Shown here piece by piece: positions 1 to 64,000 of a stretch of DNA of 64,000 nucleotides; within the stretch, counting starts at the first letter, position 1; each line of letters starts with the position of its first letter. Under the pieces are notes generated by a model. It did not search any database and was not told the DNA's origin. It saw only the letters and a list, made by a program, of their open reading frames with translations. The position numbers and the translations under genes are program-made. The stretch is from the NCBI GenBank assembly GCA_036338695.1, contig JAYZBQ010000015.1, forward strand, positions 90,892 to 154,891, written 5' to 3'. The DNA comes from Myxococcota bacterium (GTDB taxonomy: Bacteria > Myxococcota > UBA4151).

Positions 1-1
1 T

Positions 2-349
2 GCGGGTGCGGTCTTGATCGGTGGCGATGAGCCGGAGGAGCAGGGGATCTTAGGGGTGCTCGGTGGGCGCGTGCGGGTCGAATACCGAGCGCCGGCTGGA
101 GAGCTCCGTCAACTCGCGATCTTGGGCCCGGGCTCGCTGTTTGGATACGACGCCGACCTGCTGGGGCTCGAGCAGCCCTTTCGTTACGTGACGAACGGGC
201 GCGCCTCGATCCTGCGCATGAACGTGCGCTCGATGCGCAGCCTGCTCCAAGCTCATCAACCCCTCGAGACCTACTTGAAAGAGCTCGCCGAGCGTCGACG
301 AGACAGCGCCCAGCGGATCGTGGCGGCACAGAACGACTTCGCGACCTGA
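2..349 (+). CDS. Cyclic nucleotide-binding domain protein, 3' part (starts before the window)
   Basis: Frame is open from the window edge. The pattern VLGGRVRV...LAILGPGSLFG...ASILRM fits a cNMP-binding beta-roll. Confidence 0.65.
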   Translation, partial: AGAVLIGGDEPEEQGILGVLGGRVRVEYRAPAGELRQLAILGPGSLFGYDADLLGLEQPFRYVTNGRASILRMNVRSMRSLLQAHQPLETYLKELAERRRDSAQRIVAAQNDFAT

Positions 350-431
350 GCGGTTCGGCTCGAGCCAACCACCGCGCCGGCTCGACCGCAGGCGGTTGCT
401 GTGGCAGACTTCTGGCTAGGTAGGAGTCGGG

Positions 432-2924
432 ATGCGAAAGCTAAGCCTCATGGTCGTCGCCCTCCTCGGTGTTGCGTGCGGAGACGTCAGCGCACCTGAG
501 TCCGAGCGCTGCGGCGCGTGTGTGCTCCCCCAAGCCGAAGCTGCCTGTGCTGCTGGCGCCTGCCGGCTCATCGCCTGCGAGGACGGCTTCTTTGACCTCA
601 ACGAGCTGCCTGAGGACGGCTGCGAGTATGCCTGCGCGCCCAACCTGCCAGGGATCGAGATCTGCGACGGTGAGGACAACGACTGCGACGGGCGGGTCGA
701 CGAAGGCTATCGGCTCGAGACGGACCTGATGAACTGCGGCGCCTGCGATCGACGTTGCGAGGCGCCGAATGGCGTCCCGGTCTGCGTAGGAGGTGAATGC
801 AGGACCCAGCTGTGTGACGAGGGTTTCTTAGATTGCGACGAAGAGCGCCCAGGCTGCGAGACCGAGCGCTTGAGCGTCGAACACTGCCTGAGCTGTGGTC
901 ACGCGTGCAGCTATGCCAACGCAGACGGTGTCTGCAGCGACGAGGGCTGTTCGATGGGCGCCTGTCACGCAGGCTTTCATGATCTCAACGAGGACCGTGA
1001 GGACGGCTGTGAGTATGCCTGCGTGGTCTCGGAGGAGCCCACGGAGGTCTGTGATCAGGTCGATAACGACTGCGACGGACGCGTCGACGAGGACTTTGAC
1101 CTGCGGGTGAGCCTTCAGCATTGCGGCGCGTGCAACAACCCGTGTGATCCGCTGAACGCCGTCGGCGCGTGCGTTGACGGGCTGTGCCAACTGCTCGCCT
1201 GCGTCGAGGGGTACGGCAACTGCGATGAGGGTCGATTTGGCTGCGAGACGGACCTCAAAACCATGGAGAACTGCGGCGCCTGCGGTCAGGTCTGTCAGCT
1301 GGCGAACGCCACCGCAACCTGTGCCACCGGGCACTGCCGGCTCGAGGGTTGCGACGAGGGCTGGTACAATATCAACGGCGATGACAGCGACGGGTGTGAA
1401 TACCAATGCGTCGATTTCGCGCCTGGACCCGATCTACCCGACCCAGAGTTTCGGGACACGAATTGTGACGGGATCGACGGTGAGGTTGATCAGGCGGTGT
1501 TCGTCGCGAGCTACGGGATGGATAACCCCTTTTGCAACCCGACGAGCCCGTGTCTGAGCGTCAGCCATGCCCTGCAGGTCGCAGCGCAATCGGGTAAGCG
1601 GGAGGCGTATCTCATGGGTGGGCGTTACGAGGGCGTCGTCAACCTGGTGAATGGCGTCTCGATCTATGGTGGCTACGATGGTCGCTGGCGGCGAAGCGCC
1701 GAGCCCGAAGGTCAGGTTGAGCTGGTCGGCGAGGTGCGAGAGCAAGACCAACAGGCGGTGACGATCGTCGGCGCCTTCGTGAGCGCGCAGATCGCCGACG
1801 TGACCCTGACGAGCCCTTCCGCCTCGGGACAGCACCAAGGGCGCGGCGCGAGCAGCCAAACGGTCCACGTCGTGAGCTCCAACATCGTCTTGCGCCGGGT
1901 GGCCTTTCGACCGGGCGCAGGGGCGAGCGGTCAAGCGGGTGCGGCGGGCGCGGGGAGTGGTCAGCAAGGGGGCGCCCCGCCAGGAGCCGCCGGCGGGGGT
2001 GCTCGTCGGTACAACACCACCTGTGACAGCTCGTCGCGCGGCGGCGGTGGTGCCGGCGCAAGCGGTGGTTGTGGTGGCGGAACACGCGGCGGCAACGGCG
2101 GCAGCGGTGGTACAATGGACAGCAACTGCAGCATCTGGAGCCTCAACTACAGCGCGCGCGGGGGGAACCGTGGCGCACACGCCGCTGACCGTCGTCAGGG
2201 CGCCGGTGGTGGCGGTGGCGGCGGCGGTCGCTGCGGTCAGGGCGGCGACGGCGCAGCCGGCTCGACCCTGCATGGCGCTGGCGGCGGAGGTGCCGCTCAA
2301 GGCGGTCGTGTGCTCGACAACTTTTGGTACGCCCACGACGGCGCGCCTGGCGGCATGGGGCAGCATGGCACCGGCGGTGGTGGTGGTGGCGGCAGCGGCG
2401 GCTGCGATGACGGCACCGATGCGCATGGCGCTGGCGGTGGCGGTGGGGGCGCTGGCGGATGCCGAGCCGCTCGAGCAGGAGCCGGAGGGTTTGGAGCCGG
2501 CGGCAGCTTCGGTGTGGTGGCGATTGAGAGCAGCCTGCAGGTGTACAGCTCGACGTTCTATCAAGGACAAGGTGGCGCAGGCGGAGCCGGTGGCTTAGCG
2601 GGCGCTGGTCAGCCCGGCGGGCTCGGTGGTCGAGGTGGTAGTGGCGCAGGCGGCGCTCGCCGCGGCGGTCACGGCGGGGTCGGCGGTCACGGCGGTCACA
2701 GCGGCGGCGGTGGCGGCGGCGCGGGTGGAAACTCGCTGGCGGTCTTGAGATTAGGTGGGCAGTTCCTGCAGGCGCAGAACCAGTTTGAGGGCGGCGCCCC
2801 TGGTGCCGGCGGCGCGGGAGGTGGACAGCCGCCCGGTCGCAACGGCGCCAACGGCGGCGGTGGCGGAGCCGGTGGGCAGCATGGAGCGTTCGGTGTGTGC
2901 GCCCAGCGGGAGGCATGCCAATGA
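432..2924 (+). CDS. Cys-rich lipoprotein with putative metal-binding repeats and a Gly-rich (PGRS-like) C-terminal region
   Basis: AGGAG RBS and lipobox LGVAC. Contains ExCDxxDNDCDGxVDE repeats, N/HCGxCxxxC repeats and a VFVA..G.D...PC motif, followed by long GGxGGxGG tracts. Confidence 0.8.
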   Translation: MRKLSLMVVALLGVACGDVSAPESERCGACVLPQAEAACAAGACRLIACEDGFFDLNELPEDGCEYACAPNLPGIEICDGEDNDCDGRVDEGYRLETDLMNCGACDRRCEAPNGVPVCVGGECRTQLCDEGFLDCDEERPGCETERLSVEHCLSCGHACSYANADGVCSDEGCSMGACHAGFHDLNEDREDGCEYACVVSEEPTEVCDQVDNDCDGRVDEDFDLRVSLQHCGACNNPCDPLNAVGACVDGLCQLLACVEGYGNCDEGRFGCETDLKTMENCGACGQVCQLANATATCATGHCRLEGCDEGWYNINGDDSDGCEYQCVDFAPGPDLPDPEFRDTNCDGIDGEVDQAVFVASYGMDNPFCNPTSPCLSVSHALQVAAQSGKREAYLMGGRYEGVVNLVNGVSIYGGYDGRWRRSAEPEGQVELVGEVREQDQQAVTIVGAFVSAQIADVTLTSPSASGQHQGRGASSQTVHVVSSNIVLRRVAFRPGAGASGQAGAAGAGSGQQGGAPPGAAGGGARRYNTTCDSSSRGGGGAGASGGCGGGTRGGNGGSGGTMDSNCSIWSLNYSARGGNRGAHAADRRQGAGGGGGGGGRCGQGGDGAAGSTLHGAGGGGAAQGGRVLDNFWYAHDGAPGGMGQHGTGGGGGGGSGGCDDGTDAHGAGGGGGGAGGCRAARAGAGGFGAGGSFGVVAIESSLQVYSSTFYQGQGGAGGAGGLAGAGQPGGLGGRGGSGAGGARRGGHGGVGGHGGHSGGGGGGAGGNSLAVLRLGGQFLQAQNQFEGGAPGAGGAGGGQPPGRNGANGGGGGAGGQHGAFGVCAQREACQ

Positions 2925-4411
2925 GGCGGCTCGTGATCGTCTTGCTCGCCGTGGCGAGCTGCGGCGAGGACACCGTGGTGGTCCGCGAGGTCGCGGCGAC
3001 CTGCGGTAACGGAGAGGTCGAGACGGGGGAGCAGTGCGACGATGGCAACCTCGACGCTGCGGACGCCTGCACCGATTCGTGTCGAGTGGCGCGTTGCGGC
3101 GACGCCGTCCAGCGCTCGGATCTGAGCTTGGATGATCTCGATTATGAAGGCTGTGACGACGGCAATTCGAGCGAAGATGATGGCTGCACAAACACCTGCC
3201 GCCCCGCCGTCTGCGGCGACGGCTTGGTGCGGACCGATATCCCACCGGGCGCGCCGGGCTACGAGGCGTGTGATGACGGCAACGCGATCGATCAGGACGG
3301 ATGTCTGAGCAGCTGCCAGTTGGCGCGTTGCGGCGACGGGATTCGGCGCGCGGATCGCCGCCCCGATGAAGAGGGCTACGAAGTCTGTGACGACGGCAAC
3401 GACGACGAGACAGATCAGTGTCGGAGAGACTGCACTGGCGCCGTCTGCGGCGACGGGATCGTCAGCGACGGTGAGGTCTGCGATGACGGCAATGATGATG
3501 AGGACGACGGCTGCACCTCGCGATGTACTGCGCCAACCTGCGGTGACGGGGCGCTTCAGGCCGCCGCAGGCGAGCAATGCGATGATGGCAACACGGACGA
3601 GGCGGATGGGTGCACCAACCGGTGCCTGCTCGCAGCCTGCGGCGATGGGATCGTGCGCCAAGATCTCGAGCCGGGTGAGGCGGGCTACGAGTTTTGTGAC
3701 GACGGCAACCTCGCCGACGCCGACGCCTGCACAGCGGCTTGCGTTGTGGCGCGCTGTGGTGACGGGATCGTCCGAGGCGATCTGGTGCCTGGCCGTGAGG
3801 GCTTTGAAGACTGCGATGACGGCAACCAAGTGGGCGGCGACGGCTGCGCTTCAGACTGCCGCATGGAGCGTTGCGGCAACGGTCGGGTCGACCCGGGGGA
3901 AGACTGCGATGACGCCAACCTGCGCAACGACGATGAGTGCAGCAACGCGTGCCTGGCGCGCAGCGCCTGCTCAGCGCAGGCCGAATGGCGCTTTGAGATC
4001 ACGCCAAACCTTTGGGTCTGTATGAACGATGCGGTGGTGGAGACCTATGAGGACAGCGACGCCTTGTGCGGCGCGAGCGCAACGCCTGCGACGCACGCGC
4101 TCGTTGAGAACCTGCGCGAGCCCTCTGTCGCCGAGAACCAAGCGTTCTGGAGCTGGTACGATGAGCGCGAGGGAGCGCCCCCGGCGTCCTACATTCGGAC
4201 GGGGCAGAAGCGACGGGGGGGATGTACCCGGGAGGCTTATGGCGACCTGCTGATTACGCGTTGGTGGGATGGGAGCGAGCGCGGCGCCTGGGGCGATCTC
4301 TTTCGAGGCGGCTCAAGCTGTCAGGCGCCAAGCTCGGATGTCGCCAACATGGGGCGTGCGCTGACCGGCGTGGTCTGCGTGCGCGGAGCCTATGCGCCAC
4401 CTGCCCCGTAG
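2921..4411 (+). CDS. Lipoprotein with 9 Myxococcus-type cysteine-rich repeats (DUF4215-like) and an unknown C-terminal domain
   Basis: ATG at 2921 overlaps the upstream TGA (ATGA). Signal MRRLVIVLLAVASC, then 9 CG(D/N)x...ExCDDxN repeats. Confidence 0.85.
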   Translation: MRRLVIVLLAVASCGEDTVVVREVAATCGNGEVETGEQCDDGNLDAADACTDSCRVARCGDAVQRSDLSLDDLDYEGCDDGNSSEDDGCTNTCRPAVCGDGLVRTDIPPGAPGYEACDDGNAIDQDGCLSSCQLARCGDGIRRADRRPDEEGYEVCDDGNDDETDQCRRDCTGAVCGDGIVSDGEVCDDGNDDEDDGCTSRCTAPTCGDGALQAAAGEQCDDGNTDEADGCTNRCLLAACGDGIVRQDLEPGEAGYEFCDDGNLADADACTAACVVARCGDGIVRGDLVPGREGFEDCDDGNQVGGDGCASDCRMERCGNGRVDPGEDCDDANLRNDDECSNACLARSACSAQAEWRFEITPNLWVCMNDAVVETYEDSDALCGASATPATHALVENLREPSVAENQAFWSWYDEREGAPPASYIRTGQKRRGGCTREAYGDLLITRWWDGSERGAWGDLFRGGSSCQAPSSDVANMGRALTGVVCVRGAYAPPAP

Positions 4412-4421
4412 AGCGATCTGT

Positions 4422-5942
4422 GTGATCAGGGCGCTCGGCCTGCTGGCGTTGTCCCTGTCGCAAGCCTGCGACTCATCGCCGGGTGACGCTCAAGAAAGCC
4501 TCGTCTGCCAGCCGAGTTGCGGCGCAAATCAGCGCTGCGCTGAGGCGCAATGCCTCTGTGCGCCCGGGTTTAACGACTGCGACGGGCTCGCCGATAATGG
4601 CTGCGAGCGCGCCGGCGCTTGCGTCTGCCAGCACGGCGCCGTCGAGAGCTGCTACAGCGGCATGGAGGGGACCGCTGATGTCGGTCGCTGTGTCGCCGGC
4701 CGGCGCTCGTGTTTCGGGGGTGCTTGGACGGTCTGCGAGGGAGAGGTCGTCCCCGGCGTCGAGGTCTGCGCTGATGGGGTCGATAATGACTGTGATGGGG
4801 TCGTTGACGAAGACGACGACCTCGACGGAGACGGTTTTGGACGCTGCAGCGGGGATTGCTGTGATGACCCCTCTGTCTGCGGCGACCCAGCCTCGGTTAA
4901 CCCAGCCGCCTTTGACTTTCCGGATAACGGTCAGGATGACGACTGTGACGGCAGCGAGGTCACGGCTGCTACGTCGCTGTGCGAGCAGCCCAGCGTTTTG
5001 AGCGGTGCGACCGCCTACGACCTCGCCGCTGCGATGGAGCTGTGCCAGCGCACGACAGACGATCAGCCTGCTTGGGGGCTCCTCTCAGCCGAGCTGACGC
5101 AGGTGCAGCCGGGCTCGTTACCCCAGGACACGCAAGTAGCGGTGCTCGAGGGGTTTGGCGGCAACCGGCAGCCGCCGCGTGCGGGCGCCTCGCTCACCGT
5201 TTTGACCACCGGGTTGGCGCGAGGGGTGGGCGATCCCGGCTATCAAGGAGACCGCTCGATCCTCGCCGTCGAGGGTCGAGTGGCTGCGCCCGAGGATTAT
5301 CTCGCCGCCAACGAGGGGCGTCTGCTGACCAATCCGCAGTGTCCCGAGGCCGAGACCAGCGTCTACGACTCGGTGCGCTTGGCGCTGCGCATTCGTGTGC
5401 CGAGCAACGCGTTCGGGCTGCGGTTTGATTTTCGTTTTTGGTCTCGTGAGTATCCCGACTTTCTCTGCACCGAGTTTAATGACTTTTTCTTGGTGCGCTT
5501 ACGCAGCGAGCACCCTGCGATCCCGCAGGACCGAAATATCAGCTTCGACGCGCAGGGAAACCCGGTCACCGTCAACAGCGCCTTCTTTACCACCTGTGAG
5601 GCGCTGGCTTGCGATGACCCGATCCAGTGGGGCTTGCGCCCGCGCCGTGACCTTGACGAGGATGGCTGCGTCGACTCGCTGTCCTGCGACGAGGAAGGAA
5701 CCTGCGCAGGGTTACAGGGTGCTTGCCCTGATGGTTCGGAGGATCTAGCTGCCTACACGCTCGACGTCCGCAGCGCCGGCGCGACGTCGTGGCTGACGAC
5801 CTCGGCTCCGGTCGTGCCGGGCGAGCTCATCGAGCTGGAGTTCCTGCTCTGGGACAGCAGCGACGGGAACCTCGACTCGTTGGTACTGCTCGACAATTTC
5901 GCCTGGGTGACGCCGGAGCCGCCGCTCGACACCAAGCGCTAG
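4422..5942 (+). CDS. Cys-rich lipoprotein with a choice-of-anchor L-like domain
   Basis: Probable GTG start at 4422 with lipobox LSQAC. Has EVCADGVDNDCDG motifs and the motifs SREYPDFLCTEFNDFF and WDSSDGNLDSLVLLDNF. Confidence 0.7.
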   Translation: MIRALGLLALSLSQACDSSPGDAQESLVCQPSCGANQRCAEAQCLCAPGFNDCDGLADNGCERAGACVCQHGAVESCYSGMEGTADVGRCVAGRRSCFGGAWTVCEGEVVPGVEVCADGVDNDCDGVVDEDDDLDGDGFGRCSGDCCDDPSVCGDPASVNPAAFDFPDNGQDDDCDGSEVTAATSLCEQPSVLSGATAYDLAAAMELCQRTTDDQPAWGLLSAELTQVQPGSLPQDTQVAVLEGFGGNRQPPRAGASLTVLTTGLARGVGDPGYQGDRSILAVEGRVAAPEDYLAANEGRLLTNPQCPEAETSVYDSVRLALRIRVPSNAFGLRFDFRFWSREYPDFLCTEFNDFFLVRLRSEHPAIPQDRNISFDAQGNPVTVNSAFFTTCEALACDDPIQWGLRPRRDLDEDGCVDSLSCDEEGTCAGLQGACPDGSEDLAAYTLDVRSAGATSWLTTSAPVVPGELIELEFLLWDSSDGNLDSLVLLDNFAWVTPEPPLDTKR

Positions 5943-6415
5943 CCCTCTTGCGCTGCCTCGATCGCACGCCGACGTGGGCGCACAGCCTGCCAGCCCCGCC
6001 ACAGGGCGCCGAGGATGAACAGGTCGAGCATCAGGAACATCCAGAACCACTCGTTTCGACTGTACCCGATCACGTACATGGTGCTGCGAGCGATGAGCCA
6101 GACGCTGAACCCGAGGATCGCAGACTCGGCGGCGCGCCACCACGAGGCGACCAGCAGACCGCTGTAGAAGATAAAGCCAGTCATCGCGATGGTGAAGTTG
6201 AGCTGAGCGCCCTCGTACATCGCGACCAGCACGTCCTTCGGCGTTGGCGGCAGGTTTTGGGCTGCGGCGGGGTCGTACCCGGCTTGGAGGTCCAGCGCCA
6301 AGCTGCCGCTAAAGTAGGTGAGCACGCCGAGAAAGAAACCAGCGACCATCAAGGAGCGGCGCGTGACGGTGGCGCCTGTGTCGTGGCGAAGGTGGCGCGG
6401 CTTGTCTTGGGTCAT
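5939..6415 (-). CDS. Hypothetical integral membrane protein (about 4 TM segments)
   Basis: ATG at 6415 overlaps the upstream stop (ATGA). Several hydrophobic segments. Confidence 0.7.
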   Translation of the reverse strand: MTQDKPRHLRHDTGATVTRRSLMVAGFFLGVLTYFSGSLALDLQAGYDPAAAQNLPPTPKDVLVAMYEGAQLNFTIAMTGFIFYSGLLVASWWRAAESAILGFSVWLIARSTMYVIGYSRNEWFWMFLMLDLFILGALWRGWQAVRPRRRAIEAAQEG

Positions 6416-7143
6416 GGTACCGACTCCGAGTCGATCAAATCGGCGTAGACCTCGGGGCGCGAGAAGCTCTCTGAGAGCCGGGCGGTCGCACAACAGGTCA
6501 CGCGTAAGGTGGCGCAGGGGGGTGAAGCCTCGTCCAGCAGCACGTGCAGGTCGTCGCCATCCGCAAGGAGCAGCCCGAGCTCCCAGTCTGGGTTCGGCGG
6601 CGTAACGGCTTGCGTGAGGGGAACGCTGACCAGATGAAAGCCGTCTTTGAGCGCGTCCGGCCCCTCGGCAAGAACTGGAATGATGGCGCTGAGCGCAGGG
6701 TCAAGCGGTAGCGGTTCGCACCAGCGTCGCCAGGGCTCGTCTGCGTCTTCGCGTACAAAACCGTGGAGCTTGAGGCGAGCCAACTGCAAGCCCGTAAAAT
6801 TCGTCCAGGTGTGGGCAAGCGGCAGGGTCCGCAAGCCACGGTTTCGATAGGTCGTCCCTCGGCACGACAGCGCCGTGGTGAGCGACGGCATCAGGTAGCG
6901 AATCTGTCCCGCCTTGATCATGAATTGAAGTCCGAGCTCAGCGTCCGGTGCCGGTAACCCTTGCGGCAGCCAGAGCTCGTCGGTGTGGCGCGGGTCGAGC
7001 CAGCCGCCGCCTGACGCAAGCGTCTTGATCTCATGGAGGCGGTGCGCCTCGACCAGCCATTGGCGCCACCGTTGCATCAGCACCAGCGGCAAGCGCTCGA
7101 CGCTCGCTGCGTTGATCAGCCGGATGTCCTGACGCGCCGTCAT
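6412..7143 (-). CDS. Hypothetical protein (243 aa)
   Basis: Fills the gap exactly, with ATGA overlaps at both ends. No family recognised. Confidence 0.7.
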   Translation of the reverse strand: MTARQDIRLINAASVERLPLVLMQRWRQWLVEAHRLHEIKTLASGGGWLDPRHTDELWLPQGLPAPDAELGLQFMIKAGQIRYLMPSLTTALSCRGTTYRNRGLRTLPLAHTWTNFTGLQLARLKLHGFVREDADEPWRRWCEPLPLDPALSAIIPVLAEGPDALKDGFHLVSVPLTQAVTPPNPDWELGLLLADGDDLHVLLDEASPPCATLRVTCCATARLSESFSRPEVYADLIDSESVP

Positions 7144-7703
7144 TGAATCAGGTCTCCACTGTCGACACGCGGTAAGGTGTCCGGGTTGAGACCGACGCCC
7201 GACGCAAGGTCGCTCCAGAGAGACGCTCGGTCACCGCTCAAGATGCGCTCGCGCTCGCCTGCGCTGGGCACCACAAACCAACTGCCTAGCTCGATCTCCT
7301 GCTCCAGTTGACCCGGTCCCCAGCCGGCGTAGCCCATCACGATCCAGAAGCTCTCGTCGCTCTCGTGACAGAGTCGGTTGAGGCTCTCGCGCTGGGTCGC
7401 AAGATAGAGCCCCTTGAAGATCTCCTCGCTGTCCTCGCCAAGGTCCGGTGTGCGGTGCAAGACGACGGCTTGCTCTGGAGTCACCGGACCGCCGTGAAGG
7501 AGCCCTGGGCTGACCAGCGGAGCCGGGATGTCCATGAGCTCAAGGACCTGCTCGCAGTCAATGCGGCGGAACGGACGATTGATAACCAAGCCGTAGCCGC
7601 CCGTCTCGTCATGCCGGAGCAACAAGATGACGGTCCGTGAGAACCACCCCCCGTCTAGATCAGGCGTTGCGAGCATCAGCGTTGGTGCCAGGCTCCGTTT
7701 CAC
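7140..7703 (-). CDS. YqgE/AlgH (DUF179) family protein
   Basis: Motifs F.RTVILL..H, GLVINRP, GGPV and GYAGWGPGQLEQEI..GSW. Confidence 0.93.
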   Translation of the reverse strand: MKRSLAPTLMLATPDLDGGWFSRTVILLLRHDETGGYGLVINRPFRRIDCEQVLELMDIPAPLVSPGLLHGGPVTPEQAVVLHRTPDLGEDSEEIFKGLYLATQRESLNRLCHESDESFWIVMGYAGWGPGQLEQEIELGSWFVVPSAGERERILSGDRASLWSDLASGVGLNPDTLPRVDSGDLIQ

Positions 7704-8242
7704 GGGGCGGGAGCCTCCGAAGCCGGGGTCGTCGGCGCTGCGCTCGGTTTGGGTGCTGCCGAAGCCGCGCCGACAGGGCGAGCGAGTAAGCCGACCAGCT
7801 CGAGCTCGAACACGAGCGTCGTGTTGGGCGGGATGAGGGTGCCGAAGCCCCGGTCTGCGTACGCGAGGTGGGGCGGTATCGTGAGGCGACGCTTTTCACC
7901 GAGCCCCATGGTCAAGATCGCCTCGTCCCAACCCTTGATCACTCGCCCGACACCGGCTGGGAACACGTAGGGCGCTCGGTTCTCAAGGACCGACGAGTCA
8001 AAGACTCTGCCGTCCGTAAAGCGCCCCGTGTAGTGCACCGTCACCTGCTGTCCGCGCACCGGCTTCTCATCAAGCCCGCGCTTGAGGACCACGTACTGGA
8101 GCCCTGAGGGGGTCGTGATCGTCTTTTCAGCGCTGGGCGATGCCTCTGGCGAGGGGGCTGGGGAGGCCGGGCTCGCCTCCGGCGCCGGGGGTGCGCTTTG
8201 CGTACAGGCAGAGCCGATCAGCAGCAGGGCAAGCCAGCGCAT
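7700..8242 (-). CDS. FKBP-type peptidyl-prolyl isomerase, lipoprotein
   Basis: Lipobox IGSAC. Motifs VHYTG, FDSS, VIKGWDE, IPPHLAY and IPPNTTLVFELEL. Confidence 0.95.
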   Translation of the reverse strand: MRWLALLLIGSACTQSAPPAPEASPASPAPSPEASPSAEKTITTPSGLQYVVLKRGLDEKPVRGQQVTVHYTGRFTDGRVFDSSVLENRAPYVFPAGVGRVIKGWDEAILTMGLGEKRRLTIPPHLAYADRGFGTLIPPNTTLVFELELVGLLARPVGAASAAPKPSAAPTTPASEAPAP

Positions 8243-10803
8243 TAGGAGCCTCCCTCAGACGCCGTAAGGCGGTCCTCGAGCGCAGCGATCTGTCGCTTCG
8301 CTTTCGCCTGAGCTTTCTTGAGCTCCTCGACGGCTCGACCCAGCTCGCCATCGCTGGCGCGCCGGGCTGCGCGCGCGCCGATCCGTTTGACGGTGTCGCG
8401 CGCTGCGCGCTTGACCGAGCCGAACAGGTCCCCCTCGGCGAGCGCGTGCACCGCCGGCGTGACGCTCGCTTCACCTAAAGCCTCGAGCGCCGACAAGGCG
8501 CGGATGCGCACCCGCATCTCCGGGTCGTTGAGGAGGGGCGTGAGCGTGTGCGCCGCTCGCTGCCGGACACGCGCATCGAGCAAGCCAGCGATTCGGCCAT
8601 AAGCCTGCATCGCTGCGCTGCGTCCGTTCTTGGGCGTGCCACGCCCGAGCAGAGGGGCCAGCGTCTCGAGGCTCTGCTCGTCGGGGAACTGAGCGAGGCA
8701 GGAGGCCGCTGTCGATCGGATCAGGTCACGATAGCTGCTGCGACCAAGGGCTGCGACGAGGTCGGCGCGCACCGCCTCGGACCGACTGCTCGCCAAGCCG
8801 CGCAGCGCCGCTGCGACGACGTACTCGCTCTCGTGGGTCCCTGCGAGGTCCCGCAGGTACTCAAGGGAGCGCTCGTCGGCGCCTTTGCCGAGGGAGGGTA
8901 AGACCATCCTGAGGGAGCGTCGGCAGAGCGAGGGCAGCGCTTCGAGCAGCTCGGCTCGTGGCGCGCCGTCCAAGGCGGAGAGCACCTTAGCGGCTTCTCC
9001 ACGCAGCGCAAAGAACGCCTCGGTGTCGCGAGCGAGCTTGAGCAGCGCCGCACGAACCTGCGGCTTGTGCGCGTGCTTCGCGAGATTGCTCAGCGCCCGC
9101 TTACGCGCTCGGTACCCCGGCGCATGGGCGAGCTGATGCAGCCAGGCGGCGGCGTCTTTGCCCGACCAAGTGATGGAGCACAGGAGGTCATAGTCCGGGT
9201 CGAGCACGAGCGCAGCGGGCGCTCGTTTACACGCAAAAGTGTAGGTGCTCTTGCGCTCGGTGACCGGCACGACCACGCGCTGCGCTCGGCCCGCCTTGTC
9301 GAGGATATCGAGCGGGAGATCGAGCGTGAACACCTCACGGTTGCTCTTCTTCGCCTGCGTCTGCTCGATCGTCACGGTGCATACACCCAACCGCTTATCA
9401 TAGGCGGCGCTGGCTTTGAGTTCGGGGTGACCGCGGTCGTAGAGCCACTGCTCGACGAAGCCGTCGAGCGGCACGCCGGTCGCGTCTTCAAAGGCGATCT
9501 TCAGCTCATGGGTCTCAGCCGCTTTGCCGAAGAAGCGCCTGACGTAGAGCGCCAAGCCCTTGCGGAACAGGCGCTCGCCGAGGTGGCGTCGCAGCATATG
9601 CACCACCATCATGGATTTGGGGTAGCTGTGCCCATCGAAGAGCTCTTCAGGGTCGCCGTAGCTGTGCGTCACGATCGCTCGGCGGTAGTCGCCAGCAGCC
9701 TCGGCGAAGTACCAAGCGCTGTCCTCTTCGAGACGATACTCAAACCAGTCTCGGCCGCGGACGTGCTCAAAGTACATGGGGTCCAGGTAGGACGCGAAGC
9801 CTTCGTTGAGCCACAGGTGTCCCCACGACTTTGGCGTGATCAGGTCGCCGAACCACTGATGGACGAGCTCGTGGCAGACGATGCTCTGCGGATCCGTCTC
9901 GCCGGCGAGGTGAGCGGGTGGGGGGATGTCCTCGTGGAAGACGCTCATCGTGGTGTCTTCCATGGCGCCCCAGGTGTAATCCTGCACGATGACTTGGTCG
10001 TAGCGAGCGTAAGGGTATGGACAGCCCGTCAGCTCCCCGAGGAACTCGAGCATCTGAGGCGTCTCGCCGAAGGTGCGCTCGAGGCGCTCACCTTGTCCGG
10101 GGGGCGCGAGATACCGCAAGGGCACGTCGGCGCGGTCGTCGTCGACGACGTCGAAGGCCCCCACGACGATCGTGACCAGGTAGTTGGAGTGCGGGATGTC
10201 GTGCAGCCAATGGGTGGTGACCCAGCCGTCGGCTCGTGTCTCGCTGAGCTGGGCGCCGTTAGCCAAACCCATCAGGTGCTCACGCACCGTCAGGACGACC
10301 TCACTGGTGAGCTTGTTGGTGGGGTGGTCGAGGCCAGGAAACCAGTGGTGGTTGTCCTCGGACTCCCCCTGGCTCCAGATGACCCGCGGTTTGTCGGGGT
10401 AAGCCTCGTCAGGCTCGATAAAGTAGAGCCCCTTTTGTGGCTTGGTGAAATAGTCGACGCGCACCGACGCTTTGCCGTTCGCTCGGGGCGCCCGCTTGAG
10501 CAGGACCGTGAGCTTGCGATCGTCGTAGTCGTAATCAAGCGCTGCGCCGCTGCCGTCATAGACGCCGCGGATCTCCATGTGCGCGGCGTCCAGAACGACC
10601 TCACGGGTTTTTCCGGGGATGGCGCGCAGGCTCAGTGTCGAGGAGCCCTCCACAGTGTGGGCTTGGTCGTCGACCGTGATCTCGAGCTTGAGGTGCGTCA
10701 CCTCGAAGTTGCGCGCCCGCAGCCACTGGGGCTTCGACGCCTCGTCGGTAAACTGTAGGCGGTCGATGTCGTCCCGGTGCCATTCAATCCAAGTGCGCGG
10801 CAT
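8242..10803 (-). CDS. pepN: M1 family aminopeptidase with C-terminal HEAT-like repeats
   Basis: GAMED and HELVH-x18-E zinc motif, plus an Ala/Leu/Arg-rich helical repeat tail. ATG at 10803 follows GGAGAGGG. Confidence 0.88.
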   Translation of the reverse strand: MPRTWIEWHRDDIDRLQFTDEASKPQWLRARNFEVTHLKLEITVDDQAHTVEGSSTLSLRAIPGKTREVVLDAAHMEIRGVYDGSGAALDYDYDDRKLTVLLKRAPRANGKASVRVDYFTKPQKGLYFIEPDEAYPDKPRVIWSQGESEDNHHWFPGLDHPTNKLTSEVVLTVREHLMGLANGAQLSETRADGWVTTHWLHDIPHSNYLVTIVVGAFDVVDDDRADVPLRYLAPPGQGERLERTFGETPQMLEFLGELTGCPYPYARYDQVIVQDYTWGAMEDTTMSVFHEDIPPPAHLAGETDPQSIVCHELVHQWFGDLITPKSWGHLWLNEGFASYLDPMYFEHVRGRDWFEYRLEEDSAWYFAEAAGDYRRAIVTHSYGDPEELFDGHSYPKSMMVVHMLRRHLGERLFRKGLALYVRRFFGKAAETHELKIAFEDATGVPLDGFVEQWLYDRGHPELKASAAYDKRLGVCTVTIEQTQAKKSNREVFTLDLPLDILDKAGRAQRVVVPVTERKSTYTFACKRAPAALVLDPDYDLLCSITWSGKDAAAWLHQLAHAPGYRARKRALSNLAKHAHKPQVRAALLKLARDTEAFFALRGEAAKVLSALDGAPRAELLEALPSLCRRSLRMVLPSLGKGADERSLEYLRDLAGTHESEYVVAAALRGLASSRSEAVRADLVAALGRSSYRDLIRSTAASCLAQFPDEQSLETLAPLLGRGTPKNGRSAAMQAYGRIAGLLDARVRQRAAHTLTPLLNDPEMRVRIRALSALEALGEASVTPAVHALAEGDLFGSVKRAARDTVKRIGARAARRASDGELGRAVEELKKAQAKAKRQIAALEDRLTASEGGS

Positions 10804-10960
10804 ACCCTCTCCCTCAGCCTTGGCGCAGCGGTGCGCCGACGCCTGGGTTTCAGCACTGAGCCGCCTCCTGCGCAAGGCTTTCTCGATCATTCCGCACACG
10901 GCTCTGGATCTTGCGTGACCTTTTCGTGCACAACGGAGCGCAACGGGGATGGGAGCGGTT

Positions 10961-12139
10961 ATGCGTCATTTGAGCTGGGGTATCGTCATGGCGGTCGCAG
11001 CGTGTTCGGACCCACCCGAGATGACGCCGAGGCCGCTCGACTCGGGTGTCGTGCGTCTGCAAGACGCTGGGCGGTCGGCTCTTCCCGACGCTGTTGCTAC
11101 GCGTGACGCAGGCGGCTCGGTGGTCGAAGACGGCGGCGACGTCTCGGACGCAGGCGCCGAGGTGGACGCTGGCGTGACGCCACCTGCGGACGCGGGCGCA
11201 CCTCCGCCGCCGGCGCGCTTCAAGCGCTTTGTTGCGATCGGGGATGTGGGCGAGGGGAACGCGAAGCAGCATCGTGTCGCCGAGTCGATCGAGCGGGTCT
11301 GCGCCGAGCTGGGCGGCTGCGACTTTGGCATGCTGCTGGGTGACAACCATTACGACAGCGGCGGCGAGGGCGCTGACGACCCACTCTGGGCGCGGCACTT
11401 CGAGCTCCCGTATGGCGGCGTAGTCCATGAGTGCCCTGGGTTTGACGGCGCCGAAGCGTCGCATGATCTGGGTTTCCCGTTCTACGCTGTGTTGGGCAAC
11501 CATGACCTCGGTGGAGACGGGCTTGGGCTTGATCTGGACATCTTCAAAGCCGACCACCAGATCGCCTACGGACAGCGGAATCCGCAGTGGATCATGCCGA
11601 ATCGCTACTACCAACAAGATCTCGACCCGGTCTATTTGCTGGGCCTCAACACCACGGCGATGTTCTTCGATCGAGCAGACGATCAAGCGCGCGAGGTGCG
11701 GCAGTGGATCGACGACGCGCCGGAGGATCGTTGGTCCATCGCCTTCGGACATCACCCCTACATCTCGAACGGCCCTCACGGTAACGCAGGCGACTACGAG
11801 CGCATCCCTGAGATCCTGCAGCGCATCACGCCCAATTGGACCTATTTCCGGGGCGCTTATGTGCAGCGGTTTATGGAGCAAGAGATCTGCGAACGTGTGG
11901 ACGTGTACCTGGCAGGTCATGACCACAGCCGCCAGGACCTTGGCGAGCGCTGCGGGACCCAGTTCCTCGTCAGCGGCGCAGGGGCAAAGACCACCGACCT
12001 GCGCGACGGGGACAACCAGGTCCCTTGGGAGGCAGACACGGAGGGGTTCTTGTTGATGGAAGCCACGCCTGAGCAGCTGGTGTTTCGAATGTATGACATC
12101 GACGGCGTGCTCGAGCATGAGCGGGTCGTCCGGCGCTGA
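10961..12139 (+). CDS. Purple acid phosphatase (TRAP-like) metallophosphoesterase, lipoprotein
   Basis: Lipobox VAAC and a DAG-rich linker. All five PAP motifs are present: GDVG, GDNHY, GNHD, GHHP, GHDH. Confidence 0.88.
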   Translation: MRHLSWGIVMAVAACSDPPEMTPRPLDSGVVRLQDAGRSALPDAVATRDAGGSVVEDGGDVSDAGAEVDAGVTPPADAGAPPPPARFKRFVAIGDVGEGNAKQHRVAESIERVCAELGGCDFGMLLGDNHYDSGGEGADDPLWARHFELPYGGVVHECPGFDGAEASHDLGFPFYAVLGNHDLGGDGLGLDLDIFKADHQIAYGQRNPQWIMPNRYYQQDLDPVYLLGLNTTAMFFDRADDQAREVRQWIDDAPEDRWSIAFGHHPYISNGPHGNAGDYERIPEILQRITPNWTYFRGAYVQRFMEQEICERVDVYLAGHDHSRQDLGERCGTQFLVSGAGAKTTDLRDGDNQVPWEADTEGFLLMEATPEQLVFRMYDIDGVLEHERVVRR

Positions 12140-12266
12140 GTTCGCCTTAGCGCCCCATGAGGGACGATCGGGCGGAGGCCGCCAGGACGGCGGTTGGTAC
12201 CGAGCGCACCTTGTCCTGCCCACGCTTCCTTGGCACCATGCCGGATGCCTACCGGGGGGACAGCGG

Positions 12267-12884
12267 ATGATGAGATGGCTTGTGATCGTAGCCGCGAGCG
12301 CGCTGAGCGCGTGCGGTGCCCCGCCTGCGACCGGAACCGATGGCGGCGACCGCCCGATCGCCGAGGATGCGGGCGGGCCGTTGAGCGATGCTGGCTCCGA
12401 CGGTTCGGACGCCGGAGCGGAGGTGCCCGATACGGGCGGTCTGGCCGACAGCGGGAGCGGCTCGGTCGACGTAGGGGGTGCTCCGGGTGACGCAGGGACC
12501 GTTACGGTCGATGCCAGCGTGGACGCAGGCGCTGGAGCGGGTCTGCAGCCGACGATCTGCTCGATCTGGGAGAGCCAGATCTTCTCGGGCTGCGCCAACG
12601 GTTATTGTCACGGTGGAGGCGCTGGCGGCTTTCGTATGGACCACAGCAGCGCACAGGCTCTGCATGATTCGATCGTGAACGTCGAGAGCCAAGCTCGTAT
12701 GTATTACGTCGTGCCCGAGAACGACCGCATGAGCTACCTGATCAACAAGCTCGATGGCACGCAGGGTCAGCTGGTCTCTGGCGCTGGTGAGCGCATGCCT
12801 CCGGGCGGTGGCTACCTGAGCTTTGACCAGCTGGAGGTGTTGAGGCGCTGGATCAACGACGGCGCATCGGCCGACTGTCCCTAA
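12267..12884 (+). CDS. Lipoprotein with DAG-repeat linker and a cytochrome c-like domain (CX4CH)
   Basis: Lipobox LSAC. CANGYCH at 12591-12611 and a C-terminal RMPP...L...RWINDGA, similar to planctomycete-type cytochrome c domains. Confidence 0.7.
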   Translation: MMRWLVIVAASALSACGAPPATGTDGGDRPIAEDAGGPLSDAGSDGSDAGAEVPDTGGLADSGSGSVDVGGAPGDAGTVTVDASVDAGAGAGLQPTICSIWESQIFSGCANGYCHGGGAGGFRMDHSSAQALHDSIVNVESQARMYYVVPENDRMSYLINKLDGTQGQLVSGAGERMPPGGGYLSFDQLEVLRRWINDGASADCP

Positions 12885-12910
12885 TCCACAACGCCGCTCA
12901 TCACGGTTTC

Positions 12911-12944
12911 AAAAAACCAGAAACGGCGGAGCGTTGCCCCGCCG
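12911..12944 (-). terminator. Intrinsic terminator of the small basic protein gene
   Basis: Minus strand reads CGGCGGGGC-AAC-GCTCCGCCG followed by TTTCTGGTTTTTT. Confidence 0.7.
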
Positions 12945-12974
12945 CCTACACCGCCACAAGACGGTTGGATGAGC

Positions 12975-13115
12975 TTACTTCGCCTTGGGCTCGCCGAAGA
13001 GCTCTTCGTAGCTCTTGGTCGTGCCGTTGGTGCGCACCGCAGCCTTGCGCCGTGTCCCCATGCGGACCTTTTTCGCGGCGCGGATCTTGCGAGTCGTTTG
13101 CGTCTTGCTAGCCAT
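12975..13115 (-). CDS. 46-aa highly basic small protein (MASKTQTTRKIRAAKKVRMGTRRKAAVRTNGTTKSYEELFGEPKAK)
   Basis: GAGGAGG RBS 5 nt before the ATG. 14 of 46 residues are K/R. Has its own candidate promoter and terminator. Confidence 0.85.
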   Translation of the reverse strand: MASKTQTTRKIRAAKKVRMGTRRKAAVRTNGTTKSYEELFGEPKAK

Positions 13116-13130
13116 GGTGACCTCCTCGTT

Positions 13131-13169
13131 GCGGGGGGCGGCTATAAAGAAGGGGGCCAAGCCGCGCAA
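13131..13169 (-). promoter_or_regulatory. Putative sigma70-type promoter with GC-rich discriminator
   Basis: Minus strand TTGCGC-17 bp-TATAGC followed by CGCCCCCCGC. Confidence 0.55.
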
Positions 13170-13185
13170 GCAGTTTCCGGCACCT

Positions 13186-13869
13186 TTAGGGGATGAGGCC
13201 GGCTTGAAACAAGAGCGCCGCGACCAGGCCATAGACCATGAGCGCGCCCAGAAAGAGAGCGCTCGCCTGCAGGCGTCGTTGGTCGGGTACGGCTATCCAG
13301 TCGTTGCAGCATTGGTAATACATGCGAACGCTGATTGCGTAGCCTGCGATGACCGTGACGGCTCCGGCGGTCCAGGAGAAGGGGGCCAGTATGCGCGCCG
13401 CAGCGGTCCCGATCAGCGCAGGCACTAGCGCGTGGGTCGCAAAGGTGCGCCATCGATAACGGTTTTCGCTCGCAGGGATATCGAACAAGAGGTTGAGGCC
13501 AGGCATCACCAGCGCAAGGACCGTCGGGAGGATCGCCACCGCCAACAGGTCGGCGGTCACCTTGGCGAGGATCCCGCTCGGCTGGAGGCTCAACAGCGCC
13601 GTCAAAAACGCAGCGAGCGCCGGGAGCAGGTACACGCTCATCGACGCAGCGTCTGCGTGTCGAGCTCGGTTCTGGAGCATCAGCGCATCGAGGGTGGCGC
13701 CAGGCTCAAAGCACAGCCCGGTCATGCGCTCGCGAATCTCGACCAGGCCGGCGCGTGTGCGGACTTGAGCCACGATCAGCCGCATCGATTTTTCTGCACC
13801 GAGTCGCATCGTCGTCACTTCGAGACCTAAAAATGGAACCGCTGGGTTATCGCAGTAAGCGCCGACCAA
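13186..13869 (-). CDS. Hypothetical multi-pass membrane protein, possibly Yip1-like (start uncertain)
   Basis: About five hydrophobic segments after a FEPGATLDAL motif. Confidence 0.6.
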   Translation of the reverse strand: MVGAYCDNPAVPFLGLEVTTMRLGAEKSMRLIVAQVRTRAGLVEIRERMTGLCFEPGATLDALMLQNRARHADAASMSVYLLPALAAFLTALLSLQPSGILAKVTADLLAVAILPTVLALVMPGLNLLFDIPASENRYRWRTFATHALVPALIGTAAARILAPFSWTAGAVTVIAGYAISVRMYYQCCNDWIAVPDQRRLQASALFLGALMVYGLVAALLFQAGLIP

Positions 13870-13924
13870 GTCGATAAATTTGTCGGGTGCACGCCCAAAC
13901 CCGCGCGAGTGGGTGCAACCTTGC

Positions 13925-14919
<995 letters not shown>

Positions 14920-14975
14920 CCGTTAGATCTAGAGCGCGCAGCGCCGACCCGGTGCGTCGTGCGGAAAGGAACCCC

Positions 14976-15632
14976 GTGTCCTGGCTTGTGAAAACGTTTG
15001 CCAGCCCCATCGGTCAGAAAGTGCTGACAGCGCTGACCGGTTTGGGTTTGGTCGGATTTCTGGTGATGCACCTGCTCGGCAACCTCAACCTGTACCGAGG
15101 TGAAGAGGCGATCAACGAGTACGCACATCTGCTTCACGCGATCCCCGGCTTTCCGCTGATCGAGGCGGGGTTGGTGCTGTGCTTCCTGGCGCACATCGCC
15201 CTCGTTTTTAATCTGACGCGGCTGAACCGAGCGGCGCGTGGGCAGGACTATTCGGTCAAGGCGTCCAAGCAGCGTGGGACGCTCGGGCGGGCGCTGGTCA
15301 GCACCTACATGGGCGTGAGCGGTCTGGTGGTCTTGATCTTCGTGATCGTCCACGTCGCCGACATGCGCATGGCGCGTGGTACCTATGAGAGCCTCTACGA
15401 TCACATCCACTCGGTCCTCGGTGTGGGCTGGAAAGCCGGCTTGTACATGGTCGGCTCGGCCTTTGTGGGCTGGCACCTGTGGCACGGCTTTCAGAGCTCG
15501 TTTCGCTCCCTTGGGCTAGGGCACGCTAAGTATTCGCCGCTGCTCGAGAAGGCGGGCACGGCGTTGAGCATTGTCCTGACGATCGGCTTCGTCTCGATCC
15601 CGCTGTGGATCCTCTTGAAGGGAGGTCAGTGA
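14976..15632 (+). CDS. sdhC: Succinate dehydrogenase cytochrome b subunit
   Basis: K..TALTG, HLLGNL and HLWHG with His in the TM helices. GTG start follows AAAGGA. Confidence 0.92.
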
Positions 15633-17548
15633 TGACCTTGGATGGGAAGTGTCCCGACGGACCGCTCGCAAATCGCTGGAAGCATCATAAGGCGAACAAC
15701 CTGAAGCTGGTCGGACCGATCAATCGCCGCAAATACAAAGTGATCGTGGTGGGCTCGGGGCTCGCTGGAGCCTCGGCTGCGGCGACGCTGGCAGAGCAGG
15801 GTTATCAAGTGACCTGCATCTCGTTCCATGACAGCCCGCGCCGAGCGCACTCCATCGCAGCCCAGGGCGGTATCAACGCGGCCAAGAACTATCAGAACGA
15901 CAACGACAGCGCCTTTCGGCTGTTCTACGATACGATCAAAGGCGGCGACTTCCGGGCGCGTGAGTCGAACGTTCACCGGCTGGCTGAGGTCTCTGAGAAC
16001 ATCATCGATCAAGCCGTGGCTCAGGGTGTTCCCTTCGCACGTGAATACGGCGGAACGCTGAGCAACCGAACCTTTGGCGGGGTGCTGGTCTCGCGTACGT
16101 TCTACGCCGCCGGCCAGACGGGGCAGCAGCTCCTTCTCGGCGCGTACTCGAGCCTCATGCGGCAGGTCGATCTCGGACACGTCAACATGCTCACGTACAA
16201 GGACATGCTCGACGTGGTGGTCGTGGATGGTCACGCTCGAGGCGTGATCCTTCGTGACATCAAGACCGGCGAGCTGTCGGTGGAGATGGCGAACACCGTG
16301 GTGCTTTGCACCGGCGGGTACTCGAACGTCTTTTACCTGTCGACTAACGCCATGAAGTCGAACGTGTCAGCGACCTGGCGAGCCCACAAACGTGGCGCCT
16401 ACATGGCGAACCCGTGTTACACGCAGATTCACCCGACCTGTATCCCGCAGTCGGGTCATCACCAAAGCAAGCTCACGCTGATGTCCGAGAGTTTACGCAA
16501 CGACGGCAGGGTGTGGGTCCCGAGCGCGTCAGGAGACGCCCGCAAGGCGGGGCAGATTCCAGACGCCGAGCGTGACTACTACCTCGAGCGCAAGTACCCC
16601 ACCTTTGGCAACATGGTGCCTCGAGATGTGGCGAGCCGAAACGCCAAGTACGTGTGTGATGACGGGCGCGGAGTGGGCGCCACCGGACGAGCCGTCTATC
16701 TCGACTTCCGTGACGCCATCGCTCGAGACGGTGAAGACACGATCCGCACCAAGTACGGTAACTTGTTTCAGATGTATCAGAAGATTACTGGAGACAACCC
16801 GTACCAGACCCCCATGCAGATCTACCCGGCGCCGCACTACACGATGGGCGGCTTGTGGGTCGACTACAACCTCGAGTCGAACATCCCCGGGCTGTTTGTC
16901 TGCGGCGAGGCGAACTTCTCAGATCATGGCTCGAACCGCCTCGGCGCCTCGGCGCTGATGCAGGGGCTCGCCGACGGGTACTTTGTGTTGCCGTACACGC
17001 TGGCGAACTACCTCGCTGATGAGAAACCGGGCGTCGCCGACGCGCAATGCGATGCGGCTCAAGAAGCGCTCAAGAGCGTCCAAGAGCGCCTGGACACGCT
17101 CGTGGGGATCCAAGGCAAGCGCAGCGTCGAGAGCTTCCACCGTGAGCTGGGGCTGCTCCTGCTCGACAAATGCGGTATGAGTCGCTCCAAAGAGGGCCTC
17201 GAGGGCGCTCGGGCGCACATCCGTAACCTGCGCGACGAGTTCTGGTCCGATGTGCGGGTGCCCGTGGCGGGTGGACCGCTCAACCAAGAGCTCGAAAAGG
17301 CGGCGCGTGTCGCCGACTTCCTCGAGTTCGGTGAGCTGATGGTGGTGGACGCGCTCAACCGGGAGGAGAGCTGCGGCGGGCACTTCCGCGAGGAGCACCA
17401 GACCGATGAGGGCGAAGCACGGCGAGACGATGAGAACTGGCAGCATGTCTCGGCGTGGGAGTTCACCGGTGTCGGTGAAGAGCCTGTCGAACAAAAAGAG
17501 CAGCTGACCTTCGAGTTCGTGCAACCCAGCCAAAGGAGCTACAAATGA
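15632..17548 (+). CDS. sdhA: Succinate dehydrogenase/fumarate reductase flavoprotein subunit
   Basis: Motifs [33 protein letters not shown] and [10 protein letters not shown]. Confidence 0.96.
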
Positions 17549-18309
17549 GTTCCAACCTCAACCTAACGTTGAAAGTCTGGCGTCAGGGTGACGCCTCCGA
17601 AAAGGGCGCCTTTGAGACCTACCAGCTCTCGGACGTGAGCCCAGACAGCTCGTTTCTCGAGATGCTTGACCAGCTCAATGAGCAGCTGATCCAAGAGGGC
17701 AAGATGCCCGTCACGTTCGAGCATGATTGCCGTGAAGGGATCTGCGGGTCCTGTGGCTTCATGATCAACGGGCAAGCGCATGGACCTGAGCGTGGCACGA
17801 CCGTTTGTCAGCTTCACATGCGCAGCTTTAAGTCGGGCGAGACCTTGGTCCTTGAGCCCTGGCGGGCGCAAGCCTTCCCGGTGCTGCGCGACCTGTTGGT
17901 CGACCGCTCGCCTTTTGACCGGATCCAGCAAGCTGGCGGGTACTGCTCGACCAACGTAGGGAACGCCCCCGAGGCGAACAGCAACCTGATGGGCCGTGAT
18001 GATGCGGCGCAGGCTTTCCACGCTGCGGCATGCATCGGATGCGGCGCCTGTGTGGCGAGCTGTAAAAACGCGTCGGCGAGCTTGTTTACGGCAGCAAAGA
18101 TCGGGCACCTCGCGCACACCCCTCAGGGGCAGCCCGAGCGGGCGCGTCGCGCAGCACGGATGGTGGAGACGATGGAGCTCGAAGGCTTCGGCGCCTGCTC
18201 GAACACCTACGAGTGTGAGGCAGCGTGTCCCAAAGAGATCTCTGTGAAGTTCATCCAGCAGATGAACCGAGAGTACATGCGGGCGAAGTTGACGGACGAA
18301 GAATACTAG
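17545..18309 (+). CDS. sdhB: Succinate dehydrogenase/fumarate reductase iron-sulfur subunit
   Basis: Motifs [16 protein letters not shown]...C and [12 protein letters not shown]. Confidence 0.96.
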
Positions 18310-18343
18310 TGCGGCGTTTCGGCTGTCGCCGAGGGGGGCGACG

Positions 18344-19081
18344 ATGATCGCCGCGGCTGCGCTGCAGCGTATCCGCAGCGAGATCGCTCAAGGCAAGCCA
18401 GAGTTTGCGCTGCTCCGGCGCGACGGGCTCGCGGTAACGACCCGCTACATTGACCGTTTTGTCTGCCCGCTCGGACCCGTGTGGATCATCGCGTTGCCCG
18501 CGCTTGAGGGGCGCAGCGTGGTGCTGACCGCCGACGAGCAGCTCAAAGGTCACGTGGCGGTGGGGAAAAGGATCTTCTCCTTTTCGTCCCATGTGGTGGC
18601 GCCGCAGGCGACCCTGGAGCGCGAGGGCGTCTCGGAGCGTCGCGTGGCCCTAATCGCCGAGCCAAGCGACTACGCTGAGGTGCAGCGGCGCCGCTGGCAC
18701 CGGGTCCGCAGTGAAGAGACATTGATCGGCGCTGCGACCCTCTACTTCGAGTCGAGCCGAGTGATTCAAGGGGCGTCGTTTGAGCTCCAGCGCGGGATGG
18801 TGGATACCCCCGTGACGGTCGTGAACTTGAGCGGGGGCGGCGTCTGTTTCGAGGCGCCGCTGAGTCTCGCTCATGAGCTCCAGGTCGGCGACCTCGTCCG
18901 CTTGCGCATCGACCTCCACCGGGGCCAGGAGCCGTTTGGCTTCTCGGCGCAGGTTCGGAACCGCCAGCGTACCTCAGATGGGCTGCGTTACGGGGTCTCG
19001 TTTCACGGTGATGACCGCTTGTTTGGTGAGATCTCGGCGCGTGCGCTTCATCTCGTCTTTTTACTGCAGACGGACGACTGA
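18344..19081 (+). CDS. PilZ domain protein (YcgR-like architecture)
   Basis: c-di-GMP motifs QRRRWHR (RxxxR) and NLSGGG (NxSxxG), plus a YGVSF terminal strand. Confidence 0.82.
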   Translation: MIAAAALQRIRSEIAQGKPEFALLRRDGLAVTTRYIDRFVCPLGPVWIIALPALEGRSVVLTADEQLKGHVAVGKRIFSFSSHVVAPQATLEREGVSERRVALIAEPSDYAEVQRRRWHRVRSEETLIGAATLYFESSRVIQGASFELQRGMVDTPVTVVNLSGGGVCFEAPLSLAHELQVGDLVRLRIDLHRGQEPFGFSAQVRNRQRTSDGLRYGVSFHGDDRLFGEISARALHLVFLLQTDD

Positions 19082-19203
19082 TCAAGGCCTACCCGGGTTC
19101 TGGTGACAGCCCCTTCACTTCGTTTCGAGCGGCCTGTTGACACGACGCGAAGGCAGCCGCCATGTAGCTAGCGCGGCGAGCGTATTCGCTGCCTGGAGAC
19201 GAC

Positions 19204-20364
19204 ATGAAAATTCACGAGTATCAGGGCAAGTCGATCTTGGCTGAGTTCGGTGTCCCGGTCCCGAAGGGGCGCGTCATTGACCAGCCCGCCGAGGCGGCTG
19301 CCGTCTACGACGAGTTGGGCGGTCCTCTTTGCGTCGTCAAGGCGCAGATCCACGCTGGCGGGCGCGGCAAGGGCGGCGGTGTTAAGCTCGCACGCAGCGC
19401 CGCTGAGGCGGTGGAGCATGCCGAAGCGATTCTTGGGATGCAGCTGGTGACGCACCAGACAGGTCCTGAGGGTAAAGAGGTCCTCAAGGTGCTCATCGAG
19501 GAGGGGACCGACATCGCGCGGGAACTGTACGTGGCGATGGTCCCAGACCGGGAGACGCAGCGCGTCTGTTTGATGGCATCGACCGAGGGCGGGATGGACA
19601 TCGAGAAGGTCGCTGAAGAGACACCTGAGAAGATCCTTAAAGAGTGGGTTGAGCCGGCGGTCGGCCTGAGCGGCTATCAGTGCCGCAAGATCGCCTACGC
19701 GCTCGGTATCGAGGGCGGCGCTGTGCGCCAGATGGGCAAGGTCCTGACCGGGCTGTACAAAGCCTTCATGGCGAAGGACGCGTCGCTGGCAGAGATCAAC
19801 CCGCTCGTGGTCACAGGTGATAACGAGATCATCGCGCTGGACGCCAAGTTCAACTTTGACTCCAACGCCATGTACCGCCAGAAGGCGGTCGCCGAGATGC
19901 GGGACCTGAGCGAGGAGGACGCTCGCGAGATCGAGGCGAGCAAGTACGACCTGGCGTACATCGCGCTCGACGGCAACATCGGCTGTCTGGTCAACGGGGC
20001 GGGGCTCGCCATGGCGACCATGGACACCATCAAGCTGTACGGCGGTGAGCCCGCCAACTTCCTCGACGTGGGGGGCGGAGCGACCACCGAGAAGGTGACC
20101 GCTGCCTTTAAGCTGATCCTCGCAGACTCGGCGGTTCGCTGCGTTATGGTGAACATCTTCGGCGGCATCATGAAATGTGACGTCATCGCTCAAGGTGTCG
20201 TGGCTGCGGCGCAAGAGGTGGGGCTGAATGTCCCCTTGGTCGTGCGCTTAGCGGGTACCAACGTGGAGCTTGGACAAAAGATTTTAGCGGACTCGGGTCT
20301 ACCCATTATCTCCGCTGACAATATGGGCGACGCGGCGCGCAAAGCTGTGGAGGCGGCAAACTAA
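19204..20364 (+). CDS. sucC: Succinyl-CoA ligase beta subunit
   Basis: Motifs [33 protein letters not shown] and [10 protein letters not shown]. Confidence 0.98.
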
Positions 20365-21249
20365 ATGAGCATCTTTATCGATAAGAACACCAAGGTGATG
20401 GTGCAGGGAATCACAGGCTCAGCCGGGAGCTTTCACGCAGGGCAGATGGTCAGCTACGGCACGCAGGTGGTCGCAGGGGTCACGCCAGGGCGCGGCGGTC
20501 AGACCTTTAACGAGTCGGTGCCCGTGTTCAACACGGTCGCAGAAGCGGCCGCTGAGACGGGCGCTAATGCGACGGCTATCTTTGTGCCTCCGCCGTTTGC
20601 TGCGGACGCCATCTTGGAAGCGTGCGACGCAGGGATCGAGACGATCGTTGCCATCACCGAGGGGATCCCGGTCCTCGACATGATCGGCGTGCGCGCCGCC
20701 ATGAAGGGCAGCGCCAGCCGACTGATCGGACCGAACTGCCCGGGCATTATCACGCCGGGTGAGTGCAAGATCGGGATCATGCCAGGGCACATTCACCAGT
20801 CCGGCCGGATCGGTGTCGTGAGCAAGTCGGGTACGCTGACCTACGAGGCGGTTGGGCAGCTCAGCGCGCTGAACATCGGACAGTCGACCTGCATCGGGAT
20901 TGGCGGGGATCCGGTCAACGGCACCAACTTCATCGACGTGCTCGAAGCCTTCGAGGCGGATCAGGACACCGACGGGATCATCATGATCGGAGAGATCGGT
21001 GGAAACGCTGAGGAAGAGGCGGCGGCGTGGATCGCCGATCACTTCACCAAGCCGGTGGTGGGCTTCATCGCCGGTATGACGGCACCTCCGGGCAAGCGGA
21101 TGGGGCACGCCGGGGCGATCATCAGCGGTGGCTCAGGGACGGCAAGCGCCAAGGTCGCTGCTCTGCGGGAGGCGGGCGCGACGGTCGTTGACTCGCCGTC
21201 GGAGATGGGCGTGGCCATGCAGGCGTTGCTCGCATCGAAGGGCGCGTAA
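20365..21249 (+). CDS. sucD: Succinyl-CoA ligase alpha subunit
   Basis: Motifs QGITG, GPNCPG, SGTLTYE and RMGHAGAI. Confidence 0.98.
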
Positions 21250-21337
21250 CGCTCCGTACGATGACCGGCTGAGGGTAACCCATGTTGACTTTGGCGGCGG
21301 CTTTCATCACAAGCCTTCGCGTGATGAGGGGGTGGTG

Positions 21338-21658
21338 ATGGCAAAGCAGGATCTCCCGAGCGTTCGACGCTCTGAAATTATCGAACGCTTCGCGCAGCGC
21401 GTGATGGTAGACAACCTCAGCGCGGATGACGCCGCGCTGGTGGCGAATACGATCCTCGATAGCCTGCGCCAGGCGTTGATCGACGGACAGCGCATCGAGA
21501 TCCGTGGCTTTGGCACCTTTACGGTGAATCATTACCAAGCGCGTAAGGGGCGTCACCCTAAGAACCCCAACCAAACCATCGACGTCGCCGCCAAACGACT
21601 CCCGCGCTTTCGCCCCGGTAAGGCGCTGCGCGAAGCGGTGATGGAGTCCGCTAAATAG
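21338..21658 (+). CDS. HU/IHF family DNA-binding protein (IHF beta-like)
   Basis: Motifs [18 protein letters not shown] and [11 protein letters not shown]. Confidence 0.9.
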
Positions 21659-21674
21659 CCTCGGAGACAATCGC

Positions 21675-24896
<3,222 letters not shown>

Positions 24897-24932
24897 GGCG
24901 AGGGCGAGCGACGAAGAGTCAAGGGGAGCGCC

Positions 24933-25430
24933 ATGGCGATTGAACGGGTCTTGTTGACGGTGACCGGACACGAGCGGCTCTCAGCCGAATTCCACAAGAT
25001 GAAAACCGAAACCCGCCCGGCGGTTGTGCAAGAGCTGAGCGAGGCGCGCGCCCACGGCGACTTGAGCGAGAACGCAGAGTACCACGCCGCCAAAGAGAAG
25101 CTCGCCTTTGTCGATACCCGTATTGGTTATCTCGAAGATCGCTTGACGCGCGCCGAGGTGATCGACGTCAACGAGACCGTTGGCGAGGTCGTGCGCTTTG
25201 GAGCGACGGTGACCCTGCTGGATTTCGATGACGACACCGAGTCGCGCTACCAGATCGTCGGTGAGGAAGAAGCGGATCTCGACGCGCTCCGCATCAGCAC
25301 ATCGAGCCCCGTCGCCATGGCGGTGATGGGTAAGAGCGAGGGCGACGTGATCGAGCTCAAGCTGCCGGCAGGTGTACGCGACTTGGAGATCGTCCGAGTC
25401 GAATACGTCGAAAACCCGCAACTGGTGTGA
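24933..25430 (+). CDS. greA: Transcription elongation factor GreA
   Basis: Motif ARAHGDLSENAEYHAAK and carB-greA synteny. Confidence 0.96.
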   Translation: MAIERVLLTVTGHERLSAEFHKMKTETRPAVVQELSEARAHGDLSENAEYHAAKEKLAFVDTRIGYLEDRLTRAEVIDVNETVGEVVRFGATVTLLDFDDDTESRYQIVGEEEADLDALRISTSSPVAMAVMGKSEGDVIELKLPAGVRDLEIVRVEYVENPQLV

Positions 25431-26449
25431 TGAAGCCCTTACCCGGGCGGATCAAGAGCCAGCCAGAAGACTTCGGCGTCACGGAGCTGCCCGCCTTTAG
25501 CCCCGAGGGCTCGGGCGACCACCTGTATCTATGGGTCGAGAAGCTCGGCGTCTCAACGCCGCACCTGATCGCTCAGCTGGCTCGGCGATGTCAGCTGGCG
25601 TCGGGCGCTGTCGGCGTCGCAGGCAGGAAAGACAAGCAGGCGATCACGCGCCAATGGGTCAGCCTTCCGACGACCACTGGCGGCGACTTGTCCCTCCTGC
25701 CTGACGATGGCGAGCGGTGCGCGCTCAACGATGGCTGGTACCGGATCCTCAACAGGGCCGATCACCGCCGGCGGCTTAAGGTGGGCGCGCTGCGCGGCAA
25801 CGCCTTTCGTCTCATCGTTCGTGAACTCGACGCAGAGCAACGCACCGAGCTGCTGCGCCGCTGCGCTGAGGTCTCGGCGGCAGGATATTTGGTCAACGCT
25901 TATGGGGAGCAGCGATTCGTCGACCCCGAGGCGCTCGATCAAGCTCGAGCGCTCTTTGAGCGCAAGCGTCTGCGCGGCCGTAAAGACAGCTTCGTGCTGA
26001 GCGTCGCTCAAGCCGCCATTTTCAATCGCTACCTCGCACGCCGACTCGAGCATCCCGAGCCGCTCTCGGGTGAATGGTACGGGACCGCTCGAGGCGGGCG
26101 CTTTGACGGGGCTCGAGATGAGCCGAATCGACTGATCGAACGGCTCGAGGCGGGCGAGATTGTCCCGCTCGCGCCGATGTTGGGTCGAGATGTTCAGCCG
26201 ACAGGAGCGTGCTCCGAGTTGGTGGCGAGCTGCTGCGCAGAGCTTGGTTTTGAGGGCGTCGATTGGGCCGCTTTTGGCAAGCGGCTTCGGGGAACGTGGA
26301 GGCCGACGAGGGTGGCGCTCGATGGCCTCGAGGGGTTGGAAGAGGATCACGCGGTGACGCTGCGCTTTGACCTCCCGGCGGGCGCGTACGCCACCGTCTT
26401 GACCGCTCGATTATTGGAGGGACGGTGGACCTTTCCCTACAGCAGCTGA
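25427..26449 (+). CDS. truD: tRNA pseudouridine(13) synthase
   Basis: Motifs PEDF.V.E, GRKDKQAITRQ, L.GNAF, NAYGEQRF and LPAGAYAT. Confidence 0.9.
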   Translation: MMKPLPGRIKSQPEDFGVTELPAFSPEGSGDHLYLWVEKLGVSTPHLIAQLARRCQLASGAVGVAGRKDKQAITRQWVSLPTTTGGDLSLLPDDGERCALNDGWYRILNRADHRRRLKVGALRGNAFRLIVRELDAEQRTELLRRCAEVSAAGYLVNAYGEQRFVDPEALDQARALFERKRLRGRKDSFVLSVAQAAIFNRYLARRLEHPEPLSGEWYGTARGGRFDGARDEPNRLIERLEAGEIVPLAPMLGRDVQPTGACSELVASCCAELGFEGVDWAAFGKRLRGTWRPTRVALDGLEGLEEDHAVTLRFDLPAGAYATVLTARLLEGRWTFPYSS

Positions 26450-27285
26450 CGGTCAGCGCATCGGGGCGGCCGGAGCAGGTGCTTGCGCAACAGCTCGGTT
26501 TGAGCCGGCGCGTGTTGACCCACTGGCTCAAGGAGGGGCGGTTGTTAGCCGGCGGTCGAGTGATCGCCAAAGGGGAGCGACTCGCCGCCGGGCAGTCGGT
26601 GGGGCTGCGACTTGATGGTCAACTCGGCTGCTGGGTTGAGCCTGCGAGCGAGCCGCTCGCGCTGCTCTGCCAAGCTTCGGACTGGATGGCGCTCGATAAG
26701 CCCGCAGGGATGCCGAGCCATCTCAGGCTGCCCTTTGAGCGCGGCACCGCGCTGAACCATTTCGTTGCCCATGACTCAGCTTGCGCCACGATCGGTCCCG
26801 ACCGCCTACAAGCCGGACTCCTTCATCGGCTGGATAATGACACCTCGGGTGCGCTGATCGCGGCGAGGACACCGCAGGCTTATCGGGCGCTGCGTGAAGC
26901 CTTTCGTGTGGGCGCCGTTCGGCGCGTCTACCGAGCCCGGGTGAGCCCACAAGCCGGTGGTTTTCCTCAGGGCGAAGGGGTGTTTGAGAAGCGGCTCCTT
27001 GCGCGTGGTGCGCGCGTGGTGGTCGATTCGTTAGGGCGAGCGACGCGGACGACCTGGCGAGCGCTCGACGCCTTCGGCTTGCTCGAGCTCTCGCTCGAGA
27101 CCGGACACCGGCATCAGCTGCGGGTACACCTCGCTGATCACGGCTGGCCGATTGAGGGCGACCTCCTTTACGGCGGCGCGCCGCAGCAACGGTTAGCGCT
27201 TCACTGTGTCGCGCTGTCTTGGCGTGACCTTGAGGTCGAGGCGCCGACGCCAGCGGGCCTGCAGCCTAGAGATGAGATGCGCTGA
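26425..27285 (+). CDS. RluA family pseudouridine synthase
   Basis: Motifs DKPAG, HRLDNDTSG, TGHRHQLRVHL and GDLLYG. Confidence 0.9.
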   Translation: MDLSLQQLTVSASGRPEQVLAQQLGLSRRVLTHWLKEGRLLAGGRVIAKGERLAAGQSVGLRLDGQLGCWVEPASEPLALLCQASDWMALDKPAGMPSHLRLPFERGTALNHFVAHDSACATIGPDRLQAGLLHRLDNDTSGALIAARTPQAYRALREAFRVGAVRRVYRARVSPQAGGFPQGEGVFEKRLLARGARVVVDSLGRATRTTWRALDAFGLLELSLETGHRHQLRVHLADHGWPIEGDLLYGGAPQQRLALHCVALSWRDLEVEAPTPAGLQPRDEMR

Positions 27286-27470
27286 GCGCTGATCGGTCGC
27301 TCTATGCGGGGCTTTTTCCTTGACCCCAACACGCCGTGAGCGCAAAAGCCGGCGCCTGATCGGGCTGGGTCTGCCACCAGCTCCTATTTTATCGAAGTGA
27401 TGCGCCGGGCAGACGGCGCCCTAATCCGATGTCTGAGATGGGCTTGGACACGGCTGAATAAGAGGGTCGC

Positions 27471-29216
27471 ATGACCGAGACTGAATTTTCCACAAACGAA
27501 ATGGGCCAGCTGCTTGAAGCCGGTCTAACCTTTGAAGACTTGCTGAACCAAGCGGAGCCCGAAGAGTCCCGCTTTGAAGAAGGTAAGCTGGTCGAAGGGA
27601 CCATCATTGAGGTGCACCGTGACTACGTCGTCGTCGACGTCGGTTACAAGAGCGAGGGGATGATCTCTCGGCACGAGTTCCGCTCGACGCCAGAGGAAGA
27701 GCTCGTCGCCGGTACCAAGGTGACGGTGTACATCGAGCACAAAGAGAACGAGCAAGGCTACTTGGACGTGTCCAAGGAGAAAGCCGACCGACTCAAGGTC
27801 TGGGACGAGATCGCCGAGGCTTTCGAAAAAGACGAGGTGGTTACTGGGACCATCATCGGGCGCGTCAAAGGTGGGATGCACGTCGACATCGGAGTCAAAG
27901 CCTTCCTGCCGGGTTCGCAGGTCGACCTGCGCCCCGTACGCAACTACGACCGCCTGGTCGGTGAGTCGATGGACTTCAAGATCATCAAGTTCAACCGCCG
28001 CCGCCCGAACATCGTCCTGTCGCGTCGTGCGCTGCTCGAGAAAGAGCGCGCGTCGATGCGTACGGACACGCTTGAGCGCCTCCAAGAGGGCGCCGTCCTC
28101 AAGGGCATCGTCAAGAACCTGACCGACTACGGCGCCTTCATCGACATGGGCGGCATCGACGGGTTGTTGCACATCACTGACATGAGCTGGGGCCGCGTGA
28201 ACCACCCGGGTCAGCTGTACAACGTGGGTGATGAGGTCGAGGTCAAGGTCCTCAAGTTTGACACCGAGAAAGAGCGTGTCTCGCTGGGTATCAAGCAGCT
28301 TACTGAGGACCCGTGGTTCGAAGCCAAGGACAAGTATCCGCTGGGTATGAACGTCAAGGGCAACGTGGTCTCCATGACCGACTACGGCGCCTTCATCGAG
28401 ATTGAGCCGGGTGTTGAAGGTCTGGTCCACGTGACCGAGATGAGCTGGACGCGCCGCATCAAGCACCCCTCCAAGATGGTGGCGCTCGGTGACGAGGTCG
28501 AGGCACGCGTCCTCGACATCGACTTGGAGAACAAGCGCATCAGCCTTGGCATGAAGCAGCTCGAAGAGAACCCGTGGCACACCCTGGCTGAGCGTTATCC
28601 CGTCGGGACCGTGATCCAAGGACGCATCCGCAACCTGACCGAGTTCGGTGTCTTTGTGGGTGTGGAAGAGGGGATCGACGGCTTAGTGCACATCAGCGAC
28701 CTGAGCTGGACCCACCGCGTGCGGCACCCGAGCGAGGTGTACCAAAAGGGTGACGAGGTCGAAGCCGTGGTGCTCGATATCGACGCCTCAAACGAGCGCT
28801 TCAGCCTCGGCATCAAGCAGCTGCACCCCGATCCGTGGGAGTCGCTGACCAACGAATACCCGCGTGGCTCGAAGGTCATGGGCACGGTGAAGAAGCTCAC
28901 CGACTATGGCGCCTTCATCGAGCTCGCAGAGGGCATCGAGGGGCTTTGCCACGTCAGCGAGCTCTCCGAAGAGCGTGTGGACAGCCCGGCAGACGTCCTC
29001 AAGATCGGTCAAGAGGTGGAAGTCCTGGTGATCGACCTCGACCCGGCGGATCGCCGCATCGGCTTGTCGCTCAAGGCGGTGGGTCGCGCTGACGAGATCG
29101 TCGACTACCGAGCGTACCTGAGCGATGGTGTCTCCTCGCAGCAAGGTGACGCGAACGGTGGGACGACCTTGGGCGAAGCCTTCGGCGACGTCTTAGGGAA
29201 CCTGAAGGACGACTAA
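27471..29216 (+). CDS. rpsA: 30S ribosomal protein S1
   Basis: Six S1 domains (TDYGAF..GLxHxSxxSW repeats) and a C-terminal TLGEAF. Confidence 0.97.
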   Translation: MTETEFSTNEMGQLLEAGLTFEDLLNQAEPEESRFEEGKLVEGTIIEVHRDYVVVDVGYKSEGMISRHEFRSTPEEELVAGTKVTVYIEHKENEQGYLDVSKEKADRLKVWDEIAEAFEKDEVVTGTIIGRVKGGMHVDIGVKAFLPGSQVDLRPVRNYDRLVGESMDFKIIKFNRRRPNIVLSRRALLEKERASMRTDTLERLQEGAVLKGIVKNLTDYGAFIDMGGIDGLLHITDMSWGRVNHPGQLYNVGDEVEVKVLKFDTEKERVSLGIKQLTEDPWFEAKDKYPLGMNVKGNVVSMTDYGAFIEIEPGVEGLVHVTEMSWTRRIKHPSKMVALGDEVEARVLDIDLENKRISLGMKQLEENPWHTLAERYPVGTVIQGRIRNLTEFGVFVGVEEGIDGLVHISDLSWTHRVRHPSEVYQKGDEVEAVVLDIDASNERFSLGIKQLHPDPWESLTNEYPRGSKVMGTVKKLTDYGAFIELAEGIEGLCHVSELSEERVDSPADVLKIGQEVEVLVIDLDPADRRIGLSLKAVGRADEIVDYRAYLSDGVSSQQGDANGGTTLGEAFGDVLGNLKDD

Positions 29217-29241
29217 TCCCTGGTTGTAGGGATGGTCACCC

Positions 29242-29282
29242 AACAAGGACGGCGGCGGCTCATGCCGCCGTCTTTGTTTTTT
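29242..29282 (+). terminator. Intrinsic terminator after rpsA
   Basis: AACAAGGACGGCGGC-7 nt-GCCGCCGTCTTTGTT followed by a T run. Confidence 0.88.
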
Positions 29283-29305
29283 GAAAGTGAGCGAGGATAC
29301 GAGGG

Positions 29306-29842
29306 ATGCGAATCGTTGGGGGAGCGTGGCGCGGCCGTCGGCTGAAGTCACCGGGAGAGATCAAGGGGGTCCGCCCGACCTCAGATCGGCTGCGCGAGGC
29401 GCTCTTTAACATCCTTGCTGCCCGTGTGCGCGGCTGCAGCTTCGTCGACCTCTACGCCGGTACCGGCGCCGTCGGGCTCGAGGCCGCCTCGCGCGGCGCC
29501 GCTGAGGTGGTGTTGGTCGAGCGCGCTCGGCGCGCCCAGGTCTTGTGCCTCGCCAACATCGAAGCCTGTCGTGCGGGCGAGCGGGTCACGCTGCGCAAAG
29601 CATCGGCGGAGCGTCCTGGTGCATTGCCCATCGCCGACATTGCCTTTGCCGACCCTCCGTACGCACAGGCGGCTCAGACGAGCCTCGATACGCTGCTCTC
29701 GGTGCGCGTGGCGCCGGGCGGTTGCTGGTGTCTTGAGCTCGCCGCCGACAGCGACCCACCTCAGCCTCCTGTTGGCGTTGCGGTGGTCCTCGACCGCGTG
29801 TACGGGGGGTCTAGGTTGATCATCTACGAGCAGGTTGACTGA
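29306..29842 (+). CDS. rsmD: 16S rRNA m2G966 methyltransferase
   Basis: Motifs MRIVGG.WRGRRL, RPTSDRLREALFN, DLYAGTG and DPPY. Adjacent to coaD. Confidence 0.93.
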   Translation: MRIVGGAWRGRRLKSPGEIKGVRPTSDRLREALFNILAARVRGCSFVDLYAGTGAVGLEAASRGAAEVVLVERARRAQVLCLANIEACRAGERVTLRKASAERPGALPIADIAFADPPYAQAAQTSLDTLLSVRVAPGGCWCLELAADSDPPQPPVGVAVVLDRVYGGSRLIIYEQVD

Positions 29843-30321
29843 TGAAGCGAGCCGTCTACGCAGGCAGTTTTGACCCGATGACCAACGGTCATTTGGATAT
29901 CATTCAGCGCGGTTTGGTCCTGGCGGAAGAGCTGATCGTCGCCGTGGCGGTCAACACAAGTAAGTCGAATGGGCTGTTTGATTTAGACGCGCGCGTGGAG
30001 ATGATCCGTTCCGTGATCGGCGATGACAAACGGGTACGCGTGATGAAGCTCGACGGTTTGTTGACCGACTTCTGCAAGCGCGAGGGCATCCAGCTGATGT
30101 TGCGCGGTTTGCGGGCCGTCTCTGACTTTGAAAAAGAGCTGCAGATGGCCAACATGAACCGCCAGCTCTCGAGCGCCGTAGAGACGGTCTTCTTGATGAC
30201 GGACGCCGAGCACTTTTATGTCAGCAGCTCACTGGTGCGTGAGATCGCAAAGCTCGGCGGACCGATCGATCAGTTTGTGCCACCTCAGGTCGCAGCGGCG
30301 ATGAGCGAACGCCGATCATGA
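29842..30321 (+). CDS. coaD: Pantetheine-phosphate adenylyltransferase
   Basis: Motifs GSFDPMTNGHLD, RGLRAVSDFEKE and VSSSLVRE. Confidence 0.97.
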   Translation: MKRAVYAGSFDPMTNGHLDIIQRGLVLAEELIVAVAVNTSKSNGLFDLDARVEMIRSVIGDDKRVRVMKLDGLLTDFCKREGIQLMLRGLRAVSDFEKELQMANMNRQLSSAVETVFLMTDAEHFYVSSSLVREIAKLGGPIDQFVPPQVAAAMSERRS

Positions 30322-31499
30322 CGCAGCACATCGCAAGCCGCGCCCAGCGCCTGCAGCCCTCACCAACTCTTGCGGTGTCGAGCCAAGCGAAAGCCATGCG
30401 GGCGCAAGGGCACCCCGTGATCTCGCTCGCAGCCGGTGAGCCGGACTTGGCGACGCCGGAGGTGGTGATCAAGGCCGCTCAGCGTGCGCTGGAGGCAGGC
30501 GCGACACGCTATACGCCGGTCAAGGGGATCCCGAAGCTCTGCGCCGCCATCGCCGACGATTCCAAGAGGGCGCGCCAGGTCGCGTGCGACCCGGAGCGAG
30601 AGGTGATCGTGACCGTGGGCGCAAAGCAGGCGCTCTATAACGCCTTTCAGGTCTTGCTCGAGCCCGGCGATGAGGTTTTGCTGCCGCTGCCGAGTTGGGT
30701 CAGTTACGCCCCTCAGGTGGAGCTTGCGGGCGGGGTCGCTGTTCCGGTTGCGGGGCGAGCGGAACTCGGATTTTATCCGTCGATCGAGGCGCTGGAGCAA
30801 GCCGTAAGCGATCGCAGCCGTTTGCTGGTGCTCACGTCTCCGAGCAACCCGACGGGCTTAGTCGCGCAGCCATCTCAGGTCGAAGCTGTGTGCCATTGGG
30901 CGGTGAGCCGCGGGCTCACCATCATCAGCGATGAGATCTACCGGCGCATTTGCTTCCGTGACGCGCCGGCGCTGCTAAGCCCGCAGACGGTGGTGGGTAC
31001 CGAGCATGTGGTGGTGGTTGATGGGGTCTCGAAAAGCCACTGCATGACCGGTTGGCGGATCGGCTGGGCGGTGGCGCCGTCTTCGGTGATCGGCGCGATG
31101 GCGAAGCTGCAGAGCCACCAGACCTCGAACGCTGCAGCGGTTGCCCAGCACGCAGCGTTCACGGCGCTTCTTGAGGCGGACGACCATGTGCGCCAGCTGG
31201 TCCAGAGCCTGGAGGCGCGTCGTGACGTCTTCGTCCCACGCCTCAGATCGATCGAGGGGCTCGAGGCGCTATGGCCTCAGGGTGCTTTCTACGTCTTCGC
31301 CGACGTTCGACAGGCGCTCGCCGAGGGCGAGGACGACCTTGCGTTTTGCCAAGGCTTGCTGCGTGAGCAGGCGGTGGCTGCGGTGCCTGGCTCGGCGTTT
31401 GGGGCGCCTGGCTGGTTGCGCTTGAGTCTGGCTGCGCCACAGGCTGACCTCGACGCCGCAGCTGATCGGATCGAGGCTTATCTGAATGACCGAGGCTGA
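30318..31499 (+). CDS. PLP-dependent class I/II (aspartate-type) aminotransferase
   Basis: Motifs GEPD, GAKQAL, PSNPTG, DEIY and SKSHCMTGWRIG. Confidence 0.93.
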   Translation: MTQHIASRAQRLQPSPTLAVSSQAKAMRAQGHPVISLAAGEPDLATPEVVIKAAQRALEAGATRYTPVKGIPKLCAAIADDSKRARQVACDPEREVIVTVGAKQALYNAFQVLLEPGDEVLLPLPSWVSYAPQVELAGGVAVPVAGRAELGFYPSIEALEQAVSDRSRLLVLTSPSNPTGLVAQPSQVEAVCHWAVSRGLTIISDEIYRRICFRDAPALLSPQTVVGTEHVVVVDGVSKSHCMTGWRIGWAVAPSSVIGAMAKLQSHQTSNAAAVAQHAAFTALLEADDHVRQLVQSLEARRDVFVPRLRSIEGLEALWPQGAFYVFADVRQALAEGEDDLAFCQGLLREQAVAAVPGSAFGAPGWLRLSLAAPQADLDAAADRIEAYLNDRG

Positions 31500-32379
31500 G
31501 CTCGTCGCTCTGCTGCGCCGGCGAGCCGGTGACGCCTCCTCGCTTGCGATCGCTTTCTCGGCAGGGTTGGACAGCACGGCGTTGGCGCGGCTAGCGGTTG
31601 AGGCCGGCTTGCGGCCAATGCTCTTGCACGTTGATCACGGGACCGACTCTGCGCCGAGCGCGCGCCAGGTCGCGCAGCGCTTGAGCGCAGAGCTGCGGCT
31701 CGAGCTGCGGGTACTCAAGGCGGAGTTTGATGAGCAGGGCGGGGGGTTTGAGGCGACGGCGCGCCGAGCACGCTATCAGGCGCTGGAGGCGGCTTGGCGC
31801 GGAACGGTCTGGCTCGCGCAGACGCGCGATGACTGGATCGAGACCGTCTGGATGCGCTTTCTGAGCGGCTCGACACCTGTCTATTGGTCGACCATGCCTG
31901 AGCGCAGAGGGCGTTTTGAGCGCCCGCTAATAACCGTTCGGCGCAGCCTGTTACAGAGGCGAAGCAGCGGCGCCCACGCCGACCCGATGAACGCGAGCGA
32001 TCGCTTTGATCGGGTGCATCTGAGGCGGTCGGGGGTCCTTGAGCGCATCGACCCGGAGGGGGCGCTCGCCGACGCCATCAGCGGAATAGGAGTCCGTGTG
32101 AGGCGGTTGCAACTGCGAGCATGGGATGTCCCGCTCGAGGAGTTGACCATGGAGCTGCGCGTGCTGTCCGTGCGAGCCGCGCTCGCCGACCTCTGGCGAG
32201 GCGTGCGAGTACGTCAGTCGTTTGTGCGTGAGCTGGCGCAGGCCGCCGGACGGCCAAGTCGAAAAACCCGCCGTTTTTGCGCAGCGGGCCGTACGGTATA
32301 CTTGCGAGACGGTAGGTTGGTGCTTAGCTTAGAAGAGAATGTCGAATCCGGCGCAACAAGGCGTCTGGGCGAGGAGTGA
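31486..32379 (+). CDS. tilS: tRNA(Ile)-lysidine synthetase, short and divergent
   Basis: PP-loop SAGLDS, HVDHG, E..AR.ARY and RPL. Directly upstream of ftsH. Confidence 0.75.
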   Translation: MTEAELVALLRRRAGDASSLAIAFSAGLDSTALARLAVEAGLRPMLLHVDHGTDSAPSARQVAQRLSAELRLELRVLKAEFDEQGGGFEATARRARYQALEAAWRGTVWLAQTRDDWIETVWMRFLSGSTPVYWSTMPERRGRFERPLITVRRSLLQRRSSGAHADPMNASDRFDRVHLRRSGVLERIDPEGALADAISGIGVRVRRLQLRAWDVPLEELTMELRVLSVRAALADLWRGVRVRQSFVRELAQAAGRPSRKTRRFCAAGRTVYLRDGRLVLSLEENVESGATRRLGEE

Positions 32380-34334
32380 CGATGCGATCCAACTACAGAA
32401 CTTTAGCCGTGTGGGCGATCGTGCTCGGCTCGCTGTTTCTCTTGGTGTCCCTACGCACCGTCCGCCCCGATCAGGGGCGTGAGGTCAGCTTCTCCGAGCT
32501 GATGCAGACCATCCACGAGCTCGACGAGAGCGAGGACTCGTTGGCGAAGCTCACGGTACGAGGAATGGATTGGCGTCTAGAACTTGATCAGGGGCGTGAT
32601 GTCCTCGTCGCCACGGGGCCGCTCACCGATGAGTTCGTCAACAAGGTGATGCCAGCCCACAAGGGGATGGTCGTTAATCTCGAGAAGGCTGAGGACACGA
32701 GCTTTTGGTCGAGCTTCTTGATCAGCTGGTTGCCAACGCTGTTGCTGCTCGGCTTCTTCATCATGTTCCTGCGCAACTTACAGTCAGGCAGCGGTAAGGC
32801 GATGAGTTTCGGGAAGAACAAGGCGAAGATGCTGACCGAAGCGCAGAACAAGCACACCTTCGCCGACGTTGCGGGCTGCGACGAGGCCAAGCGCGAGCTC
32901 GAAGAGGTCGTTCACTTCTTGCGTGACCCCCAAAAGTTCACCCGGCTGGGTGGTAAGCTCCCCAAGGGGGTGCTGCTGATGGGGTCGCCGGGTACGGGTA
33001 AAACCTTGCTCGCTAAGGCGGTCGCTGGTGAAGCGAAGGTGCCCTTCTTTACGATCTCAGGCTCGGACTTCGTCGAGATGTTCGTGGGCGTCGGGGCGTC
33101 GCGTGTTCGCGACCTCTTCGAGCAAGCCAAAAAGCACGCGCCGTGCATCGTCTTTATCGACGAAATCGACGCCGTCGGGCGCCACCGAGGCGCCGGCTTG
33201 GGTGGGGGGCATGACGAGCGCGAGCAGACCCTCAATCAGCTGCTCGTCGAGATGGACGGGTTCGAGGCGAACGAGGGCATCATCATCGTGGCGGGTACCA
33301 ACCGACCCGACGTCTTGGACCCTGCGCTGCTGCGCCCAGGGCGCTTTGATCGCCGGGTGACGGTGCCGCTGCCGGACCTCAAGGGGCGCGAAGCGATCCT
33401 GAAGGTACACACCCGGGAGGTGCCACTCTCGCCCAACGTCGAGATCCCTGTGATCGCCCGCTCCACACCGGGCTTCTCAGGAGCCGACTTAGCCAACCTG
33501 ATCAACGAGTCCGCGTTGCTCGCTGCGGTCAGCGATGCACAGCGGGTGGAGCCTGAGCACGTCGAGTCGGCACGCGACAAAATCACGATGGGCTCGGCGC
33601 GGCGCTCCATGGTGATGAGCGAAGAGCAGCGGCACGCCACGGCTGTGCACGAAGCAGGGCACGCCGTAATCGCCTACTATACCGACGGCGCAGACCCGCT
33701 TCACAAGGTGACGATCATCCCGCACGGGCGTGCGCTCGGTGTCACGATGCAGCTGCCGGAAGAGGACCGCTACTGCGTGAACCGTAAGGACGTCAAAACG
33801 CAGATCAAGGTCCTGCTCGGCGGCTACCTCGCTGAGATGAAGTACTTCGGCGAAGAGGGCACGACCAGCGGTGTGAGCAACGACCTCAAGCGCGCCAAGC
33901 AGCTCGCCACCCGGATGGTGAGTGAGTTCGGCATGTCTCGCTTAGGGCCGATCTTTTACGGAGGCGACAGCGACGAGGTCTTCTTGGGGCGTGAGATGGC
34001 GACCCGGGCGACCAACCAGAGCGACGCCACCACCCGTGAGGTGGACGAGGAGCTCCGGACGATCATCGAAGACTGCTACGGCATCGCCAAGCAGCTGCTC
34101 GATGATCGCAGCCACGAACTCGAGCTGCTCACGCAGGCGCTGTGCACGCACGAGACCGTGTCGGGTCGTGAGGTCGACCATCTCTTCGAGCACGGCGTGA
34201 TGCCGACCGCTCCCGTCGTTGAGCCGAACTCAGAGCCCGAGCAGCGCTCGCTGCCGACGCCTGAGCCTGACGTCGAGGACGACAAAGACTCCACCGGCGA
34301 TATCGGCGGGGGGTTGTTGCCCAACCCTGCCTGA
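32376..34334 (+). CDS. ftsH: ATP-dependent zinc metalloprotease FtsH
   Basis: Two TM segments, [17 protein letters not shown], the SRH region and HEAGH. Confidence 0.98.
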
Positions 34335-34346
34335 GAGGCGAGCGCG

Positions 34347-35198
34347 GTGAGCAAGCCACCCTGGCTTCGGCAGAAGCAGCCCGTCGTGATGGGCATCTTG
34401 AACCTCACGCCCGACTCGTTCAGCGACGGTGGCGAGTTGGTCAGGGTTGATGATGTTTTGCGGCGGGCTGAGCGCATGGTCACCGACGGAGCCGCGTTGC
34501 TGGACCTCGGCGCCGTGAGCACGCGCCCCGGCGCGCCGGAGGTCAGTGAAGAGGAGGAGCTGCGGCGGCTGTTGCCTGCGCTCGATGCCGTGCTGCGTGA
34601 GGGCTTCGGGGCGGTGAGCGTTGACACGTTCCGGCCGGCGGTGGCGCGTGCGGCGCTGCGGGCTGGGGCGTCGATGATCAACGACGTCTACGGCGCTCGT
34701 CAGCCCGGTATGCTCAAGGTGCTCGGCGAGCATAAGCCGTGGGTCTGTGTGATGCACATGAAAGGCTCTCCGCAGACGATGCAAAAGGGCGCCATCGCCT
34801 ACCAAGACGTGGTTGAGCAGGTGGCTGCTTGGCTCGATGAGTCCGCAGGCGCCGTCGTCGCTGCCGGCGTGCCCCAGGACTGCGTTCTCGTGGATCCTGG
34901 GATCGGCTTTGGGAAAACCGATGCGCACAATCTCGCGCTGACGCTTGGTTGTCAGCGGTTGGCTTCCCGTACAGGCTGCGCCGTGCTGTATGGCGCCTCG
35001 CGCAAGAGCATCATAGGCAGGCTCGCTGCGGTCGATGCGCCCAAAAAGCGACTTCCGGGTAGCCTGAGTTTGCTCGGTGGAGCGTACCGAAGCGGCGCGC
35101 GCGTCTTTCGCGTCCATGACGTCGAAGAGACGGTCCAGTTTTTGGCGCTTGAGCGCGCCCTACTCGAGGCGAACGACCTCGCCGCTGCGTACCAGTAA
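34347..35198 (+). CDS. folP: Dihydropteroate synthase
   Basis: Motifs MGILNLTPDSFSDGG, STRPG, DPGIGFGK, SRKS and RVHDV. Confidence 0.96.
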   Translation: MSKPPWLRQKQPVVMGILNLTPDSFSDGGELVRVDDVLRRAERMVTDGAALLDLGAVSTRPGAPEVSEEEELRRLLPALDAVLREGFGAVSVDTFRPAVARAALRAGASMINDVYGARQPGMLKVLGEHKPWVCVMHMKGSPQTMQKGAIAYQDVVEQVAAWLDESAGAVVAAGVPQDCVLVDPGIGFGKTDAHNLALTLGCQRLASRTGCAVLYGASRKSIIGRLAAVDAPKKRLPGSLSLLGGAYRSGARVFRVHDVEETVQFLALERALLEANDLAAAYQ

Positions 35199-38100
35199 AA
35201 GCTGCATCGAGATTGGCTCATCAGGGCAGAGGCGAGACACGACACGGCGGTAAGCCTCGAGCTGGGGTCGGTAGCGCTCTTTGAGCACGGCGTGGCTCTT
35301 TTCGCGTGTCACCTTCCAGTCCGCGACCACCAGCTCTCCCGAGGCTGTTCGGTAGATCAGGTCGATAAATCCGGTGCCCATACGCGCCTTGCTCGTCGGG
35401 TCCAGCCACGCGGCGGGGCAGCTAAACGGCAGCTCGCGTGCGACCAGCTCGCTGTTGATCAGCGATTGAGCGAGCGGGCTCTGAGCGAAGTGCTCCAGAA
35501 CAGCGAGCGACTCATCGAAGACAGGGCCGAGCGACTCACTCGGTAGCTGCTCCGCCATCTGCGCAAGCGCTCGCTCGGTGACCTCCAGGATTTGTTCGCT
35601 GAGGGGCCGCGAGAAGTCGATCAGCTCGAGGACCAGGTGGACGAGCTCACCGACAGCGGTTGCGATCCGGCGTCGTTGCGGGATCGCATCGTCGTCCGCC
35701 TCATCACGCGCATCGCCTTGCCGGTGGCGCTCATCGTGAAGCGTATCAATTTGACTCGGTGAGACGCTGAGGGGCTGCGCCACCATCCAATCTCCTGATT
35801 GGCTCACGTGGGGGGCGTAAGGACCGATCGACTCGTCGGGCAAAGCGGGATCATCAGCGCCGCTGAGCAGCGTGACGTGACCCGCTGGATCGAGCGAGCT
35901 GACAAGGTGATCGATGGGAGTCCCAGTGTTGTCGACGCCACCGACTAACCAAAGCTCACGCTCGGCTCGTGTACACGCCACGTAGGCGAGGCGCCGCTCC
36001 TCGGCCTCGCTGCGCTGCTCCTGAGCCGCCTGAAGCTCAAGCAAGGGGCCGACCCAAGGCCCTTTGGGGACGTCGATGGCGAGCGCCTGCCCGTGCCCAC
36101 TAAGCGGCTTGCGACGGTTGTTGCCACCTTTACAGGGGAGGCTCGCTGCGATGACCCAAGGCCACTCGAGGCCTTTGGCACCGTGGAGCGTCATGACGAC
36201 GACGCCGTCACTGCCCGATGCGCTCTGCATATAATCCGCCGCGTCGCGATGCAGCTCGACCCACTCGGTCAGGTCGACCTCTGGGTCGCCGGCTGCTTCG
36301 AAGAACTCGGACGCCAAGCGCTGAAGGTCGGCTGCTTGCTGCGGTGCGGCAGCCCATGGGCCAGGACACCAGCCGCCTGTGATCAGCTGCGCTTGAAGCT
36401 CACTCAGGCGCCTCGCCTCAAAGAGCGATCGCAACGTGATCAGCTGCTGGACCTGATCACGGCGCTCGGGCAAAAGCTCGGTTGCCTCAAGCAACGCAGT
36501 GAGGGTGCCGCGTGCAAGGAAGGTGCTCAACTCGCTCGGAGCCCAGTTAAATAGTGGGCTCTGGAGGAGGCCGAACACGGTCGCTGTGTCTGACTGTCCC
36601 GACAAAACGCTCAGCAGGCACAGCAGGTCGTGCATCGCCTCATGCTCCAAGCCGTTGCGACGACCGACCGCCGTCACGGGGAGGCCGTGCGCCGTCAGGA
36701 TACGGCACCAGTCTTCGACCTGCGCGCCGCTTCGTGCCAAAATGGCGCAATCGCTTGGCTTGATCGCGTCGTCAGCCTTTAAGCGAGCCTTGATCAGCAG
36801 GGCGACCTCGCTCTGGAGCCGCGCACGCTCGGCGACGGTTTCATTCCCTTTCGGCTTGGTCCAGCCGAACACTTGGACGTCGCCGGGACCTGCGTGGTCT
36901 CGAGGGATCATCGTCGCCGCCTCGCCAAACGCCTCGTGAAAGCCTGTTGCGACCAGGTCGAGGACGGCTTGATCCGACCGAAAGTTGCGACTCAGCTTGA
37001 GCGGGGTAGCGCCGTTCTCGATGAGCTCACCACAGAACGCTGTGAACGCGTCGAGGTCGGCGCCTCGAAACCCGTAGATGCTCTGCTTATCGTCGCCGAC
37101 GATAAACAATCGGCCTGGGACAAAGCGTTGGCTCTCATCCTGGTGGAGCAGCCGAAGCAGCTCGCACTGCAAGGGGTCGGTGTCTTGAAACTCGTCGACC
37201 ATCATCTGCTGAATCTCTCGGCCGAGCTGGCGGCGGACCCCCGGTCGAGCGGAGAGTAACTCCACTGCGTAGCGGAGCGCATCGTCAAAGCCGATACGTC
37301 GCCGGTAAACCTGCTTGGCTCGGAGCTGGCGAAGGAGCCTGGGGAGATGAGGCAGGAGCTGCTCCCAAAACGCTGGATGCCAACGGTCGCGCAGGGACGC
37401 ACGGGCGGCGAGCGACTTCATACGCTCACGGGTGGCGTCGTCTTCAACCGCCTTGAGACCAGCCAGCTTCTTGAGCTGCTCTGCGAGCTCGCGCCAGTTG
37501 GGGATAGCCTTCGCAAGCTCAGCTGAGATGGCTTGAGTTCTGCGGATCGCGCCTTTGCCGAGCGACGAAAAACCCGCCTCAAGCGCTCGAAGCTCACCCA
37601 GCAACTCACGCATCTGCGCGCCGGAGGCCGCGTACCCAAGCAGGTTTGAGAGCTCGTCAAGTCGATCATCCGGTAGCCAGGGAGACGGGGAGAGCGCGCA
37701 GAGCACGTCGACCACCCAGTCGGTGCGGATCGGCTTTTGGAACAACCCAGTCTTACCGGACGCCATCTCTTCGCTCAGCACGTCCCACGCGACCTCGCGA
37801 CGCAGCCGCGCCAGCTCCGCGTCTGAGCGCTCGAGCTCAAGGCGCGCAGGGAGACCGATCGTCTCCCCGTAGTCCCTGAGCAGTTCGAGGCAAAACGCAT
37901 GAAAGGTGGACACGCGAACGCTGGGTCCGTCGAGCAGCTCGCTCGCTAAGCTCTGGATGGATTGGCGGCTCAACCCTGAGACCAGCTCGATCTCACGTCC
38001 GATGGGCTCGAGCCCGGGGGTCGACTCCTCCCAGCCATCGTCGCCGCTTAGGCGGTCGAGGAGCCGCTCGATGCGATCACCCATCTCGCTGGCGCCTGCC

Positions 38101-38291
38101 TCGGTAAAGGTGAGCAGCACGAGGCCCTGCTGACGTTGATGGCGGTCGAACTGAGCGGGCGCACCATAGATCAACCAGTGCGCTGCGCGTCGCGTAAGCT
38201 CCTCAGTTTTACCCGCGCCAGCTCCTGCGCTCAGGCAGAAGTTCTGGTCAAACTGGCTGCGGACGATCTGGCGTGTGGCGGCGTCGGTCAT
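35160..38291 (-). CDS. addA: AddA/RecB-like SF1 helicase-nuclease
   Basis: Helicase motifs AGAGAGKT, TFT, TFHAFC, DEFQD, VGDDKQSIY.FRGA, TLHGAKGLE and YVACTRA. C-terminal nuclease motifs G..VH, GFIDL, DWK and QL..Y. Confidence 0.85.
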   Translation of the reverse strand: MTDAATRQIVRSQFDQNFCLSAGAGAGKTEELTRRAAHWLIYGAPAQFDRHQRQQGLVLLTFTEAGASEMGDRIERLLDRLSGDDGWEESTPGLEPIGREIELVSGLSRQSIQSLASELLDGPSVRVSTFHAFCLELLRDYGETIGLPARLELERSDAELARLRREVAWDVLSEEMASGKTGLFQKPIRTDWVVDVLCALSPSPWLPDDRLDELSNLLGYAASGAQMRELLGELRALEAGFSSLGKGAIRRTQAISAELAKAIPNWRELAEQLKKLAGLKAVEDDATRERMKSLAARASLRDRWHPAFWEQLLPHLPRLLRQLRAKQVYRRRIGFDDALRYAVELLSARPGVRRQLGREIQQMMVDEFQDTDPLQCELLRLLHQDESQRFVPGRLFIVGDDKQSIYGFRGADLDAFTAFCGELIENGATPLKLSRNFRSDQAVLDLVATGFHEAFGEAATMIPRDHAGPGDVQVFGWTKPKGNETVAERARLQSEVALLIKARLKADDAIKPSDCAILARSGAQVEDWCRILTAHGLPVTAVGRRNGLEHEAMHDLLCLLSVLSGQSDTATVFGLLQSPLFNWAPSELSTFLARGTLTALLEATELLPERRDQVQQLITLRSLFEARRLSELQAQLITGGWCPGPWAAAPQQAADLQRLASEFFEAAGDPEVDLTEWVELHRDAADYMQSASGSDGVVVMTLHGAKGLEWPWVIAASLPCKGGNNRRKPLSGHGQALAIDVPKGPWVGPLLELQAAQEQRSEAEERRLAYVACTRAERELWLVGGVDNTGTPIDHLVSSLDPAGHVTLLSGADDPALPDESIGPYAPHVSQSGDWMVAQPLSVSPSQIDTLHDERHRQGDARDEADDDAIPQRRRIATAVGELVHLVLELIDFSRPLSEQILEVTERALAQMAEQLPSESLGPVFDESLAVLEHFAQSPLAQSLINSELVARELPFSCPAAWLDPTSKARMGTGFIDLIYRTASGELVVADWKVTREKSHAVLKERYRPQLEAYRRVVSRLCPDEPISMQLLLVRSGEVVRLE

Positions 38292-40555
38292 GATGACTCC
38301 GCCCGACGAACGGTCTGACCGATGGTGCCGTCGAATTGAGGCGCCCGCTGCGCGATTTGTTCGTGCCACGAGGCGTCGAAGCGCCGACAGGCTGCGCGTA
38401 CGGCGCAGGTCGAGCATGGGGCGTCTTGACCCTGCTTGGCGATGGGAAAGGCGCCCGCTTCGACGTGCTGATGGGCGCGTCTGAGCGCCTCTTTAGCCAG
38501 CGCCATCTGATCACCGCTGCGATCGACGGACTGAAGCGCGTCGGCGCCGCCGGACAAGAAATAGAGCGCCGCCTCGGAGGCTGTCGGGTCGGCGAGCAGA
38601 TAGGCACCGCGCTGAAGGTTCTTTCCGCTTCGCTCTTGCTCGCGCACCTCAGACGAAGATTTAGCGCCTCCCGACTTGAGGTCGATGAGCATGCGCTCGC
38701 CGCGGTGATCTTCTAGGATCAGATCGCAGCGCGCATGGAGCGGCGAGTGGACCGATCCTTCCGGGAGGTCTCGCTCGACCGCGAGCACCTGACGCACCGG
38801 ACCAGAGATAAGGAAATCAGTGAGCCCGCCTAAGCGGAGCTTGAGCGTCTCGAAGTGGAGCTCGATCAGCTCAGGTGTCAGCGGAGGCACCTCTCGTCGC
38901 AGCTCCGCCCAACACGCTCGGTCCAAACGTTCTGGGATGGAGCTCAGGGCATCGGGCTGACCGCAGATCGGGCCGAGCGCCCGCTCGACGATTCGGTGCA
39001 GCATGTTACCGGTCCACTGAGGGTCACTGTATTGCTCGGCTCCGAGCTCAAGCTCCGGTCCCTTGAGCTTGAGAAAACGCTCAAGCAGCGCCTGGCGAGG
39101 GCATCGCATGAGCGCGCTCACTCGAGAGGGTGACCAGCGCGCCGGCTGCTCGACCTGCCAAGGGTCACTCGGGGGCGTTCTGGCGGTCAGGCGAGGGTTC
39201 GTCTGAGGAGGTGCTTGGCTGGCGCTGCACTGAGCGCCCAGCGTGCGCGCCCATCGATCGGGGGCTAGGTTCCGGCCCGACGCGTCGTGCGTCATCCAGC
39301 CCACCGACACGGTGTCGCCAGCCGCCTGCCAAGCCTTCAGCCAGTGCCGCTGCCGCTCCAGCATGAGCTCGGGGTCGAAGAGATCCAGCCCGACCTGCCG
39401 CAAGAGGGTGCGATCGTAGGGGCTCAAGAGCGGCACGGGCGCCCCTAAGGCTTGCGCAAGCCGGCCGCGCTGAGCGCCGAGCAGCAGGACTTGGTCATAG
39501 GCTGAATCCGGCCAAGCCTGCGGCTCGATCAAGTGAACACGCGCCTGAGGCCAGCCCGCAGCGGGTAGCGTGCGGGAGAGGCGTTTGGCGAGCTCATCGA
39601 CGAAGGCGCCGCCAGCGAGCTGAAGCGGGCTGTAGCTGCACAACTCATCCGCCGCCTCGAGGACGTCCGCTCCGATCTGCTCAGGGAGTTGGTTGCGCCA
39701 AGACGCCACGTCGTCGACCTCGCCGCTGTCTGCGAAAGCGAGCTTCGTGAGGGCGCGCAGCGCAGGCGAGAAGCCCGCGCCGATTTTCTGCGGCGACGCA
39801 AAGGGCATCGCGGTGGCGAGCAGGTGACGGCTCATCGGGGCGCGCAGGCTCTCGTCGAGCAACACCAAGGCGACGCGCTGAGCGCTCGAGCGCTTGAGCA
39901 GGGACACCGCGTGCGCAGCGAGCTGGTCGGGGGTGCGCGCCGTGAGCTGATCAGCGTGGATGGGAGCCGTCAAAGGCAGTCGCTCGGGATGGAGCCGATC
40001 CACCAAGGCTTGCAGCCGGTAGGAGACCGGCGGCAGGGGGAGCGCCCAGCAGGCCGTCTCGGGCGTCGCTGCAGCCTCAGCGGCGTCGAGCTTGGATCGC
40101 CCAGGGCAGCGCTCGGTGGCTTCTTGGATGAGCTCAAGAAAGCGCAACAGGCGCGGGCGGGCGGCGAAGTGCTCGGTCAGGGTGTGCGCGTCGATGGACT
40201 CGAGGTCTGCATCGAGCAGGGTCGTGGCTAAACGGAGCTGATCACGCCACGCACCTTGTGCGCGCGCTCCGAGCAAGTGGTGCGTGCGGCCGAAGGCTTG
40301 CAGGAGCTCGAGCCGCAGCTGCTGGCGCGAGCGGATCTGACCCCGAATGGGGAACAGCTCAGGCACCTCTTGGATCGAGCACACCGTGACACCAGCGAGC
40401 GGCAAGCTGCGATGACCGAGCGCCGTGGCGAGCTCGGCTCGAAGGCTTCGACGCGCAAACGCCGAAGGCGCGAGCACGGCGCGGGCGCCGAACGGATCAC
40501 GCCGAACGCTCTGCGTGAGCTCCTCTACGAGCGCATTCCACCAACTCATCGACAC
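38288..40555 (-). CDS. addB: AddB-like protein with a PD-(D/E)XK nuclease and Fe-S staple cysteines
   Basis: Motifs SPS...CP, G..LH, RCDLI, IDLKS, Q...Y and CSTC....AC. ATGA-coupled to addA. Confidence 0.75.
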   Translation of the reverse strand: MSMSWWNALVEELTQSVRRDPFGARAVLAPSAFARRSLRAELATALGHRSLPLAGVTVCSIQEVPELFPIRGQIRSRQQLRLELLQAFGRTHHLLGARAQGAWRDQLRLATTLLDADLESIDAHTLTEHFAARPRLLRFLELIQEATERCPGRSKLDAAEAAATPETACWALPLPPVSYRLQALVDRLHPERLPLTAPIHADQLTARTPDQLAAHAVSLLKRSSAQRVALVLLDESLRAPMSRHLLATAMPFASPQKIGAGFSPALRALTKLAFADSGEVDDVASWRNQLPEQIGADVLEAADELCSYSPLQLAGGAFVDELAKRLSRTLPAAGWPQARVHLIEPQAWPDSAYDQVLLLGAQRGRLAQALGAPVPLLSPYDRTLLRQVGLDLFDPELMLERQRHWLKAWQAAGDTVSVGWMTHDASGRNLAPDRWARTLGAQCSASQAPPQTNPRLTARTPPSDPWQVEQPARWSPSRVSALMRCPRQALLERFLKLKGPELELGAEQYSDPQWTGNMLHRIVERALGPICGQPDALSSIPERLDRACWAELRREVPPLTPELIELHFETLKLRLGGLTDFLISGPVRQVLAVERDLPEGSVHSPLHARCDLILEDHRGERMLIDLKSGGAKSSSEVREQERSGKNLQRGAYLLADPTASEAALYFLSGGADALQSVDRSGDQMALAKEALRRAHQHVEAGAFPIAKQGQDAPCSTCAVRAACRRFDASWHEQIAQRAPQFDGTIGQTVRRAESS

Positions 40556-40617
40556 CTCCGCACTGAGCTTATAAACGGGGGGGCTGACACGGTGTAGGGG
40601 GCTTGTGCGAGCGGCGC

Positions 40618-43600
40618 TCAGATACGCTGTTTGGGGCGTATCTTTCGGTCGGCGAGCTCGTTGTGAAAGGAGCGAAGCGCCTTGCCGAGCGTGTCGTAGA
40701 TCTCCGGCGCAATAATCAGCGGCTTGATCGACATCTCAAAGACACACTGTCGCTCCTCGCAAGACCACCGCCCTGCGTGGTGTTCGCTGCGTGTTTCCAT
40801 GCCTTTGTCCGCCTGAAAGGAGCTCGCTCGGCTCCGGATGACGACGCGCAGGTCACGGCTTGAGCTGAGCCTCAAGGGAAGTTGGCGCTCGCTCTGTGCG
40901 AAGCGCTGCATCCAGACACGCTTGACGATCAGCGGAAGGTCGATGCTGCCATCGGGACGTACGGCTTGCTCGGGCGTTTTGATCTTCAGCGAGAGCTGCA
41001 GCCGTTGGTCGACCTCGTCGACTCGACCCTCGAGCACTTGGCTACCCGGCCAGAGCGCTCCGGTGGCGATGTTCTGGAGGAGAAAGCGTTGCTTGTCTCC
41101 TTTGCCGACCCGGCGAATCATGCCGGCGGTGTGCCCCCGATAGCGCATCGTCGCGTTCCAGATGTGGTCGCCTTCGTACTCGAGCTCGACCTGAGTCATC
41201 TCCTCGTATGACGGGCGCTCCGGGACCGTCACCCAGCGCCAGCTGTCGTCCTCGATCACCAGCGCGTCGGTCCCTTGGACGTCAATGCGCAGGTTGTCTC
41301 GATCTAAATATTCAGCGGTTGCGTCGAGAAACCGAGCAGCTCGCAGGCCGGCTTGCTCAGGGAGGTACACGACGGCGTGATTGAACTGCGAGCCGGGTAG
41401 GCTGCGGTCGATGTCGCCGAGGCGCCAGGTACGGATCAGCGCAGGCTCAGCCTTGATGCCGAGACTGCGCAGCATGGTGATGATCAGCATGCTCTTGTCT
41501 TTGCAGTCCCCGTAGCTGCGATCGAGCACCTGGTCGGGTAGGTGGGGCTCCCAGCCTTCGATAACACGCGCATAGTCCTGCTCGTACTGAATGTCCTCCA
41601 CCGCAAAGCGGTAGATGGCGTCGATCATGGCTTCGGTCTCGGTGCGGGCGCCCACGAGCTCTTTGGCTTTCTGGCTCAGCTTGGGCGTGATCTTGCCGCT
41701 TTGGCGAAACAGATCACGGACCCATCCGACGTAAGGGTCCCAGGACCCCATGGTTGAGAAGCGCACCTGGCTGCGATAGCGCCATGGCGCCTGGACGTTG
41801 AGCTCCATGATCGCTGGCCCAACCTGCCGTCGCTCAAAGGACCACACCTTGACGCCGTTTTGATCCGCATAGTCCCGCTCGGGCTCGCGACCCACGACGG
41901 TAAAGCGAGGGCGCAGGTCTGGGCGCGCCGAAGCGAGCGTGAAGCGTGACTGGACCGCGTAGGCGTCGGCGCCTTCAAACCAGAACGTGCCCTCGACTAA
42001 GCCGTTGATCAGGCGTGAAGGTTTGGAGGTGGACTCGTACTGAAGGACAAGAACCGAACCCGGTCCGATCTCTCGAAAGCGGATCTTGCCTCCACGCAGC
42101 GACACCGGGTCGACACGCGCCCCGTTGGGTTGAACGAGGTAGGCGTGATGAATCTGACGATTGCGCAGACCCGAGAGGTTGATCTTGAGGTAGCGCTGCG
42201 CGGCGCCGCGATCGAGGAACCAGCGCACCAGCGTGACGACCTGCCGCCGGCTCCCATCAGCCTGAATCAGGTCGAGGTGGTCATCGAGCAAAAGGACTTG
42301 GCTGACGGCTTGCTTCGGTCGGTGCTGAGCGCGTTGTTCAACGAGCTGCTGCAGCGCTTGGGCGCCCGGTCGAGACCAGTTGGGGATGCGGATCTCGTCT
42401 TGGGGTGAGCGCAGCGCTTGGTAACGCTCCGCTTTGAGGACCTGGCTGTGGTCGGGTTGCACCGCCGCGAGGCGCTCGCGATAGGGGGCGGCTGCTTGCG
42501 GGCTCTGGCGCGCTGCGACCTGACGTATCATCCAGCGCAGCGCGCCCACCGAGTAGGGGTTTTGCGCCAAGATCGCCTCGACCTCGCGACGAGCCGCTTC
42601 ATATTGGTTATCCCGCACGAGGAGGCTTGCGTAGGTGAGTCGGTGTCCAATGTCCCGATCATCCCGCTCGATGAGCGCACGCGTTAGCCGCAGCGCCTCG
42701 GCCCACCGCTCGGTGCGCTCTGCGCGCTCACGAGCTTGATTCAGCAGACCCGCCGCAGCCGGTTGGATGGCTCGCAGGTGATCAAAAAGCGTGTCGGCCT
42801 GCGTCTTCTCACCAAGGCGCTCGAGCTGGCTGCGGAGCTGTTGCAGCGCATAGGGCCAGTTCGGGTCGTTCTCAACGACGTCTCGCCAGTATCGATAAGC
42901 TGCGCTGCTCGGCGCCTGATTTCCGATCACCTTGCCCAGCAGGACCTGCGCACGCCGGCTGTGCTTCATGAGTGCATCGAGCTTGGGCAGCACCAAGCGC
43001 GCCGCTCGGTCCGACTGCTGCAAGCTGAGCAGAGCGTTTGCCCGCCACACCAAGCCCGAAAGGTCATCACCGAGTTGACCGGCTGTGGTGAGCGCAAGCT
43101 CCTTGCGGCGGTTGTTGATGGCGAGCTGGATCGCCATCAGCTGCTCGATTCGACCCGGGTTCTGGATGCTCTCAAACAACGCAATGGCGTCGGAGCTCCG
43201 GCCGAGGTCAGCGAGGCGGGCGATCCCTAAGATGGCGCGCAGCCGCTGATCCGAGACGCTGCGGGTGCGCGTGCGGACCTCGGACTCAGCGTCAAAGCGA
43301 GGAAAGGTGCTCGATAGGGGGGTGAGTCGATCGCTGGGTACGAGGGGCTCGATCGCCACCAGCTCGCCGCCTGGTGTGTGTGCGCGCAGCTCGAAAGCGC
43401 CCGAGCCGGCTTTGGGACAGCTCCGGATCTCGATCTGATGTCGGCCCGGCGGCAAGGGCGCGCCGAGCGTGACGAACTGCCGAAGCGAGCTCTCCAGACC
43501 GCTGAACTCGATCACGGGTTGGTTGTTGATCCAAACCCGCCGCTCGTTGCCGCCGCGAAGGCTCAACGCAACCGCAACATCAGCTCGAAATGCGGTGGCT

Positions 43601-44238
43601 AAGTGGTGACAGCGCTGACGCGTCGGCGAGGTCCAGTCTTGTGGGTAGATCAAGCTCTTGTTCTGGGCGGGCTCAATGCTTCGCCAAGGGCGCCCACCGA
43701 GCGGAGTCCGTACCGGCTCTGCCAGGACCAAACGGGTCTGAGGTGGGTCGATACGGGTAAGCGCTGCCCCCCGGCTGCTCTCAAAGCCGGAGACCATCCA
43801 CCAGCGCGCAAGGCGCCCGGTCGCTAAGCTCGGTGCGGGTGCGCTCGACCAGACGCGCTCGAGCGCATGGCGCGCCGAGCGCAGGGGGAGCGCACGCATC
43901 GTGCCGGCGTCATGGCTAGCCAGCGCCGACATGATCACCTGCGCATCGGCTCGGTCCATGTGATGTGCGGGCGGAAAGAAGTAGCGCAGGAGCAGCGGGA
44001 CCTCATCCGCTCGGCTGCGGCGAATCGCCTGAGCGAGCTGGGTAACCCACGGTTTGATCTGACCCTTTCGGCTCGCCTCAGCCAGCGCGTCGAGGTCATT
44101 GAGCAGGCACTGCTCCCAGGTCCCATCGCAGCTCAGGCGCGGCGAAGGAGCGACCTGCCCGTGCGCGCAGGCGCCCAAAAACAAAAGAAGCCCACCGAGC
44201 GGTAGACTCCTTCTGTAGGACGTGGGCGCTGACCTCAC
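40618..44238 (-). CDS. Large lipoprotein with TPR repeats and DUF3857/transglutaminase-like domains
   Basis: Lipobox LGAC and a helical TPR-like region. Cys-His-Asp triad in [15 protein letters not shown] and FLDAT. Confidence 0.8.
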
Positions 44239-46112
44239 GCCTCGTTCTCGCTCGCGTCGGTGAACTCAGCGTCAACGACGTTGTCGTCGTCGCCGGCTTC
44301 GGCTGCTGCGGGCTGTCCTTGGCTGTAGAGCTCTTCGGCCATCTTGCCCGCTACGTTCATCAGGCTGTTGACCGCGGCCTCTAGGGTCTCAGACTCCTCC
44401 ACATCGAGCACCGCTTTGGCGTTGTCGAGCTCGGTGCTGACAGCGTTTGCCGTGTCTTCGGCGAGCTTCTCACGGTTCTCTTCGAGGGTCTTACCCACCT
44501 GGTAGATCTGCGAATCCAGCTGGTTGCGCAGCTCGACGCGCTTGCGCAGCGCTTCATCCTCTTCTGCGTGCGCAGCCGCTTCGTTCACCATGCGCTCGAT
44601 GTCGTCGTCTTCAAGCGTCGACGAGTTGGTGATGGTGACGTTCTGCTCTTTGCCGGTCGCTTTGTCCTTTGCAGAGACGCTCAGGACGCCGTTGACGTCG
44701 ATGTCAAAAGTCACCTCGATCTGAGGCACGCCGCGCGGGGCGGGGGGGATGCCGTCGAGGTTGAAGCGAGCCAGGACGCGGTTGTCGCGTGCCATCTTGC
44801 GTTCGCCCTGGAGCACCACGACCTCGACCGACGGTTGCTGGTCGGCTGCCGTCGAGAAGACCTCGGACTTCTTGACCGGCACGGTGGTGTTGCGGCTGAT
44901 CAGGACGGTGCTCACGCCGCCAAGCGTCTCTAAGCCCAAGCTCAGAGGGGTCACGTCGAGCAGCACCATGTTCTTGACGTCACCCGACAAGATACCGGCC
45001 TGGACCGCTGCGCCCATGGCGACGACCTCGTCAGGGTTCACCGAGCGGTTTGGCTCCTTGTTGAAGAACTCTTTGACCTTCGCCTGAACGAGCGGGATGC
45101 GGGTCGAGCCGCCAACCAGGATGACTTGGTCGATCTCTGACGTGCTCAGGTTGGCGTCGCGCAGCGCCTTTTGGCAGGGCTCCATCGTCCGCTGGATCAG
45201 GTTCCCGATCAGCTGCTCGAACTGCGAGCGGCTCAGGTCGGTGTTCAGGTGCAGTGGCTCCGTACCCCGAGCGAAGAGGAACGGCAGGTTGATGTTGGTC
45301 TCAAAGGCGCTCGAGAGCTCGATCTTTGCCTTCTCAGCCGCCTCACGGAGGCGCTGCATCACCATCTTGTCTCCGCTGACGTCGACGCCGTGCTCGTCCT
45401 TGAACTGCTTGAGCAGCCAGGTGACGACGGCGTCGTCGACGTCATCACCCCCGAGCGCCGTGTCGCCGTTGGTGCTCACGACCTCGACCACGCCGTCGCC
45501 GACGTCGAGGATCGAGACGTCAAAGGTGCCACCGCCGAAGTCGTAGACCGCCACTTTGTGATCGTCTTCTTTGTCGATCCCGTAGGCGAGGGCGGCCGCC
45601 GTGGGCTCGTTGAGGATGCGGCGAATATTCAGCCCCGCGATCTTGCCCGCGTTCTGCGTCGCCTTACGCTGGGAGTCGTTGAAGTAGGCAGGGACCGTGA
45701 CTACGGCGTCGGTGACCTCTTCGCCAAGCGCCGCTTCGGCTGCGCTCTTGAGCTTTTGAAGGACCTTGGCGCTGATCTCCTCAGCTGCCCACTTCTTACC
45801 GGCAGCGTCAAAGCGGACGGTGTCGTTCTCGCCCGAGACCACGTTGTAGCTGACGTGATCCTTGATGGCTTGGACCTCTGCAAAGCGCTTGCCGATGAAG
45901 CGTTTGACGCTGCTGAAGGTGTTTTCAGGGTTGGTGACCGCCTGACGGCGGGCCACCTGGCCTACGAGCGTTTTGCCCTCTTTGTCGAACGCAACCACCG
46001 ACGGTGTGGTGCGGGAGCCTTCTTGGTTGACTAGCACTTCAGGTTCATTGCCCGAAAGGACTGAAACAACAGAGTTTGTTGTGCCTAGGTCGATGCCGAC
46101 GATTTTACCCAT
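44235..46112 (-). CDS. dnaK: Chaperone DnaK (Hsp70)
   Basis: Motifs [33 protein letters not shown] and VVDAEF. Confidence 0.99.
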
Positions 46113-46197
46113 GGGAAGTTCCTCTATTTTCTTCGCAGAGCGATATAAGTTATTGTTTACCTATGTTTTTAGCCCGGTTGAGTGGGCATTCGAAGGC

Positions 46198-46225
46198 AAA
46201 GTAAACAGGGAAAACCCGTTGTCAA
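46198..46225 (-). promoter_or_regulatory. Putative sigma70-type promoter of dnaK
   Basis: Minus strand TTGACA-16 bp-TACTTT, within an AT-rich divergent intergenic region. Confidence 0.5.
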
Positions 46226-46286
46226 GTACCGCTCAAAAGCCCAAAGACCACTCGGCGCACTGGCGCTGGATCGCAGGAGGGACGCC

Positions 46287-46976
46287 GTGGAGGGCGCATT
46301 TGAGGCCTTGAGGAACAGCGCAACGCTGGGCGGTTTGTCGCCTGACGCGTTGCGCGCCCTCGCCGATAAGATGCGGCGCCTGAGCGTCGCGCGTAACAGC
46401 GTGGTCTTCTCGCACCAGGATCAGGGCGACGCCATGTACCTCGTGGTCGAGGGGCGCGTGCGCGTGCACCTGAATGACGAAGAGGGGCGAGAGCTCATCC
46501 TCGCGGATCTCGGTCCATCGACTCTGTTTGGCGAGATGTCGCTGCTCGATGATTGTCCTCGGTCGGCGACCGTCACCGCCTCGGAGGCCTGTTTGCTCGC
46601 CACGCTGAGCCGGCAGAGCATGATGGAGGTCATCCAGGGCCATCCTGAGGTGGCGATGGCTTTGCTGCAGATGTTGTCGCGGCGCCTTCGTGAAGCGGAT
46701 CAGATCATCTTTGATCTCGCCTTACGAGATGTGGTCGAGCGGCTGGCGCGCCTCCTCCTGTCGTCGGCTAAGCCGCATGATCAGGAGCCTGAGTGGTTGA
46801 TCGTCGAGGGTCTGCCCTCGCAAAGTGAGCTGGCGGCGCGTATCGGGGCGAGCCGCGAGACCATCTCGAGAACATTTGCACAGTTTAGACGTATTGGTCT
46901 GTTGAAGACCGAGCAGCGCACCACGGTCCTTACGGGTGCGTTCATCGATCGCTTTGATCATTTGATGGGAGGGTGA
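46287..46976 (+). CDS. Crp/Fnr family transcriptional regulator
   Basis: AGGAGG RBS and GTG start. cNMP pocket FGEMSLL..PRSA and HTH SQSELAARIGASRETISR. Confidence 0.93.
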   Translation: MEGAFEALRNSATLGGLSPDALRALADKMRRLSVARNSVVFSHQDQGDAMYLVVEGRVRVHLNDEEGRELILADLGPSTLFGEMSLLDDCPRSATVTASEACLLATLSRQSMMEVIQGHPEVAMALLQMLSRRLREADQIIFDLALRDVVERLARLLLSSAKPHDQEPEWLIVEGLPSQSELAARIGASRETISRTFAQFRRIGLLKTEQRTTVLTGAFIDRFDHLMGG

Positions 46977-48031
46977 CCGTGTCGGATTTTGATGACAACG
47001 GGTTTCCGCGCATTATCAAGAACACCTCGGGCAACAGCGGCGGACCGTCGAGTGGCGGACCCAAAGTCCCTGAGGGCTTTCCGGAGTTCGACCCAGAGCA
47101 GACCGGGCGATTGCTGGTAATCGGCTTCCTGGTTGCGGTGCTTGGGTGGGGGCTGTGGAGCAGCTACTTTCAGGTCAGCACCGACGAAGAAGCCGTCGTC
47201 CTTCGCTTCGGCCAATATCTCCGGACGGCAGGTCCTGGACCGCATCTCAAGATCCCCTTCGGCGTGGACCGAGTCTATCGCGTGCCGACCAAGCGACAGA
47301 TGAAGATGGAGTTCGGCTTTCGAACCGCTAAGGCGCAGCAGCGCTCGTCGTACAGCCGCGGCAACAACGCCAAGGGCGAGTCGATCATGCTGACGGGAGA
47401 CCTCAACGTCGTCGACGTCGAGTGGGTGGTTCAGTACCAAATCCGTGACCCCAAGGCTTATCTCTTTCACGCTCGTGAGATCGATCTCGTGATTCGTGAT
47501 TTGAGCGAGGCGGTGCTGCGACTGATCGTCGGTGATGTGGGCGTAAACTATGTCTTGACAGGGGGGCGCGAGGTGATCGTTCAGCAGGTCAAGGACGTGC
47601 TGAGTGAGGCGGTCTCTTTGTATGATCTCGGGATCGCCATCGATCAGGTGATCATCCAGGATGTGAACCCACCCGAGGCGGTCAAGCAAAGCTTCAACGA
47701 GGTTAACGAGGCGCAGCAGGAGCGCGAAGAGGCGATCAACATGGCGAAGAAAGCGTACAACGACGCAGTGCCCAAGGCGCGCGGCTCGGCAGAACAGCTT
47801 GTGAGCCAGGCTGAAGGTTACGCCACGGAGCGGGTCAACCGTGCCAAGGGTGACGTCGCCAACTTCGTCGCCATGCAGCAGGCTTATGCCAAGAGCCGCT
47901 CGGTGACGCGCGCTCGTCTCCACTTAGAGACCTTGCAGGAGGTGCTCCCGCGCATCTCGAAGAAGTGGATCATCTCCGGCGCCAAGGCGGGCGTCCTAAA
48001 ACATATGGATCTTGGAAAGGGGCTCAAATGA
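46973..48031 (+). CDS. hflK: FtsH modulator HflK
   Basis: One TM segment, SPFH domain (VVLRFG, MLTGDLN) and AEGYA..RVNRA.G. Confidence 0.93.
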   Translation: MTVSDFDDNGFPRIIKNTSGNSGGPSSGGPKVPEGFPEFDPEQTGRLLVIGFLVAVLGWGLWSSYFQVSTDEEAVVLRFGQYLRTAGPGPHLKIPFGVDRVYRVPTKRQMKMEFGFRTAKAQQRSSYSRGNNAKGESIMLTGDLNVVDVEWVVQYQIRDPKAYLFHAREIDLVIRDLSEAVLRLIVGDVGVNYVLTGGREVIVQQVKDVLSEAVSLYDLGIAIDQVIIQDVNPPEAVKQSFNEVNEAQQEREEAINMAKKAYNDAVPKARGSAEQLVSQAEGYATERVNRAKGDVANFVAMQQAYAKSRSVTRARLHLETLQEVLPRISKKWIISGAKAGVLKHMDLGKGLK

Positions 48032-48966
48032 AGCCCGGCGTTCTCCTTGCGATTGTCTCGGCGGCGTTCGTGCTCGCTCGCCCCGCTTTTTATTCGGTCT
48101 CCGAGGCGGATCAGGTCGTGATCACGCGCTTTGGTAAGCCAGTCGGTAAGCCGATTACGACGCCGGGGTTGCAGTTCAAGATCCCGTTTGTTGATCAGGT
48201 TAACCGCTTTGATAAGCGCTTCCTGGCCTGGGATGGTGACGCCAACCAGATGGTGACAGCCGATAAGAAATACATCTGGGTCGACACCTTCGCTCGCTGG
48301 CGGATCACCGACCCGCTGCGGTTCTTTGAGAAGGTGCGTAACGAGACGGGCGCCCAGACGCGCCTCGATGACCTGATCGACGGCGCGACGCGCACGGCGG
48401 TTGCGAGCAGCAAGCTCATCGAGATGGTGCGGTCGACGAACGATCCATTGGATCGCGGAATGAAGATCGAAGACAGCGAGCTGTTGGGAGAGAACACAGC
48501 CCTTGAGAAGGTCGAGCGCGGGCGCGCCAAGGTTCAGGAGCGCATCCTCGAGCTGGCGGTCAAGCCCGTTGCAGACCTTGGGATTGAGCTCCTCGACGTA
48601 CGGATTAAGCGGATCAACTACGTGCAGTCGGTCCAGCGGAAAGTCTTTGATCGTATGGTCTCAGAGCGTCAGCGCATCGCCGCTCAGTATCGCTCGGAGG
48701 GGCAAGGTGAGGCGGCGCGCATTCGTGGGCAGATGCAGAAGGAGCTCAAGGAGATCCAGTCGGAGGCTTACAAGCGAGCCGAAGAGATCAAGGGGAACGC
48801 GGATGCTGAGGCGACCCTGATCTACGCCAAAGCCTTCGAGAAGGATCCGGAGTTCTATCGGTTTATCAAAACGCTCGAGACGTACCGCAAGAGCTTTGAT
48901 GGTCAAACCACGCTGGTGCTCGACGCCAACGACGACTTCACGAAGTACCTCGGGAGCTCTCGTTAG
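48028..48966 (+). CDS. hflC: FtsH modulator HflC
   Basis: Motifs PGLQFKIPF, WRITDPL.F, RM.SER.RIA..YRSEG and DPEFYRF. Confidence 0.95.
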   Translation: MKPGVLLAIVSAAFVLARPAFYSVSEADQVVITRFGKPVGKPITTPGLQFKIPFVDQVNRFDKRFLAWDGDANQMVTADKKYIWVDTFARWRITDPLRFFEKVRNETGAQTRLDDLIDGATRTAVASSKLIEMVRSTNDPLDRGMKIEDSELLGENTALEKVERGRAKVQERILELAVKPVADLGIELLDVRIKRINYVQSVQRKVFDRMVSERQRIAAQYRSEGQGEAARIRGQMQKELKEIQSEAYKRAEEIKGNADAEATLIYAKAFEKDPEFYRFIKTLETYRKSFDGQTTLVLDANDDFTKYLGSSR

Positions 48967-49168
48967 GCTGCGTGCAGTCTAAGCGTTTGCCTCTTCGCCG
49001 CAAAGTGGACCCGAGCGAGGCGTTCGGTTTGAGTCGCTTCTGACCGGTCCGCGGCGGGTCGACCGCGCCACACCCGGCCTGTCGGTTCGCACACACCGAC
49101 TCGTCAGCCACCGAAGAGGGCGCGCTGAGCTTTCCGAGCCGATGTCTGTCGAACCTTGAGACTTGCTG

Positions 49169-50620
49169 TTACTCGGCTGGGACGAACATATCCATCAGCA
49201 GCCCGACACCAAAGCCGGTGCCTCGGTCCTTGTGACCGACCGGCCCTGCGATGTCCACGTGGATCCAGGGACCGTCATAGTCAACGAGGTGGTTGCTGAG
49301 GAACCAACCTGCGGAGGCTGATGAGGCGTTCATTCGGTCGCTGGTCGTGTTACGCAGATCAGCGATTGGGCTCTTGTAGTCGGCCTTGTAGAACTCGGGT
49401 GCGTAGGGGAGCGGGTGGGTGAGGTCACCGCTGCTGCGCCCCGCCTTCATCGCCAAAGCCTCGAGCTCATCATCGTTGCAGTAAAGCGCAGCGTGCCGAC
49501 GTCCGGTGGCGACCAGCTGAGCGCCGGTGAGCGTCGCCATGTCGAGGACGACGTCCGGGTTCAGGTGCCGGGTCGCGTGCGCCAGACCGTCCGCCATCAC
49601 CAAGCGCCCCTCGGCGTCGGTGTTGTTCACTTCGACGGTTTTACCCGAGTAGCTCTGGTGGATGTCGTCAGGACGCCCTGCGCGCTCGTCGACAGCGTTT
49701 TCAGCCAGGCAGAGGAGGGCGTAGATCCGGTCCTTAGCGCCAGACAGCGCGGCAGCTCGAAACGCCGCAAGGATGCCGGCAGCGCCGCCCATATCGTTCT
49801 TCATGCCGACCATGCTGCCGCCCACCTTGAGGCTGAGACCGCCCGTGTCGTAGACCATCCCTTTACCGATCCAGGCGATCGTGCGTTCGGCGCCCTCCGG
49901 CTCGTGCTTGAGGATCGCCAGCGCGGGCTTGCCCTCGGCTGCCTTGCCCACGGTCCACAAGCCACCATAACCCTGGCGCAACAGGTCCTCGCCCTGGATG
50001 AGGTCCAGCCCCGACCCGGTCTCGGCGGCGACGGCACGAGCTGCCTCCACGAAAGAGTCGGTGTTGAAGTCGCCACAGGGTGCGTCGACCCAGTGCGCAG
50101 CCATGCGCACCGAGTTCGCTGACTCGATCATGCGGCGCGTGGGGGTCACCACGTCACCGTCGGCGCTCATCATGATGTGGACCCGCCGCTCGGCCTCCGC
50201 CTCATCGTCTTGTGACTTCCGGCTAAAGGTCGAGAAGGCTCGCGCCACCGCAAGGCCGCTGGCGAAGGCGTGCTGAGCGTCACTCAAAAGGACGTGGATG
50301 CCGAGCGAACCCTTACCGGATACGACGGACAGCAGGGTCTGGTGCATGGCGTGGGTGCGCGCTGGGCTGGCATGCCTCGCTACCTTCTCAGGTAACGCGA
50401 CCAGCGCCACCTCGGCTGGGTACTCGACACCCGTAAAGGTGCTTCGGCTGGCGCCCATATCGCCGCCTTTGAGGTCTTTGAGGCAACCCTCCCAGATGGC
50501 TTCGCTGACGCTCTCGGGGCGCGCCGAGCGCAGGGCGTCGATGCGACCCACGAGGACGAGCTTGCTCGCCTTGTTGAGGTCACCTGACTGGGCGGTAAAA
50601 TGGAGATTAACTTGGGTCAC
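49169..50620 (-). CDS. M17 leucyl aminopeptidase, NPEPL1-like
   Basis: Motifs GKGMVYDTGG, MKNDMGG, NTDAEGRL and DMATLTGA. GTG start at 50620 follows AAAGG; TTG at 50629 is an alternative. Confidence 0.9.
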   Translation of the reverse strand: MTQVNLHFTAQSGDLNKASKLVLVGRIDALRSARPESVSEAIWEGCLKDLKGGDMGASRSTFTGVEYPAEVALVALPEKVARHASPARTHAMHQTLLSVVSGKGSLGIHVLLSDAQHAFASGLAVARAFSTFSRKSQDDEAEAERRVHIMMSADGDVVTPTRRMIESANSVRMAAHWVDAPCGDFNTDSFVEAARAVAAETGSGLDLIQGEDLLRQGYGGLWTVGKAAEGKPALAILKHEPEGAERTIAWIGKGMVYDTGGLSLKVGGSMVGMKNDMGGAAGILAAFRAAALSGAKDRIYALLCLAENAVDERAGRPDDIHQSYSGKTVEVNNTDAEGRLVMADGLAHATRHLNPDVVLDMATLTGAQLVATGRRHAALYCNDDELEALAMKAGRSSGDLTHPLPYAPEFYKADYKSPIADLRNTTSDRMNASSASAGWFLSNHLVDYDGPWIHVDIAGPVGHKDRGTGFGVGLLMDMFVPAE

Positions 50621-50709
50621 GAGGATCAACCTTTCTGGTCGCCGCTCGGCGAGCCGACCGCGACGTGCCCGTGTTCCTTGCCCACAGGTGCGCGGAAGAT
50701 CAAGAATGC

Positions 50710-51639
50710 TCAGTCGAGTTTCTCGACGCCTGCAAGATCTCTCGCCTTGTTACGCAGCCCCTTCGCCGCCGATTCGCTCAGCGAGTAACCGAGCTGACCC
50801 ACGAGCAGGAACCACTTTTTATCAGCCGACTGACCGAGCTTGGCAGCGGTCGCGCCCGCGGCGAAGCCGACCGTTACCTCGAGCGTCGGCGTGACCTGCA
50901 CATCGGTCGCTAGGTCGTCGATGTACAGCCCGGACAGCTGGTTGAGCAGCGCGCTGACCTTGTCATCATCGGCGTCTTGGTTCGTCGAAGTCGTCCAGGT
51001 CTGAGGCCCCGCGTCCACGAGCCCTGCTGGTCGATTGTACACGCCCTGAACCTCTCCAGAGAGCGTAAGCGTTGCTGCCGACTTTGTGTCGAACTGAGCG
51101 GGTTGGCGGTTCAGCCAATCTTTGACTTTGAGCTCGCCATCGACCAGCCGGCCCACGGCGCCTTCTTGGACCAACAACACCTCGGCTTTGCCCTCGCGCT
51201 GGGTCCACGCGCTGCCCCAGTCCGGCCCCTTCTTCCCGAGCGACACCGACGCCAGGCTTGTACCCGCCCCATCAGCGATCGTGAGCACGGTGCGTGGGTC
51301 GCCTTCGCCCAAGCCGTAAGGCGCCAGCTGATCCATGTTGACCCGGCGCTTCTCCGCCTGAAGTGATTTCAAGTCCTCGAGCAAGCCGTCGACCTTCTGC
51401 GCGTTGGCGGGGTGCCCCGACGGGAGGACCCAAGCGTTCTCTTTCTTCTCCAGCGTCAACGCCGCTTTGTCTGCGACGGTGATCGTCAGCTTGCCTGCTT
51501 GCTCGGCGCTCACCTCGGCAAGCGTCACCATGGTGTCGCCGAGCTGGTTGACGGCGACGTCACGGTTTGAGGACAGGCTGAGGTAGAGGGCGAGTACGAC
51601 GACGGTCGCCCCGAGCGCGAGGATGTGTTGGTTCTTCAT
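50710..51639 (-). CDS. DUF4340-like membrane-anchored protein
   Basis: N-terminal TM anchor and repeated W...A...KV..LL..L..L motif with YGL. Last gene of a Gld-like ABC cluster. Confidence 0.7.
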   Translation of the reverse strand: MKNQHILALGATVVVLALYLSLSSNRDVAVNQLGDTMVTLAEVSAEQAGKLTITVADKAALTLEKKENAWVLPSGHPANAQKVDGLLEDLKSLQAEKRRVNMDQLAPYGLGEGDPRTVLTIADGAGTSLASVSLGKKGPDWGSAWTQREGKAEVLLVQEGAVGRLVDGELKVKDWLNRQPAQFDTKSAATLTLSGEVQGVYNRPAGLVDAGPQTWTTSTNQDADDDKVSALLNQLSGLYIDDLATDVQVTPTLEVTVGFAAGATAAKLGQSADKKWFLLVGQLGYSLSESAAKGLRNKARDLAGVEKLD

Positions 51640-51642
51640 GGC

Positions 51643-54111
51643 TTAGCCCTCCTTTTTGACCTGAGCGAGCCACTCTTCGCGGCGCCGGCGACGGTTCATC
51701 AGGCTAAAGAGCCCGATGCCGATCACCACACCCGGGCCGCCGCCGATCACGAGCACTCGATAAAAGGCCTTGCTGCCCTCGAGCTTGGCGATGGAGCGAT
51801 CCACCGGTTGCTTGGTGCGGATCGTGATCAGCTCCTCGCCCTGTGTCATCGCATCGACTGAGTTCAGCAGAAGCGTCATGTGGCTCGGGTTGGTGACCAA
51901 CGAGTCCTTGAAGATCTCGGCGTTGCCAAAGAGCACCATCCGGTTGCGTTCGCCGACCTGGCTCGCCTCCTGCTTCGCCCAATCGGCGTCGCTGACGCCG
52001 TCGGGTTTGGCGGCTTGTTCGGCGGGTAGGTTGAATTCCACCATGGCGGCGAGCAGCGAGCGCTCGCCCGCTTGCGGCTCGATGTCCGCTCGTGCCAGCG
52101 GCCCGTTTTTGATCTCGGCGACCCAGGACTTATCGCTCGAGGCGAAGAGCTCGGTCACCTGCGTGGACGCCGCGTCGGCCTTCGCCTTGTCGACGGTGAT
52201 CGGCGACCCCCACAGGTAGATCAGGTTGCCCAGGCCGGAGGTGATCGAGAGCTCTTGGTTGAACTGCTCGGCGGTGACCAGCACATGCGTGGGCAGTTTG
52301 ACCGGGGAGCGGACCGCAAAGGGCCCCATGGACTGCCCTGCGTTCATATTGAGCGTCTCCATCTGCTCGTCCATCACGAGCTGGTTGGCGACGTTGACCC
52401 CGATCGGACCGAGCAGCGCGTCGAGCCCTGGATCGACCGGTTGGTTGTTGACGCTGATACCATAGTTCGTCGGTCGGTAGCCAAAGCCGTTACGCTGAAC
52501 GGCGAGCACGACGGGCTTTCCGGAGCGCATGAACTGCTGCACCTCGGCGAGCCGCTTGGCCTCGAGCGGCGCCGGAGCAAACAGCAACACGACGTCGGCG
52601 TCCTGAGGCAGCGCCTTCTTCTCGTCAAAGGCGTTGGAGCGGATGCGGTGCACCTCGTAGTCACCCATCTGGCGCAGCACCTCTTCGGCTTTCTTAAAGT
52701 CGTTCTGTTCCTCGGCGCGGAACGGCTGACCAAGCTGGGCGTAGAGTTTTGCCATCTCGCGGTTCTGTTCGCTCTGCTGGATCGGCGCAAGCAGCACGAC
52801 CTTGGTCTTGCGCTCACGCGTCAACCGCTGAACTCGGCTGAGCAGCTCGTACTCGAGCTTAGGCAGCGCCTGCGGCATGATCGGCGAGAGCGTCTCAGGG
52901 CGCTTATCCTTGTAGGTGATCTGAAGGGTCGAGTAGATTAGCTTGATCGAGTTTTCGTCGGCGCCGAAGCTCTGGACCTGGACTGGTTGGATGCCCTTCT
53001 TGTGGAGCTTCTCGAGCGTTTTCTTCGCCTCTTCGTCCTGGTTCTCGGGCGCCTCGAGCAGCCCTTGCTCGACCGGATCGAGGTGGACGACGTCAAAGGT
53101 CAGCTGGCCGCCAGAGACCGCTGCGAACTCTCCGACCTTGTCCGTGATGTCCCGCTCAAGGGTCTGCAGCTGGTTCGGCATCTTCGCCGAGGGGCTGATG
53201 TAGAGCTTGAGGTCGATGGGGGAGTCGAGGTTGCTGAGGATGCGCCCGGTCGCCGGGCTCACGGTGAACAAACCCTCCTCGGTGAGATCGATTCGACCCA
53301 GCGAGCGACCGCCGATTACGACATTGATCAAGACCACCGCGACAAGCGCCAGCACGCCACCGGTCGCCAGGCTGCGACGCTCTGCCGGGCGGGTGACGCC
53401 GCTGATCGTCAGGACGTCGAGCAGCAAGAAGCCACCCGTCATAAAGAGGAAGTAGAGCAGCGAGCGGAAGTCGATGACCCCGCGCGTGAACTGTTCGAAA
53501 TGCTTGGTGACGGCGACGTGGTCGCGAAGCGTTGACCCGACCCCAGGGAGCCAGTTGTCAAACTGCACGGAGATGAAGTCGTAACCGAGCAGCGTAAACG
53601 CGACCGCGATGATCAGACCGACGATGAACGCAACGATCTGGTCGCGGCTGATACCCGAGGCGAACAAGCCCGCCGACAGGAAGAACCCGCCGAGTAGGAC
53701 CGTCCCGACGTAGCCCGAGAGCACCGGCCCGAGGTCCGGGTTGCCAACACCTGCGAGAAAGGCTGGGACGGTTAGGGTCGCAGCGACCGCGACCGCAAAG
53801 AACGCCAGCCCGGCGAGGAACTTGGCGACGACGAGCTGAGTGACGGTCACCGGCAGTGTACGCAGCAGCTCAAAGGTCCCTTGGCGGCGATCCTCTGCCC
53901 ACAAGCGCATGCTGACGGCTGGCATAAAGATCGCCAGAATCCACGGCATAAACGCAAAGAATTCACGCATCTCTGCGCGCTTCATGAAGAAGAAGGTCGA
54001 CATGAACAAGCCGGTGTTCAGTACGGCGAACACCAGCACGTAGACGTAGGCGATGGGCGCGGTGAAGTAGGCGTTTAGCTCGCGCCGGAAGAGGGCTGTA
54101 AATGCATTCAT
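51643..54111 (-). CDS. GldF-like ABC-2 permease fused to a GldG-like auxiliary domain
   Basis: RREL.AYF..PIAY, MRLWAEDRRQGT.ELL.TLP and RIDLTE..LFTVS..T..IL, followed by a large soluble domain and a C-terminal TM. Confidence 0.85.
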   Translation of the reverse strand: MNAFTALFRRELNAYFTAPIAYVYVLVFAVLNTGLFMSTFFFMKRAEMREFFAFMPWILAIFMPAVSMRLWAEDRRQGTFELLRTLPVTVTQLVVAKFLAGLAFFAVAVAATLTVPAFLAGVGNPDLGPVLSGYVGTVLLGGFFLSAGLFASGISRDQIVAFIVGLIIAVAFTLLGYDFISVQFDNWLPGVGSTLRDHVAVTKHFEQFTRGVIDFRSLLYFLFMTGGFLLLDVLTISGVTRPAERRSLATGGVLALVAVVLINVVIGGRSLGRIDLTEEGLFTVSPATGRILSNLDSPIDLKLYISPSAKMPNQLQTLERDITDKVGEFAAVSGGQLTFDVVHLDPVEQGLLEAPENQDEEAKKTLEKLHKKGIQPVQVQSFGADENSIKLIYSTLQITYKDKRPETLSPIMPQALPKLEYELLSRVQRLTRERKTKVVLLAPIQQSEQNREMAKLYAQLGQPFRAEEQNDFKKAEEVLRQMGDYEVHRIRSNAFDEKKALPQDADVVLLFAPAPLEAKRLAEVQQFMRSGKPVVLAVQRNGFGYRPTNYGISVNNQPVDPGLDALLGPIGVNVANQLVMDEQMETLNMNAGQSMGPFAVRSPVKLPTHVLVTAEQFNQELSITSGLGNLIYLWGSPITVDKAKADAASTQVTELFASSDKSWVAEIKNGPLARADIEPQAGERSLLAAMVEFNLPAEQAAKPDGVSDADWAKQEASQVGERNRMVLFGNAEIFKDSLVTNPSHMTLLLNSVDAMTQGEELITIRTKQPVDRSIAKLEGSKAFYRVLVIGGGPGVVIGIGLFSLMNRRRRREEWLAQVKKEG

Positions 54112-55067
54112 GATGACGTCTCCACGCCGGACTGAGCGGCGAGAGGGTGATCGGTCAGTTCCAAGAAGATCTGCTCAAGGCTGAGGCGCTCGGCGGCGAG
54201 CTGGGCGATCGGCCAGTCCCGTTCGCGCAGGACCTCGTTGATGCTCTGCCAGACCTCACGCTCGGGCGCGTGCTCGAGGATCAGCGTGGCACGCCCCGCC
54301 TCGTCTTTGCTCAGCCGGACGTTGGTGACGCCGTCGATCGACTGCACGGCGCTGGCGAGCTCGGCTGCCGGCGCAGCCGCCTCGAGGGTCCACCGGTTGT
54401 TCGGGCGTACGCGCCGCTGCAGCTCTTCGAGCGTGCCGTCGGCGATCAGGTTACCCTGGTTGATGATGATCACGCGGTCCGTGTTGGCGCTCACCTCGCT
54501 GAGGATGTGGCTCGAGAGCAGGATGGTCTTCTCTTGAGCGAGCTGCGCAATCAGATCTCGCATCGCCAAGGTCTGGATCGGGTCAAGCCCCGAGGTGGGT
54601 TCATCGAGGATCAGCACCTTCGGGTCGTGCAGCAGCGCCTGAGCCAGCCCGACGCGCTGCTTGAAGCCTTTGGAGAGCTCGATGATCGGTCGCTTGAAGA
54701 CGGGCTCGAGCCCGCAGGCTTCAACCACCCAATCGACCCGCTTCTGGGCCTCTTGGACACCGCGCACCGAGGCGATGAACTTGAGGTATTCGTCCGCCTG
54801 CATCTCGGGGTAAACAGGGGTCAACTCGGGGAGATAGCCAAGCTGTTCGCGCACCTCAAGCGGTGACTCGGCAGTGTCCTTGCCGCCGACGGTGATCGAT
54901 CCCTTGGTCGGCTGCAGATACGTCGTGATCAGGCGCATGGTTGTCGACTTACCGGCGCCGTTGGGGCCGAGCAAGCCGACGGTGCCCGGTCCGCTGAGTT
55001 CAAAGCTGATGTCGTCGACGGCTACCGTCGAGCCGAAGTGCATCGAGACCCCATCAAGTCGGATCAT
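54108..55067 (-). CDS. ABC transporter ATP-binding protein (GldA-like)
   Basis: Motifs GPNGAGKST, LSKGFKQR, ILDEPT and SSH. Confidence 0.93.
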   Translation of the reverse strand: MIRLDGVSMHFGSTVAVDDISFELSGPGTVGLLGPNGAGKSTTMRLITTYLQPTKGSITVGGKDTAESPLEVREQLGYLPELTPVYPEMQADEYLKFIASVRGVQEAQKRVDWVVEACGLEPVFKRPIIELSKGFKQRVGLAQALLHDPKVLILDEPTSGLDPIQTLAMRDLIAQLAQEKTILLSSHILSEVSANTDRVIIINQGNLIADGTLEELQRRVRPNNRWTLEAAAPAAELASAVQSIDGVTNVRLSKDEAGRATLILEHAPEREVWQSINEVLRERDWPIAQLAAERLSLEQIFLELTDHPLAAQSGVETSS

Positions 55068-55249
55068 CCTCGCGTTCTCCTTTTTGTTGCTCACAGGGTA
55101 CAACGTACGCCTGCGGGGCTGCCCTATTCCCGAATTTTACAAAGATGTTAAGCGGGTTGTGCGAGCCGAGTCGGAGCGCGCCGCTTGCCTTCTCTTAGAA
55201 AACCGATCAAATCGCTGTTGAGGCGTCAGCCGCAGCCTTTGGAGCGTCA

Positions 55250-56467
55250 GTGGATCGATTTCAATGGGACCTCGGGCGAGAGCTGCCCGGCGATCGGGAC
55301 CTCGCCTTAGATGGAGATGGCCTTACGGGCTGTCAGATCGCGTTGCTGGTCTGCGGCGGGATCGCCGCTTATCGCTCGCCCGACCTCATCCGCGCCCTTC
55401 GAAGGCAGGGCGCTCAGGTCCAGGTCTACGTCACACCCGAGGCGCTCAAGTTTGTCACGCGAGAGGTGCTTGAGTGGTGCAGCCTCTCGCCGGTCATCGA
55501 GACGCTCGATGGCAGAGCGCAGCATATCGAGGACGCCCGCAACGTCGACCTCTACCTGCTGGCGCCGGCTACCTATTCGACGTTGAACAAGTTCGCCCTT
55601 GGTGTAGCGGACAACGCCGTGACCAGCACGCTCGCCAGCGCGCTCGGTCGCCTCGAGCGGGGGGCCTGCGCTGTTCAGGTCGTGCCGACGATGCACGGCA
55701 CCATGGTTAATGAGGTGTTGCGTGCGAGCCTTGCGCGTCTCGCTGACCTCGGGGTGGAGGTCGTCCCGCCACGTCTGGGCGCCGGTAAGGCGAACATCCC
55801 AGCCGTTGAGGAGCTCGTGGCGCGAGCTCAGCGAGCGCTAGCGGGTCGAGGTGGGCGCCCCTCGCTGACTGGCCGACGAGTCTTCGTGACTGGCGGTCCC
55901 ACCCCCGTCGCTGTGGACGATGTCCGCATCCTGACCAATCGGTACAGCGGGCGCACAGCGGTGGCGATCGCTGAAGCCTTCTGGCGGGCTGGCGCCGATG
56001 TGGAATTGCTGCTCAGCGGGACCCAGATCGAGAGCCCGTCGACGCTCCCGACGCGGCGCGTCGCAGACTACGACGCGTACCGGACGGCGTGCCTTGAGAC
56101 GAGCGCCGACTTGGCGATCTTCTCGGCTGCGGTCGCCGACTATCGACCGCTCCAGCAGCAGCCGGGAAAGCTGGGCAGCGGGCAACCCGAACTCACGCTT
56201 ACGCTCAAGCCGACGCAGAAGGTCGTCGAGCTTTGGCGCCAGGCGCACCCTGAAGGCGAGCTCATCAGTTTTAAGCTGGAGTCCGGCTTGAGCGATGAGG
56301 CGCTCGTCGCCGTCGCACGAGACCGAGTGGGCGACCACAGCGACCTCGTGGTGGCGAATCATGCGCAGGGCGGGGAGCTCTTCTTGGTGAGCGCAGGGGG
56401 CGTGGCGCGTTGTGCGCGGTCCGACTTAGGTGCCGCGCTGGTGCGATGGTACGCCGAGCGTCTGTAG
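55250..56467 (+). CDS. coaBC: Bifunctional phosphopantothenoylcysteine decarboxylase/synthetase
   Basis: Motifs GGIAAY, HIE, APAT, TGGPT..DDVR.LTN..SG, AAVADY and FKLE. Confidence 0.88.
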   Translation: MDRFQWDLGRELPGDRDLALDGDGLTGCQIALLVCGGIAAYRSPDLIRALRRQGAQVQVYVTPEALKFVTREVLEWCSLSPVIETLDGRAQHIEDARNVDLYLLAPATYSTLNKFALGVADNAVTSTLASALGRLERGACAVQVVPTMHGTMVNEVLRASLARLADLGVEVVPPRLGAGKANIPAVEELVARAQRALAGRGGRPSLTGRRVFVTGGPTPVAVDDVRILTNRYSGRTAVAIAEAFWRAGADVELLLSGTQIESPSTLPTRRVADYDAYRTACLETSADLAIFSAAVADYRPLQQQPGKLGSGQPELTLTLKPTQKVVELWRQAHPEGELISFKLESGLSDEALVAVARDRVGDHSDLVVANHAQGGELFLVSAGGVARCARSDLGAALVRWYAERL

Positions 56468-57004
56468 ACGCCGAACGGCGCGCAGGACGCTGGCGTCGCT
56501 GGCACGCTCATTGATGCGATCGAGCGAGACGTAGGCGAGGTCGAGCACGCCATCGCCGGCTTGCGCAGACGTCGTCGTGCAGCGGAACAGGTAGCGAACA
56601 TCGTAGTGCAGGTGCGCCGGCTCGTCTCGGCGCGCCGGGATCTCATGGACGTCGATGTCAAACGGAGCGTCACCCAAGAGCTCGAGCTCATGGCGCTCGA
56701 GCGCACACTCTTCCATCGCCTCTCGATAGGCAGCCTCGACCAAGCTTGGGTCGCCAGCCTCGACGTGACCTCCGGGTTGCAGCCAGCGCTCGAGCTTCGC
56801 GTGGTAGATGAGCAGCAGCGCAGAGCGATCCGGCGACAGGATAAAGGCAGAGGCGGTGAAGTGCCCGGGCTCGAATTGATGCCGGGCGAACGGGGCGGGG
56901 GTTTGGCAGAGCTCGAGCATCTGCAGGCGGTAAGTCTGTTCGGGCTCGCTGGCGGGTTCAAGTCGCTCGAGCAGACGCTGCGTCGCCTCAGCGCTTGGCA
57001 TCAT
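56426..57004 (-). CDS. NUDIX hydrolase
   Basis: GHFTASA, H.KL.RWLQPGGH, Nudix box GGHVE......EAAYREAMEE and H.HYDVRY. Confidence 0.9.
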   Translation of the reverse strand: MMPSAEATQRLLERLEPASEPEQTYRLQMLELCQTPAPFARHQFEPGHFTASAFILSPDRSALLLIYHAKLERWLQPGGHVEAGDPSLVEAAYREAMEECALERHELELLGDAPFDIDVHEIPARRDEPAHLHYDVRYLFRCTTTSAQAGDGVLDLAYVSLDRINERASDASVLRAVRRLQTLGVPSHQRGT

Positions 57005-58751
57005 CGCTCGCTGGGGCCAGCGCACCCGCGACCCCCTCGCCGCGCGGATCGGCGGCCGCCTCAAGCAGTCCGTCTGGAGCGACCAGCACGCCGTGTGCGT
57101 TGCCGATGCTCGGGCGCGCTTTGACGCAGTGTCCCTTCGCTTTGAGGGCGCCGCTGAGCGCGCTGAGTTGATCCGCTCGATCGACGAGGACGCAGTCGGG
57201 CAGCCACTGGTGGTGAAGCCGTGGCTGGGCGATCGCTTGAGCGAGCGTCATCCCGCGATCCACCACGTGCAAGAGGATCTGCAGAACCGTGGTGATGATG
57301 GTCGAGCCGCCGGGGCTGCCGATGACCAGCTTGAGGCGCTGATCAGGACCGAGCACCAGCGTCGGTGTCATGGACGACAGGGGTGTTTTGCCTGGCTCGA
57401 TCGCGTTGGCTTCACCGCCCACCAAACCATAGGCGTTGGGGGTTCCTGGAGCGATCGAGAAGTCATCCATCTCATCGTTGAGCAAGACGCCGGTACCGGG
57501 CGGAATGACCGCTGCGCCGAAGCCATAGTTGATCGTAAAGGTCATCGAGACGGCGTTGCCGAAGCGGTCGACCACCGACAGATGGGTGGTGGACTCGCTC
57601 TCGGTCGGCGCCGCCGGTTTTGCCGGTTTGGCGCCCTCTGGTTGCGGGTTGTTGAGCTGATCCGAAGGGGTCGCCCGATCCGTGATGGTGCTTGCCAGCG
57701 CATCGAGGTGGGCGGCGCTCAAGAGGCCTTCGACAGGGACCGGGTAGAAGTCCGGGTCGCCCAGATGGCGAGCGCGATCTTGATAAGCTCGCCGCATGAT
57801 CTCAATGCGCCGGTGGATGAAGTCGGCGCTGTACGGGTCGCTCGGAACCTCGCCTCGCTCGATCAAGCGGAGCATCTGAGCCAGGTGAACACCGCCTGAG
57901 CTCGGGGGCGGAAAGGAGACCACCTGGTGCCCTCGGTACGCCGTTTTGACGGGCTGGCGCCACTGGACGCGATACTGCGCGAAATCAGCCGGCGTCAGCG
58001 CACCTCCGCCTGCGTCCGTGGCGGCGGCGATGCGTTGAGCCGTCAGACCGTGACGCCAGTCATCGGCGCCTTGTTGCGCCAAGCGATCCAGCGTCTCTGC
58101 CAGATCGCTCTGCACCAGCGTGGAGCCGACTGCGAGCGCTTTACCTGCGGGCAAAAACAGGCGGCTCGCCTCTGGGTCCTGAGCCAGCGCTGCACGCCGA
58201 GCCTGGATGCGTTGGTTCAAGAGCGGGCTCACCTTGAACCCTTTGGCAGCGAGCGCAGTCGCTGGCTTGACCAGCTCTGCCCAGGGGATCGTGCCGCGCC
58301 CTTGGAGCTTGAGGCCGTAGAGCGCCTCGAGCCCCGCCGCCGTCCCAGGCGTTGCGACCGCGAGCCAGCCGTCGAGCGAGGCGCGCTTTTGGGGGGCGCC
58401 TTGGGCGTCGAGATACATGGTACGCGTCGCCGCTTGAGGTGCCCGCTCGCGGAAATCGAGCGCCACCTGCTCGTTGGTTGCGGCGTTGTGCACGACGGCG
58501 AAGCCGCCGCCCCCGAGGCCGGCGCTGTACGGCTCTGCAACACCGAGCACCAACGCTGCGGTGATCGCTGCGTCGGCTGCGGTGCCGCCGCGCTCGAGCA
58601 CCTCGAGCGCCGCCTGCGTCGCAAAACGGTTCGCAGTCGCTACGGCGCCAGCCGTACCGGTCGCCTGCAGGCGCGGCGCGGAGGCGCTGGTGTGGGGCTG
58701 AGGGGCTGTCGTGGCGCAGCCGAAGAGGAGTAGCAGCAGGGCGCGATGCAT
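56988..58751 (-). CDS. ggt: Gamma-glutamyltransferase, lipoprotein
   Basis: Lipobox LFGC. Motifs GLGGGGF, DFRE.AP, the TTHLSVVD nucleophile, LNDEMDDF, PLSSM and GSPGG. Confidence 0.95.
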   Translation of the reverse strand: MHRALLLLLFGCATTAPQPHTSASAPRLQATGTAGAVATANRFATQAALEVLERGGTAADAAITAALVLGVAEPYSAGLGGGGFAVVHNAATNEQVALDFRERAPQAATRTMYLDAQGAPQKRASLDGWLAVATPGTAAGLEALYGLKLQGRGTIPWAELVKPATALAAKGFKVSPLLNQRIQARRAALAQDPEASRLFLPAGKALAVGSTLVQSDLAETLDRLAQQGADDWRHGLTAQRIAAATDAGGGALTPADFAQYRVQWRQPVKTAYRGHQVVSFPPPSSGGVHLAQMLRLIERGEVPSDPYSADFIHRRIEIMRRAYQDRARHLGDPDFYPVPVEGLLSAAHLDALASTITDRATPSDQLNNPQPEGAKPAKPAAPTESESTTHLSVVDRFGNAVSMTFTINYGFGAAVIPPGTGVLLNDEMDDFSIAPGTPNAYGLVGGEANAIEPGKTPLSSMTPTLVLGPDQRLKLVIGSPGGSTIITTVLQILLHVVDRGMTLAQAIAQPRLHHQWLPDCVLVDRADQLSALSGALKAKGHCVKARPSIGNAHGVLVAPDGLLEAAADPRGEGVAGALAPASDDAKR

Positions 58752-59185
58752 CAGGAGCGCTCCATCGGTAGGTGGGGGATGTCTGCCTCGTCAAAGCCAG
58801 GGCCGCAAACACGCCAGCCGATAGCCGAGTACCAATCGGCGAGGTAGGCTTGAGCGTGCATAAACCCCGGCCGATCGCCGAGAAGCCGGTGAATTTCGGT
58901 CATGAGCTGTCCGCCCAAGCCCTGTCGCTGCCGGTGCGTGTCAACGGCGATACGACCGATTTTGACGGGGTTCGCGTCCCATTTGAGCCGGGCGTAGGCG
59001 ACAAGGGTTTGTCCTTGAAAAGCGAGCAGGTGGTGCCAGTCGGGGTCCTCGCCGTCGATCTCTGAGAGCGCCGTGATCTTCTGCCCGACGACGAAGACCC
59101 GATCGCGCAGCCACAGCAGCTCGTAGAGCTCGTCCTTGGACAGCTCAGAGTAGCTTTTGAAACGAAAGGTCAGGGGCGTGGTCAT
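58751..59185 (-). CDS. ElaA-like GNAT N-acetyltransferase
   Basis: Motifs LYELL.LR..VFVV.Q, IGRIAV, R.QGLG, HAQ.YL and DIPH..M. Confidence 0.88.
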   Translation of the reverse strand: MTTPLTFRFKSYSELSKDELYELLWLRDRVFVVGQKITALSEIDGEDPDWHHLLAFQGQTLVAYARLKWDANPVKIGRIAVDTHRQRQGLGGQLMTEIHRLLGDRPGFMHAQAYLADWYSAIGWRVCGPGFDEADIPHLPMERS

Positions 59186-59287
59186 GGCGCCACCCTAGGA
59201 AAACCATAGACGCCCGACCACCAAAACCTTGTTGCGGTCGACAGGCGGAGGCTCTCGCCCTAAGGAGCGGGCATGAGGAGCCCCTAC

Positions 59288-59761
59288 ATGCGTATCGTTT
59301 TCGTGTGCCTTGGAAACATCTGCCGCTCACCGCTCGCCGAAGGGGTGATGCGTCATCTGGTCTCGGCGGCTGGACTCAGCGATCGGGTATCGATCGACTC
59401 TGCCGGCACCGGCGCGTGGCACGCTGGCGAGCCGCCCGACCCGCGCTCGGTGGAGGCGGCGAGTCGCCACGGGGTCTCGCTCGAGGGGCAGCGGGCGCGT
59501 CAGGTCGCCGACAGCGACTATACAGACGCTGACTGGTTGTTGGCGATGGATGCGAGTAACCTGGCGACCCTGACACGCCGGGCGCCTACGCGTGGGGTGC
59601 GGGCTCGGGTCGAGCTGCTCAACGGTGCGCCGCGTGGCGCAGGTGAGGACGTGCCGGACCCTTACTATGGCGGCGATGAAGGCTTCGAGCAGGTCTATGC
59701 GATGGTCCTTCGCGCCTGCGAGCGGCTGCTCGTTCAAGTTCAAGAGGAGGTGGCGCCATGA
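59288..59761 (+). CDS. Low molecular weight protein-tyrosine phosphatase
   Basis: Motifs CLGNICRS, DSAGT and VPDPYYG. Confidence 0.95.
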   Translation: MRIVFVCLGNICRSPLAEGVMRHLVSAAGLSDRVSIDSAGTGAWHAGEPPDPRSVEAASRHGVSLEGQRARQVADSDYTDADWLLAMDASNLATLTRRAPTRGVRARVELLNGAPRGAGEDVPDPYYGGDEGFEQVYAMVLRACERLLVQVQEEVAP

Positions 59762-60576
59762 GCCTCGGGATCAAAGCGCTCAGTCTGGTTCCCAAAAATA
59801 CCGTCTCTCGACTTGCGGGTGCGTTTAGTCGCTCCGGGGTCTCGCGTGCGGTCATCCCCATGTTCGTTCGTAACTACGGCATCGACATGGACGAAGCGGA
59901 GGTCCCCGCCGAGGGCTTTGCGACGCTGCATGAGCTGTTCACTCGTCCGCTCAAAGCGGGCGCACGGACGATCGCTGACGCCGCGATCGTGAGCCCGGCT
60001 GACGGCAAAGTCGCCCGCTGCGGCGAGGTCACGGCCGGGACGATGGTGCAGGCTAAGGGCAAAGAGTATTCGATGGTGGAGTTGCTTGGCGAGGCCTTCT
60101 CGCCGAGCGAGGATGCGTCCGATTACGCCTACGCGACCATCTACCTCTCGCCGACCGATTACCACCGCGTGCACAGCCCCGCCGAGCTCTGGGTGGAGTC
60201 GGTCTACGCTGTCCCGGGGACGCTCTGGCCGGTCAACCCGATGAGCGTGAATCAGGTGGATCGACTGTTTTGTATCAACGAGCGCGCCACGCTGCGCTGC
60301 AGGACCGCTGAGGGGCATCGGGTCTGGGTTGTTCTCGTGGGTGCCACGATCGTGGGCGGGATCCGGCTCGCCTTCGAGCCATCGTACGGCAGCAACCTGC
60401 CCAGTCGAGGAGCGACGGAGCGCTACGTGTATGAGGAACCTGTAGCGCTGGCTGCGGGCGCACCGCTCGGGCATTTTGAGTTCGGTTCGACCGTCATCAT
60501 GGTGTGGGACCGCGGCCTTGGCGACATCGCCATGGAACAGGGGCGCCCGGTAAAGGTGGGCGAAGCCCTCGTCTAG
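59758..60576 (+). CDS. psd: Phosphatidylserine decarboxylase proenzyme
   Basis: Motifs F.R.LK, SPADG, YLSPTDYHRVH, NER and the FGST cleavage motif. Confidence 0.93.
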   Translation: MSLGIKALSLVPKNTVSRLAGAFSRSGVSRAVIPMFVRNYGIDMDEAEVPAEGFATLHELFTRPLKAGARTIADAAIVSPADGKVARCGEVTAGTMVQAKGKEYSMVELLGEAFSPSEDASDYAYATIYLSPTDYHRVHSPAELWVESVYAVPGTLWPVNPMSVNQVDRLFCINERATLRCRTAEGHRVWVVLVGATIVGGIRLAFEPSYGSNLPSRGATERYVYEEPVALAAGAPLGHFEFGSTVIMVWDRGLGDIAMEQGRPVKVGEALV

Positions 60577-62405
60577 CGCGCCATCCCTCGCCACTTCTGA
60601 GCGGCTGCGTCGAACCGGTAGAGCCGACCCGCCTTGTTGAAGACGAGCAGGTCGACCCCGACGGCGCGCAGCGCCACGGCGTCGCCGTCTCGGTCGATGT
60701 AGCGGCCCAGGTCGCCTGAATAGACGTGGCGCCTGCCGTCGAGGCCGAACCAATGCGGTCCACGCGCCGTCACCTGGAGCACGTGCTGCGCCACCGGTTG
60801 GCCATTGTTAAGCCAGTTATCTTGGTGGAAGATAAAGAGGTCCCGCTCCTTGTCGAGCATGTAGAGGTAGCCTTCGGTCGCCAGCAGGTGCCCGCTCACC
60901 GGCGCCTTCCCGAGCTTGACGGTCTGGTCGTCGCTCATGGCGTAGACGCGGCCGTCCGCTGCCAGCCAGTAGATCACGCCTCGACTGGCTTGGACGTCCA
61001 CGACCTCACCCACGTTGTGCACGGGCTGCGGACCATCGCCCGCCGTCCACTCGTAGAGCTTCCGGTCGCTGCTGACGAAGTACACCTGACCGCTTTGATC
61101 ATCGACTGCATAAGCGGTCGCTTGCACTGCGCGACGGTAGCCGATGGTGTCGCGCACCCACAGGTCACCGTCTGGGTCATGGAGTACCTTAGGCCAGTGC
61201 AGCTCAAGCAGCTTGGGCAGGCGCTCGCGGGTTTTGGCGTCGAGGTTTTCCATGGCAGCGGCGAGGCCTTGGTTAATCCAGGCTCCGGGGACGCGGTGCA
61301 GGAAGCCGGCGCGCCCATGGGTCACCGTGGCGGCGAGGACATCGCAGGCTGCTCGCAGGGCGAGCTCGCGTTTTCCCGTGCGAGACCAGACCGCCACGGC
61401 GCCGACCAGTAGATCGGTCAGGAGCTCAGAGTCTGAGGCGTTCTCGAGGGTGAGCTGTCCATCGACGCTCAGCACCTCGGTGGCGCCGCCGTCGTCACTG
61501 AGGAACCCTCGCACTAAGCTCGCAGGCAGGGCGAAGCCAAGGCCGCCGTAGGCGACGTTGCGTTCGCCCCGCCGCTCGGTGCGGTTGCGCACGAAGGTGT
61601 TGATCCCGACGACCTGCCCTTGCCGGTTGAGGAGAGGCCCCCCTGAGTTGCCCGGATTGATCGGGGCTTGGTGTTGGATCAACCCCTTGCGCATCCCGCT
61701 GACAGCGCCGCTGGTGAGGCTCCATTGCAAGCCGTCTGGATTGCCGAGCGCAATGACCTCTTGCCCAACCCGTAAGCCGCGTTCATCGCCGAGCTCTAGG
61801 TGCGGGTAGGGGGCTTTGTCCGGGGTGAGCTTGAGCAGGCCCAGGTCGAGCTTGCGGTGGACCTTGATAAGCTGCGCAGGCAGCGCGTTGTCTTTGTTTT
61901 CTTTAAGGAACGCTTTAAGGTCGCCCGCCTCAGGGCTCGGCGCGCTGAGCTGACGCAAAAAGACTGAGATCTGACCGCCACGCGCCACATCGCTGACCAC
62001 ATGGCGATTGGTCACGGCGAGGCCCTCTGGATCGACGATCACGCCCGAGCCGATACTCGTCGAGTTGCCCCGGCGCACCACGATAAAGATGGTCGCCGGC
62101 ACGGCGCGTTCAAAGACCTGCTGTCGGCTCAAGCCGGTGTCGGCGCCCGGCTCATGGGTTAGTCCGCGAAAGTCAAAGACCGGCTGTCGCTCGCTTGAGC
62201 GCAGCGTAATGTCGAGTGGCGGATGCGTTCCGCAGCGCGTCGAGACGGTCCCAAGCTCGAGCTGTACGCTCGCTTGCCCGACGCCGCGCAGGTCGCCTGC
62301 GACGAACACCTTGTCGCCATCAGGGCAGCGAATCGTCGCTTGCACCGTGGTCGTTGCGCAGCCGAGGAGCGCCCAACTCAACACGATGAGGTGGCGGGCG
62401 ATCAT
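60573..62405 (-). CDS. Trypsin-like (S1C) serine protease lipoprotein without PDZ, with a C-terminal beta-repeat domain
   Basis: Lipobox LLGC. Triad motifs TNRHV, LDLGLL and INPGNSGGPL. Confidence 0.85.
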   Translation of the reverse strand: MIARHLIVLSWALLGCATTTVQATIRCPDGDKVFVAGDLRGVGQASVQLELGTVSTRCGTHPPLDITLRSSERQPVFDFRGLTHEPGADTGLSRQQVFERAVPATIFIVVRRGNSTSIGSGVIVDPEGLAVTNRHVVSDVARGGQISVFLRQLSAPSPEAGDLKAFLKENKDNALPAQLIKVHRKLDLGLLKLTPDKAPYPHLELGDERGLRVGQEVIALGNPDGLQWSLTSGAVSGMRKGLIQHQAPINPGNSGGPLLNRQGQVVGINTFVRNRTERRGERNVAYGGLGFALPASLVRGFLSDDGGATEVLSVDGQLTLENASDSELLTDLLVGAVAVWSRTGKRELALRAACDVLAATVTHGRAGFLHRVPGAWINQGLAAAMENLDAKTRERLPKLLELHWPKVLHDPDGDLWVRDTIGYRRAVQATAYAVDDQSGQVYFVSSDRKLYEWTAGDGPQPVHNVGEVVDVQASRGVIYWLAADGRVYAMSDDQTVKLGKAPVSGHLLATEGYLYMLDKERDLFIFHQDNWLNNGQPVAQHVLQVTARGPHWFGLDGRRHVYSGDLGRYIDRDGDAVALRAVGVDLLVFNKAGRLYRFDAAAQKWRGMAR

Positions 62406-62415
62406 GGGGCTCCGT

Positions 62416-63831
62416 CTAGGGGTTCAGGCAGGCGTCCAGAGCGTCGCTGTTGTCGATCCACGAGCGGATCATGTCCAGATGCGTTTGCGGGAGCGGATCC
62501 CCGGCAGAAGGCATCTGCACGCCGCTGCCGCCCTGGACGTTGAGGTGCTGACCGCTGAGCTTGAGGTACAGGTAGCTGCTCATGTGATCTCGGTGCTGAA
62601 CCAGCGGCAATCCCGCCAGCGTGTTGACCCCAACCAGGCTGTCATAGAGCGCTTGCGGGCTCGTTACAGTGATCCGCAGCCCGCCTTGATTCTGTGTCTG
62701 ATGACAATTGATGCAGGGAAGAAACACGCCTTCACGCTGGATGTCGCAGATCGTCTGCGCGGGCGCACACAGGACGTGGTTGCGGCAGTCCCTGTCGTCG
62801 CAGTCCACCCGTCCGTCACCGTCGTTGTCATCGCCATCCGAGCACTGCTCTTCAGGGAAGCCCTGCAGGCAGCGCTGGATGTCACCACCGTTGAGCCAGC
62901 GACCGACCTCGGTGATCGCCTGGTTCGATAGGGGCGCCAAGTTCAAGGGCATCCGACCGCCACGCGCCGAGACGCAGTCGGTGTCGCCGTCAGCGCAGGG
63001 CGGATTGAGCTGCGTCTGCGTGCCTGCGATCTTGGCGTAGACCATGCTCTGCTCTGCGTTGCCCGAGACAAAGGAGGCTCGGTTCTGCGACCCAGGCGTG
63101 TTCATCGAGTCGAACAGCTGCTGAGGGCTTGAGTGGTCCACTCGGAAGTTCCCCGACGCTTCGCTGATCCGGTTGCCTTGGTTGTCGAAGCGGTCTTGGT
63201 GGCAGTTCGTGCACTGGGCGAAGTAGCCCGCCTCATGCAAGTCACAGATGGTGACCCGGTCCAGACAGGCTGTTGAGCCCTCGCAGGCGGGGTCGTCACA
63301 GTCCGTCAAGCCGTTTGCGTTGTCGTCCCACTCGTTGTCGCAGATCTCGTCCGCGCAGTAGGGCAGGGGCGCACAGTCCGGGTCGTCGCAGTCGACGAAG
63401 CCGTCTTGATCGTTGTCGATGGTGTCGGTGCAGGGCGTGCCGCCCGCCAGATTTTCTGGAGGGAGCCCCGCGTCGTAAGGACCGCTGTCCACGACGCCAG
63501 CGTCTGCCGGGCCTGTGTCTGCGCGCCCCGCGTCGACCGCAGCATCCGGCGTCACGGCTGCGTCCTCAACCGGAACCGCAGCGTCCTGTGCCTGCCCCGC
63601 ATCGGGCGGCGGAGGCACGTCGTACTCAGGGACGCAGACGTCCTCTTTGTACACACCGCTACCTGCCGGGAGCTCAATGCGTCCCACGCAGACGTAATCC
63701 ACAAACTCGGTCCCGAGCGCCGCCGCCGTGCAGTCCTCATCGGTTTCACACGGTGGGTTACCCGGATAAAACTGCCGAGGGCACGCCAGCAGCGCCGTCG
63801 TGAGCGCAACCATTAGAGCGAGCCGGAACAT
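62416..63831 (-). CDS. Cys-rich lipoprotein with two CxxCH cytochrome c-like domains
   Basis: Signal MFRLALMVALTTALLAC, a DA(G/A) linker and DND.(D/N)G..DCDD..C repeats. CTNCH at 63199-63213 and CINCH at 62701-62715. Confidence 0.78.
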   Translation of the reverse strand: MFRLALMVALTTALLACPRQFYPGNPPCETDEDCTAAALGTEFVDYVCVGRIELPAGSGVYKEDVCVPEYDVPPPPDAGQAQDAAVPVEDAAVTPDAAVDAGRADTGPADAGVVDSGPYDAGLPPENLAGGTPCTDTIDNDQDGFVDCDDPDCAPLPYCADEICDNEWDDNANGLTDCDDPACEGSTACLDRVTICDLHEAGYFAQCTNCHQDRFDNQGNRISEASGNFRVDHSSPQQLFDSMNTPGSQNRASFVSGNAEQSMVYAKIAGTQTQLNPPCADGDTDCVSARGGRMPLNLAPLSNQAITEVGRWLNGGDIQRCLQGFPEEQCSDGDDNDGDGRVDCDDRDCRNHVLCAPAQTICDIQREGVFLPCINCHQTQNQGGLRITVTSPQALYDSLVGVNTLAGLPLVQHRDHMSSYLYLKLSGQHLNVQGGSGVQMPSAGDPLPQTHLDMIRSWIDNSDALDACLNP

Positions 63832-63998
63832 CAGGGGACGAACAAGCCGCTCACGGCAGCGATCGAGCCAATCGCGGTGAGCGCAATCCCTGCGCCGTTG
63901 AGCACGCGCCCCATCGTCGTGGTGCCCTCGAGCTCCTTGAACTGTGCCTTCTGAGCAGCCGTCCACGCAGGCTTGTCCTGGAGCGTCGTGCGGTCATC
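63831..63998 (-). CDS. 3' end of a hypothetical protein with a C-terminal hydrophobic segment (starts beyond the window)
   Basis: Open frame reading DDRTTLQDK...GIALTAIGSIAAVSGLFVP*. Its TGA overlaps the next ATG (TGATG). Confidence 0.6.
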   Translation of the reverse strand, partial: DDRTTLQDKPAWTAAQKAQFKELEGTTTMGRVLNGAGIALTAIGSIAAVSGLFVP

Positions 63999-64000
63999 GA

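Follow-up and report, generated by a model that had tools for sequence, protein, structure and literature searches.

A predicted lipid-anchored diheme protein of Myxococcota with PSCyt1-like, probably disulfide-stapled cytochrome c domains

Introduction

Do two lipoproteins with cytochrome c-like domains and surplus cysteines belong to an undescribed surface or periplasmic redox or sensing system, or to a family already on record? The genes in question, P0001 and P0002, lie in a stretch of 64,000 nucleotides from a Myxococcota genome (hereafter, the window). An initial annotation, made from the sequence alone, had described an expanded family of tethered envelope heme modules with a disulfide staple, interleaved with probable calcium-binding repeats, and had raised the possibility of such an undescribed system. 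The analysis presented here leads us to conclude that the domain is a variant of a huge, barely studied cytochrome family and not a new system. We further propose, with a probability of roughly 0.6, that P0001 is a tethered His/Met one-electron carrier of the cell envelope, composed of stapled domains that resemble one lobe of the cytochrome FoxE.

Results

Architecture of the two lipoproteins

From its sequence, P0001 is predicted to be held in the cell envelope by a lipid anchor and to contain two cytochrome c domains (Table 1). Going from the N- to the C-terminus, the lipobox (LLAC17) is followed by the four-cysteine module, the DAG linker, two repeats, the first heme domain, the third repeat and the second heme domain. 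The ATG start was chosen because the orthologues begin there; the longer frame given by the ORF finder, with a GTG at 63966, was rejected for the same reason. The contig, and with it the window, ends 169 bases upstream of the start. In the full-length model, pLDDT is below 50 over residues 74-121 of the linker.

Table 1. Features of the two window genes and their products
Feature	Positions	Strand	Basis or remarks
P0002 gene, 205-aa monoheme lipoprotein	12267..12884	plus	lipobox C16, DAG linker, one domain
P0002 cytochrome domain: C98, CANGYCH 109-115 (CX4CH), M177, W195, C204	12546-12881	plus	sequence
P0001 gene, 471-aa diheme lipoprotein	62416..63831	minus	ATG start
P0001 signal peptide and lipobox, Cys17 (predicted lipid anchor)	63781..63831	minus	sequence; C17 invariant in 8/8 rows
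P0001 N-terminal four-Cys module C28, C34, C48, C66; predicted beta hairpin	63622..63780	minus	orthologue alignment, model
P0001 acidic low-complexity DAG linker, residues 71-128, 12 D/E vs 1 K/R	63448..63621	minus	predicted disordered
P0001 two acidic double-disulfide repeats (NF033662), likely Ca-binding spacers	63265..63438	minus	profile match
P0001 cytochrome domain 1, residues 192-324: C196, CTNCH 207-211, C279/C286 within an insertion, M294, W312, C321	62860..63258	minus	domain alignments
P0001 third NF033662 repeat, residues 328-355, between the heme domains	62767..62850	minus	profile match
P0001 cytochrome domain 2, residues 358-471: C362, CINCH 373-377, M440, W458, C468	62419..62760	minus	model pLDDT 94.5; best structural match FoxE

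Translation and alignment agree on three cytochrome c-like domains in the window, two in P0001 and one in P0002. Common to all three are C(x2/x4)CH, a distal MP, a Trp and a Cys at each end; the domains are identical at 33/113, 45/110 and 40/111 positions in the pairwise comparisons (29-41%), with BLASTP E-values of 1e-7 to 3e-15 for a nominal database of 1e6 residues. The alignment pattern given by the initial annotation holds as far as the shared motif is concerned and fails at its 'R.W', which reads GRW in domain 1. The extra Cys pair that it had noted in each domain is confirmed as C196/C321, C362/C468 and C98/C204, and a lipobox (LSAC16 in P0002) and an acidic DAG linker can be read in both proteins. 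The proposed lipid tethering is likewise borne out by the two lipoboxes and by the invariance of C17 in the P0001 orthologues. Both lipoproteins have a residue other than Asp at position +2. Lipoproteins of E. coli without Asp at +2 are sorted to the outer membrane, and by analogy this suggests that P0001 and P0002 are sorted there as well.

In the whole-length alignment of P0001 with seven orthologues, all 27 Cys are invariant (8 rows). The 22 Cys outside the anchor and the heme motifs all sort into even sets, including two that had been overlooked previously, the four-Cys module and the C279/C286 pair in the insertion of domain 1, each invariant in 8/8 rows. P0002 has only two spare Cys besides the anchor and the heme motif, C98 and C204.

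The P0001 frame is under purifying selection: in environmental contigs, third codon positions account for 28 of the 37 substitutions (p 1.7e-7). Metatranscriptome contigs, which can show neither transcription nor its level, cover parts of P0001 in 4/4 runs; five of the six runs found contained less than one tenth of the sampled words. The contigs of one run cover most of the gene at 95-99% identity, and in the same run the Sdh region is covered and the heme domain of P0002 is not. A 75% identical orthologue (L004) is present in a record labelled 'uncultured Candidatus Hydrogenedens sp.', a label at odds with the Myxococcota-like features of this genome, such as its TIGR02232 repeats; two stapled relatives bear the name 'Myxococcota bacterium'. 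A metallophosphoesterase lipoprotein with the same DAG linker is encoded just upstream of P0002 (10949-12139), and one also lies near the P0002 orthologue in L018 and L019.

The DNDxDG units of P0001 belong to NF033662, with 65.2 bits against an NCBIfam cut-off of 41 and three matching stretches. They match the C-rich domain of teneurin-4 (PDB 7PLP; E 2e-4), which is described as binding three Ca ions (PMC9058538). By analogy, the P0001 repeats likely bind Ca as well, in accord with the proposal of calcium-binding repeats. In the second repeat, the motif reads DDNANG.

Paralogues and membership in the PSCyt1-like family

An HMM of the three window domains alone retrieved five further proteins in the genome (3.36 Mb, 93.6% complete) at E 1e-32 to 1e-14, the next match having an E-value of only 0.34. 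Altogether, the genome encodes 10 such domains in 8 proteins, which bears out the expansion proposed by the initial annotation. Nine domains, in 7 proteins, carry the Cys pair; aligned with one another, they show no variation in either extra Cys, in CxxCH, in MP or in W (9/9). The tenth is divergent, with a CX6CH motif and no staple. Each of the five other genomes of the same taxonomic family has 4-8 matches. Across the phylum, 175 of 301 genomes, a tally that includes the unpublished genome G195, show one or more matches at E<=1e-5; the copy numbers are lower bounds because 15 candidates were scored per genome. The expansion is not unique to this lineage, given that some larger genomes of the phylum reach up to at least 9 matches. 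In 30 fetched loci, the pair of N- and C-terminal Cys is present in 13/14 domains from the same family as the window genome and in 9/23 distinct domains from other families (two double-counted domains removed).

Among the paralogues, one stapled domain ends a 1039-aa lipoprotein after 19 TIGR02232 Cys-rich repeats (L001:8440-11556, contig C4), and two tandem genes on contig C57 (L002:8784-9975) each encode a minimal lipoprotein made of a linker and one stapled domain. The secreted proteins of this lineage abound in cysteine repeats, and against that background the staple adds modestly.

The profile of the nine domains matched 11,559 clusters (defined at 50% identity) at E<=0.001 and 1,067 at 1e-10, in a search of 1.84 billion representatives. 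The possibility that the domain is unique to this window is ruled out by these clusters together with the genome paralogues and the phylum matches. Among 47 scanned relatives, taken from the best 150 and picked mostly as long multi-domain proteins, 40 passed the PF07635 (PSCyt1) cut-off by whole-protein score. Three paralogues in the genome also pass it (39.9, 26.1 and 23 bits), and two of these carry the same Cys pair. The window domains themselves stay under the PF07635 gathering cut-off, with domain 2 scoring 13 bits vs 22, and a Pfam scan of the window proteins gave sub-cut-off matches only, with PF07635 not listed at E<=1. Because the paralogues pass the cut-off but the window domains do not, we describe the latter as PSCyt1-like and not as formal members of PF07635. 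The PSCyt1-like resemblance stated in the initial annotation is upheld by way of these relatives and paralogues. In the ESM Atlas, the matches are mostly unnamed clusters, along with PSCyt1-bearing clusters at 0.91-0.94. DUF1501 gene clusters of PSCyt proteins have been described (PMC3542564), and a passage of PMC5615132 states that nothing is known about PSCyt function. The suggestion of an undescribed system was not sustained: the domain belongs to the 11,559-cluster family, the structure of FoxE is solved, the repeats are the curated NF033662, and no conserved partner gene was found.

The domains to which relatives are fused include PSD1-5/PSCyt2-3, propeller and c7, as well as Ig-like, PKD, CHRD, fn3, Lipoprotein_15 and MopE-type repeats. 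The latter partners, the paralogue whose heme domain follows the TIGR02232 repeats, and the absence of a conserved redox partner gene beside the window genes would all fit a heme domain carried as a module by surface adhesion or scaffold proteins, where it would act as a redox buffer or a stabilising cap and not in a directed electron-transfer chain. However, several paralogues, among them P0002 and both C57 products, consist of nothing but an anchor, a linker and the heme domain, and the invariant Met ligand fits a tuned electron carrier. We consider the passenger role unlikely and favor the electron carrier.

Gene neighborhoods

A trypsin-like lipoprotein protease (Trypsin_2, E 7e-30; its C-terminal region has a weak propeller match, E 0.074) is encoded at 60573-62405, 10 bases downstream of P0001. 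This adjacency is kept in both same-genus loci examined (L012, L013) and was not seen in the sister-genus loci examined. It could mean that P0001 senses redox state or a ligand and thereby controls the protease. The limited conservation of the gene pair argues against this, as do the differing neighbors of the paralogues; furthermore, the Pfam and NCBIfam scans found no signalling domain, and a six-coordinate His/Met heme, if present, would have no open site. Altogether, a sensor appears quite improbable to us.

The neighbor genes differ from one paralogue to the next, so that the window genes are not markers of a multi-gene system. Beside either of them, we found no gene for a quinol oxidase, for a porin or for another redox partner. 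A foxEYZ context was not found either: downstream of P0001 are the trypsin-like lipoprotein and housekeeping genes, and upstream is the contig end. In a CxxCH census, the largest multiheme proteins of the genome have 5 motifs, a maximum that gives no evident sign of a classic extracellular electron conduit. The genome also encodes what we take to be, from ORFs read by eye, an alternative complex III and a caa3-type oxidase.

Two other loci of the genome bear mention. On contig C7 (L003:5488-9687), MlaE/F/D-type genes are followed by a stapled diheme paralogue, a 291-aa secreted protein and a stapled monoheme lipoprotein; the 291-aa protein is beta-barrel-like by eye, ends in Phe and has no match in Pfam or NCBIfam, and the MlaD-diheme-barrel order is kept in 4/4 relatives examined, from both genera. 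The diheme protein and the barrel are a possible small porin-cytochrome pair. On contig C22 (L026:48-4156), genes for a YtkA-like lipoprotein, a PSCyt1 CX6CH lipoprotein, a five-heme cytochrome, MbnP and a di-heme peroxidase (CCP_MauG) form a run that looks like a copper-handling locus and holds the tenth, unstapled domain.

Predicted fold and relation to FoxE

The AlphaFold model of domain 2, built from the 65-row alignment A3, has a pTM of 0.87. When compared with 48,161 chains, it matched FoxE first (Z 7.4, rmsd 3.3, 100 aligned residues; model residues 1-111 vs chain residues 37-259), a score below the level of 8 that the tool associates with a common arrangement. Cytochrome c peroxidase (Z 4.2) and PccH (4RLR; Z 3.8) came next, and non-cytochrome chains did not exceed Z 2.8. 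The full-length P0001 model, a weak one (pLDDT 61.7, pTM 0.36), again retrieved FoxE, at Z 5.7 and over residues 353-468 only. A Foldseek search of the PDB with domain 2 produced no match at E<=0.001, and FoxE was missing from its list; on re-examination, the 30 chains that it gave yielded class I cytochromes at Z 2.3-2.8.

At the sequence level, profile A3 matched FoxE among the PDB sequences at E 1.1e-13, hitting both FoxE domains (4e-4 and 5e-6), and profile A5 matched it at 1.1e-9; the structural test and the 1.1e-13 profile test share alignment A3. Independently of these tests, FoxE is also found by a single relative, P0147 (E 5e-5), and, at E 0.012, by the paralogue of P0147 in this genome. 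The narrow profiles A1 and A2 gave only weak c6/c553 matches and no FoxE, and phmmer with P0001 against the PDB sequences found no FoxE at E<=10. The link between P0001 and FoxE is therefore transitive, and we rejected FoxE orthology for lack of a direct sequence match.

Judging by the aligned range, which spans FoxE residues 37-259, the model of domain 2 would correspond to one swapped FoxE lobe, that is, the N-terminal half of domain 1 combined with the C-terminal half of domain 2. The hemes of FoxE are reported to have Met distal ligands that are crossed between the two domains, and its structure 5MAB a C80-C258 disulfide (PMC10654088). The MP of the window-type domains aligns with the ligand Mets of FoxE, and the structural alignment stops at model residue 111, the C-terminal Cys, beside FoxE C258. 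The lobe match thus supports a His/Met heme and gives a disulfide at the C-terminus a precedent. A c-type heme with likely His/Met ligation, as initially annotated, is backed by the invariant motifs and by the FoxE match in both profile and model, and we hold the FoxE-like fold and the heme assignment to be highly probable.

A likely disulfide staple

We surveyed Cys positions in 150 proteins (146 top matches, the two window proteins and two homologues), yielding 362 scored and 52 unscorable domains; this sample was drawn with a profile of stapled domains, and kin in it are not independent. Both the N- and the C-terminal Cys are present in 113 of the scored domains, 17 combine a mid-helix Cys with the C-terminal one, none has all three, 217 have no Cys, and 15 have a lone Cys. 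Thus, the C-terminal Cys is partnered in 130/137 cases, by one of two mutually exclusive partner types. Of the 29 multi-domain proteins of mixed composition, 14 confine the Cys pair to a single domain with Cys-free domains next to it, the pattern crosses between domains in 2, and the other 13 are ambiguous in part or throughout. A tree-based analysis of Cys co-evolution yielded only three supported independent pairs, mostly in the same direction (p 0.25). Because the C-terminal Cys comes with one of two mutually exclusive partners, usually in the same domain, and because P0002 has no spare Cys beyond this pair, an intradomain disulfide between the two ends appears likely. The co-occurrence of Cys in the 362 domains accordingly lends likelihood to the staple envisaged at the outset.

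Domains 2 and 3 of P0164, joined by short linkers, have an N-terminal Cys only and a C-terminal Cys only, respectively; by this pattern they are a candidate natural FoxE-like swapped pair. In the 17 domains of the other type (P0191, P0199, P0205, P0274, P0275, P0284 and others), the FoxE-type mid-helix and C-terminal Cys lie in one domain, as would be expected of an unswapped FoxE lobe.

A swap could, in principle, occur in P0001 itself, with its two domains pairing as a FoxE-type diheme unit that oxidises Fe(II) or another metal: FoxE, the closest solved relative, likewise has two domains, and the adjoining N-only and C-only domains of P0164 are what a swap would give. Against this possibility, domain 2 is a closed unit in both models, the two Cys of a staple usually sit within one domain, and the linker between the P0001 domains contains a whole disulfide repeat; in addition, P0001 has no direct FoxE match at E<=10, and its neighbors are not FoxY or FoxZ. 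Only a slim chance remains, in our estimate, for the swapped oxidase.

Predicted heme attachment

Contig C61 of the genome carries a Ccm system I, with CcmC, CcmE and CcmF-type genes over the cut-off (PF01578 twice, PF03100 once). The atypical CX4CH of P0002 and the CX6CH of one paralogue might be taken to mean that the Cys serve as metal ligands or thiol-disulfide redox sites with no heme attached, but a His follows the second Cys, the distal Met is invariant (MP is present in 65/65 rows of A3), the best structural and profile matches are all c-type cytochromes, Ccm genes are present, and 69 of 386 family domains combine CX4CH with the same MP and W, all of which makes the absence of heme very improbable indeed.

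Discussion

Taken together, these results translate into a simple model of P0001 as a tethered electron carrier. Under this model, the protein would be exported and lipidated at Cys17, with the lipobox seen in the sequence and the processing presumed. The Ccm system I, the genes of which are present, would then attach heme at each CxxCH, and P0002, with the CX4CH that is common in the family, is a putative Ccm substrate as well. Each domain is predicted, from the model and the homology with FoxE, to form a closed monomer with the Met of MP as the sixth ligand, and the putative structural disulfides C196-C321, C362-C468 and C98-C204 would pin the tail after the last helix. The acidic linker would provide reach and the Ca/disulfide repeats stiff spacers. 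The hemes could then pass electrons between redox partners of the envelope or surface and the respiratory chain, by analogy with the 'hemes on a string' of PgcA.

We consider the link between PSCyt1 and FoxE a useful result in itself. For the 11,559 clusters of the family, it supplies a structural template, a prediction of the heme ligand and residues that can be tested; it also suggests that FoxE consists of two PSCyt1-like units paired by a domain swap. We did not find this link in the literature searched, which stopped short of the primary FoxE papers and the structure-classification databases, and it may already be known. The stapled domain, with its 115 residues, lends itself readily to expression and electrochemistry. 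On marine Myxococcota c-type cytochrome lipoproteins in extracellular electron transfer, the literature searched, supplements aside, yielded nothing. A bolder picture, to which we give little weight, is that the PSCyt1-like domain is the unswapped building block of FoxE and that the stapled, Ca-stiffened copies in this small-genome marine lineage form a surface redox array that exchanges electrons with metals or prey, possibly via the C7 diheme protein and beta-barrel pair.

Comparison with known systems

FoxE, a diheme cytochrome c and putative Fe(II) oxidase of Rhodobacter ferrooxidans SW2 (PDB 5MAB, 5MVO), shares with the window domains the CxxCH, the MP Met 50-60 residues on, a helix that ends in W and a Cys just after it, at an identity of about 15%. 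However, the partner in the FoxE disulfide is a mid-helix Cys, which the window domains lack, having an N-terminal Cys instead; and the Mets of FoxE are cross-ligated between its domains, whereas the window domains are predicted to be closed, the full-length model being weak. P0001 further differs from FoxE in its lipobox, linker and repeats and in the absence of foxYZ neighbors.

Several other families are more distant. The C-terminal heme domain of the hydrazine synthase alpha subunit (PDB 5C2V, 644-766) matches profile A3 at E 1.8e-7 and has FP where the window domains have MP. PccH is a distant match in structure. The SO2930 family (TIGR03806) scores below its cut-off with the window-type domain, and so do the LIC11213 lipoproteins (NF047812), at 15 bits against a cut-off of 100. 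Relatives of the window domains also cross-match the fatty acid cis-trans isomerase, PccH and the SO2930 family (PF06934, PF22297, TIGR03806). These sequence cross-matches, with that to hydrazine synthase, hint at a wider superfamily of FoxE-like cytochromes. The PF07635 model of PSCyt1 has 59 positions and does not span the extra Cys of the window domains. The NF033662 units of P0001 have four Cys per repeat, compared with six in teneurin.

In overall design, the closest parallel that we draw is with PgcA of Geobacter sulfurreducens, which is described as having a lipobox and, after it, individual monoheme domains along with low-complexity linkers (PMC10570954). P0001 similarly combines a lipobox, monoheme domains and a low-complexity stretch, which in this case lies between the anchor and the domains. 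The linkers of PgcA are Pro-Thr repeats located between the hemes, whereas P0001 has an acidic DAG linker, with an NF033662 repeat between the hemes; and mature PgcA is released, whereas P0001 carries a predicted lipid anchor.
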